IMG/VR virus record: IMGVR_UViG_3300034122_002094
DNA length: 64,000 nucleotides
Reading direction: 5' to 3' (one strand)
Source of the DNA: a virus
This document shows positions 1 through 64,000 of this stretch, one piece after another (the stretch's first letter is position 1; the number at the start of each line of letters is the position of its first letter). The notes beneath the pieces are model-generated. The model worked only from the letters and a program-made list of their open reading frames with translations. It did no database searches and was not told the origin of the DNA. The translations under genes and the position numbers were made by a program.

Positions 1-576
1 CGTGATGTCCGTGACCGCGAGCGAAAGCTCTGTCAAAAAAAACTTGACTTCGGCGAGTTTACGCAGACAGTGCTGCACGCCCTGGTCCTGGAGAAGATGT
101 TCCAACCAGCCCTTGAGGATCCGTCGCCGGAGATCTACGACCTCCTGAGCGTTCAAGGGCCTCTGGTCGCAAGGATCTACTTCCAGCTCACGCGCGCCGA
201 GGCCGTGGTCGGCTACCTCAATGCCATCAGCCTCGAAGGCGACTACGATCTGCTGCTGCATCCTGATGAGCGAGGTCTCATCCAGAGCGGAGAGCTACGT
301 CTCAAGCCATGCGACGCTGTGACGCAGCTTGATATGCCCACCGAGTTTCTGATCAGTCGTGACGATCTGATCAACATGGTGTTCGACAGAGACGCTTATG
401 AGCGTGTGCTGTTGGTGCTGGAGCAGCAGATGGAGACGAGGGCCGAGCAAAATCTAGTTGAGGCCCTGGCCGAGATCTGCGACGATAATTTTGATGAGTG
501 GTACAGGCCTGACTACCTGCTGCTCGAATACAAGGATGAGAAACTGATCCTGCACTATGCAGAGGAGGCGGTATGA
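1..576 (+). CDS. hypothetical protein, probably 5'-truncated
   Basis: Frame is open from base 1; stop overlaps the next start (ATGA). Confidence 0.7.
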   Translation, partial: RDVRDRERKLCQKKLDFGEFTQTVLHALVLEKMFQPALEDPSPEIYDLLSVQGPLVARIYFQLTRAEAVVGYLNAISLEGDYDLLLHPDERGLIQSGELRLKPCDAVTQLDMPTEFLISRDDLINMVFDRDAYERVLLVLEQQMETRAEQNLVEALAEICDDNFDEWYRPDYLLLEYKDEKLILHYAEEAV

Positions 577-1271
577 GTGGTGTAAAATTTGGCAACGCCC
601 GCAAGGCTTGGTCGTTCTTCCCCGAGAAAGCTTCGCTGAAGCCGGGTGCTGCCCCAGCGCCTGTTCTGGCCAGCCGCAAGATCAAGATGGACAAGAAGAC
701 CTGCGCGACGCTGATCGCCATCATCGACATCGCGGGACAGCGCGTGCTGAAGCGGACCGTCGACACTGGCGAGGCGCCCCTTGACCCCATCACGATGTTC
801 GCCAACGAGATGATGTCGCTCATGCGCGATCATCAGCGACAAGGCAAGCGCTTTGTGATCGCGGCTGAGCACAAGAGCGATCATATCTCGGTCGATTGCA
901 ACATGCCCGATGTCAACGGGATCGAGCGCGTCGCAAGCTCGGTGCTCCTTGATCTGAACGATGCCACAGCGATGATCTCGACAGGGCTGTGCTGTCTCTC
1001 CAGGGTTTATGGCCGACAAGCTGTGGCGAGCTTTGTTGGCGATGACAATGTAGACATGTTCCCGAGCGAGACCGATCTGGTGATGATCGCCAGCGAGACC
1101 GATGATCCCTATGACATCTTCGCTGACTTTGGTAGCGTGCTGCTGTTCGACGATCAGAACCTCGATGAGAACAACAAGCACTGGCTGTTTGAGGCGTACA
1201 CCGACGACAGCCTGGAGCCTGCTCCAGCGGCACCCGCAGCTCCGATCGCATATCGGAAGGACCGTGACTGA
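573..1271 (+). CDS. hypothetical protein
   Basis: 232 aa; GGAGG RBS; coupled to both neighbours. Confidence 0.75.
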   Translation: MSGVKFGNARKAWSFFPEKASLKPGAAPAPVLASRKIKMDKKTCATLIAIIDIAGQRVLKRTVDTGEAPLDPITMFANEMMSLMRDHQRQGKRFVIAAEHKSDHISVDCNMPDVNGIERVASSVLLDLNDATAMISTGLCCLSRVYGRQAVASFVGDDNVDMFPSETDLVMIASETDDPYDIFADFGSVLLFDDQNLDENNKHWLFEAYTDDSLEPAPAAPAAPIAYRKDRD

Positions 1272-1849
1272 TGGTCTATGTAGTAGAAGCCCTTGATGTA
1301 TTTGGCTTCTCTCTGGGCCTGTGGAAGATCGGCTTCACAGGCACCTCCCCAGAGGGCCGCCTCGACACGATCCAGACTGGCAATCCCTGGCCTTGCCGCC
1401 TGATCGCTCTGTTCGACTGCCCCACAAAGCAAGACGAGGACGCGATTCACCGCTTCCTTGAGGGCTATCGCAGCCGAGAAGGAAGCGGCGAGTGGTTCGC
1501 CCTCAAGGTTCATGACTGGATCCATCTCGTGATCAGCAAGGTTGTCTTGCAGCGAGAGGTCAAGATGCGCCCGCTCGCCGAGATCTCGGGGCAGGCTGCC
1601 CAGGCGATCCAGGACAACATGCTCAAGGTGTACATCCAGCAGTTCTGGAGGACCGATCGGTCCAGCGCGTTCAACATCAACCTCGGCACGAAGTTCCAGG
1701 AGGTGTGGCGCCACTACTACCACTTCTGCGAGCAGTACGGCAACAAGCAGATGCAGGCCGACCAGTTCTTCAAGCAGCTCAGCAAAGCCAACATCGGCTT
1801 CAAGCTGGACTCCACAAACGACTACGTCTATAACATGCAGAAAAAATAA
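1271..1849 (+). CDS. T5orf172/MUG113-family GIY-YIG protein with C-terminal winged-helix-like region
   Basis: VYVV...KIGFT...EGRLDTIQTGNP...EDAIHRFL...GEWF motif. Confidence 0.8.
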   Translation: MVYVVEALDVFGFSLGLWKIGFTGTSPEGRLDTIQTGNPWPCRLIALFDCPTKQDEDAIHRFLEGYRSREGSGEWFALKVHDWIHLVISKVVLQREVKMRPLAEISGQAAQAIQDNMLKVYIQQFWRTDRSSAFNINLGTKFQEVWRHYYHFCEQYGNKQMQADQFFKQLSKANIGFKLDSTNDYVYNMQKK

Positions 1850-1850
1850 T

Positions 1851-2459
1851 ATGAATATCAAACAGTTTGCAAAAAAGATTGAGGACAGGCTAGCAGAATC
1901 CTTTGCCAAGGCCACAGAGATCAGCCACAGTCGCGCCTACCGCCGTGACTTTGTTTTGACTCAAGAGGAGACCCGAGCCTACATCGAAGAGTCCAAGTCG
2001 AACGACATGGATCCGGATGCAACGACAACAGCCAGGCTGGTCATCCAGCTCTTCGTGGAGAACCTGCCTTACAGGCAGCCGAAGATCGAGGACGTCAAGT
2101 TGGAGTGGCGAGTTGGCGTCATGTCTGATGGCCAGAAAGGCGCCTTTACGCACCTCTCACCATTGAAGGGCTTCATCCACTTCAAGCAAGACGGTGAGGT
2201 GGGCTTCTCGGTGACCACCGATAGCCTCGTTGACCAGCGGCCCAAGCGCGAGGTACTCTGGACGGGTCTCGATATTTTTAAGGCCCCAGCCTCAAAAATC
2301 GTTGACACGCTCCTCGAAAATATGCCATACATGACTTCTCGGCACAGAGAGATGTCGCTGCAAGCCGAGTACCTGCACCACCAGCAGCAGGTCGAACGCA
2401 TCATGTGGTTCGGCGCACCAGCGATCCAGATCGCGAGCGCGATCAACGCAAAGAGATAA
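1851..2459 (+). CDS. hypothetical protein
   Basis: Start MNIKQF 1 nt after the upstream stop. Confidence 0.7.
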   Translation: MNIKQFAKKIEDRLAESFAKATEISHSRAYRRDFVLTQEETRAYIEESKSNDMDPDATTTARLVIQLFVENLPYRQPKIEDVKLEWRVGVMSDGQKGAFTHLSPLKGFIHFKQDGEVGFSVTTDSLVDQRPKREVLWTGLDIFKAPASKIVDTLLENMPYMTSRHREMSLQAEYLHHQQQVERIMWFGAPAIQIASAINAKR

Positions 2460-2468
2460 GGAGTCACC

Positions 2469-3278
2469 TTGACCGCAAAGTTCATCTTCCCTGATAAGCT
2501 ACTCGCTCAGTTCGAGGGCGTGTACAAGCGCACCAGGCATAGCACAACCCATATGGGCCTGCCCAGGCCGCCGTGTAGAGTCATCCTCGGCGAGGATAAG
2601 ATGGTCAGGACGTTCGTCTTCGTGGAGCTTCAGGCTGTCAAAAGCACTGGTGTGTTCCGCAAGTACAGAACGACAGGCCGTTCCATCAGCGTCGACTACG
2701 AAGTGCTGGAGACCCAGTATCCGGCAGACATCGAGATCAAGTTCCGAGCAAAGGATCTTGAGGAGCTGCTCACTGAGAGCCGAGAGAATGGCAACCTGTT
2801 CTCGGATCGCTGGGCAGTCGATCAAAAGATCGATGTCCAGAGCAGCGGGCGATCTGTCGAGGGCCGGTTTGACGTCGCCGATGAGCACAGCAAGACTGGC
2901 CTCCGGGAGAGGGCAGTGCTCTTTGAGGTGTTCGAGGAGAGCTTGCCAGCGAGTCGACTCGCTCGACTGGCCGATCCAGCTCATCTTGCGGAGTGGCGCA
3001 ACCTGATGATTGCGGCCAAGGCCGAACATGCTCGCAAGCTGATCACCTGGCTCGCTGAGCTCGGTGCGGTCCTCGCGACTGACGAAGAGATCGCTGAGTC
3101 GCTCGACCTCAAGGGGACTCAGAAGATGTTCAAGGATCTCAAGGAGTCACTGACCGATCCCAGAACAAGCGAGCAGCCACATACCAAGAGGTATAACGAG
3201 AGCCATTCTGCAAAGTCGTTGATGCAGAAGATCGAGAGATCGCTCGCGCAGCTCGACGGTTCGGCGTTCCCCATCTGA
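2469..3278 (+). CDS. hypothetical protein
   Basis: GGAG RBS, TTG start, 269 aa. Confidence 0.7.
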   Translation: MTAKFIFPDKLLAQFEGVYKRTRHSTTHMGLPRPPCRVILGEDKMVRTFVFVELQAVKSTGVFRKYRTTGRSISVDYEVLETQYPADIEIKFRAKDLEELLTESRENGNLFSDRWAVDQKIDVQSSGRSVEGRFDVADEHSKTGLRERAVLFEVFEESLPASRLARLADPAHLAEWRNLMIAAKAEHARKLITWLAELGAVLATDEEIAESLDLKGTQKMFKDLKESLTDPRTSEQPHTKRYNESHSAKSLMQKIERSLAQLDGSAFPI

Positions 3279-3351
3279 GTCTCTCGAAATAAGAGAGACA
3301 CAGATTTTGTTAAAGCGACTCAGGCAATAAAGCCAAGCAAAGGAAGAGAAG

Positions 3352-3735
3352 ATGCAAGCAGAGAAGACGACAGAGCGCAAGGCATACAAGCAGAAGGATA
3401 AGGGCATCTACGAGCGCGTCGGCAAGACGCTCCAGCGCCAGCGTGAGCGACTGGGGCTGAAGGCGGCGCAGGTCGCCAACGATCGCATCTCGGCCACCAT
3501 CGTCGCCAAGATGGAGAAGGGCGAGGCCCTCACACTCGACAACCTGTCGACGATCGCTCGACAGCTCAAGACGAACCTCGCCTCGATCTTCGCTGAGGCC
3601 GATCAGATCCGCGAGCCCGAGCCCATCGCCGAGGAGGCCGAGGTCCCGACCGACGCTGAGCCGGATGCGTGCGCCGAGTGCGAGGGAGATGGCTGCCCTG
3701 CCTGCGATGACGACGGCGATCAGTTCGGTCGTTGA
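3352..3735 (+). CDS. XRE-family HTH protein with acidic C-tail and paired Cys motifs
   Basis: VGKTLQRQRERLGLKAAQVA..ISATIVAKMEKGE..TLDNLSTIARQL. Confidence 0.75.
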   Translation: MQAEKTTERKAYKQKDKGIYERVGKTLQRQRERLGLKAAQVANDRISATIVAKMEKGEALTLDNLSTIARQLKTNLASIFAEADQIREPEPIAEEAEVPTDAEPDACAECEGDGCPACDDDGDQFGR

Positions 3736-3828
3736 TAAAATCGGTTGACAGCCGACGAGAGAACGGGTACACAAAAATCATCGCTTGACGGCGATGATTG
3801 CAACCCGAGTCTTGAATGAGAGGTCCTG

Positions 3829-4449
3829 ATGGCCGCCCAGACAAAGAGAGGGAGGCTGACAGGGCCTCTTCCTATTTTAGCAGATTGCGTAGGGCATGAT
3901 TCGAGCTGGCACTATGACTGGGGCGGCGAGATGGAGATGATCTGTCCCGACTCCAACATGCGGTTGATGCTCGGATGGTTCATCAAGGGGCGCAGGCAAC
4001 CAGTCGCGCTGGCGATCCTGACGGTTTGCCCGAGCATCACCCAGGTCCCGCTTGGCAGTGGCAGCCGTGAGCGCACCAAGGCGATCTTCCTCGATCTGTT
4101 CGAGTGTCACCCAAAGTACAGGGGCACTGGTGTGGCAGAGGCTTGCTTCAAGTCGCTGCTTGATGTCTACCCTGACCAGAACTTCATGCTCTACTCGGTG
4201 GACAGGGCCTTCCGCTTCTGGAAGCGTATGGGCTTCAGGCTTGTGTCAGAGGTGTCCAACGACGACTACGATCTGGTGATGCTGCTCAAGCGCTCCGAGC
4301 GCCCCCTGGATGTCAACGTCCAGCTCCCTGCATGGGATGGCGCATCACTCGCCATCGATCTCTACAACGAACAATCACAAAATTCTGTTGACAGTCTCAA
4401 TAAAAAGAGTACAACGTCACAAGGACAGCAAGTCCAACAAGGAGTATAG
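3829..4449 (+). CDS. GNAT-family N-acetyltransferase
   Basis: Acetyl-CoA loop CHPKYRGTGVA and AFRFWKRMGF motif. Confidence 0.75.
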   Translation: MAAQTKRGRLTGPLPILADCVGHDSSWHYDWGGEMEMICPDSNMRLMLGWFIKGRRQPVALAILTVCPSITQVPLGSGSRERTKAIFLDLFECHPKYRGTGVAEACFKSLLDVYPDQNFMLYSVDRAFRFWKRMGFRLVSEVSNDDYDLVMLLKRSERPLDVNVQLPAWDGASLAIDLYNEQSQNSVDSLNKKSTTSQGQQVQQGV

Positions 4450-4450
4450 C

Positions 4451-7400
4451 ATGTGGTCAGAGACAGAGCGAGAGTACATCCTGACTGAGCGGTGGGTGCC
4501 AAAGAAGATGCAAGGCAAGAACCCGCCCCTGACCAAAAGGGTCGTCGCCCGAGTGGTGAATGGCCAGCGCGACATTCCAGCAGACAGCACCTGGAGTATC
4601 AATGCGTTTGCGACAGAGCTCAAGCACTCGGCTCAGCTTCTGCTGCCAGACGTCACGGCCAACATCGTTGAGCTGATGGTCGTCGACAATTCCTTTGCGA
4701 AAGAGCCAGGCTGGCCGATTCTCTTGAGAGACGATGAGAGAGGCTTGAAGACCAAGCTGTCCATCAGCCTGGACGAGGCCGAGAAGCTCCAGAAGGTCTT
4801 CGTCATCAGGATCACGAAAGATCGCTGCGCAAGCGACTATGGAGACTATGACAGCGATGATCTGGAGTACAGCTCTGGCAACATCGGTGAGCACGTTCAT
4901 GGAGCCAGGATCAGCGCTGAGGTCTGCGACTCTCTTCCCAAGACGATGGAAGAGGCCAAAGCCATCGCAGCCAGAGAGTTGCTCAGGCTGTGTAACGAGT
5001 GGGATGAAGCTGCAAAAGAGCAGTATGAGGCTCAACTGCAAAAGCACAATGCAATCCGGCGAGCAGTGCTTGCCCAAGACACGAGAGGCCAGGGATGAGT
5101 TATAATAAACCCCGCTGGATCAGCCGCGAAGGGTCGCACAGCCGAAATGGCAAGACGTTCTTCGGCAGCCAATACGACCTACCGGCGCCCGATCTGGATG
5201 GGGCCTGGAGGATCAGCGGATTCTTCGTAGATGCCGAGTTCAGCGGCGAATACCCTGACGAGAAGGCGGTCCCTTCACTGGTGAATACGCTGAGCGATAA
5301 GGCGGCAGCGACAGCTCGTCGAGTGTATATTGCGAGCATGAACAAGTTCACGAGGCCCAGGTGCCATCCGGCAAGGCCCCAGAGCCTGTACGAGAAGTTC
5401 GTGCAGCCTGGCGGCGAGTGGGGCGAGAAGCCTTACCTGTTCGACACACTCGAAGAGGCCAAGAAGGCTGTCCTGACCTGCTGGACCATCGAGAGCCTGG
5501 CCGCCATGACAGAAGCCAAGGCCCTGTTTGATGAGGCCGCCGAGGACAGACAACACCTGATCGAAGAACTCCTGAGCGAGAGAGCAGCATGAGCCTGACA
5601 AAAGAAGCCGATAGCCTCACCATCGTCGTCGAGTGCGACTTCTGCATGAACAAGCATGAGATCGAGCTTGATCGGTATGCAAATTCACCAGTCGTCTACT
5701 GGGCAGAACGCGAGGCCAGTAGGCTCGGATGGGCGTTCACAGATAATACGCAAAATAAAAGACTTGACGTGTGCCCAGCCTGTGCCTCGAAGCCATTCGT
5801 GTTTAACAAACTTTACAATTTTGAGCTACCCTTCAGCCTCCAAGAGCTGAAAGCTGCGTGCAAAGAAGACCTCGCACTGCGATGCGACAACAACCCAAGG
5901 ACCAAAGAGACAGCGATGAGAGAAGAGCTCAAGAACCGAGTCGACATGCTCGAAAAGCAGATCCAGCAGATGGCCGAGGCGACCAAGAGCACGCAAGAGA
6001 TCGTTCAGCGTGCTGAGCAGCGGATGGAAGAGGCCGTGAGCATCATGCAGGCCTTCGTGACCAGACTGAACCATCGGCCCTTCCAGCCGCCCACTCGTCC
6101 AGCAAACCCGCTGCCCATCACGCTCGGGGCGCCTGACAAGATGCTGTGGAACGGCGGCCCCGATCCGAAGCCCTGTGCGTTTGGTCCCTGGATCGAGGGT
6201 GGCGTCAGCAACCTCACTCACATGGGCTTCGAGGCCGTCAGCCTGCCGGATACCACCGAGCTCGGCAACATCAAGGCCCAGAGCTTCGAGGTGGACGAGG
6301 AGAACTTCGAGAGAGGCGGCGCAAGCCTCCGCGCGCTCTGGGAGGACATGGCTGCTCACCCGGAGAACTACCCCGACATGGAGGCCTGCTCGCCGATCAC
6401 CGAAGAGGAGATGCGGCCAGACGACAGCGAAGCAGATGAGGAGCCGCAGGAGTCGGAGCCTGGCTACACAGGAACACACGTCGCACAGTACATGCGCGAT
6501 CCGAACGATCGCAATCCATGCGAGGACGTCGTACTGCCTACGCCGCCCTCTCAGATCCCGCTGGACAGCATCCTGCCAGGCCTGTACATCAACAAGGACA
6601 AGCGGCGCTGCCAGGATCTTGTGACGGTCGAGCGCCAGGATCGAGATTACATCATCCGAGAGACGACCGGTGAGGTGCGCAGCCGAGTCGATCAGAGCCA
6701 GTTCCAGAAGCGATACAGGAAGGTCGATTGAGCAAGCCCAGAGAGAACATCATCGGGAGCGTGTGGGTTGTGTACACAGGTGAGAAGCCGAAGTACACCA
6801 CCGACGCCAAGTGCTGGGATCACTGCTCCGGCAGTATCCTCGCACAGCTCTGCAACGAAGAGGGCGAGGTCGTCGAGGCGCAGTTCTTCTCCAGCGAGAA
6901 GAGAGCCAGAGAGGCCGCCAGAGACAAGCTCGATGCCCACGTCGACAAGATCAGCATCATGATCGGTTACGAAGCCTGGTGGCATCACGAGGCTGCAAAG
7001 CAGCAGAGACGTCTGGACATCATGGGCCATGCGTTCATGGCGCTCGCCATCATCCCTCTGTTGACAATCATCGGTCTCATGTTGTATGAACACACCATCC
7101 TCGTCGCCCAGGCGCTCATCGCCTCGGGCACAGGCTTCTACCTGATCAAGAAGGCATACTGATGACAGATAGCAATATGCTCAAAGACCTCGCTGAATCC
7201 TTCAAGCCACCAACCGCCAAATGGCCAAACCATCAGGTTGTCCTGGATCTCTGGACCCGCCGAGACGAGATCGACAAGCTCGTCCAGCTCCTGGATGTCG
7301 CAGCCGAGTGGGAGTACGTCGACGATGGCGCCAACATCCCCTACTACAAGCTGCAATCAGAGAAGAGCCCAGTGTTTGCCATGCTTGTCGCGGGCAGCCG

Positions 7401-9521
7401 GACCTCCATGCTCTGGCGCCTCTCGGTAGATCCCAATACGCAGCAGTTGACGCAGGTGAGTGACAACCTGGTCTTCGGCAAGCCCGACAAGATCATGGGC
7501 GATGCCAAGGCGACCGTCAGGGCAAGCCTTGTGGCCTCGCGAGCAGCGTTTGACTCCATCGCCAACTGGCTGATCCTTGCAACCAGAGAGAAGGAGTTGG
7601 CAGGAGAGAAGCCGAGCTCTCAGGTCGAGGCGCCGACAGAGAAGCAAGAGGGGGCCAGTCAGATCACCGCCAACTATCTGATGGAGCTACACATGGAGCT
7701 GTCGAGGGCAGGCTGGCAGCACGCTGGCAATGGCTCACCCAACGACTGGGAGCTGCACGATGACACTGGCACAGTCTGGGCGAAGCTCCATCACCTCGAT
7801 CGCAACAACCATGAATGGAGAATCCGCACGATCTCGGCAGAGACGGGAGAGAAGACCTGGCTCGAACCAAGAAGAACCCCTGGTGTTTCACCAGGTGCCT
7901 TTGAGGAGGCCAGGAAGGCAGTGTTAATCGAGCTCCAGCATGAGTGCCTCAAGGTCAGAGGCCTCAAGTGATGAGTGACGAAGAAACTGCTCGACTCAGC
8001 AGAGCAGCAGCCTACTTCACTGAAGAGCAGGCGAAGCTCAGCGATGAGAGAACCCGATGGGAGAGAGTGGAGGCTGTCGGGATCGACGAATACTACGTCC
8101 TCAAGACAGACAAGAACGTCCCGCTCGCGGTCATCATCTGCGACGATGACGAGAGCGCAAAGATCCGAGACCCCGAGGCGCCATCGACCTACCTGATGCG
8201 GTACATGCGCTGGCGCCACGACAGGCTCATCTGGAGCAGATGGTGCAAGTACGGCCATCTGGAGACAGCAAAAGAGTTTGGCCTCTCGGGCGTTCGAGGA
8301 ACGCTCACTTTTGCAAGTATCGATCTCACCCTCAAGCTCGCCACCATGGTGTGTAGCCGCCAGTCACAAACAGATCAGAAGGAGTCCTCAGATGGCTAAG
8401 CTCACCCCGCTCGCAGCCAGATGGTTCGGCTGTCCGACCGCAGACACCATCTGGACAGTCGATGTTCGATCGCCCCATGTCGACCCACCAGTCCTGCGCC
8501 ACATCACGAGCTGCCGAAATGAGACCATCTTCGTCAACCACGGCACGGCCCACGACAGGAAGGCCCGCTTCGCCCTCAAGGAGGTTGAGGGCGAGGTCAT
8601 CGCAGAGCCCGAGATGACGCACCTGCACCATCGAGCAGGGCAGGGCTACATCCACTTCCAGGTCTATCCCTTCAGGACGGAGGATGAGGCCGTTTGCGCG
8701 GTCATCAGGTTCGAGCAAGAGATCGCTGCCAAGAAAGAGCAGGACCGCCTCTGGAAGCTCCTCAATCAGTCTTGTCACGCCCTCATGGACCAGAGCTCAT
8801 ACCTCGCGCTCCAGCTCGCTTCCAGGATGCCTCTTGAGGAGGCTATCGCAGAAGTCGGGAAGATCAACATGCAGCTCCAGACCCTCCTGGACAGACCAAA
8901 GGTGAACAAGACATGACAGACGCCCTCCACGACCTCCAAACAGCCCCTCAGAGCCCATCCGATGTTCTTCACTGGGAAGAACTCACACCAGGCAACTGGC
9001 GCCTCTCTATGGGCTCGCTGGGAGCCCTCATCGTCCTCTCGGATGGCCAGTGGCTCCACACCCGCTCGGGCGAGGTCACCAATCATGGAAAGGCTGAAGG
9101 CATCGCCGAGGCGAAGCAGGAGGCTGTGCTCCATATGAAGCTCGTGCTACTCACAATGATCGACATGCTCGAAAGGGTAAAGGACTGAACGATGACAGAA
9201 GAGACGACAGAGATCATGACAGAAGAAGATCTGCACCTGACGGTACAGGAGGACGGCGTCATTCGTTGCGGCGTGTTCGCAAAGCATGGCATCGTGATCT
9301 TCGGTGAGCCTGGAGGCGAATGGAGGGTCGAGCTTCATGGTAAGACGCAGCTCAAGGGCAAGGCCAAGAGCGAGGAGAACTCGTGCATCTGCGGAATCAT
9401 CGCGTGCTGCGACTGGATCAAGGCGCTGGATCAGAGCATCAAGATGAAGCAAGAAGCGCTCGCCAATGAGCACTGTGTGCCAAAGCGGTTTGTCAAGCCA
9501 GGAGAAGAGAATGGAGTTTAG
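4451..9521 (+). other. run of coupled hypothetical genes (4451-5098, 5095-5592, 5589-6731, 6728-7162, 7162-7971, 7971-8399, 8392-8916, 8913-9188, 9192-9521)
   Basis: Consecutive + strand ORFs with overlapping or abutting stop/start codons; no recognisable motifs. Confidence 0.7.
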
Positions 9522-9900
9522 TGCAATCATGATCCTGGCGCACCTGCTGGGTGACTTCGTCTTCCAGACAGACTTCATGGCGCAGAACAAGACCAGGTCC
9601 AACTGGGTGGCTGCGCTCCATGCCGGAGTCTACACGAGCATCATCTGGCTGATGCTCATGCCGCAGTTCTGGTACTCGCAGGAGACGGCGCCGGTGTTCG
9701 GGCTGAAGCTGCTCGTCGTGTTCATCACCCACTACCTGATGGACCGCTACTCGCTCGCGAAGAGGTGGATGCAGAGAGAGGTGGTGGACCAGAAGGGGTT
9801 TGCTGAGCACCTGAAGCCCTGGTCGACCATTATCGTCGACAACACAGGCCACCTGCTCGTGCTGGCCGTGCTGTGGCATCCAGCCTACCTGCTGAACTGA
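9511..9900 (+). CDS. DUF3307-family membrane protein
   Basis: AHLLGDFVFQTDFMAQNK...H...THYLMD...DNTGH with hydrophobic helices. Confidence 0.8.
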   Translation: MEFSAIMILAHLLGDFVFQTDFMAQNKTRSNWVAALHAGVYTSIIWLMLMPQFWYSQETAPVFGLKLLVVFITHYLMDRYSLAKRWMQREVVDQKGFAEHLKPWSTIIVDNTGHLLVLAVLWHPAYLLN

Positions 9901-10433
9901 TGCCTACCGACGACAACCATAGAGAGCTGTCCTTCGACGACATCAGGCCGAGCTTCGATCGGCTCTACGTCAGCCCACGCTCGGGCAATACGACGCACAC
10001 GCCGGAGTGGTGGGCGAGCTATTTTGCCGATGCGATGGAGGCTGCCCTGTCGCAGCCTCTTGTGCATCCAAGAGACCGACAGCCATTCGACTGGAACGCC
10101 TTCTTCCTCAATCACCCTCCAGGCTGAGCCAATGCCCACCGATAATGGATACCGAGAGCCTCGGCGAGAGAGTTCGCGCCAACGCCTGATGGCCTCCGTC
10201 AGGTGGGTGAGCGAATTGGAGGAGCAGGCTCGGATGCAGAGGTGGGGCGCCATGTGTCTCGCTGCCATGCAGGAGGAGCCGCTGGTCATCAACACCCGAG
10301 GCCAGGTGCAGGAAACGTCTGACTGGCACAGTCACTTCCGATCGAGACACCGTAGCACCTGAAGCAGCTTTTAGACCTGGCCCAAACTACTGGGCCAAAA
10401 CAGCTTTTTAGGCCCTCCGCAAATTTCTGGGTC

Positions 10434-10511
10434 AGACATAAGGGTATTTCAAACGCAAACAGATTCTGCCACAACAGGACCTGAGCTTGCGTTTGAAATA
10501 CCCTTGTGTCT
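10434..10511. repeat. 25-bp-arm inverted repeat
   Basis: AGACATAAGGGTATTTCAAACGCAA / TTGCGTTTGAAATACCCTTGTGTCT, with one G-T pair. Confidence 0.85.
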
Positions 10512-10919
10512 TTGGTTTTGGGCTGCCGCAAAGTCAGTGGTCCACACAACTGGATGGCCTTTAAAACCGTCAAGATTTTGTCTGCTCCAAGCCGTCGCCC
10601 TGCGATTTTTTGAACAACTCGTGCGAAACCTAAATTTGGTGTGGTGTCAGCATCTTGACAGTTTCAAAGACCATGCCAGCTATGTGACCCACTGTCATTT
10701 CATGCTTGGATCGATCTGGCTTGACATATGGATCTGGGCGGCTCGCCGCACTGGTCATACCACTAGACCAGTGACATGATCCATGCCAACAATGCCATGT
10801 CAAGCACAAAATAATAATAATGTTATATCAAATACAAAATATACTTATATCGAATTGCATTGATCGTTGTATCGAATTGCTTTCGATATAATAAAAAACA
10901 CAAAAAATAAAAATAATGC

Positions 10920-10948
10920 TTGATCTATGGCGAGGCGTCCTGTATAGT
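10920..10948 (+). promoter_or_regulatory. sigma70-type promoter
   Basis: TTGATC-17 bp-TATAGT with an A-rich upstream tract. Confidence 0.7.
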
Positions 10949-11027
10949 CTTTCTTAGGTGGACGGGGCGAATGAGCGCAACGTCTACCGATAACCGACCT
11001 GATAGGGTCAAGCCAGTGGAGTCCACC

Positions 11028-11465
11028 ATGATCTCTCTCACCGCTGCTATCGTGTTCATCGTCGTGATCCTGCCTGTGTTCGCTTGCGCAATGGGGATCG
11101 CTATGGCGCCGTCGTTCGACGCTGGCAAGGCGACGTGGTATGCGTCTATCGCAGACGCTCCCGATCACAAGCTTTTCCTTGCTCACGTTGAGAGATGGAA
11201 AAAATCGCAGATCACGACAATCGATATCCCCTCCTGTGTTGTCAAGGGGGAGTCGTCAACCCTCCCCCGCGCCATAGGCGACACGGTAACGTATTATGAC
11301 AATATGTTTGACGCTCGCGACCAAAAGCCAGCCACAACCTTGACGGGCATCCCCGCAATCATCGCCCCGTCCTATCAGGGCGAGGGTGTCAAGGTGATGG
11401 CGCCTCGCATCATAGGGGATGCGAGGGACGTTAAGGGGCGTTTCATGCCCCGCTATAAGAGCTAA
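11028..11465 (+). CDS. hypothetical membrane-anchored protein
   Basis: GGAG RBS; N-terminal hydrophobic helix; followed by hairpin 11472-11497. Confidence 0.7.
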   Translation: MISLTAAIVFIVVILPVFACAMGIAMAPSFDAGKATWYASIADAPDHKLFLAHVERWKKSQITTIDIPSCVVKGESSTLPRAIGDTVTYYDNMFDARDQKPATTLTGIPAIIAPSYQGEGVKVMAPRIIGDARDVKGRFMPRYKS

Positions 11466-11668
11466 CAGTGTGGGGGAGGGTTGAAAGACCCTCCCCCTTG
11501 TCAAGACAAAAATAAAAAAGTTTTTTCTTTGACAAAATACGGGGCATGTGATCGGGAAGGTTTGAAAAAATCTTTCCTTGTCGTGTTATTTTTTCTTGAT
11601 CTTGTGGGCGCGATAGTCTATTGTGTTTTGTAGGTGATGAATGGTTCATCATCAAGCGCGAGTTTCCG

Positions 11669-12202
11669 ATGTTCTACTCCCTCAACATGTCAACCATCAT
11701 CACTGCCGCTGTCAAGGGTGACAACGTGCGCGACATGGTATCTTGTGCGCTTGATACCTTCTCAGAAGGCATGGATCGCGACATGTTGACACAAGACATC
11801 ATCAATGCCTTGACGTCGGTTCAAGATGTCCAGACATGGCGCGCCATGTCTGATAAGGATGCAACGATCCTCGCCATTGACGTTTTGTCAATGTGGATCG
11901 AAGGCGAGGATGATGTTTTCTGCGCAGTGCAGAATGTGCTTGACAATAAGCGCGTATGGTTGAACCTTGACGCTGCGCAGTGTGACTTGACGGGGTTTGT
12001 GATCAATCGCGATCCCGTTAAGATGTTCATTCTGGAGTATGTCAAGATGAATCTCTCGTTTGCGCGTCAGATGATCCTTGACGTCAAGCATGACATGACA
12101 TGCGAGGATGCACAATCCACGCTGTATGTCAACAACCTTGATCTGAATCGCAAGGGGCTTGCGAGTCACCTTGCAAGCTACGCGCTAGACCAGATACTCT
12201 AG
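11669..12202 (+). CDS. hypothetical protein
   Basis: Own promoter (TTGATC-17-TATTGT) and own terminator. Confidence 0.7.
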   Translation: MFYSLNMSTIITAAVKGDNVRDMVSCALDTFSEGMDRDMLTQDIINALTSVQDVQTWRAMSDKDATILAIDVLSMWIEGEDDVFCAVQNVLDNKRVWLNLDAAQCDLTGFVINRDPVKMFILEYVKMNLSFARQMILDVKHDMTCEDAQSTLYVNNLDLNRKGLASHLASYALDQIL

Positions 12203-12221
12203 CGTAAGTCAAGAGAAAACG

Positions 12222-12257
12222 ACAAGCGGCCCTAAGAAAGCCGCTTGTTTTATTTTT
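12222..12257 (+). terminator. intrinsic terminator
   Basis: ACAAGCGGC/GCCGCTTGT stem followed by a T-rich tract. Confidence 0.8.
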
Positions 12258-12277
12258 ATCTTTTTCAATTTTATATA

Positions 12278-12306
12278 TTGACACAAGACAATTTTTGTGG
12301 TATAAT
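12278..12306 (+). promoter_or_regulatory. consensus sigma70 promoter with extended -10
   Basis: TTGACA-17 bp-TATAAT, TGn before -10, AT-rich UP region. Confidence 0.85.
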
Positions 12307-12312
12307 TATAGT

Positions 12313-12441
12313 AGCGTGCAGAATTTTTGTTATGTGGCCAGGTACAAATATCATACCAAGTTTTGAGACCTAGCAAATTTATTTACTTGTGACCTCTAGC
12401 CTAAGAGAAGGGCCGTCTTGATAGACGGCCCTTCTCTTTTT
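12313..12441 (+). ncRNA. candidate ~130-nt small RNA
   Basis: Bounded by a consensus promoter and a terminator; contains only a 13-codon ORF with no RBS. Confidence 0.5.
12403..12441. terminator. intrinsic terminator, probably bidirectional
   Basis: AAGAGAAGGGCCGTCT-TGAT-AGACGGCCCTTCTCTTTTT between convergent units. Confidence 0.85.
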
Positions 12442-12661
12442 ATTTCATCTTTTTCTTCTCTATCAAACTTATTATATGCGCTTGAAAGTGTGTCCACATG
12501 TAGGACACACTTGAGCCATCATCGAACACATGGGGCAGAACTTCGATGATGTCGCGCTCGCAAAGCGCGATCACGGCGTCCTGTGCGAAGACACCCGCGA
12601 AGGTGTCTACGGTGTTCTCGAACTTGGAAAGGAGGGTAGCGATCTCAGTCTGCGTCATCAT
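12440..12661 (-). CDS. hypothetical protein
   Basis: Own promoter (TTGATC-17-TATTGT on - strand); ends at the terminator. Confidence 0.65.
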   Translation of the reverse strand: MMTQTEIATLLSKFENTVDTFAGVFAQDAVIALCERDIIEVLPHVFDDGSSVSYMWTHFQAHIISLIEKKKMK

Positions 12662-13156
12662 TTTGGGCTCTCTCGTTTGGGTGACGACCATTCATCACCT
12701 ACAAAAGACAATACAGAAAATGATGATCCCGATCAAGGGAAAACGACAAAAGACACTAACATTTTTTGTTGTGTCTCTAGTCTGGCCGATCCTCCCGATC
12801 GGCCTCTCTATTGTCGCCTTGTCAGCGCTTGTGAAGCGCCGACAAGGCCTTTAAGAGGCTCGTGGAGAGGTTTCTAGCCTTCCCCCCTGCCTCCCCTATT
12901 GCCGCGAGACAAGCGCGCATCTCGCGCTCATCTCGCTTGGTCATGGCGTTGTGGCATCTCGCCACAAACGCCCTTGTCTTCTTATCCACGATCTACCTCT
13001 CTAGCGTGTGGCAGCGTCTATGAGCTGCCAGAACATCAGGACCACGATCAAGGCGCAGATCGCGCCATTGATCAAACTCATGAGAACGTCCGATCCCTTG
13101 ATCATTTTCTTTCCATGTTGACAGGCTGGCGATCACATGGATCGCCAGCCTAGCTG

Positions 13157-13408
13157 TCACCGCGTGATGCGCTCAACTGTCATGGGGCGCCCGCCAATCG
13201 TGGCGGTCGAATACTTGCGGTAAAAATCGCGATTGTTTCGCGCCACGATGCAATCGAAACAATAACCGTCATTCAACTCGCGATAAAAAGCACCACAGTC
13301 TTGACACTCCTCGCATGAGAGATCCTGAAACATACGGATCTCACTATCAAGATCGCGATCGGATATGCGAGCAGACTTGGCAGACTTGGCAAACGAGAAA
13401 CGAGACAT
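13157..13408 (-). CDS. small Cys-rich (CxxCxxC...CxxC) protein
   Basis: TGGAG RBS; promoter TTGACT-17-TATAGT on - strand. Confidence 0.7.
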   Translation of the reverse strand: MSRFSFAKSAKSARISDRDLDSEIRMFQDLSCEECQDCGAFYRELNDGYCFDCIVARNNRDFYRKYSTATIGGRPMTVERITR

Positions 13409-13882
13409 GGTAGACTCCAGTGTGTGCCCTATCGGGCTGGTCATTTCGGCGCGGCGCTCATTCGCCATCACCTAAAAAAGACTATACAGGCGAGGCCGCG
13501 CGAAGTCAACACCTCTCACAAAATAAATCGTCTTTTTTGTGATTTTTGTTGTATCGAATGTTATATCGAATTGGCCAGATCGTTATATCGAAAGCAATTC
13601 GATATAATACATTTTTGCGTGTTGGCACGATTTTGTCCCGCTCCATGTGCAGCGGGCAGGCAAGATCCAATTTCAAGCCAGGACGATCGAGGCGAAAAAA
13701 GCCGCCGCAATGCACATGGAGCGCGGCTTTAAGCCCGTCAGAATTTTTGCGATTTAGGTTGAAATGTGCTGGAAAATATGATCAGGAAAGTGAAAGGCTC
13801 TCAATGGCACCATTAGAATAATGACGCCTGAGTGACAGCCCGTTGTATCGAAAGCCAACTCGATACAACGGGCGACCGGTCT

Positions 13883-14287
13883 CTATATGTAGAGAGACCG
13901 GGAGGTCCTCTCCCACCACTCGCCCTTAAAGCCCGACTCGTATAGCTTGTAGTCACATATAAATGTTGTGCCCGGTACATCATCGGCTGTGAACCGATGG
14001 AACAGATCGCCATAGTCGGCGAGATAGCCGCTAAACAAAGCCCTCTCGCCGAACATGATCAGTACGGCGCGGCTGTGGTCGCACACAGCCTCCAGCGGGA
14101 GTGGCAAACAACTGTTGTTCTCAAAGCGTGTGCGGCTGCGGTGGGCGAAGTCTCCATTGATCAGGACGTGTTCAAGGCGCCCGTTGGGGCGCGCGAAGCT
14201 CGCCGCCTCCATACGGTCGAGAATGGTGTTGGCGAGGCGACCGGTGAAGCAGGAGGAAGCGCAGCGAACGGTGGTGATGGTGGACAT
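13883..14287 (-). CDS. hypothetical protein
   Basis: GGAG RBS; shares the GGCGAATGAGCGC leader motif. Confidence 0.7.
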   Translation of the reverse strand: MSTITTVRCASSCFTGRLANTILDRMEAASFARPNGRLEHVLINGDFAHRSRTRFENNSCLPLPLEAVCDHSRAVLIMFGERALFSGYLADYGDLFHRFTADDVPGTTFICDYKLYESGFKGEWWERTSRSLYI

Positions 14288-14737
14288 GGGAGGCTCCGAG
14301 GCAAGGGGTGGGGTGGCGGCGTCTGGCGCTCATTCGCCATCTACCACACTCCACCAACCTAGCCGATGCCGTGCCCCACGTCAACATGAATCGAACTCGA
14401 TACATCGCCCAAGTTGTATCGAGTTTTGTATCGAATACGCCCACCAACGTGTCCCGTCGCGCCCTGGAGGCCCGAGGACCCAAAGCAGTGGCGACACACA
14501 CGTTGGTGGGCTCCGGGCTCAGTCAAAAAAATGACGGTCCAGCCCAAAAGCCTGACGGGATTTTGACGCCGGAGGGCGTGACCCGCCGTGTGTGTCGCCA
14601 CTGATAATGATAGCTCACTATCAATAGGCCTGCGTCTCCGTGGGGACGGGCGGATCGTTGTATCGAATACGCCCCGCGTTATATCGAATCGTTGTATCGA
14701 ATTGGCCAGGCGGGAGGGCGGCGATAATGACCGCTCA

Positions 14738-14867
14738 TTATCAACACCACAGCGAAGTTTTCCACAGGCTGTGGATAACCTGTGAACAAAAAAGCCCCGC
14801 CGATCCATCGTGGATCGGCGGGGCGCTGGCGTGAGTTTTCCACAGCCTGTGGAAAAGCTGTGGGTTG
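14738..14867. promoter_or_regulatory. cluster of DnaA boxes
   Basis: TTWTNCACA matches at 14758(+), 14770(-, perfect TTATCCACA), 14836(+), 14848(-); near matches at 14738 and 14781; weak match at 14859. Confidence 0.75.
14788..14824 (-). terminator. intrinsic terminator for the 14916-15983 gene
   Basis: GCCCCGCCGATCCA/TGGATCGGCGGGGC stem with T6 on the - strand. Confidence 0.8.
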
Positions 14868-14915
14868 TTTGGGCGAGGTGGCCGATTGTGCAGATCGGCC
14901 ACCTCGCCTAGCAGG

Positions 14916-15983
14916 TCACTTGCGCTTGCGGGGCGCCGAGGGCTTGACCGGGGCTGGTGTGGGCGCGGGGGCGACCTCCACCGCAGCGGCGGCGGCTGGT
15001 GTGGGCTCCGCATCGATCACGGCGGGCTCCGCTGCGACGTCCTCCCCCTCCACCGGGAGATCGTCGAGGGCGTTGACAGCGGCGGCGTTCTCAGCAGCCT
15101 TTTCGGCTGCCTTTTGAGCTGTATCTGTCAGGGCCTTGACTCTCTCATTATCCGCGCGAGGCGCGCGGTAGAGATTGCGGGCGATGTCCTCCCCGAACGC
15201 GCTTGTGAGCCGCTCGCGAAAGTGCTTCATCTCAGCCTTTCGCAAGGCGTCGAATCGGCGGATCGGGGCGTTGAGCGCCGCCATTCCATCAGTAGCGATC
15301 TGGATCAAGGCTAACTTAAAGTCACCCTTGATCTTGGTGAGTGTGTCAACCTCACCCTTACAGGTCAGGAACGTGAGGGCCGGATTTTTGTGGTGTGTCA
15401 AGCGGATCTCGCTTGTCCCATCCTTGGCCGTCCGTCCAGTGCGCCGCATGATCCATGCGGCGAAGTTGTGATGATCGGCCTCATTGGGGATCGGCTTAGG
15501 CCGATCCGCGCTTGAGAGGCCGAAATGTTCCAACATCAGGGCGTCACGCTTGCGCTGAAACTCGCTTGCGATTGCTGCAAACTCATCGTGCATTGTCTGG
15601 AGCTTGACCAGCGGGGCGAGGCCCGACACATCAGGACGGGGCGAGATCTCGCAACCCTTTCCCGTGATGTGAACCGTCAAGGTGTATAGCATGAAGTCGG
15701 CTTGATTAGGATACACGGGCGGGGTCGCATCCTCACCCGCTGCGATCTTGGTGTCATAGACAAGTTGGGCGGCGTCGTATGCGTCAAGCGCAGCCTCCCA
15801 TTTCTCCCAGTCCAAAGAGGCCGACTGGGTTGTCTTCTGACCGCTCGCCTTAGAGGCGGTGAGGGCGGACGATTGCGCCTCGCCGCCCTCCTTCTCATTC
15901 TTCGCGCTCGCCAGCTTCGCGGCGTTCTGCTCATTAAGGAGGGTTGCGACAACAGCGGGAGCAGTGGTGGTGTTCGTGTTCAT
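14916..15983 (-). CDS. hypothetical protein with Ala/Pro-rich C-tail
   Basis: About 355 aa; AAGGA RBS before MNTNTTT; followed by two long hairpins. Confidence 0.75.
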   Translation of the reverse strand: MNTNTTTAPAVVATLLNEQNAAKLASAKNEKEGGEAQSSALTASKASGQKTTQSASLDWEKWEAALDAYDAAQLVYDTKIAAGEDATPPVYPNQADFMLYTLTVHITGKGCEISPRPDVSGLAPLVKLQTMHDEFAAIASEFQRKRDALMLEHFGLSSADRPKPIPNEADHHNFAAWIMRRTGRTAKDGTSEIRLTHHKNPALTFLTCKGEVDTLTKIKGDFKLALIQIATDGMAALNAPIRRFDALRKAEMKHFRERLTSAFGEDIARNLYRAPRADNERVKALTDTAQKAAEKAAENAAAVNALDDLPVEGEDVAAEPAVIDAEPTPAAAAAVEVAPAPTPAPVKPSAPRKRK

Positions 15984-16369
15984 TCTGGGGTTCCTTAGAG
16001 CTTGCCAGCGGCATTGTTTGGGGCCGTCTGGCTGGTCATTCACGTTTGCCGATTAAGGCGCTTGGCGGGGCTGTTTGCCCCGTTCTGAGCGATCAAGGTG
16101 CGTTGTGTGGGTTGCGGTTTTCCGTTGCCTAACGGACAAGGCCGATCCATTGCGCAGGGATCGGATCGCGTCAGATCCAACGCTCGCCAAAGCGCGCGCC
16201 GATCTGCTCGTTCACTCATATTCACTTGTCAAAGACGCTCGCCACGCTGGCGAGGAGGCGACCGACCCGGCCACCGTCAAGGCGTGCGGCCCTGACAAGA
16301 GACAAGCTAGCCCCTGCCCTCCCTCCCGTCAAGCCTTTTTTGATAAATTTGTACGCTGGCGAGGCATAG

Positions 16370-16433
16370 CGCAGACCCGCATTGCAGGCCGTCCGCACAG
16401 TGTACACCTCGCAGACCCGCATTGCAGGCCGTC
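16370..16433. repeat. 24-bp direct repeat, 40-bp period
   Basis: CGCAGACCCGCATTGCAGGCCGTC at 16370 and 16410. Confidence 0.9.
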
Positions 16434-16636
16434 GAGCTGGGTGTCGATTGCATATGTCGCGTTATATCGAAATGGGCTCGCCGCTACCTCGGCACCTAGT
16501 GTTCGCGTAAGTGTCGAATATCATATGCAATTGAAGTGTACAATTCCAATTCGATACAACGCCCACGACATGTCGAGTTGTCTTGTCGAGTGTCATGTCG
16601 AATGTGCCGAAGCGGCGCCTCCTGTGCATTTTAGGC

Positions 16637-16666
16637 TTGACAGGCACTTAGCCGCCGTGGTATAAT
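16637..16666 (+). promoter_or_regulatory. consensus sigma70 promoter
   Basis: TTGACA-18 bp-TATAAT with TGn extended -10. Confidence 0.7.
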
Positions 16667-17651
16667 GTGGCGCCGAGCAAGCCGACTGCACAGGAGGCGC
16701 CGCTTTTTACCCGTCAGAAAATAAACGATCCCAACCCAAAAGCCTGGCGGATTTTTAATGCGAAAGCAAAATAGCATAGAGATCTTAGATCAGAAAGCTC
16801 CGCGCAAACACCAGGCGCTGCGCTTTAACCCCGTCAGAAAATTTCACTAATGAGTTCAAATAGTGGTAGAAATTTGATGACGCTAGTGTAATACCCTGGA
16901 GAGGGCGAGCAGCCAAAGAGAGAGGGGGTAGTGTCGTAGAGCTGGTGAAGATAGAGGGGGAGAGGCCTGAGATGAGAGACCACTCTTATGGGCTCATCTT
17001 GAGATCTTAGATTTTGGTCTAGTGAGACAAGGTGGCACAGTAAGAGTGAGACAGGATGTCACAGGATAGCTGCCAGACCTGATGGGCCAGTGGTGCTGGC
17101 AGGGCTGATGGTCCAAACAGGTCTTGATCGGTTATTCATCGGTTTCAGCGAATTATAGACAAATTATGCACCTCTTTATATCACAATCACTTACAAAAAA
17201 TCAACTATTTATCGATCTGTTTTCGGGGTGTCCACCGTGGGAGCAAAGGTCACTTTCGATCTGGCCAGTGGCCTCTCTCGTGCTCGATCGTTCGGAAAAT
17301 CCCGCTGGTTTCTAGTTGACACCTCGGGCGCTGCATGATCCAGAAAGCTTCTGCACGCTATTTTTAGATTTCTAGTTGTGCCATTCTCTCGTCTGGAAGT
17401 CAGACCTGTGGCATAAGAAGCCTTGAAGATTGACCAGACCTGGCGCAAAACGTAGCTCTAAAACTATTTTCAAGTTCCACTAAATAGTTCTTGACTTTTT
17501 GTTAGTGATCGAGTAGTGTGATTCCACGAGCCAAAAGGTTCGGGGACAAGTCTGTGTAAAGCGCACAAGCCGTCCTCACTCATTCACCTGCCTCATACAG
17601 CACCTAATACTGGGTCTGTATGTTGCGGGTGAGGTCTATGGAGTATGTGTC

Positions 17652-19163
17652 ATGTCTACTGTCAAGCGTGCTGGTCGTCGTATCGTTGCTCCTGTCGCTG
17701 TGTCTCCCTCTCTCCTCCATGTCAACTCTATCCCCACTACTCCTCTCCCCAGTGTTGAGGTCGAGGGCTTGTTCAAGACTGTCATGACCGAGGACAAGGA
17801 GATCGTCGAGGTTCGTCATGTGGTGCCGGAGGTGGTGCCCATGCGTCATGGTTCGTCTCGTGGTGTCTCGTCACTGGAGCGAGTGCCTGTCGTGGGCGAG
17901 GGCGCCGATCGTGGCGCTTGGGTGTTGACGACTGACGTTCATGGTGATGTCGTGAGGGAGCGTGTGGCGGGTGGCGTTGACAAGAGCGCCTCTGCTCTCT
18001 CTGACCTCAATGGTCGCAGCGCTTCGCTGCGTGATGTTGCTGGTCGTGAGGCGACTCGTATCGTCGATGGGGCCGGGAATAAGACCGGGCGCGATGCGCT
18101 CGTGACCACTGGTGTCAAGGCTTCGCTCCTGAGCATCGAGAAGCACTCTGTGCCGAGTGACGATCCTTCTGTGCCATCGCTCAGGGCTGACGGCTTCTTG
18201 TGCTGGTTCGACCAGCCTGACAAGGTTCGTGAGAAGGTCGCGAGCGCGCTCCGCAAGGCTCGTAAGAGCATCGACCTGAGGTCATCGAGCAATGCCACAA
18301 GCTATGCTCAGAATGAGATCCTCATCGGCGATAGCATGGCTGGGATGCTGCTCAACACCATCGCTCAGAACAAGGCTGCATACTTCCAGTGTGGAGTCTT
18401 CGGCGAGCAGTGCATCGTTGCTCTGCATGGGAGCAAGCAGTTCTTCCGCTTCGGCATGAAGGTTCTGGAACGGCTCGCGGCTGCTCGGTTCGTCAATGTC
18501 GAGTTCGTCAATGCGACCTCGATCGACAAGGACATCTATGAGGCGAAGCTTGCCAAGGCGGGCGTTGGTAAGATGAAGGACCATGCTTCATCGGCCAAGA
18601 ACCTCGCTACCAGTCGCCTCAACAAGGTCGAGGCTGTCCAGGATGCGGTGGTTCGCAGGATGGACCGCAAGCGCTTGCAGGGTACGCCTCAAGAGATGAT
18701 GGCTCTTGAGAACTACTGTCCTCCTGTCAATGTGCTGGCCGCCTTCTGTGACATGGCGCTCACCCACAACAGCGACAAGGTCGGTCACCATGTTGACCAC
18801 ATGCTGATCGCCAAGAGCGCCATCATCTGGATGAACGATGGTCCGATCGAGCAGATGCGTGAGCTGCTCTATGAGAACGCCCGGCAGGCTATCCAGCGCC
18901 TCTCCGAGGGGGGCGGCTTCGCTGGTGTCCTGTCGATGCTTGAGCGCTGTCTTGAGAGGGCATGGCATCATCGCCACCACGGCCTCCTCGACCTGTTCGA
19001 GGACGTCGAGAACTACTCGACGTTCGAGGCCTGTGTGGCCGAGGGTGGGCTCACCGACACGTTGATCGAGGTGTTGAAGGAGCACAAGGTCTATGCCAAG
19101 CAGGGCCACCTTGACTATCCTGTCAAGGGCGATGCGATCGATGGTGTGGAGTTCGATGACTGA
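17652..19163 (+). CDS. hypothetical protein (503 aa)
   Basis: GGAG RBS; promoter TTGACT-17-TAGTGT at 17491; hairpin-rich leader. Confidence 0.8.
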   Translation: MSTVKRAGRRIVAPVAVSPSLLHVNSIPTTPLPSVEVEGLFKTVMTEDKEIVEVRHVVPEVVPMRHGSSRGVSSLERVPVVGEGADRGAWVLTTDVHGDVVRERVAGGVDKSASALSDLNGRSASLRDVAGREATRIVDGAGNKTGRDALVTTGVKASLLSIEKHSVPSDDPSVPSLRADGFLCWFDQPDKVREKVASALRKARKSIDLRSSSNATSYAQNEILIGDSMAGMLLNTIAQNKAAYFQCGVFGEQCIVALHGSKQFFRFGMKVLERLAAARFVNVEFVNATSIDKDIYEAKLAKAGVGKMKDHASSAKNLATSRLNKVEAVQDAVVRRMDRKRLQGTPQEMMALENYCPPVNVLAAFCDMALTHNSDKVGHHVDHMLIAKSAIIWMNDGPIEQMRELLYENARQAIQRLSEGGGFAGVLSMLERCLERAWHHRHHGLLDLFEDVENYSTFEACVAEGGLTDTLIEVLKEHKVYAKQGHLDYPVKGDAIDGVEFDD

Positions 19164-19190
19164 GTCCTGACAAAAAGTGTTCGGTAGTAC

Positions 19191-19230
19191 GTTATACAGC
19201 CGTATAGGATCTCCTATACGGCTGTATAAC
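19191..19230. repeat. perfect 19-bp inverted repeat with 2-nt spacer
   Basis: GTTATACAGCCGTATAGGA-TC-TCCTATACGGCTGTATAAC. Confidence 0.9.
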
Positions 19231-19452
19231 TAGTGTGGGTTGCTTTATCGTTGTGCTGTGTCATACATATCAAGCAGTGGTCAAGTGACTATGTGCTTGA
19301 TCTGTATAGCATCCTAGCATAACGCATCGTGCGTTGTAGTGTGAGATGAAAGTAGGTTCGGTTTGAGAGACCCGATCCAATCCAAAAACAGAGGCTGCCT
19401 ATACGCGGATATAAGATCCGCGTGTGAGCTTTGCCCCCAATTGAGGTCTATC

Positions 19453-20193
19453 ATGAGCAACTATGGTGAGTATCGTTCGGCGAGGGAAGAAGCCAAGACG
19501 AACGGCAACTGGGATCGTGCGTTCTGGTTGGCTATCAAGATGCCAAGGGGTGAGGAGAGAGACGCCGCGTTGCGAGACTGGTGGTTGACCGAGACCAGCG
19601 CTTATCTCTCGCCCTGCGATCTGAGGATCGAGAAGAACGGGACGAGGAGCGGAGGCTATCGTTTCGGAGCTGCTCGCAGGATCTCTCACCTCACCATGAC
19701 AGACGACTGTTGTGAGATCAGCTACCATGAGGAGCGCGTGTTTCGCGGCTCCGATGTCGAGCTGCCGAAGCTCGCTCACAAGTTTGGTCGGCTCCTCGTT
19801 GAGCGCTTGCTTGAGAGCTTCGAGGCTGAGATCAAGCAGGACATCATCCTGTGGCAGCTCCTGGACCAGTACAGAGAGTCTATCCAGTCGCCCAAGGACA
19901 GCCTGGAGAGGCGCTGGGACATCCATCTGTTGTCGAATGTCTACCTCAGGATCTCTCCCGACGACATCGACGAGCGCCAGCAGCACTCCCTTCTGGAGTC
20001 GATCGCTTATGCGATGCTCGTCTGCCTTCTGGAGTACGACTACTATCTGGAAGGGGTCGCGCTCCACTATCAGAACGCCTACAATGCGGAGCGCCGCAGC
20101 AAGGGCGAGCAAGAATACTGGGACACAATTGAGGATGTCGGCAGTGAGTACATGACGATCATCCTTCAGGCATACAAGCAGACTCTGCGCTAA
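19453..20193 (+). CDS. hypothetical protein, paralog of the next gene
   Basis: NYGEYRSAREEA...MPxGxERDAALRDWW shared with 20225-20905. Confidence 0.75.
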   Translation: MSNYGEYRSAREEAKTNGNWDRAFWLAIKMPRGEERDAALRDWWLTETSAYLSPCDLRIEKNGTRSGGYRFGAARRISHLTMTDDCCEISYHEERVFRGSDVELPKLAHKFGRLLVERLLESFEAEIKQDIILWQLLDQYRESIQSPKDSLERRWDIHLLSNVYLRISPDDIDERQQHSLLESIAYAMLVCLLEYDYYLEGVALHYQNAYNAERRSKGEQEYWDTIEDVGSEYMTIILQAYKQTLR

Positions 20194-20224
20194 TCAACAA
20201 CACTATAACCCACAGGAGCATATC

Positions 20225-20905
20225 ATGAACTACGGTGAGTATCGTTCGGCGAGAGAAGAGGCCTTCATCAGCAACAACTGGAGAGAACCGCTGCGCATCC
20301 TCAAGCAGATGCCAGTAGGCGATGAGCGCGACGCAGCGCTGCGTGACTGGTGGATCAATGTTGACATCGACAGCCTCTTGAAGGCAGGCGTACAGTGGAT
20401 CAGCGCTTTTGACTCGTATCCTACGGTCGATGCCGCTCGTCACGTCGCGTGGCGATGGGAGATCGGTCAGTGGCACCTGATGATCCTGTCGTATCGTGAT
20501 ATGGACCTTGAGAAGATGTCGCATCGTTGGTGCGAGGAGATCATCGAGGAGGCGCTTGTTCAGTATAATGCGGACATTGCTCTGGCAGCGCCCCAAGTGT
20601 TTGACCTGATCGCACAGTACAGGCTTGCGATCAAGACTGAGCCTCGTAGCAAGGAGATGCTCGCTTGCAAGCAAGCCTTGAGAGCGGCCACTCTCAGTCA
20701 ACGCTGGTGGCCCTGGGTTAACAAGCTGCTGATGGCGATGTCAGCGAGGGTGGATCTGGAGATCGGGATTCAGAAAGCAGTGCAGGGGTTCCTCGCTTCT
20801 GCTCGTAACAACTTCTCGTCTCATGACTATGAGGAGACCTACCAGCAATACAACGACAGGTTCACAAAGAAGGTCCTCGTGGCCTACAAGGATACAGTGA
20901 AATAA
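20225..20905 (+). CDS. hypothetical protein, paralog of the previous gene
   Basis: Same N-terminal motifs; AGGAG RBS. Confidence 0.75.
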   Translation: MNYGEYRSAREEAFISNNWREPLRILKQMPVGDERDAALRDWWINVDIDSLLKAGVQWISAFDSYPTVDAARHVAWRWEIGQWHLMILSYRDMDLEKMSHRWCEEIIEEALVQYNADIALAAPQVFDLIAQYRLAIKTEPRSKEMLACKQALRAATLSQRWWPWVNKLLMAMSARVDLEIGIQKAVQGFLASARNNFSSHDYEETYQQYNDRFTKKVLVAYKDTVK

Positions 20906-20966
20906 TCGTCAGGCAAGCGGCATCATGACAGGCAGTCGTGGTGTCGCTCGCATCGCTGATGATGCG
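20905..20966 (+). repeat. intercistronic structured element, copy 1
   Basis: ATCGTCAGGCAAG-hairpin-CTCGCATCGCTGATGATGCG. Confidence 0.85.
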
Positions 20967-20997
20967 GTATCTCAACTCTCAACTCAAGGAGTCTATC

Positions 20998-22134
20998 ATG
21001 ATCAATCTCAATGAAATGTCAGTAGAAAACATCAATCAGATCAAGCTGTTGGCCAAGATCTATGACACAAAGTCAGACGACGCTCAGCCGATTATCAACA
21101 TGTTCCTTGACATGTTCGGTCGGGACTACTTGATCGAGGACCACTTCGAGCTGTGCTGGTGGCTGTTTCATCTGGAGCACGCGGAGCACAGAGATGCTCT
21201 TGACATTATCACCAACATCTACAACGAGAAGAAGCACCGAGCGTGGGGATCGCTATTTGCGCCCACTGAAAACCTGATCGAGCTGCCTCAGTTCATCGGC
21301 GATGCTTACAGTGCTGCTGATGTCGAGAGCTTCCTGATGACAGCTTCAAAGCTCGGGCATCGCTTCTTTGATCATCCCTCACTGCCGAAGCTGCGCAGAT
21401 CTATCATCCTCGACTTCGATGACGAGCAGGCGCAGAGGATCAACTACTTCTCGGCAGGGCACCATCTACCGCTGCGCTACTGTGGAGCAGGCATCCTCGT
21501 GCCTCACGTCAGAGACTATATGCCGTGGACCCTCATGCCAAAGCAGAATGTCCACAGGGCCATCCTGGACGTCAACGTCGCTGAGATCAACCAAGATCCG
21601 CTGGTTGATGAAGGTGACTCGGTCAGTCAGGCTGTCCATGATATGGACTGTTTGTGTGACATGGAGTTTCGTGATGGTCGCGTCGACAGTCGCAAGAGTG
21701 CTGTGATCGACCATCGACTCGCCGCTCTGGCTGAGAAGTTCTTTCCCCATCGCGATCCTTATGACGTGATGGTGCGCATCTCCCCGATCACTGATGGTGC
21801 TGTGTCGAAGACCTACCGCTCAAAGAGCATGAAGCTGACCTTCAGTCACAAGGAGGACCGTGTCAGGATCTCTTCTCGCTACTATGTAGCAGAGGGTAAC
21901 GATGACCCGATCTCTTATGCGAAGGTCATGGCCAGGGTTCGGCTGTGGGCTGCCGAGGACGGCGCAAACAACGTCGTGATGTCCGGCGTCGACACACATG
22001 CCGAGTTCACTGTCTGGCCCTCTGTGCAAACTCAAGAGCCTTTTGACTATTTTGACACGCTCTTGGAGTCAGGCGCGACTGTCTGTCTTCGTCAAATCGT
22101 CCCGCGTCTCACGCTCAGGCGTTATCCTGTCTGA
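20998..22134 (+). CDS. hypothetical protein, related to 23710-24816
   Basis: Shared KKHRAWG..L...LPxFIGD and QxxRIN segments. Confidence 0.75.
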   Translation: MINLNEMSVENINQIKLLAKIYDTKSDDAQPIINMFLDMFGRDYLIEDHFELCWWLFHLEHAEHRDALDIITNIYNEKKHRAWGSLFAPTENLIELPQFIGDAYSAADVESFLMTASKLGHRFFDHPSLPKLRRSIILDFDDEQAQRINYFSAGHHLPLRYCGAGILVPHVRDYMPWTLMPKQNVHRAILDVNVAEINQDPLVDEGDSVSQAVHDMDCLCDMEFRDGRVDSRKSAVIDHRLAALAEKFFPHRDPYDVMVRISPITDGAVSKTYRSKSMKLTFSHKEDRVRISSRYYVAEGNDDPISYAKVMARVRLWAAEDGANNVVMSGVDTHAEFTVWPSVQTQEPFDYFDTLLESGATVCLRQIVPRLTLRRYPV

Positions 22135-22195
22135 TCGTCAGGCAAGTGGTATCATCCACTCATGTGGTGGTATCACTCGCATCGCTGATGATGCG
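22134..22195 (+). repeat. intercistronic structured element, copy 2
   Basis: Same flanks, different inner hairpin. Confidence 0.85.
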
Positions 22196-22211
22196 TTCAC
22201 AGGAGTCTCAA

Positions 22212-25200
22212 ATGTCCGCCGATAACAACACCGTCGCTCCCATTGCCCGCCCGACTCCCTACTACACCCACAGCACCAACTCCTCGCGCAACGAGGAGAC
22301 TGGCCACAACACCGACATCCGATTCGGCAAGCAGATCGGTCCTCGCTACATCGATCTCCAGCTCTACCGTCGAAACGGCGGCACCGAGCTGTATGTGAGC
22401 AGCTATGTCAGCTACGATGCGATGGTGGTGCTCAACGCTCCGAGCATCCACGCCAGCAAGTGGCACCTCTATGACAGCATGGACCAGCAGCGATGCAAGG
22501 CCTATGGCATCAAGGGCAGCCAGTTTGAGGATCTGGTGGCTGCGATCAAGGAGGAGATCCCCGAGGATGTTGCGGACGTGTGGCAGGAGGTGATGTACCT
22601 CGTCTGCCTCATCACTGAGGAGCCGCTCTATAACCTCATCTCGCCGCATCGCGAGAACGCCTACAACAGCCACAAGAAGGCGATCTTCGGGCCGTGGGGC
22701 GCCGAGTACAAGCCCTTTGTACCCGTCAAGCCGGACATGGGTGATCTGTCGCCGATCCAGTGGTTGCAGCGCAACTGGTGGATCGATGGTGTTGGTCGTG
22801 TCTGCGTCGGCGATGGCCCCTGCTACTTCTGATCTGGAGGCCGACTCGGCATCACAAGATGCGCATTTTTCGTGTGCGTTTTGTGGTGCTGTGTCGCGCG
22901 TTTTTCAGGAACGTGTCGATCTGGTCCAGTCAAGTCTTACTGGTCCAGAAATTTTAGTGCATCAACCCAAAAGCCTCAAGGAACTCTTATGGAGCCCAAC
23001 AAACTCAAAATCGCGAGCATGAACACCGCCATTGAACAGGCGCGGCTTATCCGGGAAGACATGCTCCGCAACCCCAGACCACACCAGGATCTCAGCAAGA
23101 GAGTCGACTGGAAGGTCGTCGCTCGCGCATGTGTGACAGACACTCGCGGGTCTTCCCTTCTGAGGATCGACTCTTGGCGCTACTTCGATAACAAGTCGAT
23201 GGGAATTGACAAGACAGATGCTGATCAAGCGCCAGAGATCTTCAAGATCGTCTCGGGTATCCTTGCCCCGCAAGGTATCCGTTGGGATAAGCGCTCTTAT
23301 TATAAAGTGAAACAGATTGACTATGAGACACCTGACATCAGATGGGTGATCCCTGACCGCTTCTCAGAAGACGGTCTCATCGGCGCCATGCGGTTGTTCT
23401 GGCCTGTCGAGGTTGAGACAGCTTGGCGAGAGCGTTATGCTCTCTGCTACAACACCATCAGAAAGACCACCATTGGAGCTGAAGCCTACCAATTGGCCCA
23501 GTATCTGATCGGCAATGCTCACGACTGGCGCTACAACTCGGAGGACCCCTATCCTGGCATCCCGACGCAATGCGTGAGCATCGCTGAGAAGATCCACGAG
23601 TGCAACAGAAACTACTGGACGCATACGCGCGGCGCTCGCAGCGGTCGCAAGCTCATCTCCGAACTCAAGAAGATCATCTGATCTGTCAACAGCCTCATAA
23701 GGAAGCATCATGGTCACGTTCAATGCACCAAACATCGCAGAAGAGTACATCCGCCGCTGGGGCCGCGAGTATCGCATCGAAGATCATCTCTCGATCTCAA
23801 AGTTCATGTTCCTCATGGAGGAGCACAAGGACAAAGAGGTCGTAGCCGAAGTTGTGGCGATGCTCACGAACATGGTCCTCGACAAGAAGCATCGCGCTTG
23901 GGGGCCGCTCTATGGCAAGACAACTGCTGTCGAGCAACTACCTCCTTTCATCGGCGACATGAATGATCCGGCTCAAGTTCAGGATCTGCTCGACAAGGTC
24001 GTCGCCTTCTGTAAGCCCTACAAGAAGCCTTTTGCGGTCGAGGACATCGCAGACGAGATCCTCTATGGTGACAAGCCCATCTCTGAGCGCGAGAACACAC
24101 TAGTCCATGCGCTCGCTCGCCTCACAGAAGATCAGTCTCGTCGGATCAACTGCTTGTCAGCAGAGTATCGAGAGGGGCTGTGCTACGGCGCTGTCGGCTT
24201 CTTTCAGTTTGACCACAAGGCGCCTCTCAAGCGTCGCTTCGTCAGAAGCACCAGTCCAGCGATGCTCAGTCTGGCTCAGGTCGAGAAGGTATCAATCTCG
24301 GATAAGCCGACAGATGAGCAGAACACCAACGCCAAGATCGTCCTCCAGTTCTTCATGGAGCACAGCGAATCGGTCGAGAGCATGATCGACAACACTCATG
24401 ACTACACTGTGCTCACAGGTTCAGCGCTTGTTGAGCAGATCTGTAACGCAATCTCTCATGCAAGAGGTAGAGGTCCGCTGCCGATCTCGCCGGTCAATGG
24501 ATGGATGCTTGACCAGCACACCATCATTGAGCACAGCATGGTCACTATCCTGGCTGGCGGTGATGGCTCTCAGCAGATGACCTCTCTTTGCTCCATGTAC
24601 AAAGGCCCGAGCGTGTCATCGATCTGCGGCTTGGAGTTTGAGCTCTTGGAGTATGACGGCAGCAGCTCAGACATCGCGACCCAGCTACGCATGGATCATG
24701 TCATCGCAAGCTATCAGACCAAGAGCATCACCACCAAAGCTGCTGATACAGCGATGGCAGCGAAGCTCATGTGTCTGCCAGCGCCGGATCTCAACGCCTC
24801 AAAGAGCGATCGCTAAAATATCGTTGCATCAAATTTAATGATGCAGCATGAAGGAATGGTGCAGCGCTCGCTGCGCGGAACCATTCCACTCTACATGGAA
24901 GACGTCATCATGAATCTGACCAAGCTCTCTCAAGACATGTCTCGCGATCGCATCTACGACCGCATGGGCCGGACCCAGTTCTCTGGCACACTCCCCTACT
25001 CGAAGGGACACGATGATGCGCGCCGCCGTATGGCTGTCATCATCCAGACCCGCAAGCTTGCGAGAAAGCTTGATGCGGTGGCTCGCAAGACCGCTGACAT
25101 CCGAGCTCGCTCGCTCAACGACAGAAGCTATGCCAAGCAGCTCTTGGAGCTGGAGCGCACCATGTCCGTTCTGCAAGAGAAGATGTGGGCGGTGCGCAGT

Positions 25201-25690
25201 CACTACACCTGCCGCGAGAACAGAGGCCGTCGCTCTCGCAAGAGCGATCGCTAAAATATCGTTGCAACAAAATTAGTGATGCCCTATAAAAAAATGGTGC
25301 CGCAACCCATGCCGCAAGGCAAAACAACAAATGGAGAATCCGATGCCCCTCTCTATCGTCATGCCTCTGCTTGAGAACTGCTCCGACTATCAGTGCCACT
25401 GTGTCAAGACATGCGAGCCAGGCTCAGCTCTCGCTCTGTGCTTCGCTCGCAATCGCACGACCATGCTTCGGCGAGAGCTGGCATGGGCCGAACAAGCGGA
25501 GGCCCGCGCTGCTCGTCTGGCATCTGCTGAGACTGTGCTCGGTCACTATGCCCGAGGCTACAACGGATCTGATTTTTATGAGGGTTACATCCTCGGCTAT
25601 GATGGTGAGTCAGACGAGTATGAGCTGACGCAAGAGGACGACAGCTCTATCTGGATCGAAGCCAAGACGATGATTCTTCAGATCAACTGA
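22212..25690 (+). other. hypothetical genes 22212-22832, 22989-23681, 23710-24816, 24910-25254, 25343-25690
   Basis: RBS-preceded + strand ORFs. Confidence 0.7.
24809..24852 (+). promoter_or_regulatory. repeated promoter cassette (representative copy)
   Basis: TCGTTGCA...TAGTG...-10 family with 17-bp spacer; -35 hexamers at 24824, 25262, 28905, 30984, 34246, 41336, 46219, 50036, 57476. Confidence 0.8.
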
Positions 25691-25753
25691 TCGTCAGGCA
25701 AGCGGCATCATCACTCTAGCTGTGGTGGTGTCGCTCGTATCGCTGATGATACG
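25690..25753 (+). repeat. intercistronic structured element, copy 3
   Basis: CGTATC/GATACG variant of the 3' helix. Confidence 0.85.
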
Positions 25754-26744
25754 CTAACAGGAGTCCATCATGCCCCTCAAGCAGTTCACTGTGTCTGGTC
25801 TCAACACTGACATCGCTTCGCGCGACGGCATCTATCGTCTCGCTGAGCGTGGCGACGCCAACGATCAGGGCCTCACCTTCGAGGAGTGGGCGTGCGCTGT
25901 CTGCTGCGATATGCAGTTTGACCGCAGCAACACCGCCTACAACTCTATGCTGCTCAAGCTCCGCTATGGCGGTGAGCTTTATAAGCGTTCTGAGCAGCTC
26001 TTTGGCATGGCCTCTGAGGCTGTCCGCAAGATCCTCCTGCACGAGTGGTATGAGGGCGTTGATCCCTCCGAGCTGCGCGTCAAGTTCTCCAAGATCAATA
26101 GCGAGGTGGCATGATGAACAAGCATCAGCATGTCTTCAAGAGCGAGAAGCCTTCCTGCCCCTGCTGTGGCGAGTCACTCTCCCTCGTGGCGGCCAACATC
26201 GACGGCGTGACCTTCACGCTCGGCTGCATCAACTGCAACCCTGAGTCTGACTGGGATCAGGTCGAGGCCCAGATCGCTGCGGCTGTGGCTGTCTGTTCGG
26301 GGAGGGACTGATGTACTACATGCCCCACTTCTGCCTCGGTATGCGCTGGAAGCTGTTCGATATTGCTCGGCAGCTCCCAGATCATACCAAGCATGGCCTG
26401 TCTATCTCAGAGGCGATCTTCACATGGCCGATCGGCTATGTGCTGGGTGATGAGCGCACAGGTGAGATGCGCTTTCACTTCGACGGTCCTCATCTGCGGA
26501 TCGTCAACACCCTCACTCGCAAGGAGATCATCGTCGAGAAGGTCAAGGTATCTGACTTTGTTGATCTCGGCCATACGCTGCTAAGTCGTCATGGTCTCTC
26601 TGATCACGAAGAGAAGATGATCGGCATCGTTGATCGCGCTTTGCAGGATACCTACTGGGATAACATCAAGGATTATCTCAAGTGGAGCAAAGACTTTTAC
26701 TCAAAAGGTCGGCTTGAACAGCAAGGCTACGAGTTCGCATACTG

Positions 26745-26806
26745 ATCGTCAGGCAAGTGGAGCTGCTACGCATGGTAGCAGCTCCACTCGTATCGCTGAT
26801 GATACG
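26745..26806 (+). repeat. intercistronic structured element, copy 4
   Basis: Perfect 14-bp inner stem AGTGGAGCTGCTAC/GTAGCAGCTCCACT. Confidence 0.85.
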
Positions 26807-29624
26807 TCAACAGGAGTATATCATGCTCATCGAGGATAGAAGTGCTCAACACACTTCTTATCACGAGATCTATGCTCGTGCTCAGAGATTTGGCGCCAGT
26901 GTATCTGATCGGAATCGGCTGGCCAAACTCGATGAAGATCGACTCGCGCATGGGCGCGCAGTTCTGGCCAAGGCTTTGCCTCTGGGTCGGGGCTCCACCT
27001 CGTGGTTACTCGCAGTCGCCCTCACGCCCATCATCCATCCGAAAGGAGACGCAATCTCCAAGATGGATCGCACACCACGCTTGCTCGCTGCTCTTGAGGC
27101 CGTGAATCTGAAGCCTTCAGGTCCTCTGGCCGAATGGGCTGGCGAAGACTCAGCGTGGACATCGGCGACGATTGATCTAGAAGATGGATCGGCGCTGTCT
27201 CTTGTCGTGGGATGGCACAAGGGATGGCATCGTCAGCCCAGTCCGTGGGTTTACGACTACGCCCAGATCAGCGTGATGCAGCCAGCTATCCTTGGTGGTG
27301 GCTGGCACTTGATGGATGAATGCACCCTCGATAACAAAGGCAATCGACGGTAGCTAGCATATAACGCTCATAGGAGGATCTCATGTCAGAAAACAAGTGG
27401 CACAAGCATGATCGGCCAGACAACACCACCATCCCTCTGTCTTGGTACAGTGATGTCGTGATTCATGGCTATACGTTCTCAGCTCAGATCATCGCGTACA
27501 ATTCTCGTGGCAATGGCCCGTACACGATCAGGACTGGCTTCATCGGATCTGTGCTGCAAGACGAGTGGTCATATGAGTACCATGACCAGCCTGAGCGAGT
27601 GCTCAAGGATGCGATGGATCTCGCTATCGTTCTGCGCGATAGCCTCGCTGGAGCAATCATCCAATCATGATCAGGCGCTACACTGAGAAGTTTCCGCAAG
27701 GCAGCTTACAACCTGAGGACGTCAACCTCTCGCATATGAGTGCCCTCGCCAAGAGAGACGGCAAAGATCTCTGGTTCGCCTGTTGGAAGACAGACGAAAC
27801 TGGCCGGATTGCGGCGTGGTCTCTTGGCAACACAGAAGCCGAGGCTCTTCAAAATCTGGCACTCAAGTGCCGAGATCGGCATGAAGCAATTCAGCTAGCT
27901 CACAAACAGAACCTGTTCTAACCAATATCTGAGAGGGGCTCTGAAATGGTGAACAGAATCACTGAGAAGTACCCACAGGGCAGCCGCGACGGTATCAACC
28001 TCTCTCTGCTGAGCGCGTGGGCGCAACAAGACGGCGAAGAGCTTTGGATCGCCTATTGGCAAGCATACGCCCCACCTCACGCTGTTGCGTGGGCGATTGC
28101 TGACACAGAAGAGAAGGCGATCGCCAAGCTCTCGCGCCGCTGCTCAGAGAGCGATGCAGTTCTGAGAGCTAAACACCGCTAAAACAAACCAACCTGACAG
28201 GAGTTCCCCATGACCGGATGCAAGTTCACTGTGACCAAGACGCGCGGCGGATGCTGCCTCAAGATCGAGCGCACAACCAAAGGCTTCTTTGGTAACGATG
28301 TGATGTCAGACCAGCGCAACTTCCAGGACCGTACTCCCGCCGAGGTAAATCAGCTCAAGCGCATGGTCGCTCAGGCTGGTGACGATCTCAACAAGCTCGA
28401 TGATCTGTTGGCCGCTGCTGGCTGGCACTAACAACCGAGGAGAATCTCATGAAAACAATTATGACCCCAGTGGTCCTCGCCCTCGACTTCGTGAACCTCA
28501 AGACGACAGAGCACGCCCTGTTCTTTGTCACTGATGAAGATCCTGGCGACGAAGAGCCGCCAGAGAGCGCAGTCAAGAATCACAAAGAGCTATGCTACCA
28601 AGTCGGCATGTGGGTGATCGGCATGATGGCCCCATCTCTCTCCAATGAGGGGCGACACAGTCGCATCAGGCCGCTGTGGGAAGAGAAGATTGGTAGCACC
28701 GCCACCAGCGACTACGACCTCCACGACGAGAACTGGGATGAGATCCTTCGCTCATGGATCTGCGCTTTGGAAGCAGACATGCTCAAGACCAGCGCCGCCA
28801 AGTTCTCCATCTCCCACAAGATCGGCACCAAGTTCACCGGCAACGGCACTATCGGTGTCGATATGACCGACCTCTACTGAACAACAGCGATCTCTAAAAT
28901 ATCGTTGCGATAAATTTAGTGATCGCATATCACAAAATGGTGCGCGGCATCACGCCGCCATCATGAATCAAACCCAAGCATCAAGGAACGCATCATGTCC
29001 ATCTCCCTCGACAAGCATCTCAAAGTCACCTACCGCCTCAATGACATCACATGTCACTTCACGAGCAAGCCCATCTATGTGGATCGCATCTTCGAGGTCC
29101 TTGCGCTCAACGAGAAGCTCAGCGTTCACTGCTGTTCAGGCACTGGTTCTGCTGAGTGCTGGCCCCGTGGGATCATCTGCTCGACCAACGAGAAGTACAA
29201 CAGCGAGAAGCACGGTGAGAAGCTCTCTGATTTTGAGATGGATAACAGCACCGCTGGCGACGACGTCAGCTACTTCGGCTGGTCTGATCTGCACGCGATG
29301 CCTGTGGCAGAGGTGCAGGACTTCAAGGACTTCGCCGAAGACTTCCGCGACCTCGGGCATCGAGACATCGACAACAGCGACATGTACACGCCCTACCACT
29401 GGGACCTCGATGAGATCCTCGGCGTCAAGAAGAGCCTGAGCGAAGTGATCGCGCAAGTCGATCACACTGAGAGACACAGCTTTGTGGATGAGAATGGCCA
29501 CACGATCCTCGTCGCTATCTCCGCCCCTGAGGCTGGCACTCCCAAAGGCTATCTCGTCGATGACAAAGAGAAGTGGCAGGACGGCCAGTGGCTTGATCCC
29601 AACCGCTATGACAAAAAGTAGTAG

Positions 29625-29686
29625 ATCGTGATGCGCTGGGAGCTATGAGCTGTCCTCGTAGCTTCCGCCGTATCAATCACGATACG
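29625..29686 (+). repeat. intercistronic structured element, divergent copy 5
   Basis: ATCGTGAT/ATCACGAT outer helix and CGTATC/GATACG 3' helix; same 62-nt length. Confidence 0.75.
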
Positions 29687-32377
29687 CCAACAGGAGTCTT
29701 TCATGAAGCATCAGATCGGACTCACCTCTGCGATGAATCTCATCCGCATCATCCAGGATCAGCCAGACCTGAACATCGAGCATCGCGAGACCTGCTGCGC
29801 AACGGCGCTGCTCGATGCGCTCGATTGGCGAGACACCTGCTACACCGAGGCACACAAGCGGTCCTTTGAGTACAAGCAGAAGCGCGCCAAGGACTACGCC
29901 TACCACATTCAGGCGCTTCGCGACAAGTACACCGCCTACATGGTCTGGCCACAGTATGTCCGCGATCAGTACCGCCGCAACCTGGCCGCTCACGACAACA
30001 TCATCCGGCTCGACAAGATCCTGGAAGATGCGCGTGCTGCTGGCTGGCTGGTGGACAAGGGTACCTCCATCTTCGGCACTGAGGCGACTCTCACCAGCGA
30101 GGCGGGAGACCTGATCTTGCTCAAGTGGGACTGTGCTCGCTCCGCTGGCCCGGGTATCCTCGGGACGACTGGCTACATCGCTCGGCTGTACATCGCCAAG
30201 AACAAGATCGAGGGAATCGTGAACAACGACTTCACCGAGATCAACACGTTCGCCGATGCACTCGCCGCGCTCAATTAACAAAAAACACAAGAGAGGTCCG
30301 TTATGGAAGAGTGTCCCAAAGAGATCGCTGAGCTGGCATCCGAGCATGACTTCAATCGAGTGATGCACGGCTTCCCCAGCGATCAAGCCGCAGAGGCCTA
30401 CTTCGCAGGTGAACTGCTGCGCAACAGCGACATCGTAAGCTGCCCAGAGATCGTCACGTTCAATGGAGAGATCTATCTGATCTACTTCGACGATACCAAT
30501 GAGGAAGACGACATCCCTCTGGTATTCGTCAAGTATGAACCACCCCTCATCGGCAGGATCAGTCTCTGACTTCGACGACCTCCCAACTCCCTTGACATCG
30601 TCTGCCCTTCGCGGTAGGTGGTGTCAGTGGTTCGTTGTGAAAGAGGCACGATGACCCGTTCAAGATCTCCTCTCAGGTGGCACCGCACCTTCGCCACCGC
30701 GACAACATCCACCCGAACATTAAAGCCATGAAGGCCAGCCAATATGTGTAGAGACCCGCCCTGATCAGTCGCTCAGCCCATATTTATACCGAGCCAAGAT
30801 ACTCAAGACCTCGCTGTGAGGCGTCAAATAGCCCCGTAGAGGCTTTCTACGACCGAGCGTGAGTACAATCATGTAACAGACCCAAAGCTCTCAACCAAGA
30901 CGCTCGTTAGAGGTCTGGCCACAGAGCATCGGTGCCCCATTTTCCAGTAGTAATAAAAATGGCAACGAGGCCTAAAAATCTCGTTGCCATTTTAACAGTG
31001 TCACGCTATCAAGAGACATCAGCAAACAAGCTGACCCAGGACATGTCGTCCTGCTCATCCAAAGGTATCAGTCATGGCCCGTTCATTGAGCCCCATCCTG
31101 TTCGAGTTCGCAAACAACAACGCCGAGTTCCTCACGTCGTGGTGGCAGCGCCACCGGGCGACGAGCGATGCTGGCACGCCGGAGAAGAATCCCGGTCTCG
31201 ACGCGATCCTTCTCCGCTTCGCTGATGCGATGGCGTCCCCATGTCCGGCCTATCCGCAGGAGAAGCCAGAGGTCACGAACGAGCAGTTCGCCGCCTCAAG
31301 CGAGGCGTTCAAGGAGGCGTGTGAGCTGGCAGGTGTGAAGAACACCGCTCGTCAGGCCTCGAAGTTCCGCCGCAAGATGGGTGCGGCCTACAAGGTCCAT
31401 CGCGAGCTGAAGCGCGCCTAACTGCGGCAGTGTGTCGTGTGTTTTTCAGGTAGTGTCGCAAATATCAAGTGAAGTTTGATACTACCTGAAAATTTTGTAT
31501 CTCAACTCAAAAGGTTTCAAGATGAGCAATCAGAACAAGAATACCGATCGCCCCGCCTTCAAGAAGGCAAGCGACCTCTCCATGTTCCTCTACTGGCTGG
31601 AGCGTGCGGCTGCGCAAGGTGCGCAGATCAAGCATATCTTTCTGCCAGAAGATGGCGATGTCAACCGCATCCATGTGACATGGTATGCTGACGAGGTCGA
31701 TCCCAAGGTCAACCGAGTCATCTCGGCGCAGCTCACCGAGCTGCACAACCTGCCGAAGGAAGAGAGTGTCGCGCGTATCAAGCGGGCGATCGAAGCTGTG
31801 CCCCAGCTCTACTCTGTGTACTCGCAGAAGAAGGGCCTGGGTACGACGGTGAGCGGCATGTGTCTGCGAGACAACCGCTTCAAGCCTGACCAGAAGGCGC
31901 TGGTGATCTTCGCGCTCACCTACTTCTGCGAGGACATGGGCGTCGACTACTTTGACCTCAAGGTCGTCGATGATCGAGTGTCTGTCAGTCTGCCGCCCGA
32001 CAAGGCCTACGATGTCGGCAGGCGTCCTGCGCTCGTCTCTGCGCTGCTGGAGTTCCTCAATGACACCAGCGCCGCCAACCCTGGCTTCTGGGACGAGAAG
32101 GACGATGCAAAGCGCGTCGCGCGCTACATCAAGTCCTTCCAGCGCTTCGATCCCAAGACAGCTTGTCTGCGCATCTCTCGCAAGGCGAAGACCAAGACTG
32201 ACAATCGCCCCGTCATCGCCAAGCCCAAGCCCCAGCGTCAGCCGAAGCCGACGCAGAGTGAGCGTGTGAAGGCTCAGGTCGTCGCGGATCGTCGTCCAGC
32301 GAGCATCACAAGCGGCGAGGATCAGCCCAACGGCTGATCAGTTCTCTCAAGCGCCAGAGCCTCTCTCTGGCGCGTCA

Positions 32378-32451
32378 GCAGCGTTAGCATAATTGGATAA
32401 TGCAAGGATCTTCTAAGTCCTACCATGTGGGTTCAAGTCCCTCACGCTGTT
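32378..32451 (+). tRNA. tRNA-Arg(TCT)
   Basis: Acceptor GCAGCGT/ACGCTGT; anticodon arm AGGAT-CTTCTAA-GTCCT; GGTTCAAGTCC T-arm; no encoded CCA. Confidence 0.9.
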
Positions 32452-32732
32452 CTGGTGCCATAACCTCAAGCAGGAGTGTCAGTGATGGAAGACTACAAGC
32501 GCCAAATCAATCAGTGCGGACCATTTAACAACGAGCGCGAGGCCAAGTTCTGGATCTGCGGTGTCGAGCATGGCAATCCTGACGACTGCACCGACTACGG
32601 TGTGATCGAGATCGATGGGCAGTGGTATGCCTGCTATACGCGGATCATCGAGATCCGCTACCCTGACGAGCACGACCAGTACGAAGATGTCGTGCGCTTC
32701 ACCTCTCCCATCTAAGCTGTCAAGGAGACAAT

Positions 32733-33002
32733 GTGTACGTCTTCATCGCTGTGATCGTTATGTTCGGATTTATGTTGATCTTCGCTGTGGTGAGCGCTGC
32801 TCGCCAAGAGCGTGAGTCTCGATTGATGATCGAGAAGCACATGGATCGAAAACATCGAGAGATGTCTGATGCTCAGAAGATCCTGAACGTCTCGAACATC
32901 GAATACTTCGACAATATCGAGACACCTCTGTCCTGTGATGTCTCGTGTGACTCAACGTCCTGTGACGCTGGCTGCGATGGCGGCTCAGGCGGCGGGGACT
33001 GA
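32733..33002 (+). CDS. small membrane protein with SCD/G-rich tail
   Basis: N-terminal TM helix; C-terminal SCDSTSCDAGCDGGSGGGD. Confidence 0.6.
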   Translation: MYVFIAVIVMFGFMLIFAVVSAARQERESRLMIEKHMDRKHREMSDAQKILNVSNIEYFDNIETPLSCDVSCDSTSCDAGCDGGSGGGD

Positions 33003-33023
33003 TCTCTACGGGGGGGGGATCGA

Positions 33024-33096
33024 GGCGTTGTCTGCTAATGGTCAGGCGGTCGGACTTTCAATCCGAAGGTGCTGGGTTCAAATCCCGCCAACGCTA
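33024..33096 (+). tRNA. tRNA-Glu(TTC), somewhat atypical D and T arms
   Basis: Acceptor GGCGTTG/CAACGCT; TCGGA-CTTTCAA-TCCGA; GGTTCAAATCC. Confidence 0.8.
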
Positions 33097-33157
33097 CTGC
33101 GCGCAAGCGCCCTCAGAGTGTCTCCAGTGTCAAACCTCAAGCATCAAGAGAAGTATC

Positions 33158-35251
33158 ATGAAGCAGCGCTACAATGCTCCCAGCCCCTACACCGTCGCCG
33201 TCTGTCTCGCCTTCCTCGCCAAGGACTACACCCTCTATGGCTTCGAGGCCGAGGTCCAGGACAAGGCGATCACCCCCAGGTTCGTCGATCTGCATCCGCT
33301 CGCGCGTCGTCTGGGTGACAATCAAGCAGCCTGCGTCGCTGCGCGCGACAATCTCATCAAGCGCGTCAAGCGTCGCGCGCTCAAGAACAACCAGATGTAC
33401 GTCGTCGTGACCACGCAGTCTGTCTCTGGTCGCGCCTACGACTACATGATCAAGCGCGGCGAGGCCACGATCAACCTCGCATGGATCGATGTGGTCAAGG
33501 AGGGCGAGGACCAGACCCCCAAGGCTCGCTACATGAACGAGCATGTCGAGGTCACCAACTACCCACAGCCGAGCACTCACAAGCGCGAGATCGAGCTGGC
33601 ACAGGTCGCCCAGAAGGTCGGCGTCAACAAGAGCGATCTCAAGAAGGCCATCAAGGCCTTGCGGACGTTCGATGACCCGCGTCCCGGTCATGGCAGGCAT
33701 CAGGACTTCTTCTCGATCCCCATCGGCGACTGGAACCAGATCCCGCTGTTCGACAAGCTCGGGCTCGCCAACAAGATCCAGTGTCGCTGCGAGCCTGATA
33801 GCCATACTGCCTACAACGGCGAGTGCCCCATCTGCTCTCATCGCGCCCTCGAAGGCATGATCGACTGTCTCGATGAGTTCATCGAGAGCCCTGAGTATCA
33901 CTTCGAGCGTTCTGAGGATGAGATCAAGCAGCTCAATGGCCGCTATACTCTGCTGGATCTGATGGGCTATGAGTACAACGGTGGTGACTTCGGCGCCTAC
34001 TGGGACTGCGTCAGCTTCTGCTGGCATGACTCGATGTATAGCATCGTCTACCGCGTCGAGAGCACCTTGACCGCTGGTTCTGTCGGTGGCGGCGTCTCTC
34101 TCGACAACCTGCGCGAGTATCGCGATGAGCTGAAGCGCTGTGTGCTGCTCAGCGAGCGTGGCTTGCAGCGCTTCAAGGTGGCCGACGTGGATCATCTCCA
34201 GAGCGATGACGCCGCCGTCTACCAGAAGTGATCGCTAAAAAATCGTTGCATCATTATTAGTGATGCACTATAAAAAATGGTCGGGGCAGTGTGGCCCCGA
34301 CCATTTCAACATCAAGCCTCAAGGTGACGTCATGAATCTCAAGTTCTCCGAATACTATCTGCAACAACTTTGTGCTGACATGATGTCCGCGATGATGCGG
34401 GCGGCCCCGCACGACCCCGAACTGTCAAAGCAGATCCCCTCTCTCTACGACTACCTGTGTTCTGGCCACATGATCTCGACCTTCCTGGACATGTATCCTC
34501 ATGTCTCGCGCGTGGGGTCGATCACGCCTGAGAAGATGCAAGCTCGACATCTTGTCGTGCTCGCTATGGCTCATGTCCTCGATCAAGAAGTGGCGATCTG
34601 CCATGATGATCTCTGGGATGACGCCGATAGCGACCGCAAGAACGACTGGGACTACAAAGACTTCTTCACCGAAGACGGAGAGCCGCTCACGCCAGAAAAC
34701 TATCCGACTGGCGATGAAGACTGAGCTGTGGCCACGTTATATAACAAAAAACTAAAGGTGACGTCATGCTGTTCACTGGTGTGCAGAAGAAAGAGCTGCC
34801 TCAATCTGTCCTCATCTCTCTCCTCTCCTTCCATCTCCGCATCGAGAGCTGCGATGGGGCCTTCATCTCGCTGGCCCCATCCAAGACCCTGGCTGCTGCT
34901 CGGGAGATCGAAGGCGAGATCTACACCCAGCTCCTCGCTGAGCGCTCATACAGGAACGCGACTGAGACGATCTCCTGTGCCGTCGAGATCTACGATACTG
35001 TGGTCGATGTCGAGTTCACGACCAACAACCTCTCTGGTCCTGACGAGCAAGACATCCTGCCTGAGCCTGAGCCGATCGAGGGCGCGCTGTATGTAGCCTC
35101 TCAGGCTGTCTGTGAGGTCATGTGGGGCAAGGGTCGCATCGACTTTGTCTGTCCCGGCGATCTCCTCGGCTTCGAGACGACGAGAGCCAAGCTCCCCAAC
35201 GGCACATGGGTGCCGATCCTCCGCTGCCTCGGGCTGCGCAGGAACAAGTAA
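33158..35251 (+). other. hypothetical genes 33158-34231, 34332-34724, 34766-35251
   Basis: + strand ORFs with plausible RBS and TCATG starts. Confidence 0.7.
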
Positions 35252-35279
35252 GATCTAAAGCTATGGAGCTAAACGCCTA

Positions 35280-35545
35280 GTTAGACTTGGCTATGGCTCG
35301 GCAAGGGTGCAGTAAAGTCTAACATTTCATGAGTCAGAAATCACCCGGACAGTTGAGCCTCGCTCCTGTCTACACCTCCGCTGATTGCATGAGACAGATT
35401 GTGGTAGATCCACAACGGACTGAGACCAGTGCTACATGGTCTTTCCAAGCCGTGGCTCGCGGTGTCCAACGAGTAGACAGATCCAAGCACAGGGCTTGGC
35501 GGCAGCGCGAACTGCCGGAGCGGTTCAACTCCGCTATCTGTCTTT
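35280..35545 (+). ncRNA. candidate structured ncRNA ending in a tRNA-like cloverleaf (35475-35543)
   Basis: Intergenic; several hairpins, then 8-bp closing stem, two 6-bp arms and AGCGG-TTCAACT-CCGCT T-arm. Confidence 0.6.
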
Positions 35546-35573
35546 GGCAATAGTGCCAGTCAAGGAGTCGCAA

Positions 35574-35825
35574 ATGTTAAAGGATCTGTTCAAGGATAAG
35601 ATCAAGGGTCGCATGACGTCAGTGCTCACCTTCAAGCTCGCGCCAGATCTGGCTCAGCGTCTTGAGGATCTTGTGCAGAAGTCTGGCGATGGTTCTCTCG
35701 TGCAGACGTTCAAGATGGCCCTGACCCTCTATGAGAAGGCGATCGACAACAGGATCGCAGGCGGCGAGCTGCACATGGTCAGGATGGTCGATGGTGAGCG
35801 TGTGCTCACCATCATTGAGCTCTAA
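35574..35825 (+). CDS. ribbon-helix-helix (CopG-like) protein
   Basis: SVLTFKLAPDLAQRLEDLVQKSG..SLVQTFKMALTLY pattern; AAGGAG RBS. Confidence 0.6.
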   Translation: MLKDLFKDKIKGRMTSVLTFKLAPDLAQRLEDLVQKSGDGSLVQTFKMALTLYEKAIDNRIAGGELHMVRMVDGERVLTIIEL

Positions 35826-38601
35826 CAAAACGACCTATCTCAAGGAAAGTATCATGACGCATATCGAGTTCGAGAATCTGATCCGTTCCCTCGCGAGAGA
35901 GTCCGACGACACTCGCATCGCAGATCTGCTCCAGGGCTACGAAGAGCTGTATGAGATCCACGCCATCACTGAGCGCACGATCGCCAACTTCAAAGACGTC
36001 GAGCAGCTCAAGAAGATCGCTGCGGGCTATGGCGTGGATCTGGACGATCGTCTCTCGCTAGAGAGCGCCTTCGAGGACGAGTTTGGCGGCGGCACCAACA
36101 TGACGGCGATCGCTGCGATTCAGCTCGACGGCGAGGGCGACGGCTACCTCGACTGCGTCGATCGCTTCATGTTCGATCGCAAGCACGATCTCCAGTACAA
36201 GATGGTCAGAAATGCGCTCAAGCTGATCGACGAGGACATGAAGTGACACCCCAACTCTTTGTGCGCCACTGGGATAGCTGGGTCGCTCACGAGAGCCCGC
36301 TAGGTCAGTACCAAAACCTCATTGGTAGCGTGCCTTGCGCTGTCATGTCTGAGCAGGCTGTGATGCAGCGGCTTGCAAAGTATGTGTCGCTCGGCCTGCG
36401 CTACACTGATGTCATCCAAGGGCATCAGCCCTACCGTGAGATCTCCGACGCGATCTGTCGAAACATCCGCGATCACAAGATCGAAGAAGGTGTTCTCATG
36501 CTCGACTGGGTAGTGTTCAGGCCCAACCGAGACCCAGACCAAGACGACGATGAGATCATTGTCGCCCAACTCGTCCTCGACATCGAGGACATCATCAGAA
36601 TGTCAGAACAGGAGTATCAGCCATGAAGACGATGGACAGCATCGACATCACCCTCTGGATCAACAACCTCAAGCAGGGAGAGAGCATCCCTCAGTATATC
36701 AAGGAGCAGGCGGACAGGCTCACTTATCTGGGTGGTGGTGTGGTACTCTGGAATCAGCCTAACGATGAGGGCGGTGAGCTGGTGATCGTCAGCGGCTCGA
36801 TCAAGGAGGCAGGTCGTATGCCAGGGTTTGCCGATGTAAATGCTGCTGGTCGCGCAGACGACAACCTCAAGTTCCTGTGCAAGTGCTGGCACGACCGCAA
36901 GGACGATCAGTCGTTCAACCTCTACGACCCGTCTTCTTATCTCGGAAGACATGACAGACTCGTTCATGTCACTGGTACGTTCGGTGACATCAAGAGCTGG
37001 TTCATCAACAACGACAAGGTGTGAGGCACAACATGTCAGAAGAACTCGATCTCCTCATCCTGAGCGTCAAGAACGGTCAGGATGAGTTCACAGAATACTT
37101 CAAGCGCCAAGTGCAGGCTCGCATGAGCGAGCACCAGCCCCCGGTGACTGTCGCCGCTCCTGTCGCGCCAGCAGCAACTGCTGAGATCGATATGGGCACC
37201 AACTGGGATCGGCAGGCAAGCATCGTCGAGAAGGCCCCAAAGAGCGCTGCTGAGGCGTTCCGTTCAAGTGAGACCCCAAGGGTTCGCACCGGCACGTTCT
37301 CGCCCGTTGTAGACGATCCTGCGCAGTACAAGACGATTTCTCGCCGGTCGCTCCCAGGGTTCACGCCGCAGCTTCGCATCAGCGGAGACAACCTGATCGA
37401 GGACTGCCTGCATCACTCGGCGCTGCGCAACATCGACACCGATACGCTGCTGCTGGCCCTGTCTGTGCCCGAGCCGACCAAAGAGGTCATGAAGATCAGG
37501 CAGGCCATCATCGACAACCTCCAGTATCCCAAGCAGATGCTTGCTGGTCTGCTGTTCGCGGTATGTGGCCTGAGCGAGGAAGAGATCACCAAGCGGCTTG
37601 ACCTCAAGTTCTCTGCTGTGTCTTCCTATCTGAGCACCACCCGCAAGTCAGCAGATCTGATGACGCTGACCAAGCGTCGGCTCTCCACGTCTCCCGAGCA
37701 TGATCATCGCAGCATCGTCGGTCGTGACACTGGCGCGGCGCTCAACGGGCAGCTCCTGCCCAAAGAGATCGCATTGGCCAACAAGTGGCGGCGGGCGCCT
37801 GAGCACATGAGAAAGACAGGGCCGAACAGCTTTGTCATCTCACAGATCGTCGAGTCGGCGCCGTTCAAGATGCTCCACGACATGTGGCCGCTGATCAGCG
37901 CCAAGAAGATCGAGGGCGGCATCCGCCAGCGCTTCCGTCCGCGCGTCACGAACAACCAGTTCGCTATGGCTGTCATGTACAGGGCGCATGGATTCTCGAT
38001 GACTGACTATCGCTCCATGCACACCAAGATGCTCAACAAGTTCCCAGATCTGTTCATCAGCGTTCGTCAGATGGAGAACCTGTTCTCGATCTATGACTGC
38101 GCCATGTGGAACGGTATCAGGAACATGATCAACGAGCACCAGCTCTACATCACCTATCCTGGCTTCGCGCTCCTCGTGGATCGCGCTGAAGACTATCAGG
38201 GCTAAAACAACACTCGGGGCCGCAAGGCCCTTTCTCAAGGCAACGTATCATGACGTATCGTGAACTGCTCGAAAAGATCTCCAAGATGGACCCGACCTTC
38301 CTCGATCACAAGGTGACGCTCTGCACTGATGATGACGAGTACAGCCTCATCACAAGCACATGGATCGCTGACGGCGCAGAAGAAGCTGGCCCTGAGTCTC
38401 GCCGACCTGTCAAGGGCCAGCTTGTCTTGTGTCAAGAAGAGTTCTGCGATGAAGATGAAGATGACGAAGATGACGACTATGGTGAGGAGCAGGCGGAGCG
38501 GGCCATGCTCGCTGGCATGTCTCATGGGACCGCTGGCTACAACGAGGCAATGGGCTACGATCTCTTCGAGGGCGATGACGACTACTGAGGTCTAGCCTCT
38601 C

Positions 38602-38642
38602 AAACATCCGACACAGATTTGCGGTCTGTGTCGGATGTTTTT
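38602..38642 (+). terminator. intrinsic terminator
   Basis: AAACATCCGACACAGAT/GTCTGTGTCGGATGTTTTT. Confidence 0.7.
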
Positions 38643-41293
38643 CAAGTATAGTCGCAATTTAGTGATCAGTTTTATCTCGTTGTAAATTTTTTAGAGATCG
38701 AGCTAAATAGTATCCACGCAGCGCATACCGCGCAACATCCTCAACACAAACTCGGAGCATACAATGCAGCCCGCTTCGCAGACCTTCAAAAATATAAGCT
38801 CTCTTGTGATGGCGCAGGGACGCTATCATGAGTTTGCTCATGTGGTGACGTGCGAGGCAGCCTACTGGCTTCAGTGGCCAGAGTATCCAAACACCTGCCT
38901 TGTCCCTTTTGTCTTCGAGTGGTATCGAGTCATGAGGTGCAAGTTAGCGGAGAGATACGACCTGTGCCGAGCGAAGGGTTGCTCTGGCAGCAAGTATTCT
39001 TTCTATTATATGTTGAATGGCAAGCCGAGCTACGATTACACGACGTGGGAGAAATTCTACGTCGCAAAAAGCGTTGTCGTCTGTCAGTCTATCACAGACT
39101 CAACGCCGAACGTCTGTGCGCCCTCAATCGACGTCGACTGAGAAGTCACGTCAACATTCTCAACAAATCATCTCAAGGTATCATCATGTACGGATCGAAG
39201 ACTGTCCTCATCTCTCAGCTCCCCGCCATCATCGCCCCGCTGCTGCGCGCTGGCAAGATCAACACGCCTGACATCCGGCTCACTGGCAACGATGAGCCCT
39301 ACGTCGCTCCCATCTCGAACGATGGTCAGCGCTGTACGCAGCATCACGTCAACGTCGCGACGGGCGAGGTCAAGACGTTCGTCGGTTCCTGGGGTGGCGC
39401 CAACATGTTCGAGCGCACCATCGATCATGTGAAGAGCAAGATCACGCTCGGCGATGACGAGTACATCGTCCGCTGCTACACTGGCTATCCTCGCGCCAGC
39501 GCCGTCGTCGAGTGCAACATGAAGACGTTTGAGACCTACAAGACCGACAGCGTCGACATGACCGACAAGGAGGCCAAGGGGCTGTCTATCGTCTGCCACT
39601 GCTCCAGCTCATACCGCAAGGAGAGCTGGCGTCGTGACGTCGGCGGCGCCTATGACGCAGCTCATGCTGTCGTCGTGTCTCTCGTCGAGAAGGGCCTCGT
39701 CAAGGTCGCCAAGAACGGCTCTATCTCGGCCACCGTCGCTGGCAAGATGGCGCTCGACCAGCGCGAGCTTGAGAAGCGCTCAGTCTCTCACTACTGATGA
39801 TCACCTTCGAGATCCAGTATATCAAGCAGGACGGCGTTGAACACGCCTACTTGCTTGGCCACAGGATCGTCAAGAGAGATCAGCAGCAGCCTCTCTCGGC
39901 TGCGCTATTTAGTGTTCTGTGTCAAGAGCTTGAGCGAATCGGCCTCAACCTATCCAGACAGAAGATCTGGGCGCTGGCCGAGCAGCTCGAAGAAAAGTCA
40001 ACAGCAAGCCTCAGTCTGGAGTCTCAAAAATGAATGAGCAGCATCCTCTATTCAACGTCGCCATCGAGAAGCATGGATCGTCCTACCTCGAAGCGGTCCA
40101 GGATCGGGTAAACAAGTACCATCAGATGTTCCGCTCGATGGAAGCCATGAAGTGGCCATTCTTTGGTCCTGGCTTCTCGCGCGATGAAGAGCGCATCCTG
40201 TACGATCACTGCATCTACAACGCTGCGGGCATCCCATCACGGATGTTCGACGTCTACTCAGATGCTCGGCGCTACTTGATGGAGGGCAGCGCTGATCCGG
40301 CACTGTGCGCCGAGTTTATGCGAAAGGCTCGCGCTCTCGCGCCAGAGATCGCGACACTTGAGCAGAAGTTCGAGAAGATCGCAAGCTGGATCACTGACGA
40401 GCCTGACTTCGAGGCTGACGCTTTTGATAAGCTCGTCAAAGATGAGCGCTCACTTGAGGGCGCCCTTGAGCATGTCAGAGAGAACTCCTGGACCGAGAAC
40501 ACTCTTGAGTCGTATAAGATCTTCTTCTCAAAGAACCTTTACGACAAAGAGAACGACCTATGCGAAGGCGTTGACTATTTGAGAGAGATCGGCGACACCA
40601 TCCGATCGAACGACACCCTCGATGACATCATCATGCGTGCTGTCAACGCCTATATGGAACAACAGCTCTGCGCAGCCATTCGGACACTCGCAAAAGAGCG
40701 CGTGGAAGAGTTCGATCTGGACTTTCGTCGCTACGACGAGGACGAAATCCTTGAGCACTGGATTCAGGCGCAGCTTCATGAGCAGAACCGACTGCACAAG
40801 TATGACCGCTCCTTGTCGTGGGCCGCCTTCGATCTGTATCCCAAAGACTTTGATCTGCTCGTAGAGCGCACCAACTGGATTCGCGAGAACACCGTCGAGG
40901 ACGATGATGCACAAGAGTCGTGAGAGTGTTCGCGCCAATCGTGGGACCGCCAGTGGCTGCCGAAAGAGGCTCTACAAGCTCGGGCTGAGCCATCTGGAGC
41001 GCTACGGCGATGACGACAATGATCCAGACCCACAGGCGTTCATCGACCACTGGGAAGCGCCTTCCGATCATCATCGCTTCAAGGGATACTGGCCTTGCGG
41101 CCAGCCTTGGCGAGGCCTCAAGCGTCAAGCCAACAAAGAGATCCGCCGCTGCTACGATCAAGAGCTGGGGCGCATCTGCAAGCTCTCTGCTGGCGCGCTG
41201 GAATCTCAAGCTGAGATGTTCGATGAAGAGTTCGATCCGTATCGTTTGATGCGCGTCGAGCGCATCAAGTATGTCAACAAGTTCACTTGAGCA

Positions 41294-41331
41294 AAGAGCT
41301 GGATCGAGAGGTCCAGCTCTTATTTTATTTT
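41294..41331 (+). terminator. intrinsic terminator directly upstream of a promoter cassette
   Basis: AAGAGCTGGATC-GAGA-GGTCCAGCTCTT followed by ATTTTATTTT. Confidence 0.8.
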
Positions 41332-42597
41332 CTCGTTGCGAAATAAATAGTGATATAGCATAAAGAAAGTGTGCAGCGACGAGGCTGCCAACATCATAAG
41401 GAGGCGCATCATGGATGACAGTGAGAAGCTCGCAAAGATCATCGAGAGCATCAAGGGCAAGACATACGAGGAGACTGCTCAGATCATCCTGAACCTGGCT
41501 CAGAATGCTGAGAAGCTGATGGACCTCAACAAGCAACTCGACAAGATGACGAAGGAGCTACTGGACGATCTGACCGTCACTGAACCAACGGAGTTCCAAC
41601 GCGCTCACTGGAGCGACCAAGCTCTTGAGCAGCTCTTCAACGATCTGCTGAAGAGGACTGAGCGGTCCATGACTCACACAAAGAAGCTCACCGGTGTCCT
41701 GAACAAGGTACAGCGAGAGCGCAAGCGGAGACGCGATCATGTTGACGCGGTGCGAGCAGCGAGAGGCAGTGATGAGTGAGCAAAAGTATGTGAAGATCGA
41801 TGTACGCATCGATCACTGGCAGACGATCCTCGTGCCCGTGGATGAGCGCAAGTTTGAGATCCTCAGCGAGCTTGATGCGCCGCCTGATGCGCTGGACGAG
41901 TCTGCCCAGTTTGAAGCCAGTGAAGTCTACGGCGAGGTCTATGACATCTGGAAAGGCATGAGCGATGCCGAGCGAAGTCAGCGCTGCTTTGTGATCAAGG
42001 ATCACATCGAAGACGATTTTGGCTTTGATGTCGCCAAAGACAACGCTGTGAACGATGTAGCCGATCGAGATCCAGCTCTCTTCATGGGAGTGATCCCGAC
42101 CAGCGCTGAGCTGGCTATCGTCGATCACCCCAGGCTGGATGAGCTATCGATCAGTGAGCTTCGGAGCATTGAAGCTGATCAGTCCTGCGACAGGATCAAG
42201 CTGCTCATCGAAGACCTGATCGCCAAGCGTAACGAGATGCTCCCAGAAGATCCAGGCCAAGCTATCGAGCTGCTGCTCAGGACGCTTCGCCTTGCAAGAA
42301 GGCTCTACTGATGCAAGAAGAACTGAAAGAGGTTGAAGAGCTGTGTCGCGCCTTCCCAAAGCTCGAAAACGGCAAGACTCGGTTCGATGTCTTCGTGCCG
42401 CAGACAAGCGGTAGAAGCAAAGATCCGGCGCTTCTGTGTGTCAGCGACTATGCCAAGGACCATGCGTGGGTCTTCCGATTCCATGCACGCGGCGCTGGCG
42501 GCAAGTGGTTTGTCGCCTGCATGGCCACCCAACAACGCTTCGGCTGCTCCGCTGGTGAGCTGCTGGAGACCTTCAAGACCAAACTGGAGATCTGACG

Positions 42598-43389
42598 ATG
42601 AAGACCTATGCTCTGACCGCTGTCTGCCGCCAACTGTGCAAGCTCGATCCGAATCACCCCTACCAAGGCAGTGATCTGGAGGCCCACATCATCCGAGACG
42701 AGATCGAGCAGTACAAGCCGATCATCGAGGCTCACTTCCCTCCTGGGACCGTCGATGTCTTCGGCCTGCGCGCTGAGTGGTCGCACACAATGATCCTCGG
42801 CAGTGGTGCTGATCAAGTGGTCCTGCTTGGTGCCGGACTGGATCTGCTGGCCCACCGCTACTACATGCGCCCTGTCACCTTCTTCGAGGTCGATCTGGCC
42901 TCAACGATCGCTGTCAAGCGCCTGAAGCTCTTGAGCACACCTGATGACATCGACCTGCACGAGCACCATATCACCTATGTGCCCTGTGACTTCGAGTCTG
43001 ATGACTTCGCTGCGCTGCTCATTGAGCACGGCATCGATCTCACGAAGCCCACCATGTTCGTCTGGCTGGGGGTTTCCTACTATCTGGAGCGTCAGACCGT
43101 CCTCAACACGCTGCGCAAGATCAAGTCGATGGGCTTCCCCGAGGTCATGATCGCGATGGACTATGCGCTTGAGACCGGATCTCCCACCAGCGAGGCAGAG
43201 ATCAAGCTCGCTCAGATGGGCGAGCCGATCAAGACCAAGTTCAAGTCGATCATCCCTGACATCGCCAAGATCGGCTTCAACGTGTTCAACGAGTGCTCAG
43301 TCTTGAGCGAGGCGCTCAACTATGGCCTGCCCATCTACGATGGTGATGCGCGCCAGCTCATGTTCGCGTACATCAGCCACCAGAGCTGA
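42598..43389 (+). CDS. class I SAM-dependent methyltransferase, LCM (leucine carboxyl MTase-like) family
   Basis: QVVLLGAGLD..AHR, FEVD, YVPCDF, PTMFVWLGVSYYL. Confidence 0.85.
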   Translation: MKTYALTAVCRQLCKLDPNHPYQGSDLEAHIIRDEIEQYKPIIEAHFPPGTVDVFGLRAEWSHTMILGSGADQVVLLGAGLDLLAHRYYMRPVTFFEVDLASTIAVKRLKLLSTPDDIDLHEHHITYVPCDFESDDFAALLIEHGIDLTKPTMFVWLGVSYYLERQTVLNTLRKIKSMGFPEVMIAMDYALETGSPTSEAEIKLAQMGEPIKTKFKSIIPDIAKIGFNVFNECSVLSEALNYGLPIYDGDARQLMFAYISHQS

Positions 43390-43454
43390 GCAAGGCCCTC
43401 AAGCAATACAACGGGCGATCAACTCGCCCTGAATCTCAACTGCAAGGAAGTATC

Positions 43455-45391
43455 ATGCTGCCAGAAGACCGTCTCGATCTCAACGACGCCGTTGCCAAGA
43501 ACCGTCACCGGTCGCTCATCATCAAGGGCGTTCGCTTCCACCTCACCGCCGAGATCTTCGGCACCTACGAAGACCCTGTCGCGGGCTGCCTCGGCTACCA
43601 CGACAACACCGGCTTCTCTGAGCATCTCTGCACGGCCAATCTCTCCAGTCCGATCGTCGTCGACAACATGGTCTCCTTTGATCCTGAGCAAGGTTTTCAG
43701 GCTCTGCTCATGTCGAGCATCTACCAAGACACCATCGACTCGCCAGCCAATCTCGAAGAGAAGATCGGCAAGGTCTGCGATCGGATCTGTGCTATGATGA
43801 ATCAGCTCGCGGATGATCAGGACCAGAAGATCCAGGTCTCGGTGCCAGTGCGCGCGACGCGGGTCTATGACGTGATGGTGCCGATGGAGATGTCGACGCG
43901 AGAGTACGCCAAGATCCTTTTGAGCACGCAGGACGATCAAGAGCGCAGCGAGGAGCTAACGCGCCATCTCCTCGATCAGAATACGCTCGACGTGCAAGTC
44001 GATGCCATGCTCGCTGGTGGCGAGGTCTCGTATGAAGAGTACGACAAGGATCTCTCCACCGACAAGATCTTGATCGGTCATGCTCATCTTGGAGGCGCAG
44101 ATGAGCATGACGAGGGCATCCTTGTGAAGACACGTTCCCTCGCACTCAACGCACTCAAGCTCAAGATGCTCGCCAAGTCCAAGGGCTGAGCTGTTCTGCT
44201 GATGACAACAACGGGCGACAGGTTCGCCCCAACCAAAAGAGAGTATCAAGATGGACGAGACCGAAGAGAATATCGTGTTCGATGATGACACCCTGGATCT
44301 GGCCGATGGCGATCTCGATGGCAAGCGCTTCAAGCTTGTGGGTGTCCGGCTGCGCCTCGTCGCACAGCTCATCGTGGAAGACACCACGGCTGGCGCCGAT
44401 GACTTCACCCATCATCTTGACGACCGTGTCGTGACGCTCATGACTCACGATCAGATGCTGCCGCTCCATGAGGTCGCCTTCCTCGGCGAGCTGGTCAACG
44501 ATCCCAATATGGGCTTCAAGATCGACACATCGATCCATGATCTGGCTCTGGCCCCCAATAAGAGCCTGAGCGAGCGCGTAAACGAGATCGCTGACTCCTT
44601 CGATGAGATGGTCGAGATCGACGTGCCTGTGACGGTCGAGTACCACAAGGAGGACGTCTTGACCGTCAAGGTGCCCAAGGGTGCGCTGCTCCGCGCCGCC
44701 AAGGCTGATGTGGATCGCACAGGTGATGAGTCTAACTCCTCATCCATCAACAAGCTCGTGTATGACTACAACGATGTCGAAGATCTGTATGACGCTCAGA
44801 ACATGCGGATCTCTCCTGACGTGTTCTGCCAGGTCTCACAACCCCGAGCTGTCAAGTCAGTGAGTGATCCCGAGACCAACGAGAAGTTCCACGAGATCAC
44901 CAAGCGCAAGGTCAACAAGCGCTGATCTGTTGTGGTTCAATAGGTGCTGTGATACACTCGCAGCACCTTCTGACCCCATAACAAACGGAGGCGTCATGGA
45001 GACCAAGGTGTGTGAAGTTGAGATCGGTCGCGAGAAGTATGAAGCCTTGTTGGAGGCGTTCAAGACGCCTGCAACAGAATGGCCGAACCACGACTATCTC
45101 TCACAGTATGATGAGGGCGACATCGTCTGGGATGTCACGGCGACGTTCGATGACGGTTTTGATCTTGATCTGTTCGTGCGTGCGCCCTGTGACTTCGAGG
45201 ATGAAGATCCTGATGAGGTTGCGTGGGGTGAGCTCGTGCTCTGGTCGCCAGGCATGAACGGGGGCGAGATGATCGAGTTGGATTCTGATCAGATCGACGA
45301 CTTCAAGGAGCAGGCATACCTGTTCCAGTATGGCGACGTCGTTTACCAGATGACCTTGCGGGTCGTGAATGACCTGCCCGAGGAGGACTGA
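43455..45391 (+). other. three acidic hypothetical proteins (43455-44189, 44251-44925, 44996-45391)
   Basis: Each preceded by a hairpin and an RBS-like motif. Confidence 0.7.
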
Positions 45392-45392
45392 G

Positions 45393-46211
45393 ATGCAGCT
45401 CAACATTACCGACAAGCCGCTCAAGGGCAAAGAGATCTGGCTCTGGAGCGATCCGCATCTGTGGCATGGCGCCGATGACGGTAGTACCGGCATCATCAAG
45501 ATGGGCAAGAGGCCATTCTCAAGCCTCGCGCACATGCAGCAGTCGATGATCGAGAACATGCTGGAGCACATGCCAGACAATGCCATCATCATCTGCAATG
45601 GCGACCTGTGCATGGGCAAGAACGACAAGCTCACAGAGTTCTTGTCGAAGTGCCCCTTCCAGATCATCTGTGTTCGTGGCAACCACGATCCAGACCTCCG
45701 CGTCCTGACCATCATGAAGCCTGATGGGACGCTTGAGCATCGCGACCAGACCTACTACCTCAACAAGCCTCTGCTCTTCCCTGACAACTGGAAGGTCTGG
45801 TATGTTGACAAGCTGTGTCTGCGTGGCCTTGTCTACCAGTCAAGGTCTGGCATGACTGTGAGCCGCATCAACTTTGACCACTATCCAGCCGAGGAGTGGC
45901 ACGGATGTGAGAAGAGTGGCATCCTGTTCCACGGTCATGTTCATCACAACGATCCGGCTGATCGGATGCAGGGACGGTTCAACATCTGCGCTGATGTGGT
46001 CGCAGCCCGACACCGTGATGCCCTGACCGCTCTCGGCGCCGACCTGGCCGATCCTGTCTACCAGTACATGCAGCAGCGCTGCTATGCGCCCTATCCCATC
46101 GACTACTTCATCACCGCGCTGGAGCTTGACCGTGAGAGCGTGGCGCGGCGTCCGAGTGACCGCTGGCCAAACGGTGGAGTGATCTTCGGTGAGCGAGAAG
46201 ACGAGTCGTAA
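45393..46211 (+). CDS. calcineurin-like metallophosphoesterase
   Basis: SDPHLWH, NGDL, RGNHD, HYP, HGHVH motifs. Confidence 0.9.
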   Translation: MQLNITDKPLKGKEIWLWSDPHLWHGADDGSTGIIKMGKRPFSSLAHMQQSMIENMLEHMPDNAIIICNGDLCMGKNDKLTEFLSKCPFQIICVRGNHDPDLRVLTIMKPDGTLEHRDQTYYLNKPLLFPDNWKVWYVDKLCLRGLVYQSRSGMTVSRINFDHYPAEEWHGCEKSGILFHGHVHHNDPADRMQGRFNICADVVAARHRDALTALGADLADPVYQYMQQRCYAPYPIDYFITALELDRESVARRPSDRWPNGGVIFGEREDES

Positions 46212-47622
46212 AAACTCGTTGCATCAAAATTAGTGCTGCTGTATAAAATATGTATGGCAGCGCTGATGCTTTCCACAACAACAAAATAGAGGCATGTCAT
46301 GGGTTTGAGTGATAGAAAAACGGTCGAACATAAGCCTCGTCGGTTTGTATGCACTGGAGAAGGCTTTTTGCTCTGTGCTCGCCCCTACATCGGAGAGCCG
46401 GATCTTGTTCGCATCCCAGAAGATCGCCCCCGACGCATAAGCGACGAGGTCGGTCGCACTGGAGATCACATCTTTATGATGCTCGTCGGTCAAAAGATCG
46501 ATGCTGAGACTCTACGGCAGCGCGTCATCAAGTATCAAGACGAGTTCAAGATCATCGGTGCTTATTACAAAGGGCACTTTGACCTCGCACTCCAAAGAGC
46601 GATCGATGAGGGACGAGTGTTCAAGGATGGTGATCTTTATCACCTCGCAGACAAGTACAACCCAAAGAAATAAAAGGAGGATCTCATGCCAAAAGTATCA
46701 GAGAATGTAAGACGACTGTCGCGCGACACAGGGCTCTCTCAGGCGATCGTCAAGCGGTTCGAGAAGATCAACCCTGAGACCAAGGCCCTGAACCTGGCGG
46801 TCTACCAGCACTGTGATCCAGAGGGCATTGGCGCGTGTCAGTGTCCCGTCTGTGGCGGTGCTCCTCGCGTGTGCCTTGACATGAACGGGATGCCGATGAA
46901 GTCTCCTGTCAGTCAAGGCACAAGCCCCGAGGCCCATTCTCGGTTCGGTGGCTTGCTCCACAGTCTCGGCGCAAACAGCGCTGTCCTCGCACTTCGCGAC
47001 CGCTCACAACGTGACCCACGCTAGGAGATCATCATGTCAATCAAAGTCACGATCAACCTCGTACCCTACTATGATCGTCGGGCGATGAGCGAGTCTGGCA
47101 AGAGCCATTATCTCGACTACCACACCTACGTCAAGCAGGTCGACCAACAGCGCGAGGACTATCTCGCTTCGCTGTGTGAAGAAGAGCGTGAGCTTGTGAC
47201 TGGACTGTTCGAGAAGGTGGACGAACAGATCGCCAGCATCGAGCAGTACCTCGCCAAGCTCAAGATGATGCGCCAAGGGTATGAACAGCAGTACCTGCCA
47301 GCGCCAGATAAAACTGCGCCGCTCAAGCGCCCTGTCAAATTTGAGATGGGGAAAGACAATGGCTGAATATATCTTCTTTATCGTATCTGATAAACCTGGC
47401 CATATGACTCAAGGCCTGACAATTCAGGCTCATAATGATCAAGATGCGATCTCGACGAGGCCTCAGTCTGTCACTGTGGAGAGAAAAGGTGCCGCTGGCG
47501 TACAACGCGAAGTGGCCCGCATCGATCACCTGCGCCAGGAGATCTGGCAATTCAAGGATGGCGAGGCGCCGCGCTGCGTCTGGACATCCATCCCCTGACA
47601 TATCGCAATCAAGGCAAGCATC

Positions 47623-48414
47623 ATGGCTGACACCAGCAAGCTCAAGCTCGAACTGTACTCCACCAACAACAGCAAGATCCTCAAGGGCGCTGACCGCTAC
47701 ACGCCCATCGTCTTGCACCTCGCACCTGCCGACCTGTCTGGTTATAACACCTGTCAGGCTGCGTCTGCTGGCTGCAAGAAGGCCTGTCTCAACACGACGG
47801 GCAACGCCCGCTTTCAGACAGTGCAAGCGGCTCGCGTCCGGCGCACCAAGATGTTGTTCGAGGAGGGTCAGCGGTTCGCGCGCATCGCTCGTCGAGACAT
47901 CGATCGCGCTGCCGAGTACGCCGCAGATCATGGTGACAAGCTCGCTGTGCGCAACAACGGCACCAGCGACTTCCCCTGGCATCAGATGCGACACTATGAT
48001 GCGTTCGACGGCATGAGCCTCATCGAGTACATCCACAGCATCGGCGGCATCGTGTACGACTACACCGCCCGCATCCAGTCGCTCAAGTCTGCGCCTTCCT
48101 ACTATCATCTGACGTTCTCCCGCAAGGAGGACAATGATCACAAGGTCGCAGAAGCCATTCAGCTCGGGTTCAACGTCGCAGTGGTCGTCAACAAGGCTCT
48201 CAAGCAGCGGCTGCTCTGCGAGGGCGTCGACGGCTTCCCTGTGATCGATGGTGACATCGACGATCTGAGGTTTGAGGATCGCCAAGGCGCGCTCGTACTG
48301 CTCTCATCCAAGGGTCGCGCGCAGACTGACGACAGTGGCTTCACTATCCAGAAGATGCACCACTTCGACAGCTTCATCCACAACCTATCTCGCAACATCC
48401 GAGGCCTCAAGTGA
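47623..48414 (+). CDS. phage Gp88-like protein (three-Cys motif, radical-SAM-like)
   Basis: TCQAASAGCKKACLN, AVRNNGTSD, YDYT, YHLTFS, NVAVV, IDGDIDDLRF. Confidence 0.75.
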   Translation: MADTSKLKLELYSTNNSKILKGADRYTPIVLHLAPADLSGYNTCQAASAGCKKACLNTTGNARFQTVQAARVRRTKMLFEEGQRFARIARRDIDRAAEYAADHGDKLAVRNNGTSDFPWHQMRHYDAFDGMSLIEYIHSIGGIVYDYTARIQSLKSAPSYYHLTFSRKEDNDHKVAEAIQLGFNVAVVVNKALKQRLLCEGVDGFPVIDGDIDDLRFEDRQGALVLLSSKGRAQTDDSGFTIQKMHHFDSFIHNLSRNIRGLK

Positions 48415-48777
48415 ACATCAAGACAATCGTCACCCGTCTGCTGGCCCTCAGGAGCAACGACATCCGCAGGGCCAGCGATGCGCTGGAGCGCATCCGCGTC
48501 GTCACAGCCTTCAAGGCGCATCGCAACAAGCTCGACGCCAAGGAGTTCGAGGATGCGACCAGAGAGCTCCTGTCGGTTGTCTTTGGTCCTGACTGGGAAC
48601 ATGCAACCTCAGAGACGGTGCGCCGCATCGCAATGATCGATGGCTACGATGAAAGCGTGGCGGTCATCAGGCTCGACCACTGGGGCGTCAATCTGCACCC
48701 GTCTGTCGGGGCAATCCCTGACTTGACAGAAGAAGCAATGGCCGTCGTCACAGGCGCCTGAACAACTGGAGATCAAA

Positions 48778-49409
48778 ATGTCATCGTTCATCTACGAGCT
48801 GTTCAAGATCTGGAAGCCAGATCTTGACTGGCTGTGCAATGAGACGGCTTACGAGTTCAGCAGCGGCCCCATCTCTATCCGTTGTGAACAACTGCCGGGT
48901 CATGGTCGCTACAAAACCACCATCGCAGGGCTCCCAGAGAATCCTGATGTATGTGCTGTCGGCGCGAGCTGCTATGAGGCGATCTGCAACGCTATTGAGC
49001 TGGCACAGAAGGCTGTCGAAGACCCAGCAAAATAGCGCGGTGTATCGAATGTTTTTTGAGACTGTCCCTGATTGCTGATGCAGTTTGTGATAGTCTCAAA
49101 AATTTGCAGCATGAACCAAAAAGGTAAATCATGACTCAAACTATCCTGCCTTTGCTCAAGCGTTGGCGACCCGATCTCCAGTGGCTCGGCAACGAAATCT
49201 GCTATCATTATACTGGCGGCTCGATCAAGGTCGACTGTGTGCAGCTCGCAGGACATGGCCGCTACAAAGCGGTGATTACTGGCGTTGAAGACAGGGCTGA
49301 GGCTGTCGAAAGTATCGGCCCAAGCTGTTACGATGCGGTGCGCAATGCACTCATCGTATCCGGCCTCCATTATGACACCAACGTCGATCACCTCAAGGAT
49401 TCAAGATGA
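48778..49409 (+). other. tandem paralogous small genes 48778-49035 and 49131-49409
   Basis: Shared WxPDLxWLxNE...CxQLxGHGRYK...GxSCYxAxxNA. Confidence 0.8.
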
Positions 49410-50472
49410 AGATCACCGAGAACATGGGTAAGGATGAGAAGATGGCACGCGCGTTCATGTACCTTGAGCGCAATGATGGTGTAGGCGATCCGATCTGGGA
49501 GGACAAGGACTTCGAGCGAGCTGTGTTCGACAACTACCCGTCGCCTCTCATCGAGATCACCGCCAACGCGATGGGAGCGCTCTGCGCCAACCACACAGGC
49601 CAGACTGTTCGTGGCTGGCGCGGCGCGAGCGGCTGGACCAAGATGACTCGGGACATGGTCAAGAAGGCTGAGAACAATGGCTTCAAGCCCTATGAGCCAT
49701 CTGAAGACAACACTGTCTGGCCGATCTTGGTCGATGGCCGGTGGGTCGTTGATCCCTACACTCAGCTCATCAATTTTGCCTTCCGCAAAGACTGGCCTCA
49801 CTCGCACCTGATCGAGATCCTGCTGCTCCAGATCTGGGACTTGCAGTATCGCTCGCACCTCATGGGCAACTCCGACTCCTGTCGAGAGGCCGCTCAGAAA
49901 GCTGCGACGATGTACAGTGGGTTGATGCCGATCTCAGCGGTCGCGCAAGGTCAAATCGTGACCAACTACAACTTCGGTCGCGACATCGCGCGCAGCATCC
50001 TGTTGCTCGCTGAGTGATCGATCTCTAAAATCTCGTTGCAAAAATAATAGTGCTCGACGATAAAGGATAGGCGATGTCTGAAAACACCGCGATGATCAAG
50101 AAAGTTCTGGCTCAGCATCTCAATGACAAAGACACTCCCAAAGAATGGGACATCACTGGAAGCTGCGACCTGTTCAAGGCCGTCAATCAGTGGGAGAGGC
50201 TGTCTGGCATGGTCGCTCGCTCCTATGGCTTCACCGACAAGCCCGGCCAGATCTTCATCAAGTGGATCTGGCCGAACGACAAGAGAGCTCGGTGAGCTCC
50301 TCAAGAATGGAGTGGCGGCGAGCTGCTCGCAACTCCTATCTCAAAGAACCGTCAAGATGGCAGCCACTGTGGATTGTGGCTGCCATCTTGTTTCTTTTTG
50401 GGTGCTGTCAGCTAGAATGTTGCCAGCCTCCACCTCACGAGATCGTAACCAGTCGAAACATCTAGGATAATC

Positions 50473-50922
50473 ATGAAGCGCTACCTGACCCTGTGGCTGC
50501 TCCTGAGTGCCCTCGGGCCAGGATGCGCCGATCCCTCTTCCGATACGGAGGAGATCCGCTTTCGCCTCGTCAACTACAACTTCAAGTCTGGCTGGATCGA
50601 GCTGCCAGAGCTTGGCACTGGGAGGGTCTACGCTGGCGAGCAGACAGACCTTCTCATGGCTGATGTCTCTGGCTCGACAGTCAAGGTCCACATGGAGCTG
50701 TGTGTCGACGAGGTGTGCTCCAGCGGACAGCCAAGAACCTTCATCGCTGACGTCGAGCTCTCGAAGCTGCGCTCTGGGCCAGGTCTCATCGTGGCTCGCG
50801 GTGCTCTGACCAGCAATCTCAACTCATTCGACGTCTTGATCGATCAGGTAGACCGCGACCAGTGGTGCGATGAGCGTCAAGGCGATCAAGACTATCTCAA
50901 GTACAGCATCTGCCAGAGGTGA
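50473..50922 (+). CDS. putative exported protein or lipoprotein
   Basis: MKRYLTLWLLLSALGPGC signal-like N-terminus ending in Cys; lipobox is atypical. Confidence 0.5.
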   Translation: MKRYLTLWLLLSALGPGCADPSSDTEEIRFRLVNYNFKSGWIELPELGTGRVYAGEQTDLLMADVSGSTVKVHMELCVDEVCSSGQPRTFIADVELSKLRSGPGLIVARGALTSNLNSFDVLIDQVDRDQWCDERQGDQDYLKYSICQR

Positions 50923-50925
50923 AAG

Positions 50926-52119
50926 ATGTTCGAGAAGCGCATTGGTTGGACGACAGCACCCAAAGACTATGATTATGGCTGCTCCAAAGAGCTGGCTGTT
51001 GTCGAGGTCGATCTTGATGGCAACGGGAGGATCAAGACCTACCGCCAGATCGAGATCGAAGACATCCCTGCGCGGGTGGAGTATCAGATCAGCCGATACT
51101 TCTCGGGCCTGCACGGCTTCATGCAAGAAGATCCCAGACAGCTCGCCGAGGAGTGGGCTGCCATGCGCGCCAAAATCGCGCTGGAGAACAAGGTCTTCAG
51201 AGAGGCTACTCAGAGAAACTCAATTGTTGAGCTGGAGAGCTTGCTTGGTATCGGTGAGCGCCATGAGAGCGGCGTCGTCTTCGAGGGTCTCAACGCCTCC
51301 TGCATCAGGACCAACTTGAAGTCTTTGAAGCTGCGAGAGCGGCTGAACAAAGAAGAGGCTGAGTTCCTGGCTCGCACCGCTGCGGCGAACCTTGGCCCTC
51401 AAGTGATCGTGTTCCAGACACCGGGCAAGCAGGCCGTGCCAAACGAGCTCCTGCATCCTGTGACGACCTTTGTGGAGCCCGACAGGTCTTCCCCAGAGGC
51501 GCTGGAGCAGCACTACCAAGAGCTCAAGAGCGATGAATCCGACTGGTTCGGTGGCAAGAAGGTCCGACCGCTCTTCATGCGCTTGGTGAAGATGCCCGTT
51601 GATGTCGAGTGGTCGGATCACGGCGACTATCTGCTTGTCAATTTTGATGGCAAGAGCATCAGACTGGATGAGTGGTATGATCTGCTTGACAGCGGCGCCC
51701 TGCTGCCCTATCAAGGGGAAGCGCTGCCCGAGGCTGTGCTCGCCCAGATGGACCTTGCTCTTCAGGGCAAGAGCCGCAACAAGACGGGCCTTGATTGGCT
51801 AGACTGTGGGCGTGTTACTGTGAAGGGAGAGGTCTACTGGTGTAACATCCGCGACATTCGGTGCCCTTGGTCATCGCATGACAAGTGGGGCTTCTGGTCT
51901 GTCGAAGGCAACTCTCTCACCAAGGTTCGCACTGGATCGAAGCTGCACAAAGAGATCCTGGAGGCGATCTCGCTTGTCCCAAGCTGTGTCGAGTCGATCG
52001 GTCACGTTCTGCTGGGCGATAGACGTCCGCTCAACACTGGCTATCGTCTCAACGCCTGGGACTGGCCCATCGACAGGATCAATCACGTCATCAAGTGGTA
52101 CGGCGAGGTTATCCCATGA
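50926..52119 (+). CDS. hypothetical protein
   Basis: 397 aa; GAGG RBS. Confidence 0.75.
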   Translation: MFEKRIGWTTAPKDYDYGCSKELAVVEVDLDGNGRIKTYRQIEIEDIPARVEYQISRYFSGLHGFMQEDPRQLAEEWAAMRAKIALENKVFREATQRNSIVELESLLGIGERHESGVVFEGLNASCIRTNLKSLKLRERLNKEEAEFLARTAAANLGPQVIVFQTPGKQAVPNELLHPVTTFVEPDRSSPEALEQHYQELKSDESDWFGGKKVRPLFMRLVKMPVDVEWSDHGDYLLVNFDGKSIRLDEWYDLLDSGALLPYQGEALPEAVLAQMDLALQGKSRNKTGLDWLDCGRVTVKGEVYWCNIRDIRCPWSSHDKWGFWSVEGNSLTKVRTGSKLHKEILEAISLVPSCVESIGHVLLGDRRPLNTGYRLNAWDWPIDRINHVIKWYGEVIP

Positions 52120-52279
52120 TCATCATCATCCGCTCAAGTAAGCAGCTCGGCAAGCCCAAGGCGCTCTGGTCAGCCGCTTACATCCAAAAGAAGACAGACG
52201 TTCTCAAGATGAAGATCAGCATCGCAGAAGAACGTCTGGCCTCTCTCTACCGTGAACTCAAAGCACTGGATCAAACACC

Positions 52280-54034
52280 ATGAAGATCATCATCCCCGAG
52301 ACCAAACACTTCGTCTTCAGCCTGCACAGTTGCTCCGAGGTCAACTCGAAGTCAGAGCGCTACCTCGCCACCGCGAAGGCTTCGCATGGCAAGAACATCT
52401 CAAAGTATGAGAGGCTCGCCGACTATAAAGTTGAGCTGCTCCCTGTGACACTGAACTATTCGCCTCAGCAGAATGAGCGGAGCGAGCAGTACAAGGTCGG
52501 AGGTAAGATCCGCATTGAACTGGAGGCTGCCCGCGCGCTCGTGACTGGATCGCCATTGTATGGCGTGGTCACTGAGGTCGTGGATCACGTCATCGACTTC
52601 ACGCCGATCGCTGAGACGATCGACAAGATGATGTCGAAGCTGAAGATCCCTGATGGCGTGACTGTGTTGGTCTACCCGTCAGCCTGGTACTTTGACATGA
52701 GCAAGTGGCGCAATGTCGAGCAGCTCCATCGGTTCGATTTTGATATGAACGTCATGTTTGTCTATGAGGACAAAAACGGCGTCGAGCATACCGAGCTCGG
52801 GGCAAAGAACTCTCAGGACAAGATCGAGTTCTCTGGCAGTCTCTCAAGACACAAGACATCTGCGGGAATCCTCGTGTCTCATCAGCTCGGCACGATCACC
52901 CAGAAGATGGTGGACTACTCGCTTCGCAGCATGGAGATGACGAGGGCTGGCTTCATCGAAGGTCTGACACCGAAGCAGGTCGCTGGGCTTGAGAGAAAGC
53001 TCAGCGCAGCTCAGGACAGGGTCAGCGTCATGCTGGAGCAGATCCGTGAGCAGTACCAGGCTCTCTACGGCAAGGCACCGACTAACGAGATCCTGCTGGA
53101 GCTGCTGGGCATCGAGCTGGATGAAGAAGACAGCGAAGACGACCAAGACTGATAAACTGAAGGAGCACCTATGAAGATCATCGTAAACAGCGTTGCCACC
53201 AACTTCACGTTCCTGTTCGCTCACCCACCGACTGATCGCTGGTCGCCGCCCATGACCCTCGATGCAGAAGAGATCGAGACAGTCAAGAAGTGGAATCAGG
53301 AGTTTATGCAGACGCTGCGGAAGATCTCTCGCGTCGATCTGAGGCCCCTCTCCAAAGAGTTCTCAGTGATCGGCAGGCCAGGGACAAGATGCTCCACGGC
53401 CAAGGTGGGAGCCAAGTTCGAGCTTGAAGGTGCTGGCGAGCAAAAATACGACATGGGAGCTCGCCAGGTCGAACTGATCGCTCGCCATGAGATGACGCTC
53501 GATCTGACGCCACTCTACCAGTACCTCGAAGAGCTGTTTGCCAGTATCGTGTTGCCAGAAGGTGTCAGACCGCTTGTAATGTTTGAGCGCGATCCCTTTG
53601 ATAGCTACAAGATCATCGATCAGATCTGCAATAACAATGGCGTCAGGGGCTGCCATGAGCCTTTGTTGTTGTTCTATCTCTCCGAGAAAGATGGGCGAGC
53701 GGTGGCTGTCAGAGCGATGAAGAACTCACAGAACCCTGTGAAGCTCGTCTGTTCGGTAAACAGTGGCGCCGATGAGGATTCTATCAAGATGACGATGCCA
53801 TCGAATGGTACGTTGTCACAGAAAGGCGTCGATCTCTCGCTCAAGCCGCTGGCCTCGTTCTTTCAAGGCTTTGCTCAGGGGCTCGATCCTCACTCGATCG
53901 AGCGCATCAAGAAACAGTACGAGGCTTCCAGGCAAGCCTATATCGAAGCTCACAAAAATCTCTATGGAACAGCTCCTGAGGCTCTGACAAGTCAGGCGTC
54001 TGAGCCTCATGATGATGAAGCTGACGATGAATAA
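52280..54034 (+). other. tandem paralogous genes 52280-53152 and 53171-54034
   Basis: Shared KVG, DxTP, KNSQ, GTxxQKxVDxSL, LYGxAP and acidic tails. Confidence 0.8.
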
Positions 54035-54762
54035 CACCCTGACGAGACCCGAGCGCAAGATGCTGCGCTCGGAGAAGAAGCGAGCAGGAGCTGAGCGGCG
54101 CGCTGAACGACTTGAGATCGAGGTTGCCTCACTCAAGGAACAGCTCGAAGCCGCTCAGCGCAAGATCAAACAACTTGAATGGGAGGTCCACAACCTGGAG
54201 TTCCCACCAGAGCCGGAGAGATGGTGATGAGTGATGAGACTGAAGAGATGGAAGGTGAGGAGGAGCTGTGCTGGGGCTGCCAGCGCGAACCTGTCGGCCC
54301 CTACAAGGACGATCAAGGATGCCCTGTGTGCATCGACTGCTATCGTGAGAAGCATGACGAGGAGGTGACAAGAGAGGTCATCACTGAACGGCAGGAGCAA
54401 CGCCGCCACTTCTACGATGAAGACCATGACGATACCCAGGGCGATGTTCAGTGGAGCGAAGATCTGAGGCTCTACCATCGCAAGCTCAACGATGCGCTGG
54501 TGCGGTCTGACTATGAGCAGCTCAGGCGCAGGGCCATCCAACTGGCGGCAATGTCTGTGGCGCTCGTACAACATCTGGATAGAAAAGACAGATAACTCAA
54601 GGATAGCATCATGGATCTGATCGAAGAGATCTCTCGTGCCTCAGCGTTTGATGAAGCCTTTGTCCGGCTCGATGAGCGCTGAGACCATCGGTGTGTTGGT
54701 CAAGCTCCTTGGTCATGTCATCAGGCTCGAAGGCCTTGGTGACTCCTGCCACGAGGTCGCAC

Positions 54763-55155
54763 ATGGAAGATAGACAGTGGGCGATTCTGATGAAGCTGCG
54801 TGATGGCTTTACCGCCGAGACAGCTCATCCGAATTGGCCTTTTGACCCTGCCTGCCCAGCCTATGGACAGTGCGGGGCGGCGGCGCTGGCCTCACAGTTG
54901 ATCGCTCCAGACGTCGAGATCTACAAGGGTCGAGTGGGTCCTTGGACCCACTACATCTGCAAGCTCGGCGAGCACTGGTTCGACCTGACGGCTGATCAGT
55001 TTGAGATCAGACCGTTCTGCGGCTGCGATCATCCCTACTCTGGCAAGTGGAAGCTCGTCAAGATCAAAGACAAGGGCACGCGAGAGCGCGCTGAGCAAAT
55101 CCTTGTCAATGCTTTTGATAATCTTCTTGGTAAAATCCTCTCAGGAGAAGTATAG
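54763..55155 (+). CDS. YunG-like protein
   Basis: WxxxxxPAYGQCxxxAL...THY...DLTADQF. Confidence 0.65.
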   Translation: MEDRQWAILMKLRDGFTAETAHPNWPFDPACPAYGQCGAAALASQLIAPDVEIYKGRVGPWTHYICKLGEHWFDLTADQFEIRPFCGCDHPYSGKWKLVKIKDKGTRERAEQILVNAFDNLLGKILSGEV

Positions 55156-55449
55156 CACCATGAACTATGAAACGCAAAAGAAAAATCACGCTGGTTACAT
55201 CCTGATCATGACGACGATGTCTGGCGAGCGGTTCTATGCTGGAAAGAAGAAGGTCATGACCAAGGCGCTCCCCGCCACAGAGTTCCTCTTCGAGACGGTC
55301 GAGGAGGCCCGAGCGTTCGACAGGGAGCTCCAGAGGCGCTGGGCGCAGCCTGGCTTCTGCGGCCTGAGCTGCTTCGTCTCGATCCACGAGGTCGTCCAGA
55401 AGGGCCAGAAGAGGCAGGTGTGCCATGAAGAGGTCTGACGACACCAGTT

Positions 55450-55889
55450 GTGTACCGGCTGAATCCATCGACCCCTCCAGACAGCCGGTACACCCTTAAA
55501 CCTTTGCACTGCTTTTATTTTCATTGGTGGATCATGGAGCGTGTACAAGCGTGTGTCGGCAAGACCCGGTACACGCTTTTCCTTTTGTTTATCAGTCGTT
55601 TAATACAGAAAACAAGGGCGTGTACCGCCACTCTGGGCTCTTTCTTTATATTTTCTAAGAGAGCACAAGAAAAGAGCACGGCCCCCCGGTACACGCACTG
55701 TTGAGCATACAGAAACTATTTACACTGTGACACTTTAGGTGTGTACCGGGCCAGCTTGCACACAGTCGGTACACAGCCCGATTTGCCCGGCACACACCTT
55801 TCTGTTGACACAAGCTATCGAAGCGATCTATAAAGTAAAAAGCGTGTACCGGCGTTAAAAACCACCGTGTACCGCCCCACCCGGTACAC
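55450..55889. repeat. iteron-like repeat cluster, candidate replication origin
   Basis: Ten GTGTACCG/CGGTACAC copies in 440 bp around AT-rich spacers. Confidence 0.8.
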
Positions 55890-56441
55890 ACCATAGGAGC
55901 TACCGTGTCGAATCTGCAAGTGATGACGATCGAGAAGACCCGCAACCTTGCTGGGGTCGATGCTGAAGCGTTATGCGCCAAGCACCCAGACGAGTACAAG
56001 ATGATCTACGACGCGATCTTTCAGAGCATTTTTGCCAAACGACGCAGGGCCATGATCGCTGTTCCCTTCGTGCAGCTCGCGATCGTTGAAGAGCTGCTCA
56101 AAGAGCTGGGCTTCACCTCTGATCGTCATGTCGTGAAGGACAACAAGCAGTGCGTCATCTGGGAGTGGTGACCATGAAATACTATGACGGCAAGAACTTT
56201 TTAACTGGCGAGCTCTACGACTTCAGCGTCGCCGCCCTCGATAGTGACGAGGCCGAGTCGATCTTCGCCTACTTCACTGACCAGCCGATCAGCCAGGTCT
56301 CTGTCAGTCGGATCGACCTGACGAGCCTGGACGATGAAGGTCGGAGAGACGCTCTGGAGCGTCGTGACACCTTCCTCGAAGAAAGCTAGACCAACACACA
56401 TACCACAGTAACAAACGCCTCTGCGTCGCTCTACGGAGCTC

Positions 56442-57470
56442 GTGGAGGCCATTATGAGGTGCCTTATGAGCGAGATTGTACTGATTGACTTCCGAACCAG
56501 CCATGCGTCGCTGTTCGAGAGCGTGCGCCTGCTGAACTCAAACGAGAGCGCGTGGTGGATGACCTCTTTGTTGTTTCCTGCGGCAGTCGCGGCAGGCTCC
56601 AACGGCAAGAAGGACAAGTCCCAGCCCAAGCAACCTGTCCAGTTCCCGAGGATGCTCGGCGCCAAGGGTCAGATCCCGTTCGACGCTCTGATCGAGCAGC
56701 AGATCCTCGATCGTGAATCTCAGGAGCCTCGCTATCAAGCTCACCGAGCAGAGAGTGAGGCGATGCTGACTCAGTTGTTGGCCGAACGCTTCATCGGTGA
56801 TGGGCTTGTCATGCTGGAAGAGGCAATGGTGCTCATCCAGAGCCAGATCCGCCAGACCGAGCATTCGGTGGTCACAAGACTCCTGCGCCGCCCCGGTCGT
56901 CCGACTGTGGCCGTGTATCAAGAGGTGGATCTGGCCAATCCGCTTGGCCCTCTGATCTCAAAGCTCAAGCTGCGCGATCTGAGCGACGAAGATGTCAGGT
57001 TTGAGAACCTGCCAGAGAAGACGCGAAACGCCCTGATCGGCGTGGCGGCGAGACATCGCTACGCCATGTCGCAAGGTCTTGAGAAGCTTCTGGAGGCCAA
57101 GCTGTTGATGGAGGTGCCGCACCGTCTGGTGGGCTTTCAGGACAGCGTCTCAGCGAACACTGAGTTCATGACGAGTCTCTTCAGCTTTGCGAGGGATGAG
57201 CGTGAGTGGTGCTCCGCTCTCATCGACAGCATCCGTCAGATGCTTGATCTCACAGACGAGGACATCGTCCGACGTGTGCTGTTCAAGCTGGAGTGGCGCC
57301 GGTGTATGCTTGTGACCCTGGCGAACGCTTGCCAGCTCAAGGTCGACACTGAGACTCAGACCTCAGCTCATTCCTGGCCCATCGAGGTCATCTCGGAGGT
57401 TGGTGAAGACCTTGTGTATCGAGGCACCATCTATCAGAGCTGGATCGACTTCCGACCAGACACACTATAA
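56442..57470 (+). CDS. hypothetical protein
   Basis: Up to 342 aa; exact start uncertain. Confidence 0.7.
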   Translation: MEAIMRCLMSEIVLIDFRTSHASLFESVRLLNSNESAWWMTSLLFPAAVAAGSNGKKDKSQPKQPVQFPRMLGAKGQIPFDALIEQQILDRESQEPRYQAHRAESEAMLTQLLAERFIGDGLVMLEEAMVLIQSQIRQTEHSVVTRLLRRPGRPTVAVYQEVDLANPLGPLISKLKLRDLSDEDVRFENLPEKTRNALIGVAARHRYAMSQGLEKLLEAKLLMEVPHRLVGFQDSVSANTEFMTSLFSFARDEREWCSALIDSIRQMLDLTDEDIVRRVLFKLEWRRCMLVTLANACQLKVDTETQTSAHSWPIEVISEVGEDLVYRGTIYQSWIDFRPDTL

Positions 57471-58053
57471 TGTCGTTGACAAATAAATAGTGCTGCGCTA
57501 TCAATGAATGGTCGGTGGGAAAGCTCACCGACCATTGCTTTATCTGGAGTTCATCATGATAAGCTGGTGTGAGCTCGTCCCCGGATGCACCTACCTCAAG
57601 AGCGCTGAATATGATCTCAGCTACTGCGAAGAGCAGATCCTTGACTGTCTCGCGGATAATTGCGCAGCGCACCTCTGGAGGATTTCTCGGGCTCTTGAGA
57701 CCATCTACATCTTGTCTGCTCGCAAAGCCAACAGAGCTGGTCACAGGCTGGAGGCCCTGCGCCTGTCAAAGAAGGCTCAAGCCGAAAGAGAGCGAAGACA
57801 AGTATGTGCAGGATAACATGAAAGATCATCACACTGAGAAGACTCAAGGATACGCGATCGTCTACAAGAAGACGCCCTGGGTCAATGTCGGCTGGTTCAA
57901 TCTATACGAAACAAAAGCTCAGGCTCAAGCTGAACTTGAGAGACAGGCCAAGACAGAACGACACACAGGCCGCAACGAGCAGAAGTGGCGCGATGCCGTC
58001 ATGATCGTCAGGGTCACAAGAACAGTCACAGCACACGTTGAAGAGGAATCCGA

Positions 58054-59229
58054 TTGAGCACAACGACAAAGTCAGATGTCATCCGCGCCCTACTGGGCAA
58101 CCTTGAGAGCTTCTTGAACGAGATCAGCTATGAGCGGTCTCGCGAGATCGAGCTCATCATCGCTGTCATCGTGGCACGACAGCACATGTTCATGCTGGGA
58201 CCACCGGGTGTCGCCAAGTCCTACATCCTTGAGGAGCTGTCTCGCTGCGTCGAAGGCCGCTGCTTCAAGAAGCTGTTCTCGGCGATGACCGAGCTCTCAG
58301 AGGTCCTCGGTCCGATCGACCTCAAGGCTTTCGAGCAGGAAAACGAGCTGCGCTTCAACTACAAGGACATGCTCCCTGATGCGCACTTCTTCCTCGCTGA
58401 CGAGGTCTTCAAGGCCAACTCCGTGCTGCTGAACGCGCTGCTGGAGCTGCTGAACGAGCGCCGCTTCACCAACGGCAGCCAGCGCGTCAACACAGCCCTT
58501 GTCTCTGCCTTCGGCGCCTCGAATGAGCTCCCACAGGAGGGCCTTGAGGCCTTCTATGACCGCTTCCTCGTTCGCACCCAGGTGCTACCCATCCAGGACC
58601 CGCTGATGTTTGCCGAGTATGCTCGGGGCGGGCATATCGCAGCCAAGCGGCGGTGGGAGAACGGGGAGGATGGTCGCACCATGCCGAAGCTCACGCTCAA
58701 GATGCTGGAGTATGCGGCTGAAGAAGCATCGAAGGTCCTGGTGACTCCCGAGTTTGCCAACCACCTCTCCAAGCTGCGCCAGACGTTCAACCTCAAGCAC
58801 GGCGACGTCCAGATCTCTGACCGTCGCTGGGGTCAGGCCGTCCAATTTGCCAAGGCAAGCGCATGGATTGCCGGACGTGAGAAGCTCGTGCGTAACGACC
58901 TCTTCTACCTGCGCGACTGCCTGTGGGATGAGCCTTCGCAGCGTGGGCCGATCCAGAACACAATCGCTCAGGCTTGCGACCACTCGCTGGCCGACTTCCA
59001 GACAACGCTCAATGACATCAGAGCTGCCATCGCCACAGCTCGTCAGGCCTCTCGATACGCTGATGCCATGAAGCATCAGACTGCAATCAATGAGCTTGAC
59101 AAGATCATGCTGGCGATGCTAGAGAACGACCCGTCGCTCGGACTGTACTGCCGAGCTGCAATGCAGCAGCTCCAGTCAGATCGCAGACAGCTCAAAGAGC
59201 ATATCGAGACACTCGTCCAGAGGAAGTAA
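58054..59229 (+). CDS. MoxR-family AAA+ ATPase, RavA-like
   Basis: Walker A GPPGVAKS, Walker B FLADEVFKA, LNALLELLNERRF, GASNELP, YDRFLVR, ISDRRW. Confidence 0.9.
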   Translation: MSTTTKSDVIRALLGNLESFLNEISYERSREIELIIAVIVARQHMFMLGPPGVAKSYILEELSRCVEGRCFKKLFSAMTELSEVLGPIDLKAFEQENELRFNYKDMLPDAHFFLADEVFKANSVLLNALLELLNERRFTNGSQRVNTALVSAFGASNELPQEGLEAFYDRFLVRTQVLPIQDPLMFAEYARGGHIAAKRRWENGEDGRTMPKLTLKMLEYAAEEASKVLVTPEFANHLSKLRQTFNLKHGDVQISDRRWGQAVQFAKASAWIAGREKLVRNDLFYLRDCLWDEPSQRGPIQNTIAQACDHSLADFQTTLNDIRAAIATARQASRYADAMKHQTAINELDKIMLAMLENDPSLGLYCRAAMQQLQSDRRQLKEHIETLVQRK

Positions 59230-59230
59230 C

Positions 59231-59623
59231 ATGGCAGACATGAGCGCCGAGGCACTCGGCATCTACAACAAGCTCTCTCGCTTGCTGGTCGCTGCGGCGG
59301 TCCGCACTGGATATACAACAGAGGCGGATCTCTACTTCTCGATCGACGAGGCCAGCCAAAACAAGAAGGCGTCCAGTGGCGCCAGCGTGATCCTTGTCGT
59401 GGATGTCCGCAAGGTCGGCGCTCAGCGCTTCTTCAAGGTACTGGAGTCGCTGCTCGACGAAGATCTCGTGCTCGACTATCGCATCGAGTACCAGGCTTAT
59501 GCCAAGAGCCCGTTCGTCGGCGGCCTCTCGTTTGATCCCATCCGCGCTGCCGTCGAGTCTGAGCGCCGCACATACGCACTCTTCACCGAGCGCCAAGATA
59601 AGGAGGCTCCCGATGCTGATTAA
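59231..59623 (+). CDS. hypothetical protein
   Basis: Starts 1 nt after the ATPase stop. Confidence 0.65.
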   Translation: MADMSAEALGIYNKLSRLLVAAAVRTGYTTEADLYFSIDEASQNKKASSGASVILVVDVRKVGAQRFFKVLESLLDEDLVLDYRIEYQAYAKSPFVGGLSFDPIRAAVESERRTYALFTERQDKEAPDAD

Positions 59624-60017
59624 AAGCCTGAACACATGGCAGTTCAAAGCCCTGAACATCTCGCTGCTCGTCATGGCTTTCATCACACATGTGATGGGTG
59701 TGCCAGAGATCTCTCGGCTGTTTGTCCTCAGCTTCGCGCTGACCAACGCCTTCGAGATCGGCGTGCAAGCTGGTAGTGTCAAAGCCAGCGGTGCATTGAA
59801 TGCCTCAGAGATCAATAAAATCCATCGACATGTGATAAAGATCCATGTCGTCGGCCTCCTGGGCATTGCTTCGCTGGTCGTGACGCTCGTCATTGCTGCT
59901 CACATGACGGCGAATACGCCGTACCAGAACTTCTGGGACTTTGTCTTCAGCGGAGTATGCGTCGCTCACTACTGCTTGTTTGGCATCTATGCCATTCAGA
60001 GAGAGGAGCTCAATTGA
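59613..60017 (+). CDS. multi-pass membrane protein
   Basis: AGGAGG RBS; about 4 hydrophobic segments. Confidence 0.7.
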   Translation: MLIKSLNTWQFKALNISLLVMAFITHVMGVPEISRLFVLSFALTNAFEIGVQAGSVKASGALNASEINKIHRHVIKIHVVGLLGIASLVVTLVIAAHMTANTPYQNFWDFVFSGVCVAHYCLFGIYAIQREELN

Positions 60018-61221
60018 CTCAGTCAAAGTTGACGGTGATCGAGGGCGGCACAGATTGTACCCGGCTGCTCTACTACAACTGCCCTGTTCGTCATCCATCG
60101 CTCAAGGTCGAGATCGTCACAGATGAGCGCCACCAGCTTCTCTGTGAGATGATCTGGGCCTCTGGGCTGTTCGACGTCGAAGCGCTGGTTGGCCTGAAGA
60201 TCATGCCAGGTCCGTTCGAGCCGTCTGTCAGCAACGGGACAAGATCTCCCTGGAAGGTTGTCAGCCATCTCAAGTCTGACATCGTCTGGGGACCCACAGG
60301 CAACCCAGCAGCCGCAGTCGGTGAACGGCAGAACTATGATGGTCGTGCTGGCCTGACTTACTCGGCTGAGCTGGCCGCACAGCCTGTCGTTGTTGCGCTG
60401 GAAGGCCAGGAAACAGGCTATGCCTGCATCAACGTACTCGCCAATGAGAAATATGTTGGCAGGCTGGTTTATAGCTGGGACAACCTGGCTGATCCGCCTG
60501 TAAGCTTTGGTCTCAAGGCGCTCAAGACCGGTCTGCAAGAGTACAACGACAACGCCCTCAAACAGCGCCAAGCCTTCTTGCTGGAGAATCCATGAAAGAA
60601 AAATTAACCGTCATCGAAGGTGGGACAGAAGACCCCCTGCTGCTCTACTACAAACATGTCGTCATTCATCCATCGCCCTCCTACCAGATCATGTCTGATG
60701 ATCGTCATCAGCTCCTCTGCGAGATGGTGATCCAGAAAGGGATCTTCGAGATCGAGGCGATGGTCGGCAAAATGATGGACCCCAGCAAGCCATTCAAGCC
60801 CTGGGTTTGCAATGGCTTACGCAGTCCCTGGCGCCTCGTATGTCACAAAGTCGAGGAGGCTGGCGTCGACAACATCATCATCGCCAGGCCTCCAGCCCAG
60901 ATTGGTGATACCACTGTCCTGATCAGCATGGGCGGCATCACTGTCAAAGCTCGCATGGGCACCTCATGCGTCGCGATGCTTGTTGGCGTTGGCCAGATCT
61001 GTGGCGCCGCCATCGAAGTGTTGGTGAACGAGGATGTAGTGGGTGAGATCCATTACAGTTGGAACAACCTTGTAGATCCGCCCTTCGAGAAAGGCGATCT
61101 CATGGTAAGTAACGATGCCGCTCTTTACAATGCCTCGATCATCAAAGAGAGGTCCGACTTGATCGCTGCTGAGCGCTCCAAAATGAGACTTCCTTACAAG
61201 CAGTCCAAGAGACCCCTATGA
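60014..61221 (+). other. tandem paralogous genes 60014-60595 and 60592-61221
   Basis: Shared KLTVIEGGT, LLYY, HPS, DxRHQLLCEM, NGxRSPW, YSWxNLxDPP. Confidence 0.8.
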
Positions 61222-62504
61222 ATGAATGGATGGCTGAGATGGACAGGGATGTGTTTCTGCACTACGGCGCGAAGCACCTCTTTGTCGACGAATACAAAAA
61301 AGCTGAGCCTGCTATCCAAGAGCAAATCGTGGATCTGTACGGCTCTCTCTATCGTGGCAGGTCTCACGAGCTGATCGATGCAGCCAGGCATTCCAGCCAC
61401 TACTTCGACACCCACGTCGAGCTCAGTCGCGGAGATCCTTTCCACTCACTCTACATGAGTTATCTCGTCCACAAGTACGTCGATGAGCCCTATCAGGAGG
61501 CCAAAAAGAAAGGCTGCAAAGGCAATGAGCTTGGCGACTTGATGTCTGGCCTGATCAACGAGAAGGTCAAGCCAGAGCTCGATGCAGCGCTTGAGGCTCA
61601 TGCAGATCTCATGGACCTGCTTCAGTCTGAGAGAGGCGATCAGCCTGGCAACAGGGTCGATCAGATCACCGGCCAGACCCTGGAGGATCTCCAGCGGATC
61701 GTGGGTCTGTGCAGCGAGCCCAACTTTGCCGCTGTCATGAAGCTCATGGGCCGCTTCTTTCGCAGCTACTCTGCCATGTTCAAGACGCAGGTGTTCCCGA
61801 GCAACACGGTGCCGGTCGATGTCAAGTTCGGCAGGCAGATCTCTCATGTGTTGTCAAGTGAGCTCCTGGCGCTGGCCAATCCCTCTCTGCGCCGCCTGTT
61901 CCGTCTGAAGTTCGTCACTGGACGCCTGCTCCAATTCGACAAGGAGCACAAGGAGGGTAGCAATCGTGGACCGCTGTACCTGGCGCTTGACATCTCTGGC
62001 TCGATGAGCGCTGAGCTCAAACTTGATCAAGGCCTTCACGTCCATCGCTACCAGCTCGCCGCAGCGCTCATCCTCGTGCTCATGCGCATCTGCTACAAAG
62101 AGAAGCGTGAGTTTGAGATGTTCCTGTTTGGCAGCTCGACAAGGCACCTCTTCTCGTCGAAGGACTACCCGAGGTTGATCGATGCGATGGAGAAGCTCGT
62201 GAAGAGCTGCAAAGGCACAGATGGAACAGACATCAAAAGGTGCTTCAAATCACTGGTAGATTTCAAAGCCAGGGCTGGAGATACCATTCAGCCCGACTTT
62301 GTCATCATCTCTGACCTCGAAGACCAGTGTCCCATGACGACAGTTCAAGAGATCAATAATATGATCGGCGAAACTCGTTGCCATGCGCTCATCGTTCATG
62401 ATAGTCTTGATAGTGAGTGGAACAAGGTCTTTACGACCGTCACCGCTACCACCAACCCCGCCAACATGACCCAGTTCCTGGTCGACTCCACAAGGAAAAG
62501 ATAA
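61218..62504 (+). CDS. VWA-domain protein, ViaA-like partner of the MoxR ATPase
   Basis: GPLYLALDISGSM (MIDAS DxSxS), GTDI, DFVIISD; upstream G..ISHVLSSEL..L. Confidence 0.85.
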   Translation: MNEWMAEMDRDVFLHYGAKHLFVDEYKKAEPAIQEQIVDLYGSLYRGRSHELIDAARHSSHYFDTHVELSRGDPFHSLYMSYLVHKYVDEPYQEAKKKGCKGNELGDLMSGLINEKVKPELDAALEAHADLMDLLQSERGDQPGNRVDQITGQTLEDLQRIVGLCSEPNFAAVMKLMGRFFRSYSAMFKTQVFPSNTVPVDVKFGRQISHVLSSELLALANPSLRRLFRLKFVTGRLLQFDKEHKEGSNRGPLYLALDISGSMSAELKLDQGLHVHRYQLAAALILVLMRICYKEKREFEMFLFGSSTRHLFSSKDYPRLIDAMEKLVKSCKGTDGTDIKRCFKSLVDFKARAGDTIQPDFVIISDLEDQCPMTTVQEINNMIGETRCHALIVHDSLDSEWNKVFTTVTATTNPANMTQFLVDSTRKR

Positions 62505-62505
62505 T

Positions 62506-64000
62506 ATGATCATCAGCATCGACATGTTCATGACTCAGCCCGATCTGGATCGTCACGATCTGAAGGACGCCTCCGAGATCGGCTATGTGCTCCAGAAGAA
62601 CCCTGCCAACACCCATACCAAGGATCTCTCGTTTGGCAAAGCCCACCTGATGTTCGACATGGTGACAAAGCCTGATTTCATTCAGGACTTTCGCTGCGCC
62701 GACTACATCGAGCCTGGAGATCATCTGGGGCTCATGAGCTTCACGCTCATCCCTGTCATCGACGAGAACAAGATCGTGCGTGGTTCGGGCAGCTACAAGA
62801 CTCACCCTCTGGAGGCGTTCGTCAACGACACCGCGTTCACATTCGGCACGCACACAGCCACAGCGCTGGTCAAGATGTTCTCGAAGACCATGAACCGTGG
62901 TGTCGAGCATCCTCTGGCCGATGCGATCTTCAACTTCGTGGTTGACATCAGCAACGTCGTCATCGAAGACGAGAGCGACGTTCGTTATCTGAGGAGTCTG
63001 TTCAACCATATGGGCGCGCTGGCTGTCAAAGATCCCGAGGGCGATCACGGCATCCATTACTCCTACCTCCACTTTCAGTCTGACGATCATGTCCATCGGA
63101 CGCTGTACAGCCAGCGCGACAAAGCCGTCATGTTCGCCAAGGGTTCGCTCCCAGCGCATGGCCTGACAAACATGGTGCTTGAGTATCGTGGCACCACTGC
63201 TGATCTGCTCTCGTTCGTGTATCTGCTCGGGCACCTGCTCGACAGGAACAAGCACTACTACATGGGCGCCGATGAGATGGAGCGCTTCGATCGGTTCTGT
63301 CGCCCTGTGTTGTTCCCGAGTCAGGAGCGTCTGGACGCGGTCTTCGGTCACGAGGGCAAGCGCTTTGTGGCGGATGTCATCCGCGAGAGCTGTGACAGGT
63401 TCTTCGCAGGCAACAAGCAGCTCGCCAATGCAGCGTTCGACTCCTTCTCTGACTACCTGGCCGTCAAAGCCGATGCAGAAGAGGTCGAGGAGGCCCCAAA
63501 GAGCTCTTCTGAGACCACCGAAGAGCTCTCCCTTCATGAGCGTCGGCACAAGGCGATCCTGTCGCTCCTGGACCGTGTGAAGCTGCCTCAGCCATACACC
63601 ATCGTCGATGCTGGCTGCTCGACTGGTCAGCTCATGAAGAAGCTCGCGAAGTGGGGCGAGGATCAGCCCAAGCGTCCGAACCTGATCGGCATTGATCCAG
63701 GAATGAAGAACGTCGGCATCGTCAAGCGCAAGCTCGCGCGCACCGGAGCGCCCGGCGCTGTCTATCAGAGCTCGATTCGCCACCGCGACTCCCGGCTGCG
63801 CGATCTGTGTGACGTCATGATCTTATCGGAGGTCATCGAGCACCTGGATCTGTCCGACGTCAGCCAGGCCATCGAGGTCATCAAGTGGTATGCTCCCGAG
63901 GTGCTGATCGTGACGACGCCCAACAAGGCATACAACTCTGTGCTGCATGAGAAGTATGCTGCTCCAGGCACCCCCAAGCGCGAGTTCCGTCACTGGGACC
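62506..64000 (+). CDS. hen1: bacterial-type Hen1 3'-terminal RNA 2'-O-methyltransferase (3'-truncated)
   Basis: Hand translation: N-domain EIGYVLQKNP...LSFGKAH, LEAFVND, DRNKHYYMG.DE; MTase SLHERR, IVDAGC, RDSRL, EVIEHLD, VTTPN..YN, FRHWD. Absent from the ORF track because no stop occurs inside the window. Confidence 0.9.
   Translation, partial: MIISIDMFMTQPDLDRHDLKDASEIGYVLQKNPANTHTKDLSFGKAHLMFDMVTKPDFIQDFRCADYIEPGDHLGLMSFTLIPVIDENKIVRGSGSYKTHPLEAFVNDTAFTFGTHTATALVKMFSKTMNRGVEHPLADAIFNFVVDISNVVIEDESDVRYLRSLFNHMGALAVKDPEGDHGIHYSYLHFQSDDHVHRTLYSQRDKAVMFAKGSLPAHGLTNMVLEYRGTTADLLSFVYLLGHLLDRNKHYYMGADEMERFDRFCRPVLFPSQERLDAVFGHEGKRFVADVIRESCDRFFAGNKQLANAAFDSFSDYLAVKADAEEVEEAPKSSSETTEELSLHERRHKAILSLLDRVKLPQPYTIVDAGCSTGQLMKKLAKWGEDQPKRPNLIGIDPGMKNVGIVKRKLARTGAPGAVYQSSIRHRDSRLRDLCDVMILSEVIEHLDLSDVSQAIEVIKWYAPEVLIVTTPNKAYNSVLHEKYAAPGTPKREFRHWD

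What the first reader, a model, noticed from the sequence alone, without database searches (positions are those of the whole stretch)
20905..29686. Candidate new intercistronic RNA switch family: five 62-64 nt copies with two competing, covarying helices
Seen: copies at 20905, 22134, 25690, 26745, 29625 (62, 62, 64, 62, 62 nt). Each starts in or just after the upstream stop codon, and four end exactly 16 nt before the next ATG, just ahead of AGGAG. The inner hairpin differs in sequence between copies but always pairs, with G-U pairs favouring + strand RNA. Helix A (ATCGTCAG/CTGATGAT) becomes ATCGTGAT/ATCACGAT in copy 5. Helix B (CGCATC/GATGCG) becomes CGTATC/GATACG in copies 3-5. A and B share a GAT, so they are alternatives or form a pseudoknot. 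I recognise no Rfam family. Inference: (a) a T7-early-type RNase III site whose downstream product refolds into a protective 5' hairpin; (b) a switch flipped by the ribosome terminating upstream; (c) a ribozyme or gene-cassette recombination site.
Basis: partly seen in the sequence, partly recalled or inferred. Interest (0 to 1): 0.8.

Follow-up and report, generated by a model that had tools for sequence, protein, structure and literature searches.

The report
Two-fold RNA hairpins between phage genes
An uncultivated 177-kb phage places the same conserved 62-nt RNA hairpin between five pairs of genes; it most likely marks where long messages are cut and stabilised, as in phage T7, but it also keeps a second, competing small hairpin that T7 sites lack.

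Summary
Five 62-64 nt copies sit on the + strand. A covariance model finds only these five in the complete 176,695-bp virus genome (76-85 bits; next best 26 bits). Three partial contigs of related phages supply five more distinct copies in matching gene junctions.

Each copy folds as + strand RNA into a hairpin of about 25 bp: an 8-bp lower helix that starts at the upstream stop codon, a GC step, a 4-nt bulge and a 14-bp upper stem. Over 10 sequences, 97.9% of cells pair and 10 pairs show double changes.

A competing 6-bp hairpin (helix B) pairs in 60 of 60 cells and has one covarying pair, split 5:5. The lower 37 nt are about 97-100% identical between relatives whose third codon positions are only 53-86% identical.

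There is no Rfam match, no attC core, no integrase and no phage RNase III gene. The layout (stop in the lower stem, hairpin, Shine-Dalgarno (SD) site, ATG) matches T7 RNase III sites refolded here.

Best reading: a T7-style processing and stability element cut by a host enzyme specific for double-stranded RNA (dsRNA), with helix B capping the new 5' end. Cleavage is inferred, not shown. The "switch" reading is energetically plausible but untested.

This scan has noted similar intercistronic hairpin families in other phages.

The parts
20905..20966 (+). Copy 1. Helix A 20905-20912/20956-20963; upper stem 20916-20929/20935-20948; helix B 20949-20954/20961-20966. The stop TAA of gene 20225-20905 ends on the first base.
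22134..22195 (+). Copy 2. It follows gene 20998-22134 (TGA overlaps by one base) and precedes gene 22212-22832.
25690..25753 (+). Copy 3 (64 nt, 7-nt apical loop). It follows gene 25331-25690 and precedes gene 25770-26114.
26745..26806 (+). Copy 4 (upper stem has Watson-Crick pairs only). It follows gene 26311-26745 and precedes gene 26823-27353.
29625..29686 (+). Copy 5, the most divergent. Helix A has three compensated changes, helix B is intact, and tandem TAG TAG stops lie at 29619-29624.
20967..20997 (+). Linker of copy 1 with the AGGAG Shine-Dalgarno site (31 nt, 15 nt longer than in the other copies), before ATG 20998.
22196..22211 (+). 16-nt linker with AGGAG before ATG 22212. The same 16-nt linkers lie at 25754-25769, 26807-26822 and 29687-29702.
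16637..16666 (+). Perfect TTGACA-18-TATAAT promoter upstream of the gene run that holds copies 1 and 2 (context, inferred early promoter). A second perfect one lies at 12278.
25240..25303 (+). Promoter-like repeat (family D2: CTAAAATATCGTTGCA-N17-TATaAa) one gene upstream of copy 3. Sister copies lie at 24802-24865 and 28883-28946; the latter is one gene upstream of copy 5.
22840..22900 (+). Unrelated hairpin of about 24 bp, rich in G-U pairs, directly after the stop of gene 22212-22832. It is a second long intercistronic double-stranded RNA structure in the same gene run, and the base of its stem is conserved in relative L147.

Best explanation
The element is an intercistronic mRNA processing and stability signal of the T7 early-region type.

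Proposed mechanism:
- In the polycistronic + strand transcript it folds into a two-tier helix of about 25 bp (form A). The base of this helix begins at the upstream stop codon.
- A dsRNA-specific endonuclease cuts at the distortion between the lower and upper stems (the A-C mismatch and 4-nt bulge on the 3' strand). Host RNase III is the most likely enzyme, because the phage encodes none.
- The upstream message keeps the 14-bp upper hairpin as a 3' stabiliser.
- The downstream message starts near C59. Its first 18 nt refold into the 6-bp hairpin B, a 5'-terminal cap just ahead of a strong AGGAG-N7-ATG start.

Shown here: the fold, its strand, the covariation, purifying selection, placement, and the competing helix B.

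Inferred: the cleavage, the enzyme, the cut position, and the protective role of helix B.
For: Structure:
- 97.9% of 240 pair cells are standard pairs over 10 distinct sequences. Ten pairs changed on both sides; 0/500 shuffles reach these values.
- RNAalifold gives the same fold.
- Many conserved G-U pairs and a much weaker reverse strand point to RNA of the coding strand.

Selection:
- Against relative L132, third codon positions are 53-68% identical. The lower 37 nt of the element are 36/37 identical, and the upper stem is 76% identical with compensated changes.
- Against L130, third positions are 73-86% identical and the elements 95-98%.
- In L147 the neighbouring proteins are only 49-77% identical, yet copies 2 and 3 score 77 bits.

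Geometry:
- The helix is about 25 bp, longer than the 22 bp (two turns) of an ideal RNase III substrate.
- Bulges and loops at the target site are what give single-strand cuts that leave stabilising 3' hairpins (PMC3867540).

Analogy tested:
- T7 intercistronic regions refolded with the same tool show the stop codon inside the lower stem, an internal loop, an upper stem, then SD and ATG, within gaps of 62-80 nt.

Context:
- All genes are co-directional. Perfect sigma-70 promoters lie upstream, and no intrinsic terminator follows the elements.
- Ordinary junctions in this gene run are 17-39 nt with the same SD, so the element is a 62-nt addition to a normal junction.

Helix B:
- It pairs in 60/60 cells, with one CG/UA pair split 5:5.
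- The bulge AUC and the tail RCG are invariant although unpaired in form A.
- Helix B is predicted at 0.53-0.99 in a fragment that starts at C59.
Against: - No cleavage data exist and the host is unknown.
- The phage has no RNase III gene, so the enzyme is assumed.
- RNase III has weak sequence preference, yet the lower 37 nt are almost invariant between diverged relatives. This suggests a sequence-specific partner, or double structural constraints, beyond dsRNA shape.
- The helix is nearly continuous. T7 sites have a large internal loop, so a two-strand cut that removes the upstream 3' hairpin is equally possible.
- Only five junctions out of dozens in this phage carry the element.
- A phage with about 50% terminase identity lacks it in the 20 kb examined.
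Confidence: 0.42

Rival explanations
1. It is a termination-driven two-state switch. A ribosome standing on the upstream stop codon melts exactly the 8-nt 5' arm of helix A. The 3' arm is then free and helix B forms. The A/B state reports upstream translation and sets the fate of the downstream cistron, through initiation efficiency, ribosome hand-over or nuclease sensitivity.
For: - The stop codon abuts or overlaps helix A in all 10 sequences.
- The A-forced and B-forced ensembles differ by only 0-5 kcal/mol.
- With the 5' arm blocked, helix B rises from <=0.04 to 0.47-0.95 in 4 of the 5 window copies.
- Copy 5 varies helix A only at positions that are loop positions in B, as a dual constraint predicts.
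Against: - Neither form pairs with the SD or the ATG, so no output of the switch is visible.
- The spacing to the SD is not fixed: copy 1 and its ortholog carry 15 extra nt.
- T7 R0.5 also has its stop inside the lower stem without being a switch.
- Copy 4 reaches only 0.12 helix B with the arm blocked.
Confidence: 0.2
2. It is a binding site for a sequence-specific trans-acting factor. Candidates are a phage-encoded RNA-binding protein or endonuclease, or a host factor. The factor recognises the invariant lower part; the variable upper stem is only a scaffold. The function would be co-regulation of the five downstream or upstream genes.
For: - The lower 37 nt are 97-100% identical across relatives whose proteins are 49-84% identical, while the upper stem drifts with compensation.
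- Unpaired residues (A23, C59, the AUCG bulge) are conserved.
- All neighbouring proteins are ORFans with no Pfam or PHROG hit, so an unknown RNA-binding protein could be among them.
Against: - No candidate protein was identified.
- Copy 5 changes 10 or more lower-part positions yet keeps both folds. This argues that structure, not sequence, is what is read.
- The conservation can also be explained by overlapping A and B constraints.
Confidence: 0.18
3. It is a DNA-level element: a recombination site (attC-like or PeSL-like cassette boundary) or a small mobile repeat that spreads between gene junctions.
For: - The flanking genes are not paralogs, so the copies did not spread by gene duplication.
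- In L132 the 176-aa gene after copy 4 is absent.
- In L147 copy 2 has a different upstream gene.
- The repeat supplies the stop codon.
Against: - The G-U pairs and the 12-15 kcal strand asymmetry fit RNA, not duplex DNA or bottom-strand attC folding.
- The outer arms lack the attC RYYYAAC/GTTRRRY cores (direct reading).
- The genome has no tyrosine recombinase.
- Copies sit in orthologous slots, and their upper stems diverge in step with the genomes. This indicates old, vertically inherited copies.
- The L132 deletion ends at SD/ATG microhomology, not at a second copy.
Confidence: 0.07
4. It is a self-cleaving ribozyme.
For: It sits in an intercistronic position, has conserved unpaired residues, and 9 of 10 copies contain a CUGAUGA string.
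Against: - No hammerhead, twister, pistol, hatchet, HDV or other ribozyme model matches, even at E<=5.
- CUGAUGA is changed in copy 5 and is simply one strand of helix A.
- There is no multi-helix junction or supported pseudoknot.
Confidence: 0.03

Closest known systems
RNase III processing sites of the coliphage T7/T3 early region (R0.3, R0.5, R1, R1.1, R1.3)
   Same: - A repeated family of 50-65 nt two-tier hairpins between co-directional genes transcribed from host-type promoters.
- The stop codon lies in or at the lower stem, with SD and ATG 10-30 nt after the hairpin.
- Intercistronic gaps are 62-92 nt.
- The helix is long enough for RNase III.
   Different: - There is no sequence homology: R1 does not score T7 sites.
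- Here the upper stem is 14 bp, and the distortion is a 1x1 mismatch plus a 4-nt bulge instead of a 4-6 nt internal loop.
- A conserved alternative hairpin B overlaps the 3' arm; T7 sites show nothing like it in the folds.
- Cleavage is demonstrated for T7 and not here.
Start-associated sequences with extended inverted repeats (SAS/ESAS) of Cluster K mycobacteriophages (PMC3203893)
   Same: - A conserved repeat immediately upstream of the start codons of a subset of phage genes.
- It is made of an imperfect 17-bp inverted repeat with a variable spacer next to an SD-containing motif.
- It is conserved in orthologous slots between related phages, and its function is unknown.
   Different: - In ESAS the arms are conserved and the spacer varies. 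Here a variable, covarying upper stem sits between conserved lower arms.
- The SD here is the phage's ordinary SD, not part of the repeat.
- No alternative fold is described for ESAS.
REP/BIME-type post-stop hairpins of bacteria and lambda sib-type RNase III retroregulation (recalled from general knowledge, not tested here)
   Same: A stable hairpin directly after a stop codon can set the stability of the upstream message or, when cut by RNase III, destabilise it.
   Different: REPs are shorter (about 35 nt), occur in hundreds of copies and are host-wide. This element has five copies, is private to one phage lineage, and was not found in 185,579 prokaryote species genomes.
Integron attC sites
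   Same: An imperfect hairpin of about 60 nt directly behind gene stops, with gene content differing next to some copies.
   Different: - There are no R''/R' core sites and no integrase.
- The stable strand is the coding/mRNA strand, with G-U pairs.

Membership tests
T7-type RNase III processing signal | Irregular double helix of about two turns (>=20-22 bp) in the transcript | tested here: met
   24 pairs plus one mismatch; 97.9% paired over 10 sequences. The length criterion is from PMC3867540.
T7-type RNase III processing signal | Located between cistrons of a polycistronic transcript made by the host polymerase | tested here: inconclusive
   Placement is stop-to-SD and the genes are co-directional. 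Consensus sigma-70 promoters lie at 12278 and 16637, and no terminators follow the elements. The transcripts themselves were not observed.
T7-type RNase III processing signal | Internal loop or bulge at the target site that restricts cutting to one strand | tested here: inconclusive
   A conserved A-C mismatch and a 4-nt 3'-strand bulge lie 14 bp below the apical loop. They are much smaller than the T7 internal loops.
T7-type RNase III processing signal | Cleavage by RNase III in vivo or in vitro | not testable with these tools
   No RNA-end data are available, the host is unknown, and the phage has no rnc gene.
T7-type RNase III processing signal | Sequence homology to the T7/T3 site family | tested here: not met
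   Model R1 gives no significant match at T7 intercistronic sites, so this is an analog, not a homolog.
Any Rfam family (including self-cleaving ribozymes and riboswitches) | Covariance-model match | tested here: not met
   No match at the elements at gathering score or at E<=5.
Integron attC site | R''(RYYYAAC)/R'(GTTRRRY) core sites, bottom-strand folding, and a nearby IntI-type tyrosine recombinase | tested here: not met
   The outer arms read ATCGTCAG/CTGATGAT. The reverse strand folds far worse. There is no PF00589 match in the complete genome.
SD-sequestering translational riboswitch or RNA switch | One of two alternative folds occludes the SD or start codon | tested here: not met
   SD and ATG are unpaired in both the A and B forms of all sequences.
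Intrinsic terminator | GC-rich hairpin followed by a U-tract | tested here: not met
   No T-run follows any copy, and none is listed by the terminator scan.

The most novel reading that the evidence does not exclude
The element is a translation-gated processing site, i.e. a bistable RNA. In form A it is a long helix that a dsRNA nuclease can cut. That form exists only when no ribosome is terminating on the overlapping stop codon. Form B has a 14-bp stem, too short to be cut, plus a 6-bp cap hairpin; it forms during active upstream translation and again after cleavage. Cutting and stability of each cistron would then be coupled to how heavily its upstream neighbour is translated. No such logic has been described for phage RNase III sites.
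Probability: 0.13. Interest if true: 0.65.

Novelty: new variant of a known kind. Interest (0 to 1): 0.42.

Why it matters
Repeated intercistronic hairpins are how T7 turns one long early transcript into separately stable, separately translated messages. Few such systems are characterised outside T7/T3 and SP82.

This element gives a clean, covariation-supported example from a deeply uncultivated phage lineage; the best cultured terminase match is 28% identical. It carries one extra feature: a conserved competing hairpin, with a variation pattern that fits two overlapping structural constraints.

If helix B is a 5' cap formed after cutting, or a ribosome-sensed alternative, it would show how a phage tunes message fate gene by gene. 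It would also offer a compact (62-nt), portable part for separating cistrons in synthetic operons.

If it is only a T7-like site, it is an ordinary though well-documented new sequence family.

Tried and rejected
- **Exact and degenerate DNA patterns of the element.** Scans of IMG/VR, JGI metagenome contigs and GTDB species genomes found no family members.
  - The 14-mer GATCGTCAGGCAAG gave 120+ single chance hits, none of which the model accepts.
  - One strict-pattern hit in a Kiloniellales MAG lies inside a coding region, has no upper stem and scores only 31 bits; it was rejected as chance.
- **BLAST against phages.** Megablast and blastn of the region and the element found nothing.
- **The search for related loci.** The flanking protein and the terminase gave nothing.
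- **Distant relative.** A phage with about 50% terminase identity (L141/L142, 20 kb of its early region) has no R1 element. It has its own unrelated promoter-hairpin repeats. Its whole record could not be searched.
- **Upper stems as guide or antisense RNAs.** No complementarity of 13 nt or more exists elsewhere in the phage genome.
- **Readthrough, frameshift or bypass across the hairpin.** The stop-to-ATG distances are 95, 80, 82, 80 and 84 nt, with no consistent frame.
- **Other motifs.** A hammerhead reading (CUGAUGA) and a K-turn or C/D-box reading (UGAUGA/CUGA) were rejected: the motifs are one strand of a regular helix, change in copy 5, and have no Rfam support.
- **A+B pseudoknot.** Rejected on geometry, because no loop nucleotides lie between the 3' arm of A and the 3' arm of B.
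- **Neighbouring proteins.** Pfam and PHROG scans of 20 proteins gave no hit.
- **Further orthologs.** A look-up of another L132 protein returned only the same contig.


Full report
**What is there**

The window is the minus strand of a complete 176,695-bp IMG/VR virus record with direct terminal repeats.

A covariance model built from them (R1) scores the five at 76-85 bits. It finds nothing else in the window with filters off, or in the whole genome. The next best hits are the reverse strands of the same copies, at <=26.5 bits. Rfam has no match at the elements, at gathering score or at E<=5.

**Structure**

Each copy folds as + strand RNA at -33 to -38 kcal/mol, z -4.7 to -6.0. Four of the five minimum-energy folds are form A, whose parts are:
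- an 8-bp lower helix A;
- two G-C/C-G pairs;
- a 1x1 A-C mismatch and a 4-nt bulge (AUCG) on the 3' strand;
- a 14-bp upper stem;
- a 5-7 nt loop.

Copy 2's minimum-energy fold uses helix B instead. The reverse strand is 12-15 kcal weaker in four copies, because of many G-U pairs. RNAalifold returns the same fold.

**Relatives**

Pattern scans of public collections found no further copies. Homologs of the flanking ORFan proteins led to three partial contigs of related phages:

| Locus | Similarity to the window | Copies carried |
|---|---|---|
| L130 | 87% nt | orthologs of copies 1 and 2 |
| L132 | 78% nt | ortholog of copy 4 |
| L147 | neighbouring proteins 49-77% identical; same sample as an 82%-identical terminase | orthologs of copies 2 and 3 |

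Five near-identical strains carry identical copies.

Over the 10 distinct sequences:
- 97.9% of 240 pair cells are standard pairs;
- 10 of 24 pairs changed on both sides;
- no shuffle out of 500 reaches these values, and sliding the partners destroys the pairing.

In the copy 4 ortholog pair, the five stem substitutions all keep pairing: one full compensation and the rest through G-U (direct reading).

**Selection**

| Comparison | Third codon positions | Element |
|---|---|---|
| Window vs L132 | 53-68% identical | lower 37 nt 36/37 identical; upper stem 76% |
| Window vs L130 | 73-86% identical | 95-98% identical |

In L147 the lower parts of copies 2 and 3 are again essentially unchanged.

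The copies sit in orthologous slots, and their upper stems diverge in step with the genomes. They are therefore old and vertically inherited, with strong purifying selection on the lower part.

**Helix B**

The 6-bp hairpin CGYAUC/GAURCG pairs in 60/60 cells. Its third pair is C-G in all copy 1 and copy 2 sequences and U-A in all copy 3, 4 and 5 sequences (5:5; 1/500 shuffles reach this association).

Further points in its favour:
- These two positions are the only fixed differences between the two sub-families within the otherwise invariant lower part.
- The AUC of the bulge and the RCG tail are unpaired in form A yet invariant. Helix B explains both.
- In copy 5, helix A changed at three pairs (16/70, 18/68, 20/66). 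All of these lie in the loop of B. None changed at 13-15/71-73, which B shares.

The evidence is limited: there is a single covariation event.

Helices A and B cannot coexist, because they share GAU and the G-C step. A pseudoknot would leave no loop nucleotides. Ensembles forced into A or B differ by only 0-5 kcal/mol.

| Condition | Predicted probability of helix A or B |
|---|---|
| Free RNA, window copies | A dominates, 0.74-0.96 |
| First 8 nt after the stop made unavailable | B reaches 0.47-0.95 in four of five window copies |
| Fragment starting at C59 | B 0.53-0.99 |

Neither fold touches the SD or the ATG.

**Context**

- All genes in this part run on the + strand.
- Perfect TTGACA-N17/18-TATAAT promoters lie at 12278 and 16637.
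- A second repeat family (D2) looks like a phage promoter. It sits one gene upstream of copies 3 and 5.
- Ordinary junctions here are 17-39 nt with the same ACAGGAG-N7-ATG. The element is therefore a 62-nt addition between the stop and a normal ribosome-binding site.
- The flanking genes are ORFans and are not paralogs of one another.
- The phage encodes no RNase III and no tyrosine recombinase.

**Comparison with T7**

I refolded the T7 intercistronic regions that hold its early RNase III sites. The site positions are recalled from Dunn and Studier 1983; the record used does not annotate them.

T7 R0.5 has its stop codon inside a 9-bp lower stem, then an internal loop, a 9-10 bp upper stem, and then SD and ATG, all within a 62-nt gap. 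That is the same layout as here. T7 early RNA is a precursor of about 7,000 nt cut at five sites (PMC4858673). Distortions at the target site give single-strand cuts that leave stabilising 3' hairpins (PMC3867540).

The differences are no sequence homology, a longer and more continuous helix, and helix B.

The SAS/ESAS repeats of Cluster K mycobacteriophages are a second analog, of unknown function (PMC3203893).

**Verdict**

The best explanation (0.42) is a T7-style processing and stability signal cut by a host dsRNA nuclease. The upper hairpin would stay on the upstream message, and helix B would cap the downstream one.

The main rivals are:
- a termination-sensed two-state switch (0.20);
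- a site for a sequence-specific factor (0.18), which the near-invariance of the lower part keeps alive;
- DNA-level recombination (0.07);
- a ribozyme (0.03).

It is a new sequence family and a variant of a known kind of element, not a new class. Earlier notes of this scan describe similar intercistronic hairpin families in other phages, one of them also called two-state. None of them resembles this one in sequence.

Noticed in passing
window 24802-24865, 25240-25303, 28883-28946; also about 34235, 50025 and 57465, and beyond the window; L147 5762-5853 and 6186-6247: The D2 repeat family has a conserved CTAAAATATCGTTGCA (-35-like TTGCAa), a 17-nt spacer with TTAGTG, TATaAa, then AATGGTG and a GC hairpin. 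It looks like a phage-specific (middle?) promoter family with an operator-like inverted repeat. Its TAA supplies the stop codon of the upstream genes at 24816 and 25254. On the reverse strand it scores as terminator-like. One copy gives a sub-threshold Rfam hit (Bp1_684, 25 bits vs 44).
   Followed up: partly
window 22833-22988; L147 4449-4615: This 156-nt intergenic region has three hairpins (z -6.0). They include a G-U-rich stem of about 24 bp directly after a stop codon; the base of that stem is conserved in the relative while its top varies. It may be a second, unrelated processing or termination signal.
   Followed up: partly
window 12278-12306 and 16637-16666 (+): Two perfect sigma-70 consensus promoters (TTGACA-17/18-TATAAT, one with TG) are likely early promoters. 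Very strong, perfect 14-19 bp GC hairpins lie around 13.8-15.5 kb between them.
   Followed up: no
window 26823-27353 versus L132: The 176-aa gene after copy 4 is absent in relative L132. The breakpoints lie at the SD/ATG of this gene and of the next one, i.e. a whole-gene indel at ribosome-binding-site microhomology.
   Followed up: partly
window 19363-20193 / 20225-20905; 20998-22134 / 23710-24816; 27667-27921 / 27946-28182: These are three pairs of paralogous ORFan genes (31-37% identity) in the early region. In L147 the homolog of 20998-22134 sits after, not before, the homolog of 22212-22832.
   Followed up: partly
window 30570-31073: A 504-nt stretch without a called gene, upstream of two tRNA genes (Arg-TCT at 32378, Glu-TTC at 33024). 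It was not examined.
   Followed up: no
L142 16322-18833 (relative with about 50% terminase identity): A different repeat family lies between small early genes: TTGACA promoter-like sequence overlapping a 13-bp hairpin (CCCACCTAGAAAC/GTTTCTAGGTGGG), in 3-5 copies.
   Followed up: no
window 58054-59229 and 61218-62504: A MoxR-type AAA+ ATPase (PF20030, 1e-46) lies near a weak VWA/CoxE-like protein, just upstream of the Hen1 region that other notes describe.
   Followed up: no

Follow-up and report, generated by a model that had tools for sequence, protein, structure and literature searches.

A phage Hen1 gene next to a stand-alone Pnkp-type RNA ligase gene: a candidate module for sealing and immunising cut tRNA

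Hen1 and the ligase gene beside it

The window, that is the whole stretch of 64,000 nt of viral DNA that was analysed, ends inside a gene for a Hen1 protein. The reading frame opens with an ATG at 62506 and runs to the end of the window (62506..64000, plus strand), giving codons 1-498 with an open 3' end, and in the whole genome the gene has 582 codons (G000:C1:46207..44459, minus strand) and continues to G000:C1:44459, which is virtual window position 64254. Upstream of the ATG, at a distance of 8-9 nt, is an AAGGA Shine-Dalgarno sequence, and there is 1 nt between the ATG and the stop codon of the upstream gene, which encodes a VWA protein. An earlier note on this DNA had proposed an ORF of at least 498 codons with both the Hen1 N-terminal domain and the methyltransferase motifs EVIEH, TTPN and RHxD, and all of these are found, the motifs in invariant columns of the alignment.

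The N-terminal ligase-activating domain, Hen1_L, covers residues 1 to about 330, with lineage-specific insertions included, and the C-terminal domain, at about 340-510, would by homology be a Mn-dependent 2'-O-methyltransferase. In Pfam the Hen1_L family (PF12623) scores 61 bits (cut-off 23) and several SAM-methyltransferase families also hit, while the PDB sequence matches include the methyltransferase 3JWH (E 3e-11) and the N-domain 4DQZ (E 1e-7). As judged from these matches the identification is far beyond chance. The score with TIGR04074 (bacter_Hen1) is 143 bits (E 7e-42), under the equivalog cut-off of 340, the protein is some 120 residues longer than bacterial Hen1 and the closest bacterial Hen1 shares only about 25% identity with it; by sequence it is a divergent member of the family and not a TIGR04074 equivalog. 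The set of metal- and SAM-binding residues is complete: E442-V-I-E445-H446, T470-T-P-N473 and R495-H496-x-D498-H499 all fall in invariant columns, as do D368 and G370 of the methyltransferase domain, and the N-domain keeps the invariant K31, P33, D86, D108, D246, H250 and Y251.

The gene that follows, beyond the window, encodes a stand-alone Pnkp-type ligase of 439-442 aa (C1:44462/44453..43134). It starts either at a GTG that overlaps the Hen1 stop codon (GTGA) or at an ATG 6 nt downstream that lies behind GGAAG, and the ATG is the start chosen by gene callers (P0047; L016). PNKP_ligase (PF16542), which we take to be the Rnl4 family, scores 178 bits, and the ligase of Clostridium thermocellum Pnkp (3TY9) matches with E 1e-28. 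In the alignment all the nucleotidyltransferase motifs (I, Ia, III, IV, V) are intact, the putative adenylylated lysine included, with K97 (KxMGSR), R120, D156/E158, E322-G-x-V-x-K327 and K346/R348 all invariant. A pnkp gene had been predicted just past the window; there is indeed an RNA ligase gene at that place, but it has the ligase domain only, its match to TIGR04075 being limited to positions 484-819, and it is not pnkp.

A predicted complex of Hen1(1-335) with the ligase scored 0.81, whereas the best of three controls scored 0.02. Among solved complexes 58 of 80 get this far, and among mismatched pairs 2 of 110, counts that are only approximate because our own alignments were used. Contacts agreed by at least 86% between runs and the pLDDT of the partner was at least 70. 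The interface in the model has contacts of the kind seen in bacterial Pnkp-Hen1, and the prediction supports binding of the ligase by the Hen1 N-domain. There is a solved complex (4DRF/4E6N) that resembles the model, and the pass may reflect that likeness.

Phage genome, conservation and selection

The genome is that of a 177-kb phage from lake water with direct terminal repeats and a CheckV completeness of 100%, and includes terminase and phage replication genes. There are about 30 tRNA genes, 28 of them inside 6 kb, and an ORF for a Pth2-HD protein (C1:134755-135675) sits within the tRNA gene array. Those for tRNA-Arg(TCT) (32378..32452) and tRNA-Glu(TTC) (33024..33097), both on the plus strand, are part of this large complement. 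No split tRNA genes were seen among the tRNA gene predictions.

Upstream of hen1 are genes for a bpMoxR-type AAA ATPase of 391 aa (58054..59229, plus strand, converted from C1:49484-50659) and for the VWA protein, which is ViaA/CoxE-like, 428 aa in length (61218..62504, plus strand; ViaA NF008230, E 3e-10) and 54% identical to its homologue in the related phage L010. The MoxR ATPase is 60% identical to the product of the L010 gene, which has PF20030 (bpMoxR) and AAA_5, and the gene is also found in L016. The block MoxR-VWA-Hen1-ligase-o44-o43-RNase_T is kept in two related phages, whose Hen1 proteins are 49% and 97% identical to ours, and in both the VWA gene keeps its position next to hen1. 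The ligase-only arrangement is retained in the relative with 49-56% identity. In the comparison with the 97%-identical relative, Hen1 has a dN/dS of 0.126 and the ligase one of 0.17, and both genes are under purifying selection. The best-conserved neighbour is o44, at 65% identity; it was considered as a healer, but has no enzyme fold and offers only a weak AbrB/MazE-like lead.

The terminal repeats, completeness, terminase gene and conserved synteny bear out the proposal that this Hen1 is phage-encoded. The concern that the contig end might be chimeric host DNA was not borne out and we reject it: contigs of independent lake-water runs cover or bridge the junction, and the related phages have the same gene order. 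The sequencing-run search listed no RNA runs.

Relatives and known repair systems

The phage locus can be compared with four kinds of system. With bacterial Pnkp-Hen1 it shares the N-domain family (Hen1_L) and methyltransferase active site of Hen1, the family and catalytic motifs of the C-terminal domain of Pnkp, and the placing of hen1 beside a ligase gene. However the neighbour of bacterial Hen1 is the trifunctional Pnkp, with kinase, phosphatase and ligase, whereas here it is the ligase alone; neither this gene nor the rest of the genome encodes the kinase found at the N-terminus of Pnkp or its central metallophosphoesterase. The phage proteins are also only about 25% identical to the bacterial ones, with a longer Hen1, and are phage-encoded.

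The second is the three-protein Pnkp1-Rnl-Hen1 system of Capnocytophaga gingivalis (PDB 4XRP/4XRU; PMC4411300), in which a separate ligase polypeptide likewise partners Hen1, in a multi-gene arrangement also present in large phages. Its Hen1 has Hen1_N (PF22032), whereas in Pfam our phage Hen1 reports Hen1_L only, and its ligases sit in a different clade. Five deposited jumbo phages carry a Hen1 and all are of the Hen1_N type, namely XacN1, Stenotrophomonas CM1 and RAS14, and Vibrio RYC and vB_VpaM_sm033, with PF22032 scores of 200 and 119 bits for XacN1 and the Vibrio phage respectively. Healing in that system falls to a T4-like kinase, adjacent or fused, that may be accompanied by a HAD phosphatase. 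Examples are ORF199 of XacN1 (AAA_33) and the 726-aa Vibrio fusion Hen1_N-MTase-AAA_33-HAD_PNKP; none is present here. Phage Hen1 is mentioned in the 2018 XacN1 paper (PMC5852040) and thus has a precedent, but as this other type, and we found no experimental test of a phage Hen1 in the literature searched.

Phage T4 Pnkp and Rnl1 are a phage-encoded repair of nuclease-cut tRNA that acts as counter-defence against PrrC (PMC6097658). The likeness to the Hen1-ligase pair would be functional. The T4 ligase is from an unrelated family and the T4 kinase-HAD phosphatase is absent from our phage; the junction that T4 repair leaves is unmethylated, whereas the pair here would methylate it.

The fourth kind are uncharacterised Hen1::ligase fusions, found on IMG/VR and metagenomic contigs (L023/L026, L027, L028 and L029), which have the same domains (Hen1_L, methyltransferase and Pnkp-type ligase) and no attached healing domains, on viral contigs. 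They differ in being one protein of 810-890 aa, whereas here there are two tightly linked genes with the ligase in its own clade of stand-alone forms (support 1.0). Homologues of the ligase number 875, and among its 150 nearest relatives the form seen most often is Hen1-ligase lacking healing domains (72, and a further 11 methyltransferase-ligase, against 28 kinase-metallophosphoesterase-ligase). On two viral contigs, L027 and L029, no kinase was detected within 7 kb, and some viral fusion loci have a separate protein nearby with an HD motif plus Pnk, which suggests that in viruses healing is modular, with healers such as HD-Pnk encoded separately elsewhere. Searching with the phage Hen1 by tblastn gave no match in 50,697 phage records, and a single-protein pattern scan of IMG/VR for Hen1 gave none, an alignment-based search being needed for hits. 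New here are the Hen1_L-type Hen1-ligase pair without healing domains, the dominance of Hen1::ligase fusions in the sequence neighbourhood of the ligase, and the separately encoded healers, for example HD-Pnk, on other viral contigs.

End healing and the proposed role

Healing and sealing enzymes of the Pnkp, T4 Pnkp/Pnkp1, HD-Pnk, 2H and RtcB types were not detected in the six-frame genome. Neither phmmer nor custom HMMs found a kinase or metallophosphoesterase module of Pnkp in the six-frame ORFs, AAA_33 and HAD_PNKP had no match in the genome, and the Vibrio fusion protein and XacN1 kinase, used as phmmer queries, gave nothing outside Hen1 in those ORFs. The Pfam negatives are weak by themselves, because the same genome search found no HD domain, though the Pth2-HD ORF shows an H...HD..GK motif, and also missed the Metallophos domain of o33; they are backed by exhaustive phmmer and hmmsearch of every six-frame ORF. 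Repair of classical 2',3'>P/5'-OH breaks is therefore unaccounted for, and with no repair-type kinase or 2',3'-phosphatase found the full heal-methylate-seal pathway is not established as phage-encoded. An undetected homologue does not prove that the activity is absent.

The best candidates for healers are o9, Pth2-HD and the small metallophosphoesterases o33 and o72. The first is a 206-aa P-loop protein (C1:8655-9275) with a polynucleotide-kinase-like fold in its model (pLDDT 66), for which the top six Foldseek matches are to C. thermocellum Pnk (E 6.5e-5, TM 0.48/0.56). In the VIA comparison it aligns with 4GP6 over 155 residues (Z 9.4, rmsd 4.2), and within Z 9.4-9.7 CthPnk is tied with Clp1, PSTK and PFK2 kinase. 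The fold match is thus modest in quality, with small-molecule kinases tying, and sequence HMMs give a P-loop only (E 0.04). The o9 gene is translationally coupled to o10, a YonJ-like metallophosphoesterase of phages that matches PdeM only weakly and is therefore probably DNA-related, and we reject o10 as an RNA healer. We also reject o32 (C1:30814-31848) as polynucleotide kinase, as it belongs to the thymidylate-kinase family (PHROG 761, TIGR00041, motif DRx..S..YQG), and o33 as a Pnkp-type phosphatase, with an HMM E of 2.2 and a model nearest to Dbr1 (E 1e-8, TM 0.44-0.47) and LpxH. Removal of 2',3'-phosphate could be provided by o72, a candidate of 280 aa and one among several phosphoesterases of the phage that have no assigned function (45369..46211, plus strand; phrog_547 82 bits, Metallophos 27.5 bits).

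On balance we favour the reading that the phage encodes a two-gene module that seals and immunises RNA against tRNA cutting, with healing in trans. By homology to bacterial Pnkp-Hen1, the Hen1 N-domain would bind and activate the ligase, and by analogy the methyltransferase would add a 2'-O-methyl group to the 3'-terminal ribose of the broken RNA. The ligase would then join 3'-OH to 5'-phosphate, and the junction, keeping its 2'-OMe, should resist renewed cutting by transesterifying ribonucleases. The likeliest substrates, in a phage that has about 30 tRNA genes and the Pth2-HD protein besides, would be tRNAs that anticodon nucleases of the host, or other abortive defences directed at tRNA, have cleaved, and the use of the module by the phage is probably to undo such cutting. 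It would then act as counter-defence, perhaps against PrrC, RloC or PARIS. Healing in trans is proposed because no recognisable repair-type kinase or phosphatase is encoded, and diverged or non-orthologous phage proteins, among them the four candidates, may supply the two activities.

A related but doubtful possibility is that Hen1-ligase forms the self-contained core of a widespread and largely viral system, in which healing is either unneeded or comes from interchangeable, non-homologous healers; in this phage these would be o9, as a new polynucleotide-kinase family, and an HD domain fused to a peptidyl-tRNA hydrolase. That the pair is self-sufficient here, the natural breaks already having 3'-OH and 5'-phosphate ends, seems to us unlikely. 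The breaks would be made by metal-dependent tRNases of TOPRIM, PIN or HNH type, as in PARIS, Septu, OLD and retron effectors; Hen1 would methylate the open 3' end and the ligase would close the break, with no call for a kinase or phosphatase. TOPRIM cleavage leaves such ends. Several of the newly described anti-phage tRNases are reported to be TOPRIM nucleases. The complete genome without a detected healing enzyme, the prevalence of the architecture among the ligase relatives and its repetition on L027 and L029 all agree with it. However 2'-O-methylation makes most sense against transesterifying nucleases that use the 2'-OH, whose cyclic-phosphate ends need healing, an HD-Pnk-like healer is indeed retained near other viral Hen1::ligase loci, and lack of a detectable homologue is not lack of activity.

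Distinctly less probable is a role in RNA maturation, with the pair joining or circularising pieces of phage tRNA or tRNA-like RNA, or capping 3' ends; in a variant the terminal 2'-OMe shields the ends from 3' exonucleases or tailing enzymes of the host, much as eukaryotic Hen1 protects the 3' ends of small RNAs by 2'-OMe. A genome unusually rich in tRNA genes and the failure to find healing enzymes fit this, but Hen1_L is specifically the ligase-activating module of repair systems, a terminal 2'-OMe on A76 interferes with aminoacylation of tRNA and would be a hindrance, and split tRNA genes were not seen. The pair might also be a passenger or decaying remnant from a bacterium with no present role in the phage, and the missing kinase and phosphatase parts are as expected of a truncated pnkp. 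This was already disfavoured and we consider it very improbable: every catalytic residue is intact in both proteins, dN/dS is 0.13-0.17, the ligase-only arrangement recurs in a diverged relative, the stand-alone ligase clade is fully supported and even the nearest bacterial Hen1 is distant.

The pair travels without a kinase-phosphatase part here and in many fusions, which raises the testable question of what ends it repairs and what heals them. Cleavage of tRNA by immune systems (PrrC, RloC, PARIS, Septu, retron effectors and OLD) is now seen as a major anti-phage strategy, and if the doubtful reading of Hen1-ligase as a self-contained core is correct this phage lineage and the Hen1::ligase fusions would be an unrecognised class of anti-defence against it. 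Phages are known to respond by T4-style repair or with replacement tRNAs; a phage-borne repair module that also marks the sealed site so that it is not cut again would add a third and more durable answer.

Hen1 and the ligase beside it

The window corresponds to the minus strand of G000:C1:44713-108712, C1 being the contig of the virus record G000. This record is 176,695 bp long, carries direct terminal repeats and is rated 100% complete. The hen1 ORF starts at ATG 62506 on the plus strand of the window and is open at the 3' edge after 498 codons; in the full genome the whole gene occupies C1:46207..44459 and has 582 codons. AAGGA lies 8-9 nt 5' of the ATG, and the TAA of the preceding gene ends 1 nt ahead of it. 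The protein scores 61 bits with Pfam Hen1_L (cut-off 23) and also matches SAM-methyltransferase domains; with TIGR04074 it reaches 143 bits, short of the equivalog cut-off of 340. PDB matches are to the Hen1 methyltransferase (MTase) domains 3JWH and 3JWG and to the Hen1 N-domain 4DQZ. An alignment with nine Hen1 proteins shows no substitution at the metal ligands (E442, E445, H446), in the TTPN motif, in R495-H496-x-D498-H499-R500-x-E502 or at D368 and G370 of the SAM site. In the same alignment Hen1 of the phage lineage is about 120 residues longer, owing to a C-terminal tail and to three insertions that fall in the N-domain and the linker. Judged by its sequence the gene product is a genuine Hen1, and the earlier note, which had reported an ORF with the N-domain and MTase motifs, had identified it correctly in all details.

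At the end of hen1 the stop codon shares bases with a GTG (GTGA), an ATG behind GGAAG follows 6 nt further on, and it is the ATG and not the GTG that public gene calls take as the ligase start. The ORF (C1:44462..43134, 442 or 439 aa) encodes a stand-alone Pnkp-type RNA ligase, with 178 bits for PF16542 and an E value of 1e-28 against 3TY9, the ligase domain of C. thermocellum Pnkp; the adenylylation lysine (K97, in KxMGSR) is invariant, as are motifs Ia, III, IV and V. The match to TIGR04075 is restricted to positions 484-819 of 851, and thus the pnkp gene that had been predicted just past the window is present only as its ligase third. The earlier interpretation as a whole was right in part only, as the identity of Hen1 stands but a full pnkp downstream does not.

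A model of Hen1(1-335) with the ligase scored 0.81, against 0.02 for the best of three controls. Of 80 solved complexes 58 attain that mark, as do 2 of 110 mismatched pairs; these figures apply to the present model only approximately, since the alignments used were our own. Contact agreement between runs was at least 86% and partner pLDDT at least 70, and the modelled interface sets the conserved VNDxxF region of Hen1 against the insertion after motif III and the C-terminal tail of the ligase. As a comparable complex has already been solved (4DRF/4E6N), the result shows resemblance to that complex and is not proof of binding by the phage pair, for which binding is predicted by likeness.

Candidates for the healing step

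Healing comprises 5'-kinase and 2',3'-phosphatase repair of the ends before sealing. The complete genome gave no match to AAA_33 kinase, HAD_PNKP phosphatase, 2H phosphoesterase or RtcB. Using phmmer on all six-frame ORFs there was nothing at E<=1 for bacterial Pnkp, the split bacterial kinase, the kinase of phage XacN1 or the Vibrio phage Hen1-Pnkp1 fusion, and custom kinase and Pnkp-phosphatase HMMs, run on the complete genome with filters off, found P-loop-level similarity at most. One ORF (o32) was considered as a healer and rejected, as it is a thymidylate-kinase-like protein.

Four proteins are candidate healers at most, none of them established. The ORF o9 (C1:8655-9275, 206 aa) is confined to the present phage group. 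Its model has pLDDT 66, and the top six Foldseek matches are all to the polynucleotide kinase of C. thermocellum (E 6.5e-5, TM 0.48/0.56). An exhaustive VIA search placed it on 4GP6 with Z 9.4, rmsd 4.2 and 155 aligned, tied with PFK2 kinase (9.7), Clp1 (9.6) and PSTK (9.3) and above T4 Pnk (8.7) and Pnkp1 (8.5). An RNA or DNA 5'-kinase activity is plausible for o9 but not proven, and the gene is coupled to one for a YonJ-like, apparently DNA-related metallophosphoesterase. Dbr1, the RNA lariat debranching enzyme, is a 2'-5' phosphodiesterase, and it is the top match (E 1e-8, TM 0.44-0.47) of o33 (G000:C1:31845-32861, L007:11846-12862, minus strand), a 338-aa metallophosphoesterase with a long helical insertion (AF2 model pLDDT 78), whose gene adjoins a thymidylate-kinase-like gene. 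The remaining two are the small phosphoesterase o72 (window 45369-46211) and a 307-codon ORF within the tRNA array (C1:134755-135675, L032:2756-3679), with a Pth2-like N-terminus and an H...HD.GK motif, whose PDB matches, to relatives of CCA/A-adding enzymes (E 0.035) and to Pth2, are all weak.

Other phages and the wider ligase family

Two Hen1 systems have been described, Pnkp-Hen1 with a trifunctional Pnkp, and Pnkp1-Rnl-Hen1, where the ligase stands alone and Pnkp1 is T4-like (PMC4411300). Hen1 as such has been seen in phages before: the XacN1 paper remarked on a PNKP and a Hen1 homologue (PMC5852040), and tblastn found Hen1 in 5 of 50,697 deposited phages, namely XacN1, Stenotrophomonas CM1 and RAS14, and Vibrio RYC and vB_VpaM_sm033. 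Domain typing covered XacN1 and vB_VpaM_sm033, the other three having been detected by similarity to XacN1 Hen1. XacN1 (AP018399.1) has an AAA_33 kinase (ORF199), a Hen1_N-type Hen1 (ORF198) and a ligase-only protein (ORF197), while in vB_VpaM_sm033 (OV032902.1) a ligase gene precedes one for a 726-aa Hen1_N-MTase-AAA_33-HAD_PNKP fusion; by domain content both are Pnkp1-Rnl-Hen1 systems. In contrast the present phage pairs a Hen1 of Hen1_L type with a ligase that most resembles the ligase domain of Pnkp, and we could find no healer in it. In the literature searched there was no paper testing any phage Hen1 or reporting a Hen1_L-type Hen1 with a lone ligase. As to annotation, XacN1 ORF197 is mislabelled, being "metallophosphoesterase" in the record and PNKP in the paper, the kinase being ORF199; the four-domain Vibrio fusion is deposited as 'polynucleotide kinase'; and the hen1 genes of CM1 and RAS14 are unannotated.

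An alignment scan of IMG/VR found four Hen1_L loci. It also gave nine ligase loci on eight sequences. Two of them are classical Pnkp plus Hen1, one is a truncated Pnkp and one a lone ligase, and there are single-chain Hen1::ligase fusions of 813-886 aa (L023/L026, L027, L028, L029). Within a few kb of two fusions lies a gene for a protein that joins an N-terminal HD motif to a C-terminal kinase. The kinase has Pnkp1, T4 Pnk and CthPnk as matches, with E values between 3e-9 and 1e-5, and the protein has the architecture of the characterised HD-Pnk healer as cited in PMC6097658.

Architectures were typed with our own HMMs for the best 150 of 875 ligase matches (E<=1e-3, 1.84 billion clusters) and 12 loci sequences, a list biased to the present query. 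There were 72 Hen1-ligase fusions, 41 ligase-only proteins (some of them fragments), 28 kinase-MPE-ligase proteins (MPE, metallophosphoesterase), 11 MTase-ligase proteins and 10 partial Pnkp forms. Even with that bias, the counts show that Hen1 plus ligase often occurs with no healing domain attached, and that healers come as modules. The single-chain fusions (810-950 aa; among P0051-P0196) make up about half of the 150 nearest relatives and are a large uncharacterised family. In a FastTree of ligase domains, with an arbitrary midpoint root, the phage ligase is in a clade of four stand-alone ligases (support 1.0), apart from the XacN1/Vibrio Rnl clade and the large fusion clade. A 970-aa methyltransferase-ligase fusion in L011 (Logan contig ERR14790948_283780, 6001-8913) lies beside a cyclin N/C-domain gene and a ThyX-like gene, suggesting a eukaryote or giant virus with the same module.

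Role of the pair and genome context

The predicted Hen1-ligase pair is very probably an active unit that methylates and seals RNA. We favour, with rather less assurance, the combined proposal that by methylating and sealing tRNA cut by nucleases it would serve as counter-defence, the healing being done in trans by phage proteins not recognised as such. The main rival is that healing is unneeded, because metal-dependent tRNases leave ends that are already ligatable, and this we consider unlikely. Maturation of the phage's own RNAs by the pair is less likely still. That the two genes are decaying passengers is very improbable; comparison with the 97% relative gives dN/dS of 0.126 (Hen1) and 0.17 (ligase). 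The value of the case lies in the missing healing half and in its pointing to the large fusion family.

G000 carries terminase, SbcCD-like genes, and phage-type ribonucleotide reductase and helicase genes. It has 28 tRNA genes within 6 kb (L032, C1:132000-138000, outside the window) and two in the window. Among 5.8 billion clusters Hen1 has only two close relatives (97% and 49% identity), all others being at or below about 27%, and both lie in the same gene block (MoxR, small ORFs, VWA, Hen1, ligase). In the more distant of the two (49%) the ligase is likewise a ligase-only protein, and o44, o43 and RNase_T are kept 3' of it. The hen1-ligase stretch is present in lake-water metagenome runs of several years: identical short contigs cover it in an independent 2020 run, and two 2025 runs have a variant with a few per cent substitutions, one contig spanning the ligase-Hen1 junction. 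The possibility raised earlier of a chimeric contig end is excluded by the blocks shared with relatives and by this bridging contig. The variant lacks a 308-bp spacer 3' of the ligase (L002:8821-9130, G000:C1:42820-43129), which has no counterpart in the 49% relative. A promoter-like site, TTGACA-18-TATGGT (L002:8875-8904), lies 3' of the ligase and points at o44.

Between MoxR and VWA are two paralogous plus-strand genes (window 59957-60595 and 60592-61221; 212 and 209 aa) that gave no family match and share an N-terminal LTVIEGGT motif; in the related phage L016 this position is taken by genes of 188 and 209 aa. A 380-aa R2K-clade ATP-grasp protein (PF14243; G000:C1:35484-36626, L002:1485-2627, minus) is kept at the block end in L010, another related phage. 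A GroES-like ORF (L032:2219-2509) sits, as does the Pth2-like ORF, amid the 28-tRNA array. A 202-aa macro-domain protein (G000:C1:29546-30154, L007:9547-10155, minus; phrog_335), which matches the DarG antitoxin model NF048014 at E 1e-13, could be an anti-DarT ADP-ribosyl glycohydrolase. On the plus strand at window 42598-43389 is a 263-aa protein with a leucine carboxyl methyltransferase domain (LCM, PF04072, 89 bits), which is unusual in a phage.
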